Shown piece by piece: positions 1 through 42,528 of a DNA stretch of 42,528 bases. Origin of the DNA: a virus (lineage: Duplodnaviria; Caudoviricetes); the IMG/VR virus record IMGVR_UViG_3300020345_000002, positions 1 through 42,528 of that record; one strand, given 5' to 3'. How positions within the stretch are numbered: position 1 is the first letter of the stretch; every line of letters starts with the position of its first letter. The position numbers and the translations under genes were made by a program. The notes under the pieces are model-generated. The model was not told the origin of the DNA. It worked only from the letters and a program-made list of their open reading frames with translations, and did not search any database.

Positions 1-55
1 TTTTGAAATATACTATCTGTTTCTCCTCCAGCAGAAATAGCATTAGTAGATGCAG
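1..55. repeat. 55-bp terminal overlap (identical to 42474..42528); circular assembly junction
   Basis: The first 55 nt equal the last 55 nt, and an ORF reads through the junction in frame. Confidence 0.95.
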
Positions 56-173
56 CAGTTATTCTACCCTGGGCATCAACTGTTATAGCTGGAATAGCAG
101 TAGCCGAACCATAACTACCTGCACTAACAGCAGTATCAGCAAGTCCAGCAGCTTGTGCTTTGGTTAGTCCCAT
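1..173 (-). CDS. 5' part of a 98-aa tail-fibre adaptor protein spanning the junction (continues 42473..42350)
   Basis: Manual translation MGLTKAQAAGLADTAVSAGSYGSATAIPAITVDAQGRITAA...; TAATG coupling to the upstream gene; C-terminus resembles that of the 739-aa fibre. Confidence 0.85.
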   Translation of the reverse strand, partial: MGLTKAQAAGLADTAVSAGSYGSATAIPAITVDAQGRITAASTNAISAGGETDSIFQ

Positions 174-337
174 TAATCAGCCTCCTCTGGGGTGTTACCT
201 TTTGCTACCCATTCTAGGTACTCTTGGTAGTCGGTGTTTGCTTCGTCAAATGGTATTTGAGCATTATCTGATAGACGCAATATAACCCCTCTTTCTTTGT
301 TTGTTATAGGGTCTTTGGGTAAATATTTGTAGCTCAT
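173..337 (-). CDS. 54-aa putative fibre-associated chaperone (IPFDEANTDYQEYLEWV motif)
   Basis: Manual translation; ATGA and TAATG coupling on both sides; paralog at 39584..39751. Confidence 0.85.
   Translation of the reverse strand: MSYKYLPKDPITNKERGVILRLSDNAQIPFDEANTDYQEYLEWVAKGNTPEEAD
216..253. repeat. 38-bp exact direct repeat, copy 1 (copy 2 at 39627..39664)
   Basis: AGGTACTCTTGGTAGTCGGTGTTTGCTTCGTCAAATGG is present at both sites. Confidence 0.9.
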
Positions 338-1503
338 AATTCTGCACTTGCTGTAAAATTGTATTGTACTAAAACCGTAGAACTACTTCCAGTTTGACCA
401 CCAAAGGCAAGAGTTCTAGGATTAGAAGTACCTTCTAAACTTAAAGCACAAACACCCCAACTACTGTTGTTATAGTGGCTAAAACGATTATCAGTTGAGT
501 TGGTTACACTATTAAGTGTATATGTAACAACGGTCGGTGTTGATCTCATTTCAACAGGAAGGTAATGACAAAGACCAGCTATATAATCACTTGCATAGGG
601 CTTGATATATTGATAAATACCTTTTCCTACACCATGAGCAGGAGTTGTTCCTTGCTCAAAACTTTTTTGATAATACCTCTGACATAAAGCAAGCTCCTGA
701 GCAAATGACCTGTGTTCAAAATCTGTTGCAACGCTGCCTACTTCTAACTGAACTCCTGTAATAAAAAAGTCATTTGAAGTGCTATCAAAAACATTTACCT
801 GTCCTGTAGCTCTCTTATTAGCAGTAAAAGCTGCCCATGTTGATGGTGGTGTCCCTCCTCCTGTATAAGTTGTTCCAGCCATTAACCAAAAGAAAATTCT
901 TAAACTTGACCCATTATCATTATCAAAAGCACCTGTTGTATCGGCTGGAAAAGTTAAAGTTACTTTTTGCCATGTATCTGCTGAACTGATTGTATAGCTT
1001 TTACAAACGTGCCTATCATTGTTGTCATCATAAAACTCAACCCAATGCACACCTGTTTTTGGAGATTTTACATGAAAAGAAATCGTAAATTGTTTTGCTT
1101 GTGCTGTTCCTTTGCAGAAAACTTGTACGTCTTGCCCTTCCATTCTGTGTTCTATAGCAACATAATGCCCTGCACTTACAGTTCCACTTGCTGTTGTGCA
1201 GTCATATTTTAAACTTTTTGAAAATCCATACCCTGCTGGAACATCTGTACTTTGTGAAGCAGTATATCTCATACTTCCTGTACCTTTCTGTTGGTATCTA
1301 TCAGGAGCAAAGTAGCCTTCGCTTGATCCGACACCTGTAGCTGAAGTTGATCTTTGAAAAACTTGAAATTCGCCATTAATGTTTAGTCGTCTATTACTTA
1401 AGCTATTAGTAATATTGGCAGTACACGTTCCATCATTAGCTAATGTGATCGCATCACTTGATGCACTGACTCCTTGAATAGCTGCAACTTTTAATGTACT
1501 CAT
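334..1503 (-). CDS. Tail fibre / receptor-binding protein with a carbohydrate-binding-like domain
   Basis: ING.FQVFQR ... TGVQLEVGSVATDFEHRSFAQELALCQRYY signature of marine phage fibres; paralog at 39754..40848. Confidence 0.75.
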   Translation of the reverse strand: MSTLKVAAIQGVSASSDAITLANDGTCTANITNSLSNRRLNINGEFQVFQRSTSATGVGSSEGYFAPDRYQQKGTGSMRYTASQSTDVPAGYGFSKSLKYDCTTASGTVSAGHYVAIEHRMEGQDVQVFCKGTAQAKQFTISFHVKSPKTGVHWVEFYDDNNDRHVCKSYTISSADTWQKVTLTFPADTTGAFDNDNGSSLRIFFWLMAGTTYTGGGTPPSTWAAFTANKRATGQVNVFDSTSNDFFITGVQLEVGSVATDFEHRSFAQELALCQRYYQKSFEQGTTPAHGVGKGIYQYIKPYASDYIAGLCHYLPVEMRSTPTVVTYTLNSVTNSTDNRFSHYNNSSWGVCALSLEGTSNPRTLAFGGQTGSSSTVLVQYNFTASAEL

Positions 1504-2528
1504 GCACCCTCCAAAGCTGCTACTTTAGTTTCTAATGTTTCTATTTTAGCTACTGCTTCTTGTAATGCAGCAGTTAACAAGGGAACAAATTTTTCATACT
1601 TAAGAGATTGATAAATAGGATCTCCATTAAAATCAACTTCATCTTTTGTACCTATTAACGAATTTGGCACTACAGCACCAGCTTCATGTGCATAAAAACC
1701 ACTAACTAATACATTTGGTTTATCTACTATTATTCTGTCAGTTTCTATATAATTAAATTTGTATGGTTTTAATTGATTAAGCTCTGTAATTGCATTAGTG
1801 TAGTTTACAACATTGTTTTTTAATCTATAGTCAGAACCACCAGCATAGGAAAAAGCTGTTCCAGAATTATTTGCTGTTGGAGTTGATGATGATTGTCTTA
1901 AATTAAGACTATCATCCATCCACATTCTTGCATTTCCAACATTTTGATGCTCCCAATAAAGTCCAGTTCTATTATCATCTGAACCACAACCAAAATAGTA
2001 AAAATTACAAGAAGCAGCATTTGAATCGTTAGTTCCTGTAAACTCCGCAATAAAATGATTAGCACTACTTGAGCCAGTATCTACGTGCAATTTCTTATCA
2101 GGGGATGTAGTACCTATACCTACGTTTCCAGACGAATTTATACGGATACGTTCTGTAGTGCCATGAGCAAAAAGCATGTTATTACCACTTTCTACTCTCA
2201 TAGCCATATCACTTGTTCCACCTCCTACAGCACCACCAGAAACAAATCCACCAAGTAAAGTACCGTCTGTTGCATGTATTAAAGTTCCTTGATTTGTACC
2301 ACCTTGTAGTCTTAAATATGTATCTCCACTTGTTTTATTTAGATGGAGAATTTGATCTGGAGAAGCAGTTCCAATACCTACATTACCTGAACTATTTGCA
2401 GTAACAAACGACCCATCACCTGCGTAATTATCGTTTAAAGTAATAGTTCTATTAGCAGCAGGGTTAGACGAAGGAGCAGATATGATAACCCCATTTCCAC
2501 CGCTATGTAATAACTTAAGTGAACTCAT
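1500..2528 (-). CDS. Tail fibre with a C-terminal intramolecular chaperone (peptidase S74-like)
   Basis: Two GNVGIGT repeats; SDYRLK auto-cleavage motif, GFYAHE and a terminal coiled coil. Confidence 0.85.
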   Translation of the reverse strand: MSSLKLLHSGGNGVIISAPSSNPAANRTITLNDNYAGDGSFVTANSSGNVGIGTASPDQILHLNKTSGDTYLRLQGGTNQGTLIHATDGTLLGGFVSGGAVGGGTSDMAMRVESGNNMLFAHGTTERIRINSSGNVGIGTTSPDKKLHVDTGSSSANHFIAEFTGTNDSNAASCNFYYFGCGSDDNRTGLYWEHQNVGNARMWMDDSLNLRQSSSTPTANNSGTAFSYAGGSDYRLKNNVVNYTNAITELNQLKPYKFNYIETDRIIVDKPNVLVSGFYAHEAGAVVPNSLIGTKDEVDFNGDPIYQSLKYEKFVPLLTAALQEAVAKIETLETKVAALEGA

Positions 2529-2851
2529 AATTTAGGGTACTTGTCTTTAATAACTTTTATAGAAGCCTTCCAAGCATCTATTCCTTCATTATATATCTGG
2601 TCAAACTGATCTTCAAACTTTGGATATTCTGATCTTCTTTTAGATTTATAACTATCGTATTCTGAATCCCATGCAGCTTGTAGTGCAGCAAGGCCATCTG
2701 TACATTGTTTTTCTGTAGGTTTAGAGCCTCCATCATGCACTATCAAGTTTGCATATACTTTATTACTTGGATCGCTAAAACCAAACCATTGTCCTGTTCT
2801 AACAGTAATAAGGTAATCCTCTATGTGATCTGCTCTACCATCTATTCTCAT
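2525..2851 (-). CDS. Putative tail fibre assembly chaperone
   Basis: YKSKRRSEYP..DQFDQIY..W..IKDKYPK; similar to 40845..41168; lies within the fibre array. Confidence 0.6.
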   Translation of the reverse strand: MRIDGRADHIEDYLITVRTGQWFGFSDPSNKVYANLIVHDGGSKPTEKQCTDGLAALQAAWDSEYDSYKSKRRSEYPKFEDQFDQIYNEGIDAWKASIKVIKDKYPKL

Positions 2852-3459
2852 TATGTATCTCCCAATCTAGTAAAAGTAACACCACTATGCTTGTTTGTTC
2901 CCGTTGCCATGATTTGAGAGGTATCTGAAAGTACATGACGTAATCTCCACCTAAAAGTAGAAGCATTTGTTACATTAAAAACCGCTATGGATGTTGGACT
3001 TGCATAATACTGACCAGTATAGGCACTATTATAAGCAACAGTAGAGTCAGTATAGTTAGAACCCGAATCAGAAGAAATCTGTTGTTCACAACCTAAATAA
3101 GATCTACCTCCGCCTTCAGCCCTTATAACAAGTGTAGCCATTACTAAATAAATTCCAGTACTAGGAAAAGTAAAAACACCACTTGATTCTGTCATAGCTG
3201 AACCAATATTTCCGAACAAAGTTGAAGATGCTGCTGAATGTCTAGCCCAATTAGCTGTAATAACTGCTACAGAATTTGTTGTATAACTGCTAGTTATAAC
3301 CCAACTATCTTGCATTGTTATTCCTTTGGCTGACCCTGTGGCTTTAGCTGCTGTCACAGCATTATTGGCAAGCATATCTGTATCGACTATTCCGTCAGGT
3401 AAGCCTCCTACTGAGATTCCACTTATTGTTCCTGCTGATTCGTTAAATACTATTGGCAT
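2851..3459 (-). CDS. Short tail fibre / RBP with a C1q-like beta-sandwich C-terminus
   Basis: GVFTFPSTGIYLV motif; N-terminus shared with 41809..42348. Confidence 0.65.
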   Translation of the reverse strand: MPIVFNESAGTISGISVGGLPDGIVDTDMLANNAVTAAKATGSAKGITMQDSWVITSSYTTNSVAVITANWARHSAASSTLFGNIGSAMTESSGVFTFPSTGIYLVMATLVIRAEGGGRSYLGCEQQISSDSGSNYTDSTVAYNSAYTGQYYASPTSIAVFNVTNASTFRWRLRHVLSDTSQIMATGTNKHSGVTFTRLGDT

Positions 3460-3469
3460 AATTTACCTC

Positions 3470-5689
3470 CTAGACAATAACATAGCGTGAACCTGATGGA
3501 ATTGTAACCGTTACTCCACTTGCTATTGTTATATCACCTGCACTTAAACCTGACTTATTTGTAGTCATAGTGTAATTATTTGAAATTGTTAAAGAGTTTT
3601 CTGTTACGCAACCATCAGCTTTTTGTGACGAAACTCCTGTTAATGCTGATCCATCTATAGCTGGTAACGCACCAGTTAAGGCAGAAGAAGGTAAGTTAGT
3701 TAAACTTGCACCCGATCCACTAAATACAGTTGCACCTAATGTTCCTGTAGCAGAGTTGAATGTAAGATTAGATCCAGATTTTAGTCCTAAATCTCCTGTT
3801 GCAGCAGTAGCAAACAAAGGGAAACAAGTAGTATCGGAACTTTCATCTGCAATCGTATTGGTTGTTGCATTACCAATAGCAACCTGAGTTCCCATATTGA
3901 CAATGAAATATGTAGCACCACTAGGAGGAGCAGAATCAAAAATAATATCTGTACCGCTAACAACATATCCATCTGTCATATCTCCTTGCCCCGTTCCATC
4001 ATTAGGCTGTTGCATTACACCGTTGATAGATACCCTTAATATCTCTGCATTGGTAGGTGTTACTGCTGTACTTGTTCCTTTAGTTACTAACTTAAATCTA
4101 TAAGCAGAACCGTTAAAGGTAGCTGACCCACCACCTGTTCCAGAAGATGATGCAATATCTAGTAAATCAGCAGTCCCCGAAGTACCAGTAGAACCTCCAA
4201 TCTCACCCCATGCACTGCCGTCATAACCCTCAAATTCTGATGTTGTGCTATTGAATCTGAACATTCCAGCAGAAGGAGATCCTGGTCTTTCTCCAGTAGT
4301 TCCAGAAGCTACATCAATAGCTCCTGTTCCTGTCATCAAAATATTTCCACTTGTAGTTAAAGAAGTAAGCGTACCAACAGAAGTAAGACTTGAAGTAACT
4401 ACTGTACTTTTTAATTCTGTTCCTGTTAAAGTACCTGCTGCTGCTGTGACTGTAATAGCAGAAGATCCATTAAATGATACTCCATTAATATTTCTAGCAG
4501 TAGCTAAAACCGTTGCTGTGGCAGCGTTTCCAGAAGTATCTTGATTCCCTGCTGAGTTAACACCAGGTAAATCAATGTTGCCTGTTCCATCAAATGATAC
4601 TCCACCAATATTTCGTGCAGTTTCAAGAGCCGTTGCTGTAGCTGCATTTCCTGTAGTGTCTTGATTAAGAGTGCCTACAACAAAATCTAAAGTTCCATCT
4701 GCATCTTGGTACGTTACTGTAATTCCTGTCTCAGTATTACCAGTAACCATTCCACCTACATAATCTTCTACCTGTTCTTGAGTAAGCGTTGCAGTTATAT
4801 ATCCAGCACCATTTGTAATCGCATTATTGTTTAAAGAAATATTTGCTGTGCCATCAAAACTAACTCCAGCTATGGTTCGAGAAGTTTCTAATGCAGTAGC
4901 AGTTGCAGCATTTCCAGTACAAGAACCAGACGATCCAGAGGCATTACCAGTTACGTTTCCAGTTAATGCACCAGCAAACCTTGTAGAGGTAAGAAGACCA
5001 GAAGAAGGATTATAAGTTAAGCCTGTATCAGTTTCAGCACCTTGTGTTCCAGTTGCTCCATCAACAAATAAAGGATAAACCGTTTCGTCTGTTGAGTTGT
5101 TTGCACTAACAGTTACACTGGTAGCGATAGCAGAAGTACCTGTAAAATTAGTTGCAGATAAAACCTGTGTACCAGCTACTTTTAATACTTTTCCAGAAGC
5201 AAGATCAATATGTTCAGAACTTGTCCAAGAATCTGTAGAATCTACCCAATTCCAAGTCTTATCACCATCTGTTGAATCAATAGTAATACCAGCACCATCT
5301 ACAGCAGCATCATTCCCATTGCCTTTTGCAATCTCAATATTCTTATCTTTTACAGTTAAATTTGTTGTATCAATAGTTGTTGTCGTTCCAGAAACAGTTA
5401 AGTCACCTGGAATTGTTACTAAACCAGCAGAACTAATAGTTAAACGACCAGAACCTCCTGTACTAAGAGTTAATGTATCTGATCCTCCACTTATTCCTGT
5501 ATTTGGATCTGAACTAAAACTAAATGATGGAGCAGAAGCACTTCCATCAGGTGCTTTACTTAATAAATCTGCATAAGTTATCTTTTTATTTTTATCAGCA
5601 CCAGTTCCACTCTGGTCAATTATTGGCAGCGTATCTGTACTGGCTGGTGCAGTTAAAGCTGTAAATTCTGATATTTTGCGGTTTGTCAT
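3470..5689 (-). CDS. Long tail fibre protein
   Basis: Gly/Thr/Ser-rich; KISEF N-terminus; three GNAATAT.L.T.R.I.GVSF.G repeats; RFN.T..FEGY.GSAW module. Confidence 0.85.
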   Translation of the reverse strand: MTNRKISEFTALTAPASTDTLPIIDQSGTGADKNKKITYADLLSKAPDGSASAPSFSFSSDPNTGISGGSDTLTLSTGGSGRLTISSAGLVTIPGDLTVSGTTTTIDTTNLTVKDKNIEIAKGNGNDAAVDGAGITIDSTDGDKTWNWVDSTDSWTSSEHIDLASGKVLKVAGTQVLSATNFTGTSAIATSVTVSANNSTDETVYPLFVDGATGTQGAETDTGLTYNPSSGLLTSTRFAGALTGNVTGNASGSSGSCTGNAATATALETSRTIAGVSFDGTANISLNNNAITNGAGYITATLTQEQVEDYVGGMVTGNTETGITVTYQDADGTLDFVVGTLNQDTTGNAATATALETARNIGGVSFDGTGNIDLPGVNSAGNQDTSGNAATATVLATARNINGVSFNGSSAITVTAAAGTLTGTELKSTVVTSSLTSVGTLTSLTTSGNILMTGTGAIDVASGTTGERPGSPSAGMFRFNSTTSEFEGYDGSAWGEIGGSTGTSGTADLLDIASSSGTGGGSATFNGSAYRFKLVTKGTSTAVTPTNAEILRVSINGVMQQPNDGTGQGDMTDGYVVSGTDIIFDSAPPSGATYFIVNMGTQVAIGNATTNTIADESSDTTCFPLFATAATGDLGLKSGSNLTFNSATGTLGATVFSGSGASLTNLPSSALTGALPAIDGSALTGVSSQKADGCVTENSLTISNNYTMTTNKSGLSAGDITIASGVTVTIPSGSRYVIV

Positions 5690-5691
5690 AA

Positions 5692-6666
5692 TTAGAACTT
5701 AATTACATACATTAGAGCATAATTTTTAACACGAACTTCACTCGAACCATCACTAGAAACGGTAATGCCAGTTGTTTCAGATGAAGTTCTACCTACATCT
5801 GGTTCACTCGATTTATTGACTATATTATATGCTTCATTTAAGTTACCAGCACCTGTACCTGCTGCTGGATAGTTACTACTCGTTAAAGTAGTGCTAAATC
5901 GTGATTCTGAACCATTACTTGAATTAAAAGCATGGTGGTAATGACCTGAGTCTGTAATGCTATGATTGTGAGATTTGTTTTGATCTGTTTGACTAGAAGC
6001 AAAGGATCTTCCACTATCAACTCCAGCACTATTATCCCAACCTCTTACAAATTGTCCCCTAAGATCAGGTAAGTTAAAGGTAGAAGAGCCATCTCCTGCT
6101 CCCCATGTTGTTGAAATTGTAGAGAACAAGGAAGCATACGTTGATCTACTTACAGCAGCACCATTACATTCTAAAAACCCAGTAGGAACAGTAGTTGTAG
6201 CTAGATTAAATACAGAACCAACAGGTACTCCATTAGCAATCTCTCCCCAAGCTGACCCGTTATATCCTTCAAATTGGGTAAGAGTCGTATTGAATCTTAT
6301 ATCTCCTGTAGCTGCTGTTGGCCTCTGTGCTGTTGTTCCTGTTGGTAACTGTAAAGAACCAGTACCAGACATAACAATATCACCACCAGATGTAACCGTT
6401 CCAGAAAATGTAGGGCTTGCCTTAGTAGCTAATCCTAAATTACTAGCATCTGTTAAATCTCCTAAAGTTAACCAACCATTATTAGCAGAATTTCTAATTT
6501 TTAATAAATTATTTGATGTATCAGCCCAAATTTTATAAGCAACAGTAGTGGAAGGAGCAGAAGAACCACTATTAGATGATTGAATATCACCTAAACAGGT
6601 ATTTAAGTCTGCTCTAAAAGTAGCTCCTACGGCATTTCCTATATCAAAATCATGTGTATTACTCAT
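5692..6666 (-). CDS. Tail fibre with a tail collar domain
   Basis: PVGSV..PTGFLECNGAAVSRSTYASLF..GDGSSTFNLPDLRGQFVRG collar signature. Confidence 0.9.
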   Translation of the reverse strand: MSNTHDFDIGNAVGATFRADLNTCLGDIQSSNSGSSAPSTTVAYKIWADTSNNLLKIRNSANNGWLTLGDLTDASNLGLATKASPTFSGTVTSGGDIVMSGTGSLQLPTGTTAQRPTAATGDIRFNTTLTQFEGYNGSAWGEIANGVPVGSVFNLATTTVPTGFLECNGAAVSRSTYASLFSTISTTWGAGDGSSTFNLPDLRGQFVRGWDNSAGVDSGRSFASSQTDQNKSHNHSITDSGHYHHAFNSSNGSESRFSTTLTSSNYPAAGTGAGNLNEAYNIVNKSSEPDVGRTSSETTGITVSSDGSSEVRVKNYALMYVIKF

Positions 6667-9600
6667 TTATGTAACCTCCTTACCAAAACCTGATGCAGCC
6701 CATACAAAGGATCTAGCGACTGCGGAACTTCCATTTTTAAATGTGACCTGAAATCCTGTCCTACTTATATTAGCAAGTTCAAAGAAATCACCTGATTGTT
6801 GTGTTGTTGGAGTCACTACTACTTGAGGTGTATTTTTAAATGGATTAGTGAAAGATACAGTGTATTGTGATGATCCAGTAGTAACTGGAGTTGAAATACT
6901 TTCTGTTCTTCCTTGTAATTCTAGTGTAGCTCCTAATTGAGTAACAGCTATATTTTGGTTAGTGTCATTACTTGTTAATATTGCTTTAAATTGAAAAGCT
7001 CTACCTGTTATTAATACGTTACTAAATTCTTTATATGCACTCCAAGTAGGAGATCCAGATGGATCATCATTAGTGGATCGCACATAAACAGCAGCATTAC
7101 ATTTTGTAGCTTCAGTTAAACCACCAACAGCATCAATATATCCCCAACTATCAATTAAATCAGTTCTATCATCCCATAAACTATTCAATATAAAGTTACT
7201 TGCTTTTAAAGTTTTTCTTAAATTAACGTCATAGGGTTGTGTTAAATCTACAGAGTTAGCAAAAGAATATTCTCCAGAAGTTTCTGTTGCATTACTTGTA
7301 ACTACTAATTTTAAAGCATCTAAAGAAGCATCATAAACTGTATCTGATTTAGAGCCTGTAAAGTTAGCAGTATGTTCATCAAGTGTTCCAACAACAAGTC
7401 TTTCAGAAGGTGTTGGTAAGGTAGTTGTTATTCTTGTATTATTCCAATCTGAATCATTTGAACCAGGAGAAGGTGATTCTCTTCCACCATCATCCTCAAA
7501 TTTAATTAAATAAGTTCCTTCAAGTAAAGGTACAATTTTTTGAGTTTGGTTACCTGCTGCTGCAACTACAATTTCCTGTGCATCTTTCCATTGAGCACCT
7601 GTAGTTAAAGAAGAATGTCTGATAAGGGTCTTGCCTCCTAGCAAAACGTCAAGTTCTGTAGCACGATTCCAGCTTAATATTGCACTTGATTCATCAATAG
7701 GAAGTAAACTAACACCACTGACGTTAGCTGGAACGGCAGTCTTACCAACAGCTACAAAGGGACTTAAGGAGTTAGGTAAAGTTGATCTAAGACCTGATGC
7801 GCTAACGCTATATACCTCAATCGTATAGTTACCAGCAATAGTATCTAGTATTTCATAACTTTTAGCACCTTCTACAGTACGAGATACATAGTTACCTTGT
7901 TCATATCTCCATCTGACATAAACATTATCAGTAGAAGTAGTCCAACTAACAATAATTTTTACTCTTGCAATACCAGTATTTTCATAAATAACTTCTTCTG
8001 CTGTTATACCTGTAGGAGAAGATGGAGCTACATCCAAGTTAGTTATATCTCTAGTCGTAAGAGCTATGCCACTTTCTATGTGATTATATTTACCTGAGTT
8101 ATATTGACTTGCTGTAATTGCATAATTCGACCTGCCTTCTTCTACAACAGTTAAAACTCTCCAAGTGCTTGTAAGAATATCTGTTGTTTGGTACACCCAA
8201 ATACTATTTACATTAGGAGCAGAAGTAAAAGCACTTGAAACAGTAATAACACTGCCAGATATACCACTTACAGATTTATTCTCTACAGATCCATCAGAAA
8301 GAATAACAGACAAAGTAGATCCAACTGAATAAGTTAAATCTGTTGTATCATCTACTGTTATTGTAGTTGTAGTAGCAGCTTGAATACGACCTCCTCTACG
8401 TTCTCCACTTCTTACAGGGTCAGCTATCTCAATGATCTGCCCAGGTCTGACAACTACTCCTGCATCTACAGAAGTTGCAAAAGCAACTACTTCACGTTCT
8501 ACGTTTTCCATGTAAAGCAACCACTTGGCAAGACGATTAGCTTGTCCTCTACTTGTACAAGCAAACGCATCTATATTTTTAACAACTGATCCATAACGAG
8601 TTTGGTTAGCATTATCAATAACTTCCTCATAATTTATATCTCGTAAATCTAAGTCTAAGTATTTAGCAACTACTACTGTAGGTCTTATTTTTTGACTTGT
8701 ATTTTGATAAGTAAAACCAGGAGGAGTTACATTAGCAAGAGTAAACAAATAACTAGAATCTTTAGGAGAATCCTGTGTAATAGTTAAACTACCAGCCTGA
8801 TAATATGGCATTGCTCTAAACACAGAACACATTTGATTAATTACGTTATAAGCTTCCTGTTGATTTTGAATTGATACATTACAACTAAATCTAGGTTCTG
8901 TATCACCTGTGCCTGTACCATCATCTATTTGAGCAGAACAATAAACAGATGCTTGATAAAAACTAAACTTATCTAAATCAGCTTCAACAAGATGTGCACC
9001 TAATCCGTACCTAGAAGACGTTAGAAGGTCATATAAACACCATGCTGGATCGTTTGTATATTGTGCAGCACCCAGCGTTCCATTAAACGTACCAGTGTAA
9101 GATAAGCTTCCGTCTGCTCTTACTGTTGCATTATGAGGAATTTTAACTTTAATACCTTTAATTAAATATTGTCTTTTAGGAATAGAAGTGAACTGTTCTG
9201 CATCTACCTTTAAACCAACTAATGCACTATTTGCATAAGTTCTTTGATCGTATTTTATTTCTACATAGTTATTAAATTGAATTTCATTAGCTAATTTACT
9301 TGAACTACTATCAGCAGTAATTCTAGTAACTTTTATATTGACAGGAAAAGCACCATCTAAATTAATTAAATAATCTCTTTGGTAGGTATCAGGAGTTCTA
9401 CCTGTAATAGTTCCTGCATTACCAGAAACAACAGTAGAGTATGAACCTCCAGAATACTGAACAGCAATCTCTAACTTAACTTCTGTACCAAAAATATCTC
9501 CTTTATCACTTAAAGATTGCAAAGAAGGAACAGTTATTGTTACTGATACTGCATCAACATCTGAATCTGTAATTTGTATAACTTTTGGTGTTGCTTGAGG

Positions 9601-9918
9601 AACAGTAGAAGATCCTGTAGATTTAGTTGTTTCTACATTTTTTGTTATAGGAATATTTGTTTGACTAGAAGTACCAGTTCTTGCTTCAAAAGTTACATCT
9701 TTAAAATTAAACGTACCATCAGTAGCTTGTAATGGTGTGTTGTTAAGGAATATAGACTTTGCACCATCTACTAAACCACCTATTTCACCTTCTGATATTA
9801 AATCTAATACTTTGGCAAACTGTTTTGAATCAAGATTATCTTTAGCTTCGGTAGGAGTACCACCGCCTCCTCCTCCACCTTTTCCTCCTCCTCCACCAGA
9901 GCCTATAACTTTACTCAT
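6667..9918 (-). CDS. Tip attachment / host specificity protein (lambda gpJ-like)
   Basis: DLISEGEIGGL, NDPAWCLYDLLT..RYGLG, EPRFSCN and AFACTSRGQA motifs; synteny after gpI. Confidence 0.93.
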   Translation of the reverse strand: MSKVIGSGGGGGKGGGGGGGTPTEAKDNLDSKQFAKVLDLISEGEIGGLVDGAKSIFLNNTPLQATDGTFNFKDVTFEARTGTSSQTNIPITKNVETTKSTGSSTVPQATPKVIQITDSDVDAVSVTITVPSLQSLSDKGDIFGTEVKLEIAVQYSGGSYSTVVSGNAGTITGRTPDTYQRDYLINLDGAFPVNIKVTRITADSSSSKLANEIQFNNYVEIKYDQRTYANSALVGLKVDAEQFTSIPKRQYLIKGIKVKIPHNATVRADGSLSYTGTFNGTLGAAQYTNDPAWCLYDLLTSSRYGLGAHLVEADLDKFSFYQASVYCSAQIDDGTGTGDTEPRFSCNVSIQNQQEAYNVINQMCSVFRAMPYYQAGSLTITQDSPKDSSYLFTLANVTPPGFTYQNTSQKIRPTVVVAKYLDLDLRDINYEEVIDNANQTRYGSVVKNIDAFACTSRGQANRLAKWLLYMENVEREVVAFATSVDAGVVVRPGQIIEIADPVRSGERRGGRIQAATTTTITVDDTTDLTYSVGSTLSVILSDGSVENKSVSGISGSVITVSSAFTSAPNVNSIWVYQTTDILTSTWRVLTVVEEGRSNYAITASQYNSGKYNHIESGIALTTRDITNLDVAPSSPTGITAEEVIYENTGIARVKIIVSWTTSTDNVYVRWRYEQGNYVSRTVEGAKSYEILDTIAGNYTIEVYSVSASGLRSTLPNSLSPFVAVGKTAVPANVSGVSLLPIDESSAILSWNRATELDVLLGGKTLIRHSSLTTGAQWKDAQEIVVAAAGNQTQKIVPLLEGTYLIKFEDDGGRESPSPGSNDSDWNNTRITTTLPTPSERLVVGTLDEHTANFTGSKSDTVYDASLDALKLVVTSNATETSGEYSFANSVDLTQPYDVNLRKTLKASNFILNSLWDDRTDLIDSWGYIDAVGGLTEATKCNAAVYVRSTNDDPSGSPTWSAYKEFSNVLITGRAFQFKAILTSNDTNQNIAVTQLGATLELQGRTESISTPVTTGSSQYTVSFTNPFKNTPQVVVTPTTQQSGDFFELANISRTGFQVTFKNGSSAVARSFVWAASGFGKEVT

Positions 9919-10526
9919 ACTTCCACCTGTGCAGTTTCAATACCAGCCGATATAACTACCGATCCAGTTAATACTTGTCCATAAATAACAGGGACAGCAA
10001 CACCAGCACGACTTGTATTTTGTATGCCACTAAAATTAAAAGATAAACGAGGATCTTGTTCTTGTTCTGAAATCTTAGGAACAGGAGTTAACATATCGGC
10101 AATACCTGATAAAGCTAAGTAACCACCCATATAAACCATACTTTTAGTTAGTAAACCAACCTCAGCTAAACTTCCAAATTTTATTCCCTCCATTAAAGTC
10201 ATACCACTACCTGCTGGCATAAGAAATGCACCTCCTATTAATGCTGCTCCTAATAATATTTTGCCTAAACCTCTACCTCCAGCACCTCCAACAACAGGAA
10301 TAATTCTTATATCCTCCTGTCCATTAGGATAATGTAACTCTTCTTCTCCTATCTCCCAATTATCAACCGCAACCTTATAGTACCTATCGGCCATATGTTT
10401 TTCTAACTGAGGAAAATTAACAACTAAAAATCTTATTGCCTGTGCAGCATTATTAACTTCAGCTTCAAAAGTCTTTTGACCTAGAAACTTTGCTAGTTCT
10501 CCGTATAGCTTAATTTTACGCAGCAT
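9915..10526 (-). CDS. Tail assembly protein (lambda gpI-like)
   Basis: [21 protein letters not shown] and [21 protein letters not shown]. Confidence 0.92.
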
Positions 10527-11217
10527 AACGAATCCTCTTACCTGTGCATTTTAGCAACCATTCGTCTAATAAATCACGACTTGATAATCTATTTTGCAAA
10601 TGATGTAAAACAGTTTGTTCTCCTAAGTAAACACCAATATGATTTAATCCGCTACTACTAATTGACATTAATAACAAATCACCTTTTTCTAAATCTTCTT
10701 CCTCTGTTAACTCTCTAAAACCTGTCTTTGCAAAACAATCAACAAACATAGGGTTTTTAACAAAATCTTCTGGATCGTTTGGTCTGACCCAATCTATAAG
10801 TTGTACTCCTAATTCTTTTTTATACCAATCTCTGCATAAACTCCAACAATCAGTTACACCCCAAACCCATTGCCTACCAATTAAAGGTGCTTCATAGCCA
10901 CAAGGTTCACAATAACCCCATTCTTTTAAATTAGGTTGAACAATCCACCATTTAATACCAGATTTTTCACAAGAAATCTTATCAGCTTCACTAGGTTTTG
11001 GACTTGTAACAGGATGACTATGAACAACAGCAGTTATTTCTCCTTGATCTTCAGCATTAGCCCAATCTATAGGATCTAAAATAAATTGATCTTTAGGATC
11101 TACAGCTAAGTTTTTGCAAGGAAAATACTTTTCTTTACCTTTAATAACAACTAGAAGACCACAAGATTCTCTAGGGTCTTCTTTTATTGCGTGTTCAAGT
11201 GCTTTATCTTGCCACAT
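10516..11217 (-). CDS. Tail tip assembly protein (lambda gpK-like, JAB + NlpC/P60)
   Basis: PRESCG, VHSHP..PSEAD (JAB); [14 protein letters not shown] (NlpC/P60). Confidence 0.93.
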
Positions 11218-11843
11218 TATGAAAAGAACGTACCAACACCAGGAAAATCTGCTGGTAATACTTGTCTTTTAGGTAATCGAACACCTTGTAAGTCGAAACT
11301 AGCAGCAAGTTCAAATTCAATAATGTCTCTATTTTCTGTTGATTTCCTATCAATAAAATAGACCTCATCAGGAAATGTAGCTGTTGGATCAGGTGTTCCA
11401 TGAGGATTATCACTAGATTCCTGACTTACAAGGCTGTCATTTTCCTGTAATAACTCACTGTCATCTTCTAATAAAATATCTCCAATATCAAAATTAATAT
11501 GATCTATATATCTTTCTAATGTTCTAATTCTTGTAACTTTTGCTCCTTCTAATCCTTGAGGTAAGGTCAAAAGTATTGTTGTAAAAGTTCCTAAAATATT
11601 AGATATTCTTAGTTTAGGTCTAGGAAGTTGCTTACCATTAAACTCAAATCCACTAGCTTCTATTGGCATCCTTGTATATTCAACACTATCAAATATAAGA
11701 TTGCCATTATTATTTTCACTTACACCATTATGAAAATAATAAGTTGTATTAGCACCATGAATTGTGGTATCTAGTTGTAGTTGAAAAAGTTCAACAATAT
11801 TACTAGGATTTATCTTCTGTAACTCTGATACAGGAGTAGCCAT
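11217..11843 (-). CDS. Minor tail protein (lambda gpL-like), cysteine-free
   Basis: [37 protein letters not shown]. Confidence 0.9.
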
Positions 11844-12184
11844 TAGGGTTCAAATACTTGTTGAAACGTCATGTTTAATGTTGCTCTGCTTTTATAAGGT
11901 ATTGTTTTAGTCCATCTAGGGCATATCCATTTATATTGTGTGCTGCTGCCAGGAGGAGTCCAATCAAAAGAAGCACCATCATCTGCTCTAGCTTCAAGAA
12001 ATGTTTCTATAGTATCTGAATCTGTTTCACTGCATTGAAATGTCAAAGACCAAACATAAGGTTTTGTATTTAATCCAAATTTAATTCTGTGTTGGTAGCC
12101 ATCATTAAATTGAGCAACATTTACTTTTGGTGTTGTAGTTTTACGAGCTTGATAGCTTGGATTAATAGAGGGGAAAGTAGCCAT
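11843..12184 (-). CDS. Distal tail protein (lambda gpM-like)
   Basis: FNDGYQHR..GLN..IETFL..SFDWTPP..FQQVFEP. Confidence 0.92.
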   Translation of the reverse strand: MATFPSINPSYQARKTTTPKVNVAQFNDGYQHRIKFGLNTKPYVWSLTFQCSETDSDTIETFLEARADDGASFDWTPPGSSTQYKWICPRWTKTIPYKSRATLNMTFQQVFEP

Positions 12185-14112
12185 TATGAAAGTAAACCTC
12201 CAGGTCTTTTTTCTTTAATAAGTTCTGATTGAACAACTGCTCCTATTAATCTACCTAATTCTTCACCATTTGCTTCGTTTCCTTCAACAGATGTACCAGA
12301 AGCATCTACATTTACTACTACAGTTGCTCCTCCAAGTGCATGATTTGGTGTAACCGTACCTGTAACTCCTGGGGTAAATAGTTCTGGTCCACGTTCTCCA
12401 ACTAAATGAGTTCGACCAGCTTTAGCTATACCTCCATTAGCTAAAGGTTGACCAAAAAATTCATCATCAAAATCTCTACCAAATATATCTGTACCTCCAG
12501 TAGTTGAACCCCTTGAAGGAGCAAGCCCTCTATCAAATGGAGTTCCAAAAAAGTTTAATCCAATGCCTAATATTTTCAACTGTATTTGTTTAGCGATCAT
12601 CTTTGCAGCCATATCTAAAAACGCATCTGCTGTTCTATTAAATAAATTTGCCAATGCCTGTTGTGCTGTCATTGATCCTTTTACAATACCTTTAAATGAT
12701 TCTCCAAAAGCATCTCCAATAGTTTCGGCTGCTGTTACAACCATATAACTAGTACTTGTTAGTTTTCTAAGCTCTGCTGATGTTTTATCCATAGCGTTGG
12801 GGATAGAATAACTCATAGATTCCATTTCTCTATTAAGCTCTTTCATTAATTCCTGAATAGTTGGTAAACCTTCTTCTAATTCCTTAAATTTTTCTAAAAC
12901 TTTTTCAACACGAAGTTCCATTCGCTCGCTAGCATCTAAAAATAAACCTGGATCAACTTCTCCTAAATCAACCTGCCCAAAAGTATTTATTAAGTTCGTA
13001 ATCCGATAAATTTCACTAAGAATAAATCTTGCTCTATCTCTTAGTTTTATTTCCCTGGCTTGTGCTAATTCTGCATCAAGATTTGCTTTTAATATGGCTT
13101 TAGATACTTCAAGTTGTAAATTTTTAAATCCTGTTACTTTTGCTTCTCTTAATAATTGAATTTGCTGTTCAATACTTAATTGATTACTTGTATCCAAAAT
13201 AGCTGCCATAGCAGTTTTAGTATCATTAACAGCAGCTAAATTTTTAAAAGTATTTGGATTATCTCCAAAAATAAATGCAGCAGCTTGTCCTGTATCTCCA
13301 AATCTTGCAAATGCACCAGCCATTGCAATAGCTTCATCTTTGGTTACATTTAAAGCTGTTGCAAGTTCTCTAATATTGTCTCTGGTAAACTCTGCTGAAC
13401 TTCCAGCATTTCTTAATACAAAATCAAGTTGAGTTATTGATTTATTCATTTTGTCTTGTTGTTCTATAAACTGTCCGATTGCTGTACCTGCAATAGATAA
13501 AGCAAAACCAAATTGACCTCCTATCATTCCACCTGCTGCACCACCAATAGCACCACCTGTTGCTGCTGCACCTGTTTGCCCAAATAATAAAGGAAACGAA
13601 CCACCAATAATTCCACTACTAAGAATATTGCCCATATTGCCTTTTTGATATTTAGCGTTTTGTTGTTTGGCTTTTGAGTTTTCTTTAGTTGCTTTTGTGT
13701 TTTGATTTTGAAGTTTAGTATTTTGAAGGTACATACTATTATTCAAATCCATGCCTTTTGTTTGTTTATGTAAGGCAGCAGTAGCAGCTTTATGTTTTGG
13801 TGTTCCTATAGTTAATTGGTTTACATATTCTTGCAAAGAATCTGCTGCTGCCATCTGTTGATTAGCAGTTTTTCCAAAAACTTTCTCTCCTTTACTTACA
13901 GTTTCGACAAGGTTTTCCATGTCTTGTCTGTATTTTTTTATCTGATTACGAGCACGTTTTCCTCCTTTACCTCCAACATTTCTAGGGTTTTCTATATCAA
14001 TACCACGAATACTATCGACACTTTTTGCTAATTCCTCTGCTTTCTTTTTTGCCCTATCAAGACCAGATTCTCCTACGATATTAAATTTTATATTTACACC
14101 GTAATCAGCCAC
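12184..14112 (-). CDS. Tape measure protein (642 aa)
   Basis: Long helical Ala/Gly-rich ORF between the chaperones and gpM; ANGG..LVGERGPELFTP C-terminal motif; GTG start. Confidence 0.9.
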   Translation of the reverse strand: MADYGVNIKFNIVGESGLDRAKKKAEELAKSVDSIRGIDIENPRNVGGKGGKRARNQIKKYRQDMENLVETVSKGEKVFGKTANQQMAAADSLQEYVNQLTIGTPKHKAATAALHKQTKGMDLNNSMYLQNTKLQNQNTKATKENSKAKQQNAKYQKGNMGNILSSGIIGGSFPLLFGQTGAAATGGAIGGAAGGMIGGQFGFALSIAGTAIGQFIEQQDKMNKSITQLDFVLRNAGSSAEFTRDNIRELATALNVTKDEAIAMAGAFARFGDTGQAAAFIFGDNPNTFKNLAAVNDTKTAMAAILDTSNQLSIEQQIQLLREAKVTGFKNLQLEVSKAILKANLDAELAQAREIKLRDRARFILSEIYRITNLINTFGQVDLGEVDPGLFLDASERMELRVEKVLEKFKELEEGLPTIQELMKELNREMESMSYSIPNAMDKTSAELRKLTSTSYMVVTAAETIGDAFGESFKGIVKGSMTAQQALANLFNRTADAFLDMAAKMIAKQIQLKILGIGLNFFGTPFDRGLAPSRGSTTGGTDIFGRDFDDEFFGQPLANGGIAKAGRTHLVGERGPELFTPGVTGTVTPNHALGGATVVVNVDASGTSVEGNEANGEELGRLIGAVVQSELIKEKRPGGLLS

Positions 14113-14146
14113 AATAAAATCAAAACTTTATTTTAGTGTACCGCTT

Positions 14147-14335
14147 TTAGCGTTTTCTTGCTCGTGATTTAGTTTTTGCTTCTTGAATTGTTTTTTCTTC
14201 TATTTCTCTTTTTAATTCATAATATCCAGACCAACCTATTAGTTCTTCTTGTGTCATTTGTTGGCACAATTCTCGAACAGTAAGCCCTAACTCTGAAGCT
14301 AAAAAATATATAAAATGCCAGTTATTATTAGCTTT
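14147..14335 (-). CDS. Tail assembly chaperone extension (gpT-like), 62 codons, probably expressed by frameshift
   Basis: Manual translation KANNNWHFIYFLASELGLTVRELCQQMTQEELIGWSGYY...; no start codon at the 5' end. Confidence 0.8.
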   Translation of the reverse strand, partial: KANNNWHFIYFLASELGLTVRELCQQMTQEELIGWSGYYELKREIEEKTIQEAKTKSRARKR

Positions 14336-14681
14336 TTAAATCTGCTTTCGCTTCCTCCATTTTGTATTCAGATCCAGAATTTAACATTGCTAGTTGTATT
14401 TCTTGAAGGATAGAAGCGTTTACTTCTCTTCTTAATGATGCTTTATGACCATCTTGAAATAATCTTTTACCATCTTTATCAAGAGCTTTTGTAATTAAAA
14501 GACTTAAGGCAAAATCATCAGCAGATGAATTATCTCCAGACATAGCAACAATAGATTCTCTTTCTGCAAGAGTTAATGGATTCCAGTAGATTTCTAAAAC
14601 CACTTCATCTCCATCTTTTAATCCATACATATATTTTTGGCTTACACCAAATTTGTTCTTAAGCAGTTCAATCGCTTCCAT
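14328..14681 (-). CDS. Tail assembly chaperone (gpG-like)
   Basis: PLTLAER..KALDKDGKRLF; position upstream of the gpT-like ORF and tape measure. Confidence 0.8.
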   Translation of the reverse strand: MEAIELLKNKFGVSQKYMYGLKDGDEVVLEIYWNPLTLAERESIVAMSGDNSSADDFALSLLITKALDKDGKRLFQDGHKASLRREVNASILQEIQLAMLNSGSEYKMEEAKADLKS

Positions 14682-14709
14682 AAATTTATTAGATTGCTAT
14701 TCTATTATA

Positions 14710-15138
14710 CTAAGCGTTTGCTGAAAATTGACAAGATATTATTCCAATGAAATGACTTCTATCCTCTATTTCTAATGGAGTTGGACCGTTTATGTCTAAG
14801 ACTCTAGGTTTACAACTAAAAGTATCGGTATAATTAGAAGCATTCACAGAACTTAATCCATCAATAACAGCTTCAGAAATAGAAGATAAAACAGAAGTAC
14901 CTTTTGATTTTGGAACGTAAACATTGCATTGAATGACACCAGCATAGTAATCCGAAGCTGCTCCCTGATTTTGTAAAGTTGATTGGTTAAAATCTACACT
15001 CATTAAAATATACTTTTTACTTTTTCCTGGAGTTGTAAAATGAACATTATCATAAACCATCTCAACAGTATTATCTGCTGCTGCAACTGCGTCTGTTACT
15101 GCTTTTTCAAATGCTGCTCTTGTGTTTACTAAAGTCAT
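14710..15138 (-). CDS. Tail terminator / completion protein
   Basis: YDNVHF..GVIQCNVYVPKSKG pattern; neck-module position. Confidence 0.65.
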   Translation of the reverse strand: MTLVNTRAAFEKAVTDAVAAADNTVEMVYDNVHFTTPGKSKKYILMSVDFNQSTLQNQGAASDYYAGVIQCNVYVPKSKGTSVLSSISEAVIDGLSSVNASNYTDTFSCKPRVLDINGPTPLEIEDRSHFIGIISCQFSANA

Positions 15139-15149
15139 AACTAAAAATC

Positions 15150-15686
15150 CTAATACTGAATAATAGTTTTTGGTTTAACTGATCCAAAACCTTTTGTAGT
15201 ATATCGTTGTCCAAATCTTACTTTACCTTTATCGGTCATTTTTCTTTTTATTTTTTTCCCTAAACCACCTAAATATCTTTGTAAGCTGCCAGACTCTAAA
15301 ACGTATATTGAATAAACTGCTTTATTCCCAATATAAACAGGTCTTCTATAATTAAAAATTCTTTGTTCTTCTCCAATAGGAAATCGTGGTTCAATTTTAG
15401 GTTTTTTAGGTCTTGAAGATTTTCCTGTTTTAAAAAATTCTTCTGAGGCTTCTCTTTTTATACTTGCCCAGGGTTCATAATTTTCTACTTTATCTGTTGG
15501 AATAAGAGGAGTTCCCTGAATCTTCCAGCTAGAAGCAAAAAAACCTGTCCATACTGGCATTTTCTTTCGTTCAACACCTTTTGCTGATAAGTCTGTGTGA
15601 ACTTCTTGCAGTAACTCATTAAAATCTGCACTAATTTGACTATCTAAATCTTTAGGTAAGTCTTCTAATCTTCTAGTAACAGGCAT
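15150..15686 (-). CDS. Neck / tail completion protein (HK97 gp10-like)
   Basis: PVWTGFFASSW and IGNKAVYSIYVLE motifs. Confidence 0.65.
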   Translation of the reverse strand: MPVTRRLEDLPKDLDSQISADFNELLQEVHTDLSAKGVERKKMPVWTGFFASSWKIQGTPLIPTDKVENYEPWASIKREASEEFFKTGKSSRPKKPKIEPRFPIGEEQRIFNYRRPVYIGNKAVYSIYVLESGSLQRYLGGLGKKIKRKMTDKGKVRFGQRYTTKGFGSVKPKTIIQY

Positions 15687-16069
15687 TAGAATCGTACCAA
15701 AATAGCAAATAGATAAACCTGTCCGCCTCGTTTAGTATCAATATCAACTATTTGTGCAACTCTATTTGAACCAGCAAAACTTAATGTAATTTCGTCATCT
15801 AAATCTGCTTGATTATCTCCTATCTGATCTGGCGTTATATATAATCTTGCTTGTCTCATCTCTTGACCCGTTTCTTCTTCTGATTTAATAAAAGATATTG
15901 GAACTTTAATACTATAGCTAGTATCAGTTGTAGTCAAAGCTCCTGTTGAAGTGTTGTAAGAAGGAGATGCTTTTTTTGTATAAGTGATACTGTAATCTTG
16001 TGATGTACCTAATTGAGATACAACACTTTTAGCTGCGTTTTTAAATAATGAATCTAGTTGTCCTGCCAT
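15686..16069 (-). CDS. Head closure / head-tail joining protein
   Basis: YNTSTG motif, size and synteny. Confidence 0.6.
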   Translation of the reverse strand: MAGQLDSLFKNAAKSVVSQLGTSQDYSITYTKKASPSYNTSTGALTTTDTSYSIKVPISFIKSEEETGQEMRQARLYITPDQIGDNQADLDDEITLSFAGSNRVAQIVDIDTKRGGQVYLFAILVRF

Positions 16070-16599
16070 TACCCTCTAACTACCCTCATTTGATAAGATC
16101 CTGCTCCACCTAGCATATACGCTCCAAGATAACTTTGTAACCACGGGTAAACATCTAAAATGTTATTAACAGAACCAGTTCCCTGACTATCAGTATTATA
16201 TTTAACTTGCAAATCTCCTAGTTGTACTTCAGAAAAATTACCATCTTTACCAGTAGTACCAGTAATAGCATCTGTATCATTTGCCAAAGCTCTAGCTAAT
16301 TCGTATTGTGCATACTTAATCCCATTAGGAATTTTAGAACAAGCTAGTTCAACACCATCTACCTGATAATTATTTCTTGGAAATTTTAATGCTTGATCTT
16401 CATCGCATCTTTCACCATAAAAAACTAAAGTTTCAATCCATCTAGTAGCTGATATTAATGCTCTTTTCTTCTGATCATCTGTTTTGTTTGTCCAAGTCGA
16501 AGCATCTGGGGAGGTATCGAAGTAATCATTAGCTTCAGACAAAGTGACATAACTATTAGCTGTTTCACTTTTTAAAGTTGCGTTTATGGTAGCTGCCAC
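16069..16599 (-). CDS. Head-tail adaptor (DnaT-like phage family)
   Basis: ANSYVTLSEANDYF..ALISATRWI..QALKFPR..IP..IKYAQYELA. Confidence 0.8.
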   Translation of the reverse strand: MAATINATLKSETANSYVTLSEANDYFDTSPDASTWTNKTDDQKKRALISATRWIETLVFYGERCDEDQALKFPRNNYQVDGVELACSKIPNGIKYAQYELARALANDTDAITGTTGKDGNFSEVQLGDLQVKYNTDSQGTGSVNNILDVYPWLQSYLGAYMLGGAGSYQMRVVRG

Positions 16600-16632
16600 G
16601 ATTAATAAAGTAATTTAGTTTTATTGTAGCGT

Positions 16633-16667
16633 AAAGAAAAAACCCCACCATAAATTTGATGAGGTTT
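16633..16667 (-). terminator. Rho-independent terminator after the capsid gene
   Basis: Minus strand AAACCTCATCA-aattta-TGGTGGGGTTT followed by a T-tract. Confidence 0.8.
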
Positions 16668-16690
16668 CTTCAATGACCACCAATATAATC

Positions 16691-17773
16691 TTAAGACTTA
16701 AGACCGTTATCAAGTGGTGTGTTAACAAAGATTTCAACCATAGGGATGAGATCAATGTCATAAGTAGCAGACCAGTTAGATCCAGTACGAAGTGCTGAGT
16801 TAGCAGGGTTATCAGCAGCGTTGCCCCATTTAGTACCCATAACGTGATAAGTACTGTGGTAATCAACAGATAGAACATCTTGCTTAGATAAGATGTTTCT
16901 TTCAGCTTCAATTCCTAAATCCTGCTGTACACCTTCAAGAATTGTTCCTGACTTCATTAAGTAGCAACGGAACTCCTGACGGTTTCCAGTAGATGTTGGA
17001 TCGTTAGTGTTAACAGCAGAGTCAATAATAACTTTACAACCAGCAAATTCGCCAACTGCTTTGTCACTAATGCCAACACCGCCACCACCCCAAGTTATGC
17101 CAGTACCAGTCGATAAAGCAGAAGTTGAGAATGTCAACATACCAACTTGATAGAGGTAGTAAGCAACAGAAGGATGAACGATAAGAAGATCAAGCTCTTC
17201 TCCTCTTTCTCCTAACTTGGAACGAGCTTCTGCCATTGTTGCAGCAGTAAGATAGTTTGCTTCAGCAGTAGAACCAGAACCACCTAATTGCTTCTCTAAA
17301 CGATGACCATTTAAAGCAGTATGGAATAAACCAGTTAACTGCTCATATAAACGAACAGAGTTTAGTTTGTTGATAGCATCTGCAAGCTGATTTCTGATGT
17401 GACCCATTGGATCTTCACCAGCAGCTAATACAGCAATATCATCAACAGCATACGCAAAACCTCTGTGACAGATAGTTGCGATCTGTGTTCCTGTTCCAAT
17501 TTTCTGAGGTGTTAAATAACCATTAGTGCTAGTACCCCATGAGGAAGTACCATCAATAATTTCTTCAGTTGGAGATACAGGGTTAAATTCTGGAACTTGT
17601 ATTCTTGTACCACCTGCTCTTGAATCAAGAAGTGGGTTACGAACTACAGCACCAGACTGTATAAATAGACTACGTTCTTTGATAGCTTCGGAAACGTAAG
17701 TACTAAAATTATTTCTCTTAACGATATCCGCTAATAGGACACCGCCAGAGTAATTCTGAAACGGAGCAGCCAT
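16691..17773 (-). CDS. Major capsid protein
   Basis: 360 aa after the scaffold; FIQSGAVV, GEDPMGHIRNQLA, EARSKLGE, IEAERNIL..YHVMGTKW; followed by a terminator. Confidence 0.9.
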   Translation of the reverse strand: MAAPFQNYSGGVLLADIVKRNNFSTYVSEAIKERSLFIQSGAVVRNPLLDSRAGGTRIQVPEFNPVSPTEEIIDGTSSWGTSTNGYLTPQKIGTGTQIATICHRGFAYAVDDIAVLAAGEDPMGHIRNQLADAINKLNSVRLYEQLTGLFHTALNGHRLEKQLGGSGSTAEANYLTAATMAEARSKLGERGEELDLLIVHPSVAYYLYQVGMLTFSTSALSTGTGITWGGGGVGISDKAVGEFAGCKVIIDSAVNTNDPTSTGNRQEFRCYLMKSGTILEGVQQDLGIEAERNILSKQDVLSVDYHSTYHVMGTKWGNAADNPANSALRTGSNWSATYDIDLIPMVEIFVNTPLDNGLKS

Positions 17774-17805
17774 TCAGATTTACCTTTAAAAAGTTTTTTG
17801 CGATC

Positions 17806-17845
17806 CCCTAATCACAGATAAGGGCATTAGTTTCACAGAAACTAA
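17806..17845 (-). promoter_or_regulatory. Twin 19-nt hairpins with an identical TCTGTGA apex in the capsid 5' UTR
   Basis: On + strand CCCTAATC-ACA-GATAAGGG (17806-17824) and TTAGTTTC-ACA-GAAACTAA (17827-17845). Confidence 0.6.
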
Positions 17846-18580
17846 CTATTTTGTTTGAGCCTCTTGCTTGAGCACTGCTGCAAGTTGAGGATTCTCTTCT
17901 GATATTAGCATTTGTTGAGTGATATTGCCCGTTTTCCAGGGGTTTGGTTGACCTCCACCTGCATTTGCAACAGGACTTGGTTTTGCACCCATTCCAGCAG
18001 AGTTACTAGCCTTAAAATGATGTTCCCAACCACTACCAGGGTTTTTGAGACTTGTAAGATAAGTACCTAAATCTTGTTCAACACCACCATTAAGAACAAC
18101 AACTTTACCTTCAGCATTTTTTTGTAACTTTCCTTGTAACAATGACAAGGTTTGTTCTGCGTTTATCGCTCCAAGATTACTAATAGCTGCTAATGCTGTT
18201 GTTTTAGTGGAAGCTATTTCATTTGAAGTCTTTAAATCTTCTAACTGTTGTGATAAAGACATAATTTGTTGTTCTTTATCTTGTGCAGTTTTATTGGCTT
18301 CTTCCCAAAGAGTTTTCCATTGACCTTGTTCTTCTAGCTCAGTTTTACGTTTTTCTTCTTTTTGTTTATAGACATCATCTAATTTTCCTTTAATGCCTTT
18401 AAATTTTTCCTGCTCATCTGCTACTTGTTTTTTAAGTGCAGATAATTGTGATTCATATTCTGCTTTTACAGAATCTAAATTAGGTGCTTGTGGTTGTGTT
18501 GTTTGTGAAGCAGTTTCAGCCACGGGCTGTTCAGCGTTGGTCACGGACTCAGGCTGAATTACTTTTTCTTCGATTGCCAT
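17846..18580 (-). CDS. Capsid scaffolding protein
   Basis: Coiled coil with LEEQGQWKTLWE; Gly/Pro linker and NPWK C-terminus; directly upstream of the capsid gene. Confidence 0.85.
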   Translation of the reverse strand: MAIEEKVIQPESVTNAEQPVAETASQTTQPQAPNLDSVKAEYESQLSALKKQVADEQEKFKGIKGKLDDVYKQKEEKRKTELEEQGQWKTLWEEANKTAQDKEQQIMSLSQQLEDLKTSNEIASTKTTALAAISNLGAINAEQTLSLLQGKLQKNAEGKVVVLNGGVEQDLGTYLTSLKNPGSGWEHHFKASNSAGMGAKPSPVANAGGGQPNPWKTGNITQQMLISEENPQLAAVLKQEAQTK

Positions 18581-18583
18581 GAA

Positions 18584-18769
18584 TTATTCAGATAAAATGT
18601 TTGTGGATTTTTTCTTAGAAGTCTTTTTCTTAGACTCTGTTTTAGGTTGAGGTGTAGGAGCAGGACATGCTTCAGCACCATTACCTAACCTTTCAGATAA
18701 GCTTGGTTCTACAAGTTCCCACTTATAAGTTCCATCAGGTTGAAGAACCTTATCTAGTGATTTAGCCAT
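18584..18769 (-). CDS. Hypothetical protein (head module)
   Basis: ORF fills the portal-scaffold gap; Lys-rich tail. Confidence 0.6.
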   Translation of the reverse strand: MAKSLDKVLQPDGTYKWELVEPSLSERLGNGAEACPAPTPQPKTESKKKTSKKKSTNILSE

Positions 18770-18803
18770 AAAAATGTATGTACTTGCTTTCTAGTTTACC
18801 AAA

Positions 18804-20246
18804 TTATTCAGTTTTGGCTTCATTAGCACTTGGCAAAACTTCTCCCTGTACTAAAATATCTCTAAACTCTTCTCTATCAATAACTTGTTGATCGAATAAT
18901 GATGTTAAAGCTGTAATATCTTGTCCAATTAATCTTTCAATATCAAAATCTCTACTAATCTTTACTTCTGGTGGTTCTATACCTACATATTCAGCAGATA
19001 AATTAAATGCTTTTTGTAATTTCTGCTCTAATTCCATAGAAACCATAGCAAGCATAGAATTAGTATCTACTCTGTCTAATCTTCTAGCATCAGCACTTTC
19101 AGCTACAAACTTCTGCTGACTCAAAGTACTTATCCCCAAGGTAGCCATTTGCATTTGTAATTCTTTTATTTCAGCAGATTGAGCATCAAAAGCACTAGAA
19201 GCTGGCTCTACATAATAAACTTTATTTCCTGGCTGAGTTGCCATTGCATAATTAACACTTATAGCTAAATCTTTTGTCTGGTCATCATATCCTTCCATTA
19301 CAAGCATTGGTTGAGATGCAACGTGCAAACTATGTATTAAATCAGCTTGTCTTTGAAAGTGTGCAAGATTTAAATAAGCAATATCCAATAAAGGTGGTTT
19401 GCTTGTTAAATTATCTGTTTTACCAGCATAAATAGTAACTAAAGGTATTTCACCAAGAGAAAATTCACCTGATTCTACTAATTTAAAATCTTCTTCAGCA
19501 GTTGTAGCATCAAACTCTCCAGCATAAGAATTATCGTTAAGATCATACATCTCATCAATTTGATCTTTTCTACGAAAAACCTTATATCTGCCAGGTTCTA
19601 TAACTCTTACTTGATCATAAACTTTTTCTCCGAATTGACCATCAGGTAATACAGCTTTTTCTCCAATTCTTGCTTGTACAAGATTTCCATAATTAGATTC
19701 TCTATCTAATCTCCAACCATAAAGATTTAAAGGATCTACTTCGATCCAATATGGCCTACGATCTTGTGCTCTTTCTTCAGCTAAACTTCTTGCTCCAGAT
19801 GGTGCAGGATAATCAACAAGAATATGACTTTGACCATAAGTTAATGAACACATCAATATTCTTCTTGCATATTCATCTAAATCTGATTTACAACCGTCAA
19901 CATCCATTTTAAACATTTCTGTCCAATAAGGATCTCCTATAAGTGATATTGGTTTTCTTAAAACTAAACCTGTAGCTGCTCTTATTAATCTTTGTGTAAA
20001 AGGACTAAATACTGCTCTATTTACTCTTGCCATATAAGCGTCATAATCCTCTCGTGGCTCTAGAGGTAAAAACGCTTCACTATTTTCTCTTAAATATTCA
20101 GTACCTTCAGTAACAGCTTTCATTATTTCCCAACTCTTCATCATATCCAGAACGGCTCTTGTTCTAGTAAAAGGACTATCTATCCCACCTGGCGAAGTAG
20201 AAGTTATAATCTTTGTTTTTATTTTGCCTGGGATTGCAAAAGTCAT
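18804..20246 (-). CDS. Portal protein (DUF4055-like)
   Basis: LPLEPRE..Y..R..RA, ILVDYP, RPYW and PPLLDIAYLNLAHFQ motifs; size and position. Confidence 0.88.
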   Translation of the reverse strand: MTFAIPGKIKTKIITSTSPGGIDSPFTRTRAVLDMMKSWEIMKAVTEGTEYLRENSEAFLPLEPREDYDAYMARVNRAVFSPFTQRLIRAATGLVLRKPISLIGDPYWTEMFKMDVDGCKSDLDEYARRILMCSLTYGQSHILVDYPAPSGARSLAEERAQDRRPYWIEVDPLNLYGWRLDRESNYGNLVQARIGEKAVLPDGQFGEKVYDQVRVIEPGRYKVFRRKDQIDEMYDLNDNSYAGEFDATTAEEDFKLVESGEFSLGEIPLVTIYAGKTDNLTSKPPLLDIAYLNLAHFQRQADLIHSLHVASQPMLVMEGYDDQTKDLAISVNYAMATQPGNKVYYVEPASSAFDAQSAEIKELQMQMATLGISTLSQQKFVAESADARRLDRVDTNSMLAMVSMELEQKLQKAFNLSAEYVGIEPPEVKISRDFDIERLIGQDITALTSLFDQQVIDREEFRDILVQGEVLPSANEAKTE

Positions 20247-20513
20247 TTAACATCTCCACCTTTTTAGGGCTAACGCTTTTCTAGTTGGTCTGCCTTTTTT
20301 ATCTTTTAGTGGGCCAGGCATCCCACTCATCCTTGCACAAAATGATTTTCTTCTAGCTGCTCTTTTTCCTGTTGGGCTCTTCTCTGTTACAGGTGCTTTT
20401 AAATTACTACCTGTAGCACGATTGTATTTAGCTCGACCTTTGGCAGTAAGTCCTCCTTTACGAGATTTTTCACCCCGTCCAACAGATAAACTTACTCCCT
20501 TTTTTCTAGGCAT
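20247..20513 (-). CDS. Small, highly basic phage protein
   Basis: GGLTAKGRAKYN..GSNLKAPV..RRKSFCARM; Lys/Arg-rich. Confidence 0.75.
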   Translation of the reverse strand: MPRKKGVSLSVGRGEKSRKGGLTAKGRAKYNRATGSNLKAPVTEKSPTGKRAARRKSFCARMSGMPGPLKDKKGRPTRKALALKRWRC

Positions 20514-20929
20514 TAGATAGCAGAAGTAATAGCACCATTAGTTACAAAACTCACAGATACAGTTGAAATGTCTCCAACAGTAGAGCTAAAAGAAGTTCCT
20601 GTAATAATGCCGTTAAAACTTAATTTTTTAGTACCAGATGTATCTAAGAAAAGGTTAAATGCAGCATCACCAGCGTCTTCTGTTGTTAATACATCACTAA
20701 TAATTTCAGCAGTATTGTCTCCAGATGTAGCTGTATAAAGAAGATCAACTGTACCAGAACCAGAAATTAAAGATCCTATATATTTTCTTGAAGTATCTCC
20801 ATGAGAAGTACACTCAAGAGTATCTTTTGTTGTATCTAGAGTCCAGGCGGTTGTAGAAGCTATAGCTCCAACAGATCCAGTTCCGTTATCAAATGATACA
20901 GAGCCTTCTTCGCCACGAAAAAATGCCAT
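20513..20929 (-). CDS. Tail tube (major tail) protein
   Basis: G.EGSV..WTLDTTKDTLECT..GD..RKYIGSL.SGSGTVD..FVTNGAIT pattern of siphovirus tube proteins; no other tube candidate in the genome. Confidence 0.75.
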   Translation of the reverse strand: MAFFRGEEGSVSFDNGTGSVGAIASTTAWTLDTTKDTLECTSHGDTSRKYIGSLISGSGTVDLLYTATSGDNTAEIISDVLTTEDAGDAAFNLFLDTSGTKKLSFNGIITGTSFSSTVGDISTVSVSFVTNGAITSAI

Positions 20930-20987
20930 GATTTTAAGAAAAATTTACTTATATGATTATACTACCGTGAATTTAGAACTTTTACAG

Positions 20988-21146
20988 CTATTTCTTCTTT
21001 TTCTTAGCGGTTTTAGCAGCTTTTTTAAATGCAGCAGCCGTTGGTGCTCCTTTACTTCCAGGTTTTCTCATCTTTTCGCCACTACCAGCTTTAATACGCT
21101 TCTTTTTTGCGTGAATATTGGCATAAAGCCCTTTTTTCTTAGGCAC
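20988..21146 (-). CDS. 52-aa Lys-rich protein (GTG start)
   Basis: PKKKGLYANIHAKKKRIKAGSGEKMRKPGSKGAPT..; GAGGTG upstream; overlaps the stop of the preceding micro-ORF. Confidence 0.75.
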   Translation of the reverse strand: MPKKKGLYANIHAKKKRIKAGSGEKMRKPGSKGAPTAAAFKKAAKTAKKKKK

Positions 21147-21228
21147 AGTTACACCTCTTCTTAGTTTTTTTCTTCTTTTTCTTGGGTCTTCCAACCTTAG
21201 AACCATAAGTTCCAGCACCTTTTGGCAT
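21139..21228 (-). CDS. 29-aa Lys-rich microprotein
   Basis: Manual translation MPKGAGTYGSKVGRPKKKKKKTKKRCNCA. Confidence 0.65.
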   Translation of the reverse strand: MPKGAGTYGSKVGRPKKKKKKTKKRCNCA

Positions 21229-21242
21229 AGTAAAAGTAACTC

Positions 21243-22499
21243 TTAGTATATTCTAAACGAAGTTTGACCTAATGTCTCTGGTTTTGCGAGATTAAATTGC
21301 TGTAAACAAAGATAACCAAAAGCATCAAACGCATGGTCAACACCTAAATTCTTATTAGGTAATCCTGTATTTGGAGCGTAAGTTAGAGTTCTTAACGCTT
21401 TTATCAATTCTTTACATCGAGGATGAATAAAAGTCCTTCTATCACCATTTGCATCATATAAGGCAGTATTTACAGCAGTAATCTTATCTCTGATCTTCCA
21501 GGGAGATTTTGGACTCATTACTGTAAATCCATTCCTTCTTAAAATCGTATGGTCTGTAACACCTACCCCACTTGTCTTTCTCGCATTACCAGTAGGGTCA
21601 GGACACGCAATTACTCTTCGATCCACTCCATATCTTCGTGTAACTTCTTCAGCAAAATCCCAGGTTGTTGCCCCACCCGTCAACATAATCTCATCAAACA
21701 CATAAAGACAATCGTTATGCTTTACCGCACAAATTCCTGCCATCGGATCTACGTTAAAATCTAACCCAATTAGCAAAGGCATCATGTGTAAATCCTGCAC
21801 TTCCTTGTCAATATTCTCATCAGCAAAACTAACAGCGACTAAACCAGTAAGATTCTCAAAACTGGCTTCAAACTCTTGCCGAAATGTTCTTTCATCTAAT
21901 TGACTCCTAGCTGCTTCAACTTCCTCTTCTGCAACATTACCCCCCTGGATCGTAGTAAAACTCCAACGAATCCAATCATCTCGATCAGTTTCTCCGCAAA
22001 AACACCACATATCATAAAACCAACTCGCAGTTCCATCAGGTGTACTAATAAATAAAGCCCAACCCTGTTTATCAGCCAATGCAGGTCTAATAACTTCAGC
22101 CCATACGTCTTTATCCATAAAGGCAGCCTCATCAAGTACTACCCCTGCCAAGCTTCTTCCCCTCAATGCCATTGCATTTTCAGTTCCTTTTAACTCAATA
22201 CTTGACCCATTTATTAAATCTAGTCTCAAATCTGTCTCATTTTTGGCTGCAACCCATACTTTTGGTACTAATTTCTTTAATTCCTTCCATGCAATGTCTT
22301 TTGCCATCCGATATGTTGGTGCACAATAGAAATAAACCTCCCCTGGTCTATTGATCGCACCACGAAGAAGCTCAATACACGCTAAGTATGATTTTCCAAA
22401 CCTTCGTCCTGCTACTAATATCCTAAATCTCTTTTCGCTGTTAAAAACTTGCCCTTGAGCATACCTTAAATTGATTTCTGGTGCGTTTTTTACTGCCAT
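21243..22499 (-). CDS. terL: Terminase large subunit
   Basis: Walker A AGRRFGKS, Walker B VVLDEAA, ISTP, and nuclease motifs GLDFN and DHAFDA. Confidence 0.96.
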   Translation of the reverse strand: MAVKNAPEINLRYAQGQVFNSEKRFRILVAGRRFGKSYLACIELLRGAINRPGEVYFYCAPTYRMAKDIAWKELKKLVPKVWVAAKNETDLRLDLINGSSIELKGTENAMALRGRSLAGVVLDEAAFMDKDVWAEVIRPALADKQGWALFISTPDGTASWFYDMWCFCGETDRDDWIRWSFTTIQGGNVAEEEVEAARSQLDERTFRQEFEASFENLTGLVAVSFADENIDKEVQDLHMMPLLIGLDFNVDPMAGICAVKHNDCLYVFDEIMLTGGATTWDFAEEVTRRYGVDRRVIACPDPTGNARKTSGVGVTDHTILRRNGFTVMSPKSPWKIRDKITAVNTALYDANGDRRTFIHPRCKELIKALRTLTYAPNTGLPNKNLGVDHAFDAFGYLCLQQFNLAKPETLGQTSFRIY

Positions 22500-22601
22500 A
22501 CATTAATAAATTAACAAAATTTTCAACTAATACCCCCTAGTTATAGCCTAAATTGCAATTTCTAGGTTATCATTCAATTAATACCTTATCTGATTGAGTC
22601 C

Positions 22602-23051
22602 GTGGCTGAATCTATTTTATCTGGTTTCGTTCCAGAAGATTTTAAAGAACAACAAGTTGAAAAGAAAAAAAGACGCTCTAAGTTTGCTTGCAATACAAAA
22701 GAGCATATCCAGGCTAGAAGTCAAAGATTATATTCTCGTCAACTCGAGGGTAAAACAACAAGGCAGCTAGTTTTGGAACACGCAAAGATTGAAGGCATTG
22801 CAGAAACTTCTGCTTGGAGTGATTGGAGCAGAGTAAAGCAATGGAATAATGAAGATTGGGAAAAAGATAGAGAAAATATGCTTCCAAGACTTCAAGCAAT
22901 GAGAGTAAGATTATTTAATAAAGCAGTTTCAAAAGGTCAATTACAGACAGCAGCACAAATATTAGATTCATTAGGCAAAGTAATCGGAGAGTCTGTAGAG
23001 ACAGTTAATATTCAAGCACCTCAACTATCTATAAAAGTAGAACAGCAGTAG
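22602..23051 (+). CDS. Putative terminase small subunit (divergent from terL)
   Basis: N-terminal HTH-like segment, helical core ending AAQILDSLGKV, beta-strand tail; adjacent to terL. Confidence 0.55.
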   Translation: MAESILSGFVPEDFKEQQVEKKKRRSKFACNTKEHIQARSQRLYSRQLEGKTTRQLVLEHAKIEGIAETSAWSDWSRVKQWNNEDWEKDRENMLPRLQAMRVRLFNKAVSKGQLQTAAQILDSLGKVIGESVETVNIQAPQLSIKVEQQ

Positions 23052-23289
23052 TACACATATATTAGTAACGAAGATATTGGATATATATTTAAGTTCCTCG
23101 GCATGGTATATAAAAAAAATTTTTCTGCAACCCTCCCCCAAATACGCTGAAACGGCTCTGTGTGGCTCTCTGATAGCCTTCTGCTGTCACTTTGGTGCTA
23201 TAGTACCTTCAAAAAATTGCCCTGCCTGAAGCCAATCTGGAGGGAGTGTATCATTTTATACTTACACCAATATTTGCTGAAATATAGGG

Positions 23290-23318
23290 TTGACATGATG
23301 TCAAAAGTGACATAATAT
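23290..23318 (+). promoter_or_regulatory. Early sigma70-type promoter with a palindrome over the -35 box
   Basis: TTGACA-17 nt-TAATAT; TTGACAT-G-ATGTCAA inverted repeat. Confidence 0.8.
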
Positions 23319-23324
23319 TCTAAT

Positions 23325-23660
23325 GTAACTTGAAAAATAAATAATTGGATCGGCGGAGCTATTGGGCTTTCACTTGCGTCAGGTACGCTCTCACACTGGT
23401 ACGAATTAAGGCTAGGTGGGAAATGCGGTTACGCTCCTCGAAAAGATTATTTCATAACTGCTAATAGCAAACTGGCAAGGCTCACTTATTAGCAGACATT
23501 CCTTTTACTTCTAGGCTGTAGCACTCACGAACAATAACAGGCAGCAAAGGGGCTTAACCACTTTGGCAAGTCTTCTTTCTCCCGTCACAGATTACTTCAC
23601 GAACTAGCACAGCCTACAAGTAAAAGGTACTTACTTTTTACTTACTGTTCACTTATCCAA
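23325..23660 (+). ncRNA. Structured early leader / candidate ncRNA with three stem domains
   Basis: No long ORF; 18/19-bp stem 23501-23519/23609-23627; 9-bp stem 23458-23466/23487-23495; interrupted stem 23339-23452. Confidence 0.55.
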
Positions 23661-23677
23661 AAGTTAATTTTTAAATT

Positions 23678-23974
23678 ATGACTTATGCGTACCAAGTAAC
23701 CCAATTCAACGGGATTGATTATTCTACTAAGTCTCCTAAATGGAACCTAGTAGCAGAACGCAGAACACAGCAACAAGCTCTCGCAGTGTGTCAAACACTG
23801 AACCAGAGACAACCATATTTTCATAGGGTTGAAGTTGTAAAGGCTGTTGAGCTTCCAAAGTTCACAGTATTGAAACCTGCAAAAAGAGAATCAGGAGCAA
23901 TCACGATTCCTGCAAGTTTCAAAGTAATTAAAAAAAGAAATTGGATTCTTTCAATTCTTGGGAGGTTCTTCTAA
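23678..23974 (+). CDS. Hypothetical early protein
   Basis: First ORF of the early operon; TAATG coupling to the next gene. Confidence 0.7.
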   Translation: MTYAYQVTQFNGIDYSTKSPKWNLVAERRTQQQALAVCQTLNQRQPYFHRVEVVKAVELPKFTVLKPAKRESGAITIPASFKVIKKRNWILSILGRFF

Positions 23975-24099
23975 TGTCTGAAACAGAATTTGATATTTAT
24001 TTCGCTGGCATAGATTGGGGGGCAACCTTCGATCTATTCCCAAAATTAGAAATCACTTACGACCCAGATTATCAAGAGCTAACTAAAAATGAAGATTAA
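23974..24099 (+). CDS. 41-aa acidic hypothetical protein
   Basis: Manual translation MSETEFDIYFAGIDWG..; GGAGG upstream. Confidence 0.6.
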   Translation: MSETEFDIYFAGIDWGATFDLFPKLEITYDPDYQELTKNED

Positions 24100-24217
24100 A
24101 TTAATTTCTTATTTTATTCTTTTTGGCTGTGTGATTTATTCAGGCTTTGGTATTTACCAGAGCTTGGATAATCTCACTTCAAATTATTACTCAACTTTAC
24201 AACAACTAAACAAATGA
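24089..24217 (+). CDS. 42-aa single-TM protein
   Basis: Manual translation MKIKLISYFILFGCVIYSGFGIY..; ATGA overlap with the next gene. Confidence 0.6.
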   Translation: MKIKLISYFILFGCVIYSGFGIYQSLDNLTSNYYSTLQQLNK

Positions 24218-24444
24218 GAATCAGATCACTAGGAGCAAATAAAACTTTGCTCACTCTAAAAAATGGCGTTCAGGTGTTTCTTTCATATGAAACACCAGTT
24301 GCAGCCCGTCTATTAAATTTTGATTATGTGCGAACTAATCAAAAATGGAGTCGCACAACTTCAAAACATATTACCCAATGGTTAGAGGGTGTAAAAGCTC
24401 GAACTGTTGAGCAATCATACTTAGACGAATTATTGGAGGTTTAA
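24214..24444 (+). CDS. Conserved phage early protein of unknown function
   Basis: SYETPVA..WSRTTSKHI motif typical of phage early genes. Confidence 0.75.
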   Translation: MRIRSLGANKTLLTLKNGVQVFLSYETPVAARLLNFDYVRTNQKWSRTTSKHITQWLEGVKARTVEQSYLDELLEV

Positions 24445-24447
24445 AAA

Positions 24448-24666
24448 ATGTTTTTCAAAAAGATTGATTTTTCAGAATACGAACCAACAGATCAAGACAC
24501 GCTCCGAGCGTGTTTTGATGAGTTGGAATTATCAGGTTATGACATTTTAGAAAAAGATGAGCTTAGAGTTTTAGCAGAATATAAGGCCGAAAAGTTTAAA
24601 AACTTTATGCGACCTTTATTTGGTGAAACTCCATCAACTGAAATTTCAATAAAAATTGGGGAATAA
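24448..24666 (+). CDS. Hypothetical protein
   Basis: GGAGG SD; in operon. Confidence 0.7.
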   Translation: MFFKKIDFSEYEPTDQDTLRACFDELELSGYDILEKDELRVLAEYKAEKFKNFMRPLFGETPSTEISIKIGE

Positions 24667-24722
24667 TTTCCCCTTTTTTCTTACAAAAAGTTTAAAAAAT
24701 TTTCACTTATCCTGTAAAAATT

Positions 24723-25643
24723 ATGACTATTATGAATGGCCGAATGAAAGGCAAAAAAGCCGATTATGTCAAACCTGAGCAAGTTATCGTGAATGAATTA
24801 ATTCAGGCACTTGAATCAGGAAATACAAAATTATGGCGAAAAGAATGGACAGTTAAGGGTGGCTTCAGGAATGTCTTATCAGGGCATACCTATAAAGGCT
24901 CTAACCCTGCTCTGTTATGTTTACAGAGTTCTATTAGGAATTGGCATTTACCACTCTTTATAGGAGCAGGTCAGGCCAAGTCTATTAACTGCCTACCTAA
25001 ACGTGGTTCACGTTCGGCTCGAATATTACAACCGCTCCAGAGATCCTTTGAACTCAAAGAGAAAGACGAAAATGGAGAATCACAATATGGGTCATATATG
25101 GCTTATAAATGTGTTCCCGTTTTTAATGTTGCTGATATTCGAGGATTGAATGATGAAGCTAGTCTTAAATTAGAAAAGTTAATTGATGATGCAGTTCTAA
25201 CTGCTAAACCTAGAAAATTAGATGTCAGAGTAAAAGAAGCTCATGACAGATTATTCCAATGGGAAAAACAGATTAACACTCTTGTAAAGGGTGGAGATAG
25301 AGCTTATTACAGAGAGTCAAGTGATGAGATAGTCATTCCAAAAAGATATAACTTCAAGAATGATGAGTCTTATCTTGCGACTTTTGCTCATGAAGCAGTT
25401 CATTCAACTAAACATAAGACTAGGTTAAATCGAAAAGACTTAACTTACGCTCAGGAGGAGTTAGTAGCAGAGCTATCCGCATATCTCATATGCAACCGAC
25501 TTCAAATCTCAAATCTAGACACAATGAACCATGCAGCATATTTGCAAGCGTGGTGTCCAATGCTTAAGTCCGATCCAAAGATCTTATTTAAGTCATTAGC
25601 CAATGCTAGTAAAGCAGCAGATATGGTGATCGGAGAGCAATAA
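24723..25643 (+). CDS. ardC: ArdC-like antirestriction protein (DUF1738 ssDNA-binding + zincin-like domain)
   Basis: WRKEW..N..SG..YKGSN..VFN; AYY..D.I.IP..F..Y..T..HEAVH..YAQEELVAEL..HAAYLQAW. Confidence 0.88.
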   Translation: MTIMNGRMKGKKADYVKPEQVIVNELIQALESGNTKLWRKEWTVKGGFRNVLSGHTYKGSNPALLCLQSSIRNWHLPLFIGAGQAKSINCLPKRGSRSARILQPLQRSFELKEKDENGESQYGSYMAYKCVPVFNVADIRGLNDEASLKLEKLIDDAVLTAKPRKLDVRVKEAHDRLFQWEKQINTLVKGGDRAYYRESSDEIVIPKRYNFKNDESYLATFAHEAVHSTKHKTRLNRKDLTYAQEELVAELSAYLICNRLQISNLDTMNHAAYLQAWCPMLKSDPKILFKSLANASKAADMVIGEQ

Positions 25644-25669
25644 GCTCTCCTTTTCTTTTATTATTTATT

Positions 25670-25972
25670 ATGAAAAATTACAAAGCAACTGACCCTGAAA
25701 TGATTCAGGCAGGAAAAGACTTAGCAAAATTATCTAATTTATCTAATCGGGTTATTTCTAACGATAAAGATTTATTTCAGGAATTAATGACGATCCAATC
25801 AAAACTTTGCGAGATTTCAGCAATCAAAGCTAACTTCATGCAAAGATATGAGGATATTTTAGATGAGCAAGCGAGAATAGAAACTCAGCTATGCGTCTTT
25901 CAACATGAAATGCTCCACTCATTTGAGTTGGTCATTCGATATTACAAAACAAAAAAGAAGGGCTTTAAATAG
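25670..25972 (+). CDS. Hypothetical coiled-coil protein
   Basis: ORF track; ends in KKKGFK. Confidence 0.65.
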   Translation: MKNYKATDPEMIQAGKDLAKLSNLSNRVISNDKDLFQELMTIQSKLCEISAIKANFMQRYEDILDEQARIETQLCVFQHEMLHSFELVIRYYKTKKKGFK

Positions 25973-26153
25973 CCCTATCTTTTTCTAGTTTTAATTTACA
26001 CCTAGTCAGAATTAAAGTTTCATAGAGCTTTTTATCTGACTTTAAAGCTTTGGTTAATAGGTTATCCCAATCTTCAGAGGATAATTTATTGAGGTTGTAT
26101 GGATCGTAACCCATTTCTTGTATTGAAAAGACGTAAGACTTAATTAGACTCAT
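25965..26153 (-). CDS. Hypothetical protein (opposite strand within the early arm)
   Basis: Fills an otherwise empty gap; divergent from the promoter at 26194. Confidence 0.55.
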   Translation of the reverse strand: MSLIKSYVFSIQEMGYDPYNLNKLSSEDWDNLLTKALKSDKKLYETLILTRCKLKLEKDRAI

Positions 26154-26193
26154 AATGATACTGTTACTACATCATTAAATATAGCACAATGGA

Positions 26194-26223
26194 TTGACAA
26201 TTACATAAATATAATGTTATTGT
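26194..26223 (+). promoter_or_regulatory. Sigma70-type promoter
   Basis: TTGACA-18 nt-TATTGT with an extended TG. Confidence 0.6.
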
Positions 26224-26250
26224 TAAAAAGCGTTCACTTACCCTAAATTT

Positions 26251-26463
26251 ATGAAACGTATTTACCCTGACGATATGCAACTAGATCAATTTCTAGTTCT
26301 TAACGAAACAGATTATAAAGTCATATCAGAAGCATTAGAGGATATGGCCTGTTGTATTCCTAAAGATGGACAATATAACAGAATAAAAATCTCTCAAGAA
26401 GAATTTGATCTTTGCAGAGCAAAAATTCTTACAAGAAAAAATTTACAAGGAGGTAGCAACTAA
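26251..26463 (+). CDS. Hypothetical protein
   Basis: ORF after the promoter; TAATG coupling. Confidence 0.65.
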   Translation: MKRIYPDDMQLDQFLVLNETDYKVISEALEDMACCIPKDGQYNRIKISQEEFDLCRAKILTRKNLQGGSN

Positions 26464-27017
26464 TGGGTTTAGATATGTACTTAGAGGGTTCTTTTTCAAC
26501 AAGAGCCTATATACAACCTACTGATCAGCAATATGCTGATATAAGAGAAGGTAAGGAGGTTACAGTTAAAAGATCACCAGAATTGGAAGATGCTCTTACT
26601 GCTATTGGTTTTGAAAACGCTCCAATAGATCATTCCTATAATCACATGACTTATGTGTTTCCACTACTAACATGGAGAAAAGCTAATGCAATTCATAAGT
26701 TTTTTGTAGATGAAGTGCAGGGCGGTAATGACGACTGCGAGCGTCATTGGGTATCTTTAGAACACTTAAAATTACTTCTTCAGAATATTAACGAAATTTT
26801 TAAAATTGAAGATGAAAAAGAACGTATAACAAAAGCAAGTAAGATTTTACCTACCGATAATCTAGGTTGTTTCTTTGGAACTGATGAATACGACAAATGG
26901 TATTTTCAAGATTTAGAACGTACCAAAGTAACTCTTGATAAGTTATTTGCTTATGAAGAAAAAATGTCAGGAACAGGAAAATGTTTTGATAACTTTTATT
27001 ATCAATCATCTTGGTAG
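26463..27017 (+). CDS. Conserved phage protein of unknown function
   Basis: MGLDMYL..WRKANAIH..LPT..FFG..EYD.WY..YQSSW; GGAGG SD. Confidence 0.8.
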   Translation: MGLDMYLEGSFSTRAYIQPTDQQYADIREGKEVTVKRSPELEDALTAIGFENAPIDHSYNHMTYVFPLLTWRKANAIHKFFVDEVQGGNDDCERHWVSLEHLKLLLQNINEIFKIEDEKERITKASKILPTDNLGCFFGTDEYDKWYFQDLERTKVTLDKLFAYEEKMSGTGKCFDNFYYQSSW

Positions 27018-27028
27018 GAGGTATATAT

Positions 27029-27181
27029 ATGTCGCACCCTGTAAATACTGAGATTTTAGAATCTCTATTCGATGAACAGATTGATGCTGTTCAAAAAAGA
27101 TTTCCCTCCCTTTCAAATAGGGAGGTTGAAATCATCGCAGCAAGAAGAGCTAAACGTCTTTTTTGGGAGATGGCTCAATGA
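27029..27181 (+). CDS. 50-aa hypothetical protein
   Basis: Manual translation MSHPVNTEILESLFDE..; AGGAGG SD; ATGA overlap. Confidence 0.7.
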   Translation: MSHPVNTEILESLFDEQIDAVQKRFPSLSNREVEIIAARRAKRLFWEMAQ

Positions 27182-27297
27182 ACAATTCAAAACTAACCGA
27201 ATGGTTACTTGATAACGACTGTCCCTTTGAATTTGATGTTGTAGGTAACTACTGTGATGCAGTAGTTCTTATCTTTATTGAAAAGGAGGAAGAATGA
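27178..27297 (+). CDS. 39-aa hypothetical protein
   Basis: Manual translation MNNSKLTEWLLDNDCPFEF..; ATGA overlaps at both ends. Confidence 0.6.
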   Translation: MNNSKLTEWLLDNDCPFEFDVVGNYCDAVVLIFIEKEEE

Positions 27298-27629
27298 ATA
27301 TTACAGAAAGTCGTGACGAAGCATTTGAAGCTATTGCAGAGATGTTACGCTCCAATGTAAAGAAGACGAAGATAGCTTCTAAACTGTCTGCTGATTATTG
27401 CGTAAGCGATAAAACAGTTTATAAGTGGATTTCTAAAGTTGAAGAGATGTATGACATTGAGCCAATCGAGTCTATTCTTCAACAACATAAATCTGAATTA
27501 AAATCTGAAATTTATCAGGATTTAATTCGAGATTATCATAAAGCTAAAGATGAAAAAGATGATGAGTTACGAAGAAAGATTGGAGCTATATTAAATAATA
27601 CTTACCTTAAAAAAATTAATTTCAACTGA
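27294..27629 (+). CDS. HTH DNA-binding protein
   Basis: KTKIASKLSADYCVSDKTVYKWI helix-turn-helix pattern. Confidence 0.65.
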   Translation: MNITESRDEAFEAIAEMLRSNVKKTKIASKLSADYCVSDKTVYKWISKVEEMYDIEPIESILQQHKSELKSEIYQDLIRDYHKAKDEKDDELRRKIGAILNNTYLKKINFN

Positions 27630-27647
27630 GAATTTCGCTAGCGAATT

Positions 27648-27944
27648 ATGATTGACAACCCATTACCAAATCAAGTTATGCAGGAAATGGATTTAGCCCA
27701 TTTATCCGATCAGTTTAATCAAACTGTTTTCGATCATGGACTTGAAATAGCTAAACACTACAAAGTACATTCTGATTTACATGATTACTTTGCAGATTGG
27801 TATTTAGATTATATGCAACAGAATCCTGATCTATTCGATCACACTTGTATTTATCTTGATTCTGATTACATAGTCGATTGGTGGGAAGATGAGTCATTCT
27901 TTTATGACGATTTCGATTCACCTTACATGGAGATTAAAAAATGA
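27648..27944 (+). CDS. Highly acidic hypothetical protein
   Basis: Asp- and aromatic-rich ORF in the early operon. Confidence 0.65.
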   Translation: MIDNPLPNQVMQEMDLAHLSDQFNQTVFDHGLEIAKHYKVHSDLHDYFADWYLDYMQQNPDLFDHTCIYLDSDYIVDWWEDESFFYDDFDSPYMEIKK

Positions 27945-28144
27945 GACTTGATTCTATACACATTATTCTTAAAGAATATATTAAGGAACAAGAAGAATTA
28001 CATCACATTGATAGAGATATTAATTCTTGGCAACTTAATAAGTTATCAGAATTAACCGATCAATTAGATGACATCATTTGTTACGAACCAACCGATCACG
28101 AAATGATGTCTAGCTTCGGTACAAAATGGCATGACGCATTATGA
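27941..28144 (+). CDS. Hypothetical protein
   Basis: ATGA overlaps; YEPTD.EM motif. Confidence 0.65.
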   Translation: MRLDSIHIILKEYIKEQEELHHIDRDINSWQLNKLSELTDQLDDIICYEPTDHEMMSSFGTKWHDAL

Positions 28145-28314
28145 AAAATTTATTTGATTCTCAGATCTGTGTTGACTGTAACCTACCCTGCCATTTTGGT
28201 TCGGGTAGATTTGTTAACAGATATTCTGTTTACAATGATGATGTAGAAGGTTGGAGATGCGGAGACTGTGCTGCTGAAGTTGATGCAATGTTGGAGGAAA
28301 TGAATAATGACTAA
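28141..28314 (+). CDS. 57-aa Zn-finger-like protein
   Basis: Manual translation: CVDC..GSGRFVNR..CGDC. Confidence 0.7.
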   Translation: MKNLFDSQICVDCNLPCHFGSGRFVNRYSVYNDDVEGWRCGDCAAEVDAMLEEMNND

Positions 28315-28501
28315 TTTCGTTCCAGTAACACGTTACTCTAGGTGCAAAAGATACTCAGGTGCATTAATAAAATGCCCTGAGTGTAACGCAGTTGCTACTA
28401 TCTATCATCTTTCTTGGTCAGCACTTGGCTGTCAAAACTGTAAAGCTATGATAGATAAATACGATTGGTTCATAGAAAAAGGTAAACATTCAAAACTATA
28501 A
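28307..28501 (+). CDS. Zn-ribbon protein
   Basis: CPEC..YHLSWSALGCQNC; GGAGG SD. Confidence 0.75.
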   Translation: MTNFVPVTRYSRCKRYSGALIKCPECNAVATIYHLSWSALGCQNCKAMIDKYDWFIEKGKHSKL

Positions 28502-28505
28502 GATT

Positions 28506-28703
28506 ATGCCTAAAGGTAAATACTACGAATATCAAATTAAACGATCCGCACTAGATCAGGATTATCTTTCTGGTAATATTGATGACTTTCAATATGCCAG
28601 AGAGTCTCTTGACCTAGACTTGAAATACGAACCATACATACTAGCTCAAACTATCAATAGCGAAATCGCTAAAAAACAACACAACATAGGAGATTCTAAA
28701 TGA
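28506..28703 (+). CDS. Hypothetical protein
   Basis: ORF track; operon packing. Confidence 0.6.
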   Translation: MPKGKYYEYQIKRSALDQDYLSGNIDDFQYARESLDLDLKYEPYILAQTINSEIAKKQHNIGDSK

Positions 28704-28912
28704 CTTATTACGCTGTAGTCGCTAGAGAAGAATACAAAGAAGAAGAAGTTTTACTTTATCAAGGAAACTATTCTCCTCAAGAATTAAACAAAATGGCAAC
28801 TGAAGAAGTTAGACAAAATACAACTATGGAATATGAAGATATAGAAGATTGCTACGTTCATATAGATTTTATCTTTAAATCTGACACACCTATCAAATGG
28901 ATTTATGACTAA
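28700..28912 (+). CDS. Acidic hypothetical protein
   Basis: AGGAG SD; ATGA overlap. Confidence 0.6.
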   Translation: MTYYAVVAREEYKEEEVLLYQGNYSPQELNKMATEEVRQNTTMEYEDIEDCYVHIDFIFKSDTPIKWIYD

Positions 28913-29075
28913 TAACAACTGGGGTATAAATTTTCCTGATAATCCTTACGAAGGTCAGATTTTTTATTACCCTCATACTCAAGATACCTTTACTTATGTC
29001 GTTCCTAAAAACCAATCAGGTTCAGGAGAATGGGTTATGGTTACTTATCAGGACTTTACTTCAAACCGCAACTAA
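28905..29075 (+). CDS. 56-aa protein with a GINFP..PY.GQ motif
   Basis: Manual translation MTNNNWGINFPDNPYEGQIFYY..; similar to 29967..30149. Confidence 0.65.
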   Translation: MTNNNWGINFPDNPYEGQIFYYPHTQDTFTYVVPKNQSGSGEWVMVTYQDFTSNRN

Positions 29076-29912
29076 CTCATCTCTTTTTACCATATCTTGA
29101 AACTCTGCAACCTTTTCTTTAAATAACGCACCACAACCTATCAACTCCATAGCTGTTACCCAACGAAGCTGTAATCCGTTCTTTCTTATTATACATATTA
29201 ATCCCCTTTTTGCTCTAACTCCTGTTTTTTCATATAGCCCTTCATTGTACGCACCTATCTGTAATAAATGATCCTGTAAATATTTTTCTGGTTTATCTGT
29301 ATCTTTTCCATATGTTTTGAAATCTACTATTGTTAATTCTGAATGGCCGTCAGAGTTTTCTGTATCTATTAAAGCGTCACATTGACCAGCATATCCTGAT
29401 GAATGGTTAATATTAAATTCACTAAGATGAATGGCTTTTATATCTTCTAAAAATGGCTGTATATTTCGGGTGTACTCACTACACGCCCATTGTTCCTCGA
29501 CTTTATTTTTACCATGAATGGCGTTTTGTAATGCCCAAGTTGTGATTGCTTGACTAGGTCGTGCCAAACCATCTTCATAAGTTTTCCAACCATTGCGTTT
29601 GTTTGCTGAATTTATTGCCAGTATAGACGCTCTTTTTAATATTTTCTCGCAATATGAATGAACCGCAGTACCAATACTACAAGCCATATCTCTGTGTTCT
29701 AAATTCCCTGGTCGTTTAACCCATTTCATTAAAGCTGCTTTTTGTTCGGCAGGGGCAGTATGTTTTAAAATTGACGTTACTGAATGATATTCTTTCTCTT
29801 CCTCATCACGATATATCCTATGTTTACCCGAGTCATCCCGAACCAAAGATGAATGACGTAACCCTGCTAATAAGTTTTGCCTGTCCTGATCTTTAGGTAA
29901 GGCCAATGTCAT
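29061..29912 (-). CDS. PD-(D/E)XK exonuclease
   Basis: YHSVTSIL, GTAVH, E, YAGQCD, IVDFKT and LQIGAY motifs. Confidence 0.88.
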   Translation of the reverse strand: MTLALPKDQDRQNLLAGLRHSSLVRDDSGKHRIYRDEEEKEYHSVTSILKHTAPAEQKAALMKWVKRPGNLEHRDMACSIGTAVHSYCEKILKRASILAINSANKRNGWKTYEDGLARPSQAITTWALQNAIHGKNKVEEQWACSEYTRNIQPFLEDIKAIHLSEFNINHSSGYAGQCDALIDTENSDGHSELTIVDFKTYGKDTDKPEKYLQDHLLQIGAYNEGLYEKTGVRAKRGLICIIRKNGLQLRWVTAMELIGCGALFKEKVAEFQDMVKRDELVAV

Positions 29913-29966
29913 TTGTTTATGAATGATTTTTATTTAACTTTAACTGGGGTCAGATTTAATTGCAAG

Positions 29967-30149
29967 TTATAAAACCTTTTCCGTTATATCGACCCAATGA
30001 AACCAATCTATTGTCGATTTTAAAATGCAGTCTCCAAAATCTTTTTCTTCATATCTAAAAGTCCTTTTTAGGTCAAAGTCGTAATGAACCTGACCTAAAT
30101 ATGGAGCTTTAGGGAAATCTATTCCCATTGATGATCTGAAATATGGCAT
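29967..30149 (-). CDS. Small protein with a GIDFP..PY.GQ motif
   Basis: ATG start chosen within the ORF-track frame; similar to 28905..29075. Confidence 0.6.
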   Translation of the reverse strand: MPYFRSSMGIDFPKAPYLGQVHYDFDLKRTFRYEEKDFGDCILKSTIDWFHWVDITEKVL

Positions 30150-30151
30150 AA

Positions 30152-30430
30152 TTACCAACCTTTTTTACGTCTAGTTGAATGGGATCTTTTTCTAAATTTA
30201 ATGACATTATCACTTCGAGGTTTTTGTGATGTTAAATGCCATCCTTTTCCTTTTGGACATTCGTAAACATATGAATGGCCTTTTCCTTTTGCTCGCATAT
30301 CTGCTGCAATGATTTTTGCTTCCTCTTCGGATCTATAGCTAACTTTATTGCATTTGTAACAATGATCTAAAACTATAAATCCTTTATCTTGAATGTAGCT
30401 TTGAAGGTTTATAAAACTAAGACGTTGCAT
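30152..30430 (-). CDS. Zn-binding phage protein
   Basis: C..K.SY.SEEEA..Y.CP..GWHLTS. Confidence 0.7.
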   Translation of the reverse strand: MQRLSFINLQSYIQDKGFIVLDHCYKCNKVSYRSEEEAKIIAADMRAKGKGHSYVYECPKGKGWHLTSQKPRSDNVIKFRKRSHSTRRKKGW

Positions 30431-30722
30431 TGGCGGTTGGTACTTTTGGTTCTACGTCATCCCATAACTGCATTTCAGGAGCTTCAGGCATAACATCTTT
30501 ATTAGCGAGAGCTTCTTTCTCCCACTTTTCATACTTAGCATTTTCTAATGCTTGTTCTCTTACGGGCTGAAACATATCATCAATGGATCTTCGGATCATA
30601 GAAGATATTGATGTCCCTGGTCGGGCATAGTGTTTCAACATTTCGTACTGTGATTTTGTTATTTGAATGGAAATTCTGTGTAAAGAATTAGCATCAGATA
30701 AAACGTCAGAAAGAGGGGACAT
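30417..30722 (-). CDS. Ribbon-helix-helix regulator
   Basis: HRISIQITKSQYEMLK..SISSMIRRSID strand-helix-helix pattern. Confidence 0.65.
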   Translation of the reverse strand: MSPLSDVLSDANSLHRISIQITKSQYEMLKHYARPGTSISSMIRRSIDDMFQPVREQALENAKYEKWEKEALANKDVMPEAPEMQLWDDVEPKVPTANATS

Positions 30723-31578
30723 TTGGAATTACCTCGAGAATAGGGTGGATCTTCTTTGCATCCACTATGGCATACATTTCTGTATTAGGGTATGGAGCAA
30801 CGAATTTAATGGTTGGTGTCTTTTGGACATGGCTGTTGAAACACTTTATAAAAGAGTTCAACATATATTGGGCAGGATTAGTGCCTCTTCGTTTGAAGTA
30901 ACCACTACCCAACTGATTTCTAAATGAAAGGCAAACATCTTCTGAATCTAAATTCGCTCCAAAACATATCGCATCCATAAAACTTAAGATGGGTACTTTT
31001 GACCAATGCCTATCTCTTGCTAATAATGAAAAGGTTAAAGCAACTGATTCACTAAAACATCTAAAACTTTTTCTTCTTCTGGTAATTTCATCAATCATAG
31101 GCTCTACATAATCTTTATGTATTTCATATAATTTTGTAACTTCAGAATGATAAGGAGTTTGACTACCTGACCACCTTATTTTTGGGTACTGATAATAAAA
31201 CTGATAGTTTTTTAAAGCTGCTGCAATCGTTTTACCTTTAACGCTACCTAATATTTCAAGTGCATCTCCAGCAGTTCTTGTAGAACCTGTATCTACAACA
31301 TTAAATATTGAAGGGTCAAGATTACGGCCCAACATAATTTGAATGGGCTTTTCTGCTTTTACTACTGCTGCAAGTCTATGTTGACCATCAAGAATGTTAT
31401 CGCTTGAATCTAAAGCAATACCTTGTGCAGTTAAAAGCCAACCTCCAGTTTTTATACTGTGAGATAACCTATCAACGTGTCTTTTTTTGAATTTTCTATT
31501 TTTTTGGGTCGTTTGACCTAGTAGTTGCGATGCCCATTGAGGGGTCATGGTAACTACCTCAAATGTTGGAGTAGTCAT
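30706..31578 (-). CDS. ParB-N / DGQHR-motif protein
   Basis: MTP..A..LL..NR..ILDGQHRLAAV..DTG..RT; start reassigned to ATG 31578. Confidence 0.75.
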   Translation of the reverse strand: MTTPTFEVVTMTPQWASQLLGQTTQKNRKFKKRHVDRLSHSIKTGGWLLTAQGIALDSSDNILDGQHRLAAVVKAEKPIQIMLGRNLDPSIFNVVDTGSTRTAGDALEILGSVKGKTIAAALKNYQFYYQYPKIRWSGSQTPYHSEVTKLYEIHKDYVEPMIDEITRRRKSFRCFSESVALTFSLLARDRHWSKVPILSFMDAICFGANLDSEDVCLSFRNQLGSGYFKRRGTNPAQYMLNSFIKCFNSHVQKTPTIKFVAPYPNTEMYAIVDAKKIHPILEVIPNVPSF

Positions 31579-31618
31579 AATAGGGTAAGTTTTTAACAAT
31601 TTAAATCCTTATGACATC

Positions 31619-31648
31619 ATATTACCACAAGTTCTTGTATCTTTGCAA
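31619..31648 (-). promoter_or_regulatory. Promoter for the ParB-like/RHH/exonuclease operon
   Basis: TTGCAA-18 nt-TAATAT with an extended TG. Confidence 0.55.
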
Positions 31649-31662
31649 CAGTATCTTAACAT

Positions 31663-31694
31663 AAAAAAACTGCCAGAAGTTAATCTGACAGTTT
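31663..31694 (-). terminator. Rho-independent terminator after the SSB gene (possibly bidirectional)
   Basis: AAACTGTCAGA-ttaact-TCTGGCAGTTT with T-tracts on both strands. Confidence 0.75.
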
Positions 31695-31726
31695 CTTTTT
31701 TCCGTATGGGCAATGACCCTTCTCTA

Positions 31727-32329
31727 TTATCCTCCGAAAGGATCTTCGTAAGATAGTAGCTTGGTTAAATCGAAACCTTTTGACTTAGTTTTTTCCCAAG
31801 CTGCTTCTAGTGCGTCTTGGTCATCTTCATCTTGAGGTTCAATTTGAATGTCGTAATTCCAACGACCTCCTTCTCTATCTAAAGAAAGAGAAAGATCCCA
31901 CTCCATAAGATTTTTATACTTTCTGTTTAAAGATAGCTTTCTGATCTTACTAAGAATCTGATACTGGTCTGCTTCTAAGATACGAACCATTTTGTTCTTG
32001 TAATCATAGATAGGCCAAACATAAGTTTCTTTAGGATCGGCTGGATCTGTACTTTGAAATTTAGTTCCTCTTGTATAAGAACCTCCCATTTCAGTAAGAA
32101 CTTCTTCTTCTGAGGGTTTGCTGATAAATCTAAATGATTTACCTTTTTCTCCGTGTACAGATTCTCCGTAGATTTTCCAAAAGATTAGGGGATCTTCTTC
32201 CAATAATGCGAAAGAAATGGGTTCTTTTGGATCAACCTTTGATGGGTTTAAATAAGAAGAAACAAGTGGGCGATCCCCCTGTTCTTCTGCTTTTTTGACT
32301 TTTTCTTCAAAAGTGGCTGAAAATTTCAT
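31727..32329 (-). CDS. Putative single-stranded DNA-binding protein
   Basis: YLNPSK..WPIYDY..V.ILE..Y.I..FDL..L....DPF pattern; acidic C-terminal region; divergent from the primase gene. Confidence 0.6.
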   Translation of the reverse strand: MKFSATFEEKVKKAEEQGDRPLVSSYLNPSKVDPKEPISFALLEEDPLIFWKIYGESVHGEKGKSFRFISKPSEEEVLTEMGGSYTRGTKFQSTDPADPKETYVWPIYDYKNKMVRILEADQYQILSKIRKLSLNRKYKNLMEWDLSLSLDREGGRWNYDIQIEPQDEDDQDALEAAWEKTKSKGFDLTKLLSYEDPFGG

Positions 32330-32387
32330 AAGTAGAAATTGTTAGTTAGCGTTGTAATCAATGGGCAAAATATATTTGCACAATCTC

Positions 32388-32427
32388 ATTCTAATAGCTT
32401 GACCTTAATTTGTAAATACCCTAAAAT
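32388..32427. promoter_or_regulatory. Overlapping divergent sigma70 promoters (SSB and primase-helicase)
   Basis: Plus: TTGACC(32399)-17-TAAAAT(32422). Minus: TTTACA(32416)-17-TAGAAT(32393). Confidence 0.75.
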
Positions 32428-32500
32428 AAGAAAACCTCCGAAATCTGTTGATTACCAAAACAGAAGTTCAGAGGTTTCACTTACCCTAATAGAATGATAC

Positions 32501-34633
32501 ATGACAATTATTAATTTCGTCAAGACTCTACCTGAGAACCTAGTTTACGCACCTATCTATAAAAAAGATGCTCCAATGAAATCAGGCCGTAAGGCTACTG
32601 GTAAAAATCCTTTAGAAGAATCATGGGAAAGAGATTTTGATAATCACGATCTAGAACTAGCAATAGAGAAAAATTCCGATCTCCAAGCTGTTGGTCTTTA
32701 TACAGGTATAAGAGGAAAAGGTATCGTAATTCTTGATATTGATAAAGACCACTCTGTATTAAAAAGAAAATGGTCTGAAACTCTTATAGGTGCTCCTAAA
32801 ATCACTTCTACTAAGAAAGATGCAGCAAAGTATGTCTTTAGCGTTCCAGAGGCTCTATGGGGAGAAGTAAAGGGTCATGGCCTTCGTAAAGAAGAAGGTG
32901 GTAATTATGAAATACTTTGGGGAAGAAGACAGGGTGTTATCTATGGTGCTTACCCAGGTGGACATAGTTCAGAAGAAGGTTTCTATAAATTAACTGGTGA
33001 TCTTTCAAAAATACCTGTAGCTCCTGCTTGGTTATTAGCTGAGATGAAAGCTCCTCCAAAACCAGTTCAAAATAAAAAAGATTTAGACTTTAGTGATAGA
33101 ACTGATGATGAGATTGCTCAAATCATCCATGAATGTCTTTCCGTTATATCCCATCAGGGTTTAGGTAGTAGAGAACATTGGGTTAGGGTTGGAATGGCAA
33201 TTCATTCTGCTCTTCCTAGTGAAATGGGTTTAGCATTATGGTCTTTCTGGTCATCTCAAGATCCTGACTTTGCAGGAGAATGGGAAGATGCAGGAGATCA
33301 CGATACTCCCTGCACTACTGCTTGGTATTCATTTAAAAGTGGTGGTATTGGTTTAGGTACTTTAATTTGGTTGGCCGATAGAGAAGATCCTGAAAGACAT
33401 AGATTTTCTTCTGAAAACAAAAAGATTGTTAGTAAAGCTGAAGATAAACAGGTTCAAGAAATTAGAACTTCTACTCTTGATTTTGGTGATGTCATTAAAC
33501 GTGCCAAAAATATTCTTGAGTTGGATAACCCTGCTGAGATGAACTACAAGTTAAATACTTTGGCATTGAAAGCTGGTTATAGAGATCAATCATCTTTGGA
33601 AAAACTTATTGTTGATCAGATTCAATATGAAAGCCAAAAAGGTATTTTAGACTTAGCTGACCTTTATGCTTTAGACATTCAAAGAGAATATTTGATACCT
33701 GACATTCTTCCTACTCCTTCAGTTGTTCTTATTTATGGGGCAGGTGGTGATGGTAAATCCATGAGTGCTTGGACTATGGCAAAACATATTGCTACTGGAG
33801 ATCCTTTCCTTGTTAGAGGTAGTAAAGTTCCTGTAGAAAAAGGTACTGTTCTTTTGCTTAATGGAGATCAACCTTTATCTCAACTAAAGGAACAGCTAGA
33901 AGAAGTTAATCTTCCTGTTAATAGCAATGTAAAAATTCAAACTGATTGGCAGTTACAAAGATACGCTCAGTTTATTAAGTTAATGCAGGAACATACTCCT
34001 AAATTAGTTGTTATCGACTCTCTTATTGGATGTAGTGGTGGTAGAGCTTTTGATGAAAACAAATCAGATTTTGCTCAACCTTTATATTGGCTAACCAGAA
34101 ATAATGGTGTTCTCTTTCCTAAGACAACAATTCTTATAATTCATCACGCTAATAAAAATGGTGGATTTAGAGGAACATCTGCTATCAGAGATGCGGTTGA
34201 TGAAACTTGGAAACTATCTAAACCAACTCAAGAACAGGTAAATAAGGTTGGTCGCTCCAGTAGATTTATTACCATTGAAAAATCTAGGTCTGGAAGAATG
34301 GGAACACAGATGATTATGAAGATGAATGATGACCTTACATTCTCTATAGCTGATTACACTCCAGAAGTTTCTAACGATAGTGAATCTCCTACAACTGTTC
34401 AAGATAAAGTCCTTCAAAAATTAAGAAAGATTCATCCCGAAACTTATACCATAAATCAAATGATTCACGATCCAATGGTTGATGGTAAAGATGCTGCAAT
34501 AAGAAAATCGTTCCAAAGATTGATTAAAAAAGGTCTTATTGAAGCTATAGAAGATGATGATTCTAATAAGTCTTATAAAGCAGTCCTCGCACGGGGAGAG
34601 GGTGCATATCTTGTCCCATTGGAAGAATCCTAG
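32501..34633 (+). CDS. Bifunctional primase-polymerase / PriCT / AAA helicase
   Basis: GKNP..GLYTG..ILDID (Prim-Pol); WVRVGMAIH..WS (PriCT-2); GAGGDGKS, LVVIDSL, IIHHANK..RGTSAI (RecA-like AAA_25); wHTH-like tail. Confidence 0.9.
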   Translation: MTIINFVKTLPENLVYAPIYKKDAPMKSGRKATGKNPLEESWERDFDNHDLELAIEKNSDLQAVGLYTGIRGKGIVILDIDKDHSVLKRKWSETLIGAPKITSTKKDAAKYVFSVPEALWGEVKGHGLRKEEGGNYEILWGRRQGVIYGAYPGGHSSEEGFYKLTGDLSKIPVAPAWLLAEMKAPPKPVQNKKDLDFSDRTDDEIAQIIHECLSVISHQGLGSREHWVRVGMAIHSALPSEMGLALWSFWSSQDPDFAGEWEDAGDHDTPCTTAWYSFKSGGIGLGTLIWLADREDPERHRFSSENKKIVSKAEDKQVQEIRTSTLDFGDVIKRAKNILELDNPAEMNYKLNTLALKAGYRDQSSLEKLIVDQIQYESQKGILDLADLYALDIQREYLIPDILPTPSVVLIYGAGGDGKSMSAWTMAKHIATGDPFLVRGSKVPVEKGTVLLLNGDQPLSQLKEQLEEVNLPVNSNVKIQTDWQLQRYAQFIKLMQEHTPKLVVIDSLIGCSGGRAFDENKSDFAQPLYWLTRNNGVLFPKTTILIIHHANKNGGFRGTSAIRDAVDETWKLSKPTQEQVNKVGRSSRFITIEKSRSGRMGTQMIMKMNDDLTFSIADYTPEVSNDSESPTTVQDKVLQKLRKIHPETYTINQMIHDPMVDGKDAAIRKSFQRLIKKGLIEAIEDDDSNKSYKAVLARGEGAYLVPLEES

Positions 34634-34797
34634 TTATACCAATAGATTTCAGTGGGACAACTATGTGAGACAAGATAGATTGTCCCATTGTTTTTAAAGC
34701 GTGAGACAATTCCCCTTGTCCCATACCCTTGTCCCATACCAAATCAATGTCCTGGAGCGTGATTATAAAGAATGGGACAATTCCAGCCACTCTCCCC
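34593..34797. repeat. Iteron cluster, putative replication origin
   Basis: Eight TTGTCYCA octamers: + at 34611, 34680, 34716, 34729; - at 34653, 34666, 34702, 34773; outer GGGGAGAG/CTCTCCCC inverted repeat. Confidence 0.75.
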
Positions 34798-34871
34798 AGG
34801 AAAATTGTTATTTTATATTATTAAAGTATCAACCTATCAAATTTGTGATAGCATTGGTTAAAAAGATATTT

Positions 34872-35156
34872 ATGGCTGAAACTGGCAAAAAACCTCACGG
34901 AAACAAAAAATATTATCACGTTCTCATAGATATAAACAGAGGAGAGTTATTTGATGAATATATTCGTACGAAATTAAAAATTAAGCCTACTTCTTGGATA
35001 AGAGATGTTGTTTATAATTTTTTACAAGACAAGATTGATAAAGAAGTGTATGATAAAGCATTAAAAAAAGATCAAGAAAACTGGAATAAAGCAATTCAAA
35101 ACCGATTACAAGGTAGAGCACTTTCTAGGATTCTTAATTCAATCAAAAAAAAATGA
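34872..35156 (+). CDS. RHH-like hypothetical protein
   Basis: ATG at 34872 (MAETGKKPHGNKKYYHVLID..SWIRDVVYNFL). Confidence 0.65.
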   Translation: MAETGKKPHGNKKYYHVLIDINRGELFDEYIRTKLKIKPTSWIRDVVYNFLQDKIDKEVYDKALKKDQENWNKAIQNRLQGRALSRILNSIKKK

Positions 35157-35434
35157 GTGATTCTAAAAAATTAAAACGATTAAAAGAAATAAGACGTAAA
35201 AATTTAGAAAAAAATCTTTTAGATATTGAGCTAAAAGGTTACGATCATTATATTTTTATTAATGAAAGAAATAAAGCTCAAGTAGTTACTAATACTGGTA
35301 ATTGGGTCGTAGAACATATTAGAACTGCAATTCTTAAATTTAATTATGAAATTGATAAAATTGATAAATTATTAGTAAAAGATTTTACTGAAAAAGAAGT
35401 TAAGGAATATGAAAAAACTTTTTTATCGGATTAG
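35153..35434 (+). CDS. Hypothetical protein
   Basis: ATGA overlap. Confidence 0.65.
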   Translation: MSDSKKLKRLKEIRRKNLEKNLLDIELKGYDHYIFINERNKAQVVTNTGNWVVEHIRTAILKFNYEIDKIDKLLVKDFTEKEVKEYEKTFLSD

Positions 35435-35675
35435 ATTTTTTTTCTTCCCTTACTTGCTTTACAACAAGGTTAGCTTCAAGTTCAATTAGCCTTCCTAACA
35501 TAGAAGCTAAAAACATATCTTGTTCTAATTTATGTCTTACAAGATGAGTACAATACCTTTTTATATCAATTACATCATCACTTGCCATAATTTCTCTACA
35601 ACGCATTTCAACATCTAACTTCATTTCTAAAGGTGCTTGTTCAATGTCAATATTGAGAAATTTAGTAATTTTCAT
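35400..35675 (-). CDS. Hypothetical protein
   Basis: Last of three tandem small minus-strand ORFs. Confidence 0.6.
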   Translation of the reverse strand: MKITKFLNIDIEQAPLEMKLDVEMRCREIMASDDVIDIKRYCTHLVRHKLEQDMFLASMLGRLIELEANLVVKQVREEKKSNPIKKFFHIP

Positions 35676-35676
35676 T

Positions 35677-35832
35677 TTAGGGAAAGAGTTGTTGTTCTAA
35701 AATTTCAACTGCTTTATCATCGAGCGTATTTGTTGTTTGTTTAGCAAGTGACTTCATTAAGTCCACAACTAATTTTTTGACAGCCGTTGTTGTTAAAAAC
35801 GTCATCAATATTGGTTTTAAGATTTTATACAT
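35677..35832 (-). CDS. 51-aa amphipathic protein (TNTLDD.AV motif), holin-like candidate
   Basis: ATG start at 35832; motif typical of small cyanophage proteins. Confidence 0.6.
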   Translation of the reverse strand: MYKILKPILMTFLTTTAVKKLVVDLMKSLAKQTTNTLDDKAVEILEQQLFP

Positions 35833-35868
35833 AAAAAAGTATGTGTTACATCCCAAACATACCAAATA

Positions 35869-36030
35869 TTACAAGTTTTGGCCTTCTATCCTACTAACCG
35901 CCTTTTCTAACTGATTTATTCGGTTAAATAATTCTCTAATATCACGTTCTCTTCTGTTGCTCATATTAGACAACACCATTAAAAAAGCGGTTGCTGCTGC
36001 TCCGATTAACGCTCCATAAACCTCTGGCAT
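35869..36030 (-). CDS. 53-aa TM + coiled-coil protein (holin/XhlA-like candidate)
   Basis: Manual translation MPEVYGALIGAAATAFLMVLSN..RELFNRINQLEKAVSRIEG. Confidence 0.65.
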   Translation of the reverse strand: MPEVYGALIGAAATAFLMVLSNMSNRRERDIRELFNRINQLEKAVSRIEGQNL

Positions 36031-36076
36031 TGCTTTAAGTTATAATTATGCCTAGTATGACTAATAAATCCTAGTT

Positions 36077-36478
36077 ATGACAGAAGAAGTCAAAAAAGGC
36101 CCTCTACAAAAACTCAAGGAAAGCATTAATGACAAAGAAGAGCAGTTAGCTTTCATCTCAGTCGTAGTAAGACTTGTTGTTGTTGCTTGGAGTGGTTTTA
36201 TCGTTTCTCTTAACTACGTTGCCCTCCCTGGTTATAGTAACGAACCAAAAGACATCACTTTTCCTGCTTCGCTCCTGACGGGAGCACTTGCCAGTTTCGG
36301 CCTTGAAGGAGCTAAAAAAAGAGGCGATGGAACATACAAGCCAGAAGACAAACCGTTAAGTAAGAAAGAAGTAGAAGCGTTATTGGCTACACAGTCAGGA
36401 ACTTATCAAACGATTAGAATAGAGACACCCATCAAAATCCTTGGTGCGGAAGTAATAGATAAAAAACAAAAATCATGA
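36077..36478 (+). CDS. Two-TM membrane protein
   Basis: VVRLVVVAWSGFIVSLNYV and TFPASLLTGALASFGL hydrophobic segments. Confidence 0.75.
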   Translation: MTEEVKKGPLQKLKESINDKEEQLAFISVVVRLVVVAWSGFIVSLNYVALPGYSNEPKDITFPASLLTGALASFGLEGAKKRGDGTYKPEDKPLSKKEVEALLATQSGTYQTIRIETPIKILGAEVIDKKQKS

Positions 36479-36963
36479 AAAAGTTTCTTCCCATACTATT
36501 CATTGCATCAAGTGTTCCTTGCTACGCAGACGTAACTTCGAGCATGATGACAACTGTTCAAATCCAAGTTAATGCTGCTGGAACACAGGTCGAGAGGTTA
36601 GGAGGTAGCTACTCTGCATCTGGAACTAATGTTGGAACTACCAACTCAGGAGATCAGTTAGGAGGTTTTAGTGTTAACTCAACTACTAACGCAGTTACTT
36701 TTGATGCAGGGCAATATTCTATAAATTCTAATGCTACAAACTGGTCAATAACTGAATCACTATTACAACCAGATGCAATGCAAACTGGAACTTTAGACGT
36801 TGGTGATGTTTCTAACTTTGGTAGTGTCATATCAACTGATGCTGGAGTAGGAACAGGCTTTGATGTAACTATTGGTTCGGATCATACAATTACAGATTTA
36901 GATTCAGGCGGTGCTGGTTCAACTACAACAGGTAGTTTTGTTACTTCAGTTACTACTCAATGA
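36475..36963 (+). CDS. Secreted Ser/Thr/Gly-rich beta protein
   Basis: Sec signal MKKFLPILFIASSVPCYA; ATGA overlap. Confidence 0.75.
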   Translation: MKKFLPILFIASSVPCYADVTSSMMTTVQIQVNAAGTQVERLGGSYSASGTNVGTTNSGDQLGGFSVNSTTNAVTFDAGQYSINSNATNWSITESLLQPDAMQTGTLDVGDVSNFGSVISTDAGVGTGFDVTIGSDHTITDLDSGGAGSTTTGSFVTSVTTQ

Positions 36964-36966
36964 TGA

Positions 36967-37386
36967 ATGAAAAAACTTTTACTACTTCTGTTTTTTTATG
37001 TCATACCAGTTAATGCACAGCCAATCGTACCTGCCTTCACTACTGGGACGGTTTCAAGCACCACTAATACAACAACTTCTATATCAGAAACAATTACCAG
37101 TTTTGACTATGCAACAGGATACGAATATACAGTTACAGGTGTTGGGGTTTCTATGGATGGTGACAGTATTACTCCACCTCCCACAACTATTAATGAAACA
37201 GTAAATGGGACTGTATATACATGGACAGGATTAGATCTTTCTTCAAAACCAAATTGGGAAGTTACAGGAGATGCCTTTCAATTTACAGAAACATATTATG
37301 GAGCAGGTCTTCAAAACATGACGATCATTCAAAGAAATATAGAAAGCGAATCAGTAGTTACATCTACCTCTGTCTTTTCCCAATAG
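36967..37386 (+). CDS. Secreted Thr-rich beta protein
   Basis: Sec signal MKKLLLLLFFYVIPVNA. Confidence 0.75.
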   Translation: MKKLLLLLFFYVIPVNAQPIVPAFTTGTVSSTTNTTTSISETITSFDYATGYEYTVTGVGVSMDGDSITPPPTTINETVNGTVYTWTGLDLSSKPNWEVTGDAFQFTETYYGAGLQNMTIIQRNIESESVVTSTSVFSQ

Positions 37387-37979
37387 CTCTAACACCTGTA
37401 GAAGCCCTTGCAAACGCTGTAAGTCAATCAAACAACGGCTCAGTCACAAATATGGCTATACAGTCATTAACAGGGAATATGACCACGAATCAGTTTGGAA
37501 ATAATATTGTTTGCCAGGGAGCTACTCTTACATTCTCTCCATTTATTACTTTTGGTGCTAACTATAGAAAACCTTTTGACCATTACTACACAACTCCGTA
37601 TTACGATCCAACAGATGCTAATGATGATGGAGTGCCAGATAATGCTGGTGATATTCTTTTTGAAATGGAAAACTATAGTGGTACAAACAAAGATAGCTTT
37701 GCAATTAATACAGGTTTTAGTTTAAACTTTACAATCCCACTTGATAGATCATTGCAAAGTACTTGTGAAGAAGCAGCTACAACACAGGTATTACTACAAC
37801 AACAGATATTAGAAAATAAAAGGTTAGATTGGCAGATAGCTCGTATTCGGGAGTGCGGTAATTTATTAGCTAACGGAGTACGAGTGCATGAAGATAGTCC
37901 TTTTTATGGGTTATGTGCTGATATATATCTAGAACCTAAACCTAATCAAGTTATACCGCATACACATCTCATAGAATAA
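37221..37979 (+). CDS. Secreted / outer-membrane-associated Cys-containing protein (start uncertain)
   Basis: Internal signal-like RKRISSYIYLCLFPIALTPVEALA; amphipathic strands, coiled coil, four Cys in the mature part. Confidence 0.7.
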   Translation: MDRIRSFFKTKLGSYRRCLSIYRNILWSRSSKHDDHSKKYRKRISSYIYLCLFPIALTPVEALANAVSQSNNGSVTNMAIQSLTGNMTTNQFGNNIVCQGATLTFSPFITFGANYRKPFDHYYTTPYYDPTDANDDGVPDNAGDILFEMENYSGTNKDSFAINTGFSLNFTIPLDRSLQSTCEEAATTQVLLQQQILENKRLDWQIARIRECGNLLANGVRVHEDSPFYGLCADIYLEPKPNQVIPHTHLIE

Positions 37980-37980
37980 C

Positions 37981-38188
37981 TAAGCAAGGGATAATAGAAG
38001 GGCAGTGATTCGTGGCACACGCAATGCTTCCAAATATGCCTTACTCTCCTTGCTAGGTAAGCAAAGGCTCTTTGTATCGGCAGAGCCTAAAAAGGTGTAC
38101 ATACAACTTCCTTTGCTAAGTAAGCAACTGACGCTCTGACAGTGAGGAGGTAGAACTTAATCTACTCTTTATCAGGTCTGGCTGCTTA
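37981..38188 (-). ncRNA. Tandem array of three rod-like hairpin units (candidate polycistronic ncRNA)
   Basis: Units 38121-38188, 38058-38118 and 37981-38055, each bounded by T(A)AGCA..TGCTTA with unit-specific complementary ends; 2-nt linkers. Confidence 0.6.
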
Positions 38189-38192
38189 TGTA

Positions 38193-38846
38193 CTATTCTA
38201 CCTTATCTTTCTTCTTTGTCAGTTTCTTTATTAAGTTCTTTACTATCGGTTTTACTAAATTAATAATAAGTGGTGTACTCGCAGCCACAGTAGCAATAAT
38301 AGCAGTATTAATAACGAGGCTAACTGGTGGTATGTATTGCTCTTGGAAAGGTACTTGCTCGTAAATGGTTTGGCAGATGCCTTCATCATCTCTTTCAAAG
38401 CCAACAATCCTCTCTAGCTTCTTATCATTAGCATAATCTCCAATTCTTCTATTGGAATTAGGGTCAGGGCAATCTGTTAATAAAACAATATCTTTCTCCT
38501 CATTAGGTGGGATTACTGGATTTTCTCTAGGAGGTGGTGGTGGTGTATTTATTGTAGGTTTAGTTTCTTCTTGAATATACTCTAATTCTTTAGGGTCATA
38601 ATTTATTGGTATATAAGATGGGATCGTATGCCCTGCTGGACAGCTATAGTATGAACCATTTGGATCGTCAAATATAATCTGTGTATTTTTAACAGAAACA
38701 TCCCTGTGTGTTCTTACACAACCAGCCATTTCAATTTTAGGTAAAGCTATATTAAGACTCTGATTTGTTGTAGGTATATGTATAACTGGTATTTCAGGAA
38801 TAACAATCTGAGAGATTTCTGGTATTAAGATTTTATCAATCGACAT
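38193..38846 (-). CDS. Pro/Cys-rich protein with a C-terminal membrane anchor
   Basis: CVRTHRD..CP..PPPPP..C-terminal TM and Lys-rich tail. Confidence 0.7.
   Translation of the reverse strand: MSIDKILIPEISQIVIPEIPVIHIPTTNQSLNIALPKIEMAGCVRTHRDVSVKNTQIIFDDPNGSYYSCPAGHTIPSYIPINYDPKELEYIQEETKPTINTPPPPPRENPVIPPNEEKDIVLLTDCPDPNSNRRIGDYANDKKLERIVGFERDDEGICQTIYEQVPFQEQYIPPVSLVINTAIIATVAASTPLIINLVKPIVKNLIKKLTKKKDKVE
38195..38222 (-). promoter_or_regulatory. Candidate promoter for the hairpin array
   Basis: CTGACA-16 nt-TAGAAT, with the -10 ending 6 nt before the first unit. Confidence 0.5.
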
Positions 38847-39005
38847 TTATTGTTTAGCTAAATAAACTTCCACAAATGAATTACATTTTGGACAAGATAA
38901 ATTAGTTACCATTGAATATTCTTCTGCAAGAACAGGTTGAAAGTCTTCATCAATATCATGGTCGCCACCCCATATCAATTCAGTTTTACAATGCCAGCAG
39001 TTCAT
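38847..39005 (-). CDS. 52-aa Zn-ribbon protein
   Basis: Manual translation MNCWHCKTELIWGGDHD..TNLSCPKCNSFVEVY; abuts both neighbours exactly. Confidence 0.8.
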   Translation of the reverse strand: MNCWHCKTELIWGGDHDIDEDFQPVLAEEYSMVTNLSCPKCNSFVEVYLAKQ

Positions 39006-39233
39006 TTATTTATTGTCTTTTAATAATAAAATTGATTCTCCTGTTCTGTCAGGCATTGCATTATCTAAAATGTTAGGCATTAACTTTTGTACATTTTCTA
39101 AAACTTCATTCATCATTTTAGTTTTAAACTGTGGTGAAGTCAGGTACTTATAACCAAAATATGATGCTCCTAGAGTTGAAGTAATAAGAACAAATGATAA
39201 AATTGATAAAGCGTTAGCAATTTTTTGAAACAT
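39006..39233 (-). CDS. N-terminal TM protein
   Basis: MFQKIANALSILSFVLITSTLGASYFGY. Confidence 0.7.
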   Translation of the reverse strand: MFQKIANALSILSFVLITSTLGASYFGYKYLTSPQFKTKMMNEVLENVQKLMPNILDNAMPDRTGESILLLKDNK

Positions 39234-39363
39234 GATTAAAGAGTCAATAATACGAGCATGCTCAATGATGAGCTTAGTCGTTTTGCTACTTATTGTAGCT
39301 ATCAGTCCTCTCTATGTCACTATGGGGATTATGACAAGGCAAATGCTTGAAAAGAAGAGTTAA
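39232..39363 (+). CDS. 43-aa single-TM protein
   Basis: Manual translation MIKESIIRACSMMSLVVLLLIVAISPLYVTMGIMTRQMLEKKS; fills the gap exactly. Confidence 0.55.
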   Translation: MIKESIIRACSMMSLVVLLLIVAISPLYVTMGIMTRQMLEKKS

Positions 39364-39584
39364 GTTTTAGTTTGTTTTGCGTCTGAAGGTTTTATTTCCT
39401 GTTCTTGATTTTTTGTAGATAATAACTGTGCCTGTGCATCTTTAACACCTAATATTGCACCTTGATACCTGTCTTCATTTTTACAGGCGATCTCATAAGC
39501 ACGTTTAGCTTCTTCTTTTTGAGTTTGAATACTAATAAGCTGTTGTTCGTACTGCTTAATTAGATCATCTAGTGGGTTAGTCAT
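39360..39584 (-). CDS. Coiled-coil hypothetical protein (74 aa)
   Basis: Start reassigned to ATG 39584 (TAATG coupling, GGAGG upstream). Confidence 0.7.
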   Translation of the reverse strand: MTNPLDDLIKQYEQQLISIQTQKEEAKRAYEIACKNEDRYQGAILGVKDAQAQLLSTKNQEQEIKPSDAKQTKT

Positions 39585-39751
39585 TAGTCTGCCTCCTCTG
39601 CTGTATTTCCATCTGCTACCCAAGCAAGGTACTCTTGGTAGTCGGTGTTTGCTTCGTCAAATGGAATAATTGCATTATCTTCTTTTCTCAAAATTGCGTT
39701 TTTAATTTCTTCTTTTGATGGGTCTGAAACTTTTTTGTAAGTGTAATTCAT
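39584..39751 (-). CDS. 55-aa putative fibre-associated chaperone (IPFDEANTDYQEYLAWV)
   Basis: Manual translation; paralog of 173..337. Confidence 0.85.
   Translation of the reverse strand: MNYTYKKVSDPSKEEIKNAILRKEDNAIIPFDEANTDYQEYLAWVADGNTAEEAD
39627..39664. repeat. 38-bp exact direct repeat, copy 2
   Basis: Identical to 216..253. Confidence 0.9.
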
Positions 39752-39753
39752 AA

Positions 39754-40848
39754 TTAAAGCTCCGCAGCAGCATTATATGTACTTTGTCTGTGGTAGTTAC
39801 CAGTTGCCGAAAGATTCACCCTATAACTAAATCCAGTACTAGAAACATGATAAGTATAATCAGCATCAGCTACATTTGATGTACTGTGATTTGTGGGAAA
39901 AGTGATGGTTGGTGATGCTCTCATTATAGTCGGAAAAGTTAAATAAACTCCATGAACAACACTTCCACCATCACCATTATATGCACTTCCAATAGCTGCC
40001 ATGCCAGAAATAAAATACCTATGACATAAAGCAAGCTCCTGTGCGAATGACCTATGCTCAAAATCTGTTGCCACATCCGAATCACTTGCTTCTAATTGTA
40101 CACCTGTCAAATAAAATTCATTACTGGTGTTATCCATAAAATTAGACTGACCTGTAACTGCTGCGTTAACATCACCTGATGTCCAAGAAGTAACAGCACT
40201 TGCTATATCACTAGATCCAGCAGCTAAATGCCACATTATTCTTAAACCTTCTCCATTTCCTGTAATGATATTGTTTGAAGTATCGGCTGAAAATGCAACA
40301 GTAAATCTTTGCCAACTTGAAGTAACTGTAAAACTCCTATTTTGGTAATAGTATGTGCCACCAGAATTTTTTTTGCTTAACTGTACAGAATATTGATGAT
40401 TATTATTTTGTGAAGCTGATTTAGCATAAAAAGATAAAACAAATTTTTTTGCAGATGAAGTTCCAGAAGCAAACCCAATAAGATTATCTGCTTCAATAAG
40501 TTGAGCTATTATTCCGTTATGACTTCCAGTTGGTGTTTGAGTACTATCAGGTGTAATTTTTAAAGATTTGGTAAATCCGTCTGGTGCAGATGTATCTTGT
40601 GTTGTAGTTGTATCAAATGTAAATCCACTACCAGTTCTGTGATGGAATCTATCTAATGTATATTCTTCGCCTGTTCCTGTATATGAGCTTGCTCTTTGAT
40701 TAACAATCATCTGACCGTTAATTACTCTGTTTCTATTACTTAGGTTATTAGTAATATTCGCTGTACAAGTACCGTCATTGGCAAGGCTTACAGCATCTCC
40801 TGATGCTCCTGTATGCCTAATACTATTAACAATTAATCTACTGCTCAT
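39754..40848 (-). CDS. Tail fibre / receptor-binding protein
   Basis: Paralog of 334..1503 (LANDGTCTANITN.LSNR; VATDFEHRSFAQELALC.RY). Confidence 0.75.
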   Translation of the reverse strand: MSSRLIVNSIRHTGASGDAVSLANDGTCTANITNNLSNRNRVINGQMIVNQRASSYTGTGEEYTLDRFHHRTGSGFTFDTTTTQDTSAPDGFTKSLKITPDSTQTPTGSHNGIIAQLIEADNLIGFASGTSSAKKFVLSFYAKSASQNNNHQYSVQLSKKNSGGTYYYQNRSFTVTSSWQRFTVAFSADTSNNIITGNGEGLRIMWHLAAGSSDIASAVTSWTSGDVNAAVTGQSNFMDNTSNEFYLTGVQLEASDSDVATDFEHRSFAQELALCHRYFISGMAAIGSAYNGDGGSVVHGVYLTFPTIMRASPTITFPTNHSTSNVADADYTYHVSSTGFSYRVNLSATGNYHRQSTYNAAAEL

Positions 40849-41168
40849 GGCTTGGGATTAGCGTCTTTAACTGCTTTGTTGTGAATAGCAAAGCTACCTG
40901 TTGCATCTAGTTTACCTGCAATAATATCGTCATACAACATCCCAAGCTGATCTCCAGTTGGTGCATACGTTGTAGAACCATCAGTTGTTCTGTCACGTTT
41001 ATATTTAGTAGCAGCTAATTCATCATTTATAGCTTTTCTTGCTGTATCTATCTTAGATTGAACAAGAGTTACGGATTTACCATCTTTATCAAACGCACCA
41101 GCAGAATCATCAATAGTAACGACTGTACCTGCGTATGCTTTGTAAATAGCTTCGTGATCTAAGGCCAT
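40845..41168 (-). CDS. Putative tail fibre assembly chaperone
   Basis: YKRDR..Y....DQL.MLY..AVKDANPKP; similar to 2525..2851. Confidence 0.6.
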   Translation of the reverse strand: MALDHEAIYKAYAGTVVTIDDSAGAFDKDGKSVTLVQSKIDTARKAINDELAATKYKRDRTTDGSTTYAPTGDQLGMLYDDIIAGKLDATGSFAIHNKAVKDANPKP

Positions 41169-41200
41169 AGTGTTTTACTTTTAATTATAGAAGATAGCCA

Positions 41201-41812
41201 TTAACCTGCTACCTCCATCACTGTAATACTTGAGGCTGTACTTGCTCTATAATTAGCATCTGCCCATGTATAACCTCTGTTAACATATACGTTATAACCA
41301 GTGTAAGAACTTGCAAATTGTAATTTATAAGTAATAGCAGATGTTGTATTTGGAGAATCTAGAAACTGTCCATTATAATCATCCAGTTGTCTATCATTTG
41401 CACCACTATTTGCAGCAAAATGATAACTTGATGCCTGTATTCTATTACCAGCAGCATCACCAACATAAATTGCAGTTGAATCTCTTGCTAGACGAGCAGT
41501 TGCAGAAAAGTTTGCAGTATTACATGATAGTGCAATTTTATACATTACCAAAATTTTATTTGAACTTGAAGATGGAGTAATAGAAACTGTCACTGCATCT
41601 TGAAAAGTCATACTTTGAGTACTTGCTGTATCGGTTTTAACTGTCTGTTTTACTTGAATAATATTACCTGCCTTTGGGTTTGTTGTTGTCAGTACCGTTC
41701 CATCTGCACTTGTAGGTAACGTAATAATACGATCATCACCTGTTGAAGAAGGTGCTTGAAAACTTACTGAACCACCCCCTGATGCTGCATTTAGCTTTAT
41801 TTTTCCTGTCAT
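41201..41812 (-). CDS. Short tail fibre / RBP
   Basis: N-terminus like 1500..2528; C-terminal domain (ITPSSSSNKIL..LDSP.TTSAITYK..MEVA) like 41809..42348. Confidence 0.7.
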   Translation of the reverse strand: MTGKIKLNAASGGGSVSFQAPSSTGDDRIITLPTSADGTVLTTTNPKAGNIIQVKQTVKTDTASTQSMTFQDAVTVSITPSSSSNKILVMYKIALSCNTANFSATARLARDSTAIYVGDAAGNRIQASSYHFAANSGANDRQLDDYNGQFLDSPNTTSAITYKLQFASSYTGYNVYVNRGYTWADANYRASTASSITVMEVAG

Positions 41813-42348
41813 GCTGCTACCTCCATTGCTGTTATTGTTGATGCCACCCCTTGGTTATATGTGCTATTTCCTGTATCATTAGTTCTGTTAATATGTACTG
41901 CAACAGAGGCATATAAAGAACTAACAAATGTCTTATAAGTTATTGCACTTGTAGTGCTAGGTGAATCTAAAAAATTAAATCCAGCACTTTCTATTTGAGC
42001 AGTACCACTATGATAACCTCCCATAGTTCCTTGCAATCTATCATCTCCACTTACAGCAGTACTTGTTGCAATTAAAGTTGAGTCTCTTTTTAAGTTAAAG
42101 CCTATATAACCATTTGTAGCAGCACCAAAATTTATATTAACAAGAAGTAAAATTTTATTAGAAGATGACGAAGGTGTAATACTTACATTAAGTCCAGTAA
42201 TTTCAGTTTGTGAAGCACTTGTACTTGTAAAATGATCAGTTTTAGTTGTTGAAACAACTTGAAGAATAGACCCACTAGCCATTGCTGAGTCTGGTAAGGC
42301 TGCCAGACCTGTTACTACTCCTGTATTTCCGTTGATTGATACTGGCAT
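41809..42348 (-). CDS. Short tail fibre / RBP
   Basis: N-terminus like 2851..3459; C-terminal domain shared with 41201..41812. Confidence 0.7.
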   Translation of the reverse strand: MPVSINGNTGVVTGLAALPDSAMASGSILQVVSTTKTDHFTSTSASQTEITGLNVSITPSSSSNKILLLVNINFGAATNGYIGFNLKRDSTLIATSTAVSGDDRLQGTMGGYHSGTAQIESAGFNFLDSPSTTSAITYKTFVSSLYASVAVHINRTNDTGNSTYNQGVASTITAMEVAA

Positions 42349-42349
42349 C

Positions 42350-42528
42350 TTAAACCACCGTAAATGTTGAACCAGAAGGTACAGTTAAAGTATAAGTCGC
42401 CATTGAAAAAGGGCCAGCAACTAAACCATTTTTATTAGTACCAACTGTAATATTTCCTGTTGCTGTTGCAGGATTTTGAAATATACTATCTGTTTCTCCT
42501 CCAGCAGAAATAGCATTAGTAGATGCAG
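42350..42528 (-). CDS. 3' part of the 98-aa junction-spanning fibre adaptor
   Basis: ..GGETDSIFQNPATATGNITVGTNKNGLVAGPFSMATYTLTVPSGSTFTVV-stop. Confidence 0.85.
   Translation of the reverse strand, partial: ASTNAISAGGETDSIFQNPATATGNITVGTNKNGLVAGPFSMATYTLTVPSGSTFTVV
42474..42528. repeat. 55-bp terminal overlap (identical to 1..55)
   Basis: Direct comparison. Confidence 0.95.

Follow-up and report, generated by a model that had tools for sequence, protein, structure and literature searches.

The gap between two convergent genes of a phage genome is occupied by an optional cassette of three rod-like RNA modules, and two of these modules closely resemble the leader RNA of an operon found in genomic islands of Prochlorococcus. 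By analogy with antitoxin mimics, we think it slightly more probable than an even chance that the array consists of phage-made decoys of each operon's cognate RNA, with one specificity per unit. The window, that is, the whole 42,528-nucleotide stretch of DNA that was analysed (IMGVR_UViG_3300020345_000002), is a complete virus record of 42.5 kb with terminal repeats, and it encodes terminase, portal, capsid, and lambda-like tail genes. The gap of 213 nt lies between the ORFs at 37221-37979 (+) and 38193-38846 (-) and is filled by the three units, which are joined by 2-nt linkers. The features are as follows.

37221..37979, plus strand: phrog_848 gene (unknown function), the convergent flank and marker of the site; widespread in cyanophages, with no role in the cassette shown
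37981..38055, minus strand: unit 3, 75 nt; type found in 12 loci including the window
38058..38118, minus strand: unit 2, 61 nt, a rod of the A family; type found in 13 loci including the window
38121..38188, minus strand: unit 1, 68 nt, of the B family; type found in 4 loci including the window
38193..38846, minus strand: phrog_570 gene (unknown function), which flanks the cassette; in cassette-bearing phages the 3' end of this gene supplies the promoter match
38195..38222, minus strand: predicted sigma70-type promoter (-35 box, 38222-38217; -10 box, 38200-38195) inside the last phrog_570 codons; unit 1 starts 6 nt further on

Almost all relatives of phrog_848 (426 records) come from cyanophages. 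Together with the unit matches in Prochlorococcus genomes described below, this suggests that the host of the window phage is Prochlorococcus. The same phage carries a further counter-defence function, an ArdC-like anti-restriction gene (Pfam ArdcN and MPTase-PolyVal; window 24723-25643). A short AT-rich intergenic palindrome at window 23617-23644 has a weak score with the A-family model (E = 0.19).

A previous reading of this DNA from its letters alone (the sequence-only reading) had proposed three units of 68, 61, and 75 nt with 2-nt linkers and T(A)AGCA/TGCTTA ends, each folding as a bulged rod. The coordinates and ends were verified, and folding of the minus strand gave one rod per unit, with z values of -3.56, -2.45, and -2.24 for units 1, 2, and 3. 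The corresponding plus-strand values were -2.01, -3.14, and -1.67, and those of the whole gap were -2.69 (minus) and -1.84 (plus). No known family explains the units: Rfam gave no match at the gathering score in the window and 20 loci, the matches by E-value being at chance level only, and a tRNA/tmRNA search gave none, in agreement with the previous view that the array is neither CRISPR nor tRNA. A stack of terminators, the alternative named there, is disfavoured as well, since no intrinsic terminator (short GC-rich hairpin and U run) was called in the gap. A comparison by eye with the motifs of K-turn, box C/D, hammerhead, hairpin ribozyme, and glnA RNAs gave no fit to the units.

The units are built on a common plan: a closing stem and an internal loop are followed by a 6-bp helix, two 1x3 loops that flank 2 bp, and 4-5 bp under a six-base loop. 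The interiors had been regarded as unrelated, but the A model, which was built without unit 3, still detects unit 3 (E = 0.0046), and the B model, in which two A rows are included, detects five other A units (E = 2e-6 to 1e-4). The stems covary, as had been proposed. In the A family (21 sequences), 86.4% of the cells are paired in the proposed structure, against 31-53% in slid controls, and double changes occur in 15 of the 21 pairs; RNAalifold gives the outer stem only. For 15 sequences of the B family, RNAalifold recovers the inner helices unaided, with covariation in 10 of 12 pairs. With 19 sequences, 92.3% are paired, though with no more pair types than in shuffles.

The conserved part is formed by the inner core arms, not by the handle. 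In a set of 43 B cores, 20 variants of the apical hairpin occur, of which 17 are fully paired, and long inserts can take the place of this hairpin; the 3' arm of this set was fixed by the search pattern, so its constancy is uninformative. The closing stem is built from other sequence in the stand-alone and host copies. This rebuilding of the closing stem and the free variation of the apical hairpin reverse the proposed arrangement of a constant handle with variable cargo: it is the inner core that is conserved and shared with the host leaders. It should be mentioned that several B-family rods (L052:3632-3777, L254:657-834, L427, and L410) have inserts of 90-124 nt, or longer nested ones, at the position of the apical hairpin, and that these inserts have an internal conserved stem-loop in common.

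A protein search with phrog_570 gave 80 related loci. In 23 of these, including the 15 closest proteins, there is no gap at all; the remaining loci hold hairpin modules. After four additional viral scans, the set comprised 159 loci in which one or more units could be typed, and 52 of these carried several. Some entries duplicate a contig already in the set, and other types also occur that were left untyped. The 151 distinct sequences sort under 23 seed types. Their order is shuffled: the type of unit 1 follows A6, B3, or the type of unit 3 in other loci. In a DNA run, both an empty form and a replaced form are present at this site. The gap is therefore an optional cassette in which units are gained, lost, and reordered in modular fashion, and the variable unit number expected from the sequence-only reading was borne out. 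In the search of phage records, only the single-cell virus record MH327490 has the site, with one A-type unit; the cultured phage records gave no match to the gap or to the podovirus-type cassette. Loose viral pattern matches were mostly chance loci (typed units in 2 of 120), and no phrog_848 relative was found in genome contigs among 84 candidates.

Such discrete gain, loss, and reordering, the location between convergent genes, and the variable apical inserts (18-124 nt) would also be seen if the modules were mobile or selfish hairpin DNA (attC-, REP-, or MITE-like) or stacked terminators without a function in trans. This explanation seems very unlikely. The modules have no fixed ends and no target duplication, and their closing stem is replaceable; Pfam found no integrase or transposase among the 62 window proteins, and the gap lacks a called terminator. 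Moreover, 23 relatives are without any spacer, the promoter motif follows the first unit, and there is one copy per genome.

Other elements were also observed in these phages. In L023 (3642-3770), L029, L048, L049, L056, and L060, the cassette's site is occupied by an RNA that follows a promoter, contains the complete Yfr1 motif, and has a terminator; it was missed by Rfam and is likely to be a phage-encoded sRNA of the Yfr1/Yfr10 type. In a recurring two-hairpin module (L027:3639-3710, L039, L044, L067, and many others), the loop of the second hairpin contains a conserved motif, and the 3' arm also serves as the -35 box of the promoter that follows. In L032, L075, L227, L234, L252, and L354, sRNA-like modules have at their end a U run and a strong hairpin whose loop is rich in purines, and each has its own -10 box. 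Probable extra unit copies lie elsewhere in the phages of L012 (5908-5937), L032 (483-502), and L372 (449-469).

The promoter assigned to the array in the sequence-only reading, CTGACA-16-TAGAAT, does exist as a match at 38222-38195 (10 of 12 positions). It sits in the last codons of the upstream gene, and alone it is not above chance, 5 sites with the same pattern being found against 6.8 expected; it gains significance only through the pattern in relatives. With a -10 box defined as a hexamer with at least 5 of 6 positions matching, among loci found by protein alone 21 of 22 first units have this box 3-9 nt upstream, against none of 10 internal units (1.2 in shuffles). For loci from the core-pattern search, the counts are 35 of 63 first units and none of 32 internal ones (3.0 in shuffles). 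All 23 empty sites lack the box. A different promoter motif, a non-coding one, stands at an equal distance from the first unit in many relatives. These boxes and the covarying stems bear out the idea of a promoter-led cassette of structured RNA modules. The closing stems on the promoter strand contain 51 G-U against 13 A-C oppositions. Contigs from RNA libraries, which carry no strand or level, cover the unit 1 and unit 2 types in one of three RNA runs; runs X19 and X21 gave no contigs over the units, which is not proof of absence. The units are probably transcribed from the predicted promoter.

The modules appear to be common to siphovirus-like and podovirus-like phages. The B core has 85 viral matches, 14 of which are without either flanking gene nearby. 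In the 11 contigs examined, its copies lie between what we take to be T7-like scaffold and capsid ORFs, between exonuclease and portal ORFs, or before terminase ORFs. These podovirus-like copies have their own promoter and terminator motifs and often a further module with a terminator-like tail.

Counterparts of the units are found in Prochlorococcus islands. The B model matched 2 of 151 genomes (genus of P. marinus MIT 9302), and the core pattern found the same two out of 285; there the copies have a promoter motif upstream and a strong ribosome-binding motif downstream. In one genome (G106), the RNA is the leader of an operon that encodes proteins of 115, about 152, and 61 aa, and a metagenome scan for the island variant gave three contigs, all with this operon type and leader. 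A search of 285 genomes with the gap sequence gave nine matches: three with unit 1, one with unit 3, and five weak ones with unit 2. Positions 8-63 of unit 1 match the leaders of island operons in G163 (52/54 nt), G250 (54/56 nt), and G081 (47/53 nt). The two differences from the G163 and G250 leaders lie in the apical stem and make up one compensatory change of an A-U to a G-C pair. For unit 3, the core (positions 17-55) matches the operon leader of G225 in 35 of 39 nt. A homologue of gene 1 lies directly downstream of each of these four matches (E = 3e-22, 8e-29, and 2e-7 for three, G163 being the fourth); the copy in G250 is cut at 73 aa. The antitoxin-mimic or decoy branch of the previous proposal is favoured by these matches of units 1 and 3, not by unit 2.

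Homologues of gene 2 occur in 10 of 285 genomes, and a B-model match lies upstream in 4 of these 10 loci (E = 4.5e-10 to 1.2e-3). The leaders of two further loci (G139 and G040) align with another phage module (p <= 0.0033; 3 of 20 comparisons), and two others (G189 and G176) are rod-like as judged by eye only; the last two (G133 and G241) are without gene 1 and without an RNA match. Judged from these alignments, the identity between unit and leader is allele-specific: other phage types fit the leaders of other alleles. Each host leader has one rod. The operon is present in about 13 of 285 genomes, many of them incomplete, and is rarer than might be expected from how common the phage modules are; in the 401-genome family sample, the gene 2 family was found in G106 only. 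No cognate of unit 2 was found in the 285 genomes searched, and none of the A-family units in 151 genomes. The five unit 2 matches (84%) are attributed to chance: the two inspected are antisense in a 320-aa ORF and do not reach the rod. An R2 match in G002 is inside a coding region, and R1 matches in G034 and G119 are not unit-like. A tblastn search with nine operon proteins found none of them in MIT 9302, in the window, or in the viral loci tested.

Some neighbouring observations should be added. About 100-250 nt upstream of the leader RNA of G106 (L346), there are five degenerate tandem repeats of ~26 nt, which share a motif with the short phage two-hairpin module. The host leaders of ORF 1913-2311 in L560 and of ORF 599-1066 in L563 have the same 1x3-loop plan by eye; with no model match and no phage copy in the set, they are candidate further alleles.

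The operon consists of 3-4 genes. The model of the gene 2 product (pLDDT 76.6, pTM 0.47) is a small beta-barrel with a long helix, and its top Foldseek rows are mostly OB folds (best E = 0.03, none at E <= 0.001), so that an OB fold is predicted for this product. The model of gene 1 is helical (pLDDT 78.4); no clear match came out of its fold search (best Z = 5.2, helical), and no catalytic fold was recognised. A search of the ESM Atlas gave leads only. Pfam and PADLOC found nothing convincing for the operon proteins; PADLOC, run on 15 of them, gave only partial weak Cas8b matches (E >= 0.001) on helical stretches. ToxN, CptN, TenpN, and AbiF were matched neither by Pfam among the G106 proteins nor by PADLOC among the 15. 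In the G081 and G225 operons, other genes replace gene 2, with no detectable homologue of it. This means that gene 1 seems to be the more constant partner of the RNA.

In the main rival to the decoy reading, the mimicry is kept but aimed at the switch of a mobile element (tycheposon or satellite), for which the operon would act as the control module. The leader would be an immunity or attenuation RNA, and the phage copies would silence the parasite, perhaps by base pairing. This is possible but unlikely. The apical loops often fit YUNR, the loop pattern of antisense RNAs, but they differ inside one type. Base pairing of the leader RNAs with their own gene 1 start (61-71 nt, three operons) was no better than that of shuffles (p = 0.36, 0.49, and 0.87). 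The copy in G112, which is a deleted operon remnant, lies about 3.7 kb from a tRNA-Met and beside a MarR-type gene, and one tRNA-Met is named as an island integration site in the portion of bioRxiv 2020.12.28.424599 consulted. However, Pfam found no integrase or primase in 31 of the 64 listed ORFs around G112 and G106.

The units might instead be auxiliary sRNAs that pair with host mRNAs or act on the Yfr1/Yfr2 network, the island copies being the same regulators ahead of unrelated genes. In favour of this, unit 1 contains 8 nt of the Yfr1 motif as given in section 10 of PMC2518516, the pairing of this unit with one Yfr2-like 5' end has p = 0.02 before correction for 63 comparisons, and RNAs with the full motif occur at the same site in relatives. 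It nevertheless seems unlikely to us. When 12 unit arms were compared with 1629 host start regions, the best duplexes were within or near the range of four shuffles, with W3 and B2, D slightly beyond it; there was no significant host BLAST match, nor an rRNA or tRNA match after multiple testing; and the host copies precede one operon family only. Apparent likenesses to 16S helix 22, tRNA, or 23S were not significant among 120 tests. With duplexes near chance level, the earlier suggestion of guides against host mRNA finds no support.

The least probable explanation, to which we give very little weight, is that the arms are guides against competing phages, either antisense or TIGR-like. Its best evidence is a unit type absent from the window phage, B3b, which is antisense in 18 of 18 nt to a tail-associated gene at window 903-920 (E = 4e-5 in 57 kb). 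This is, however, the only convincing non-unit match of 72 queries against a 658-kb masked set (E = 5e-4), where 42 of 720 shuffles reached E < 0.05, and it is probably due to chance. The 19 exact viral matches comprise 10 units and 9 in four unrelated contexts, and Pfam found no Nop/Tas, IS110-type, Cas effector, or RT protein among the 62 of the window.

Decoys are the simplest reading of RNA-only copies that are in sense orientation, follow a host-type promoter, represent several alleles, and are traded among unrelated phages. In the decoy model, each operon allele would transcribe a rod RNA of ~55-100 nt from its own promoter. An operon protein, either the product of gene 1, which is variable, or that of gene 2, with its predicted OB fold, would recognise the 1x3 internal loops of the rod; the operon proteins presumably bind the leader RNA. 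The rod RNA would restrain the operon system, and infection would remove it. From a host-type promoter, the phage would provide its own RNA copies in trans, with a separate unit for each allele, and these decoys would bind and neutralise the operon proteins, which probably act against phage. Phages might acquire the cores from islands by recombination, add the common closing stem, and trade the units at hot spots. That the operon may be an anti-phage defence system restrained by RNA is suggested by analogy with phage mimics of RNA antitoxins. More tentatively, and with somewhat less than an even chance in our view, an anti-phage system that is controlled by RNA, diverse in its alleles, and not described before might reside in the islands, and unrelated cyanophages might share a shuffled library of captured RNA antidotes, each unit disarming one allele.

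No description of the RNA family, the cassette, or the operon was found in the literature, mostly at the level of titles and abstracts, and five motifs were absent from six supplementary files of PMC10690425; the comparison covered parts of that paper, PMC2518516 (section 10), PMC9964418, PMC6778093, and bioRxiv 2020.12.28.424599. The results direct attention to an RNA-protein system of the most abundant marine phototroph that has so far gone unstudied, and matched test sets of host operon allele, leader RNA, and phage copy are available for it. Many phage module types, unit 2 included, are still without a cognate. If the decoy reading is true, the phage arrays would reveal which host systems matter in the wild and would lead to more of them. 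The concept of the auxiliary phage gene would be widened from proteins to non-coding RNAs traded by siphovirus-like and podovirus-like phages.

The cassette can be compared with several known systems. TIGR and integron attC arrays resemble the present cassette in that two-armed stem-loops follow one another in tandem and vary at the tip. Unlike these, the cassette has no Tas or integrase gene, no repeat-spacer alternation, and no attC end motifs, and its arms are conserved copies of host leaders. TIGR-Tas has a Nop-domain Tas gene next to the array and two variable 9-nt spacers that match adjacent strands of the target DNA; here neither such a gene nor an adjacent two-arm target was seen, and the arms are conserved and covary with each other; the fixed end motifs, target duplication, and recombinase of attC and MITE elements are likewise lacking. 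The immunity RNAs P4 CI and P1 c4 are encoded in the leader of a mobile-region operon and have allele-specific variants. The host RNA is similar in both respects, but it is a single rod without an Rfam C4 match, and no complement to it was found in its own leader (61-71 nt gene 1 start region, three operons). RNA anti-CRISPRs (Racr) and phage mini-arrays are promoter-led small RNA decoys derived from host defence RNA. The units are likewise predicted to be promoter-led small RNA decoys from a host RNA, but they are rods of 58-180 nt without a CRISPR repeat, and the host loci examined have no cas genes.

With Yfr1 and Yfr10, as described in section 10 of PMC2518516 and in part of PMC6778093, the cassette shares CUCCUCAC in unit 1, the island location of the host copies, and the Yfr1-motif RNA at the same phage site in relatives. 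The motif in unit 1 is 8 of 11 nt and partly paired, in contrast to the full 11-nt exposed single strand of that family; it is absent from the other 19 types tested, and Rfam gave no match. The closest parallel to the decoy reading is the type III toxin-antitoxin system ToxIN, whose RNA is reported to be mimicked by pseudo-ToxI of phage phiTE (PMC3594212). The present system differs in that the units are different alleles of a bulged rod rather than repeats of one pseudoknot, the host leader has one RNA copy rather than a tandem pseudoknot-repeat array, and the host operon has 3-4 genes without a ToxN, CptN, TenpN, or AbiF match. As in phiTE, the phage carries copies, without the cognate protein, of a host RNA that is sited between a promoter and protein genes; for units 1 and 3, though not for unit 2, the phage RNA matches the RNA upstream of a host gene.
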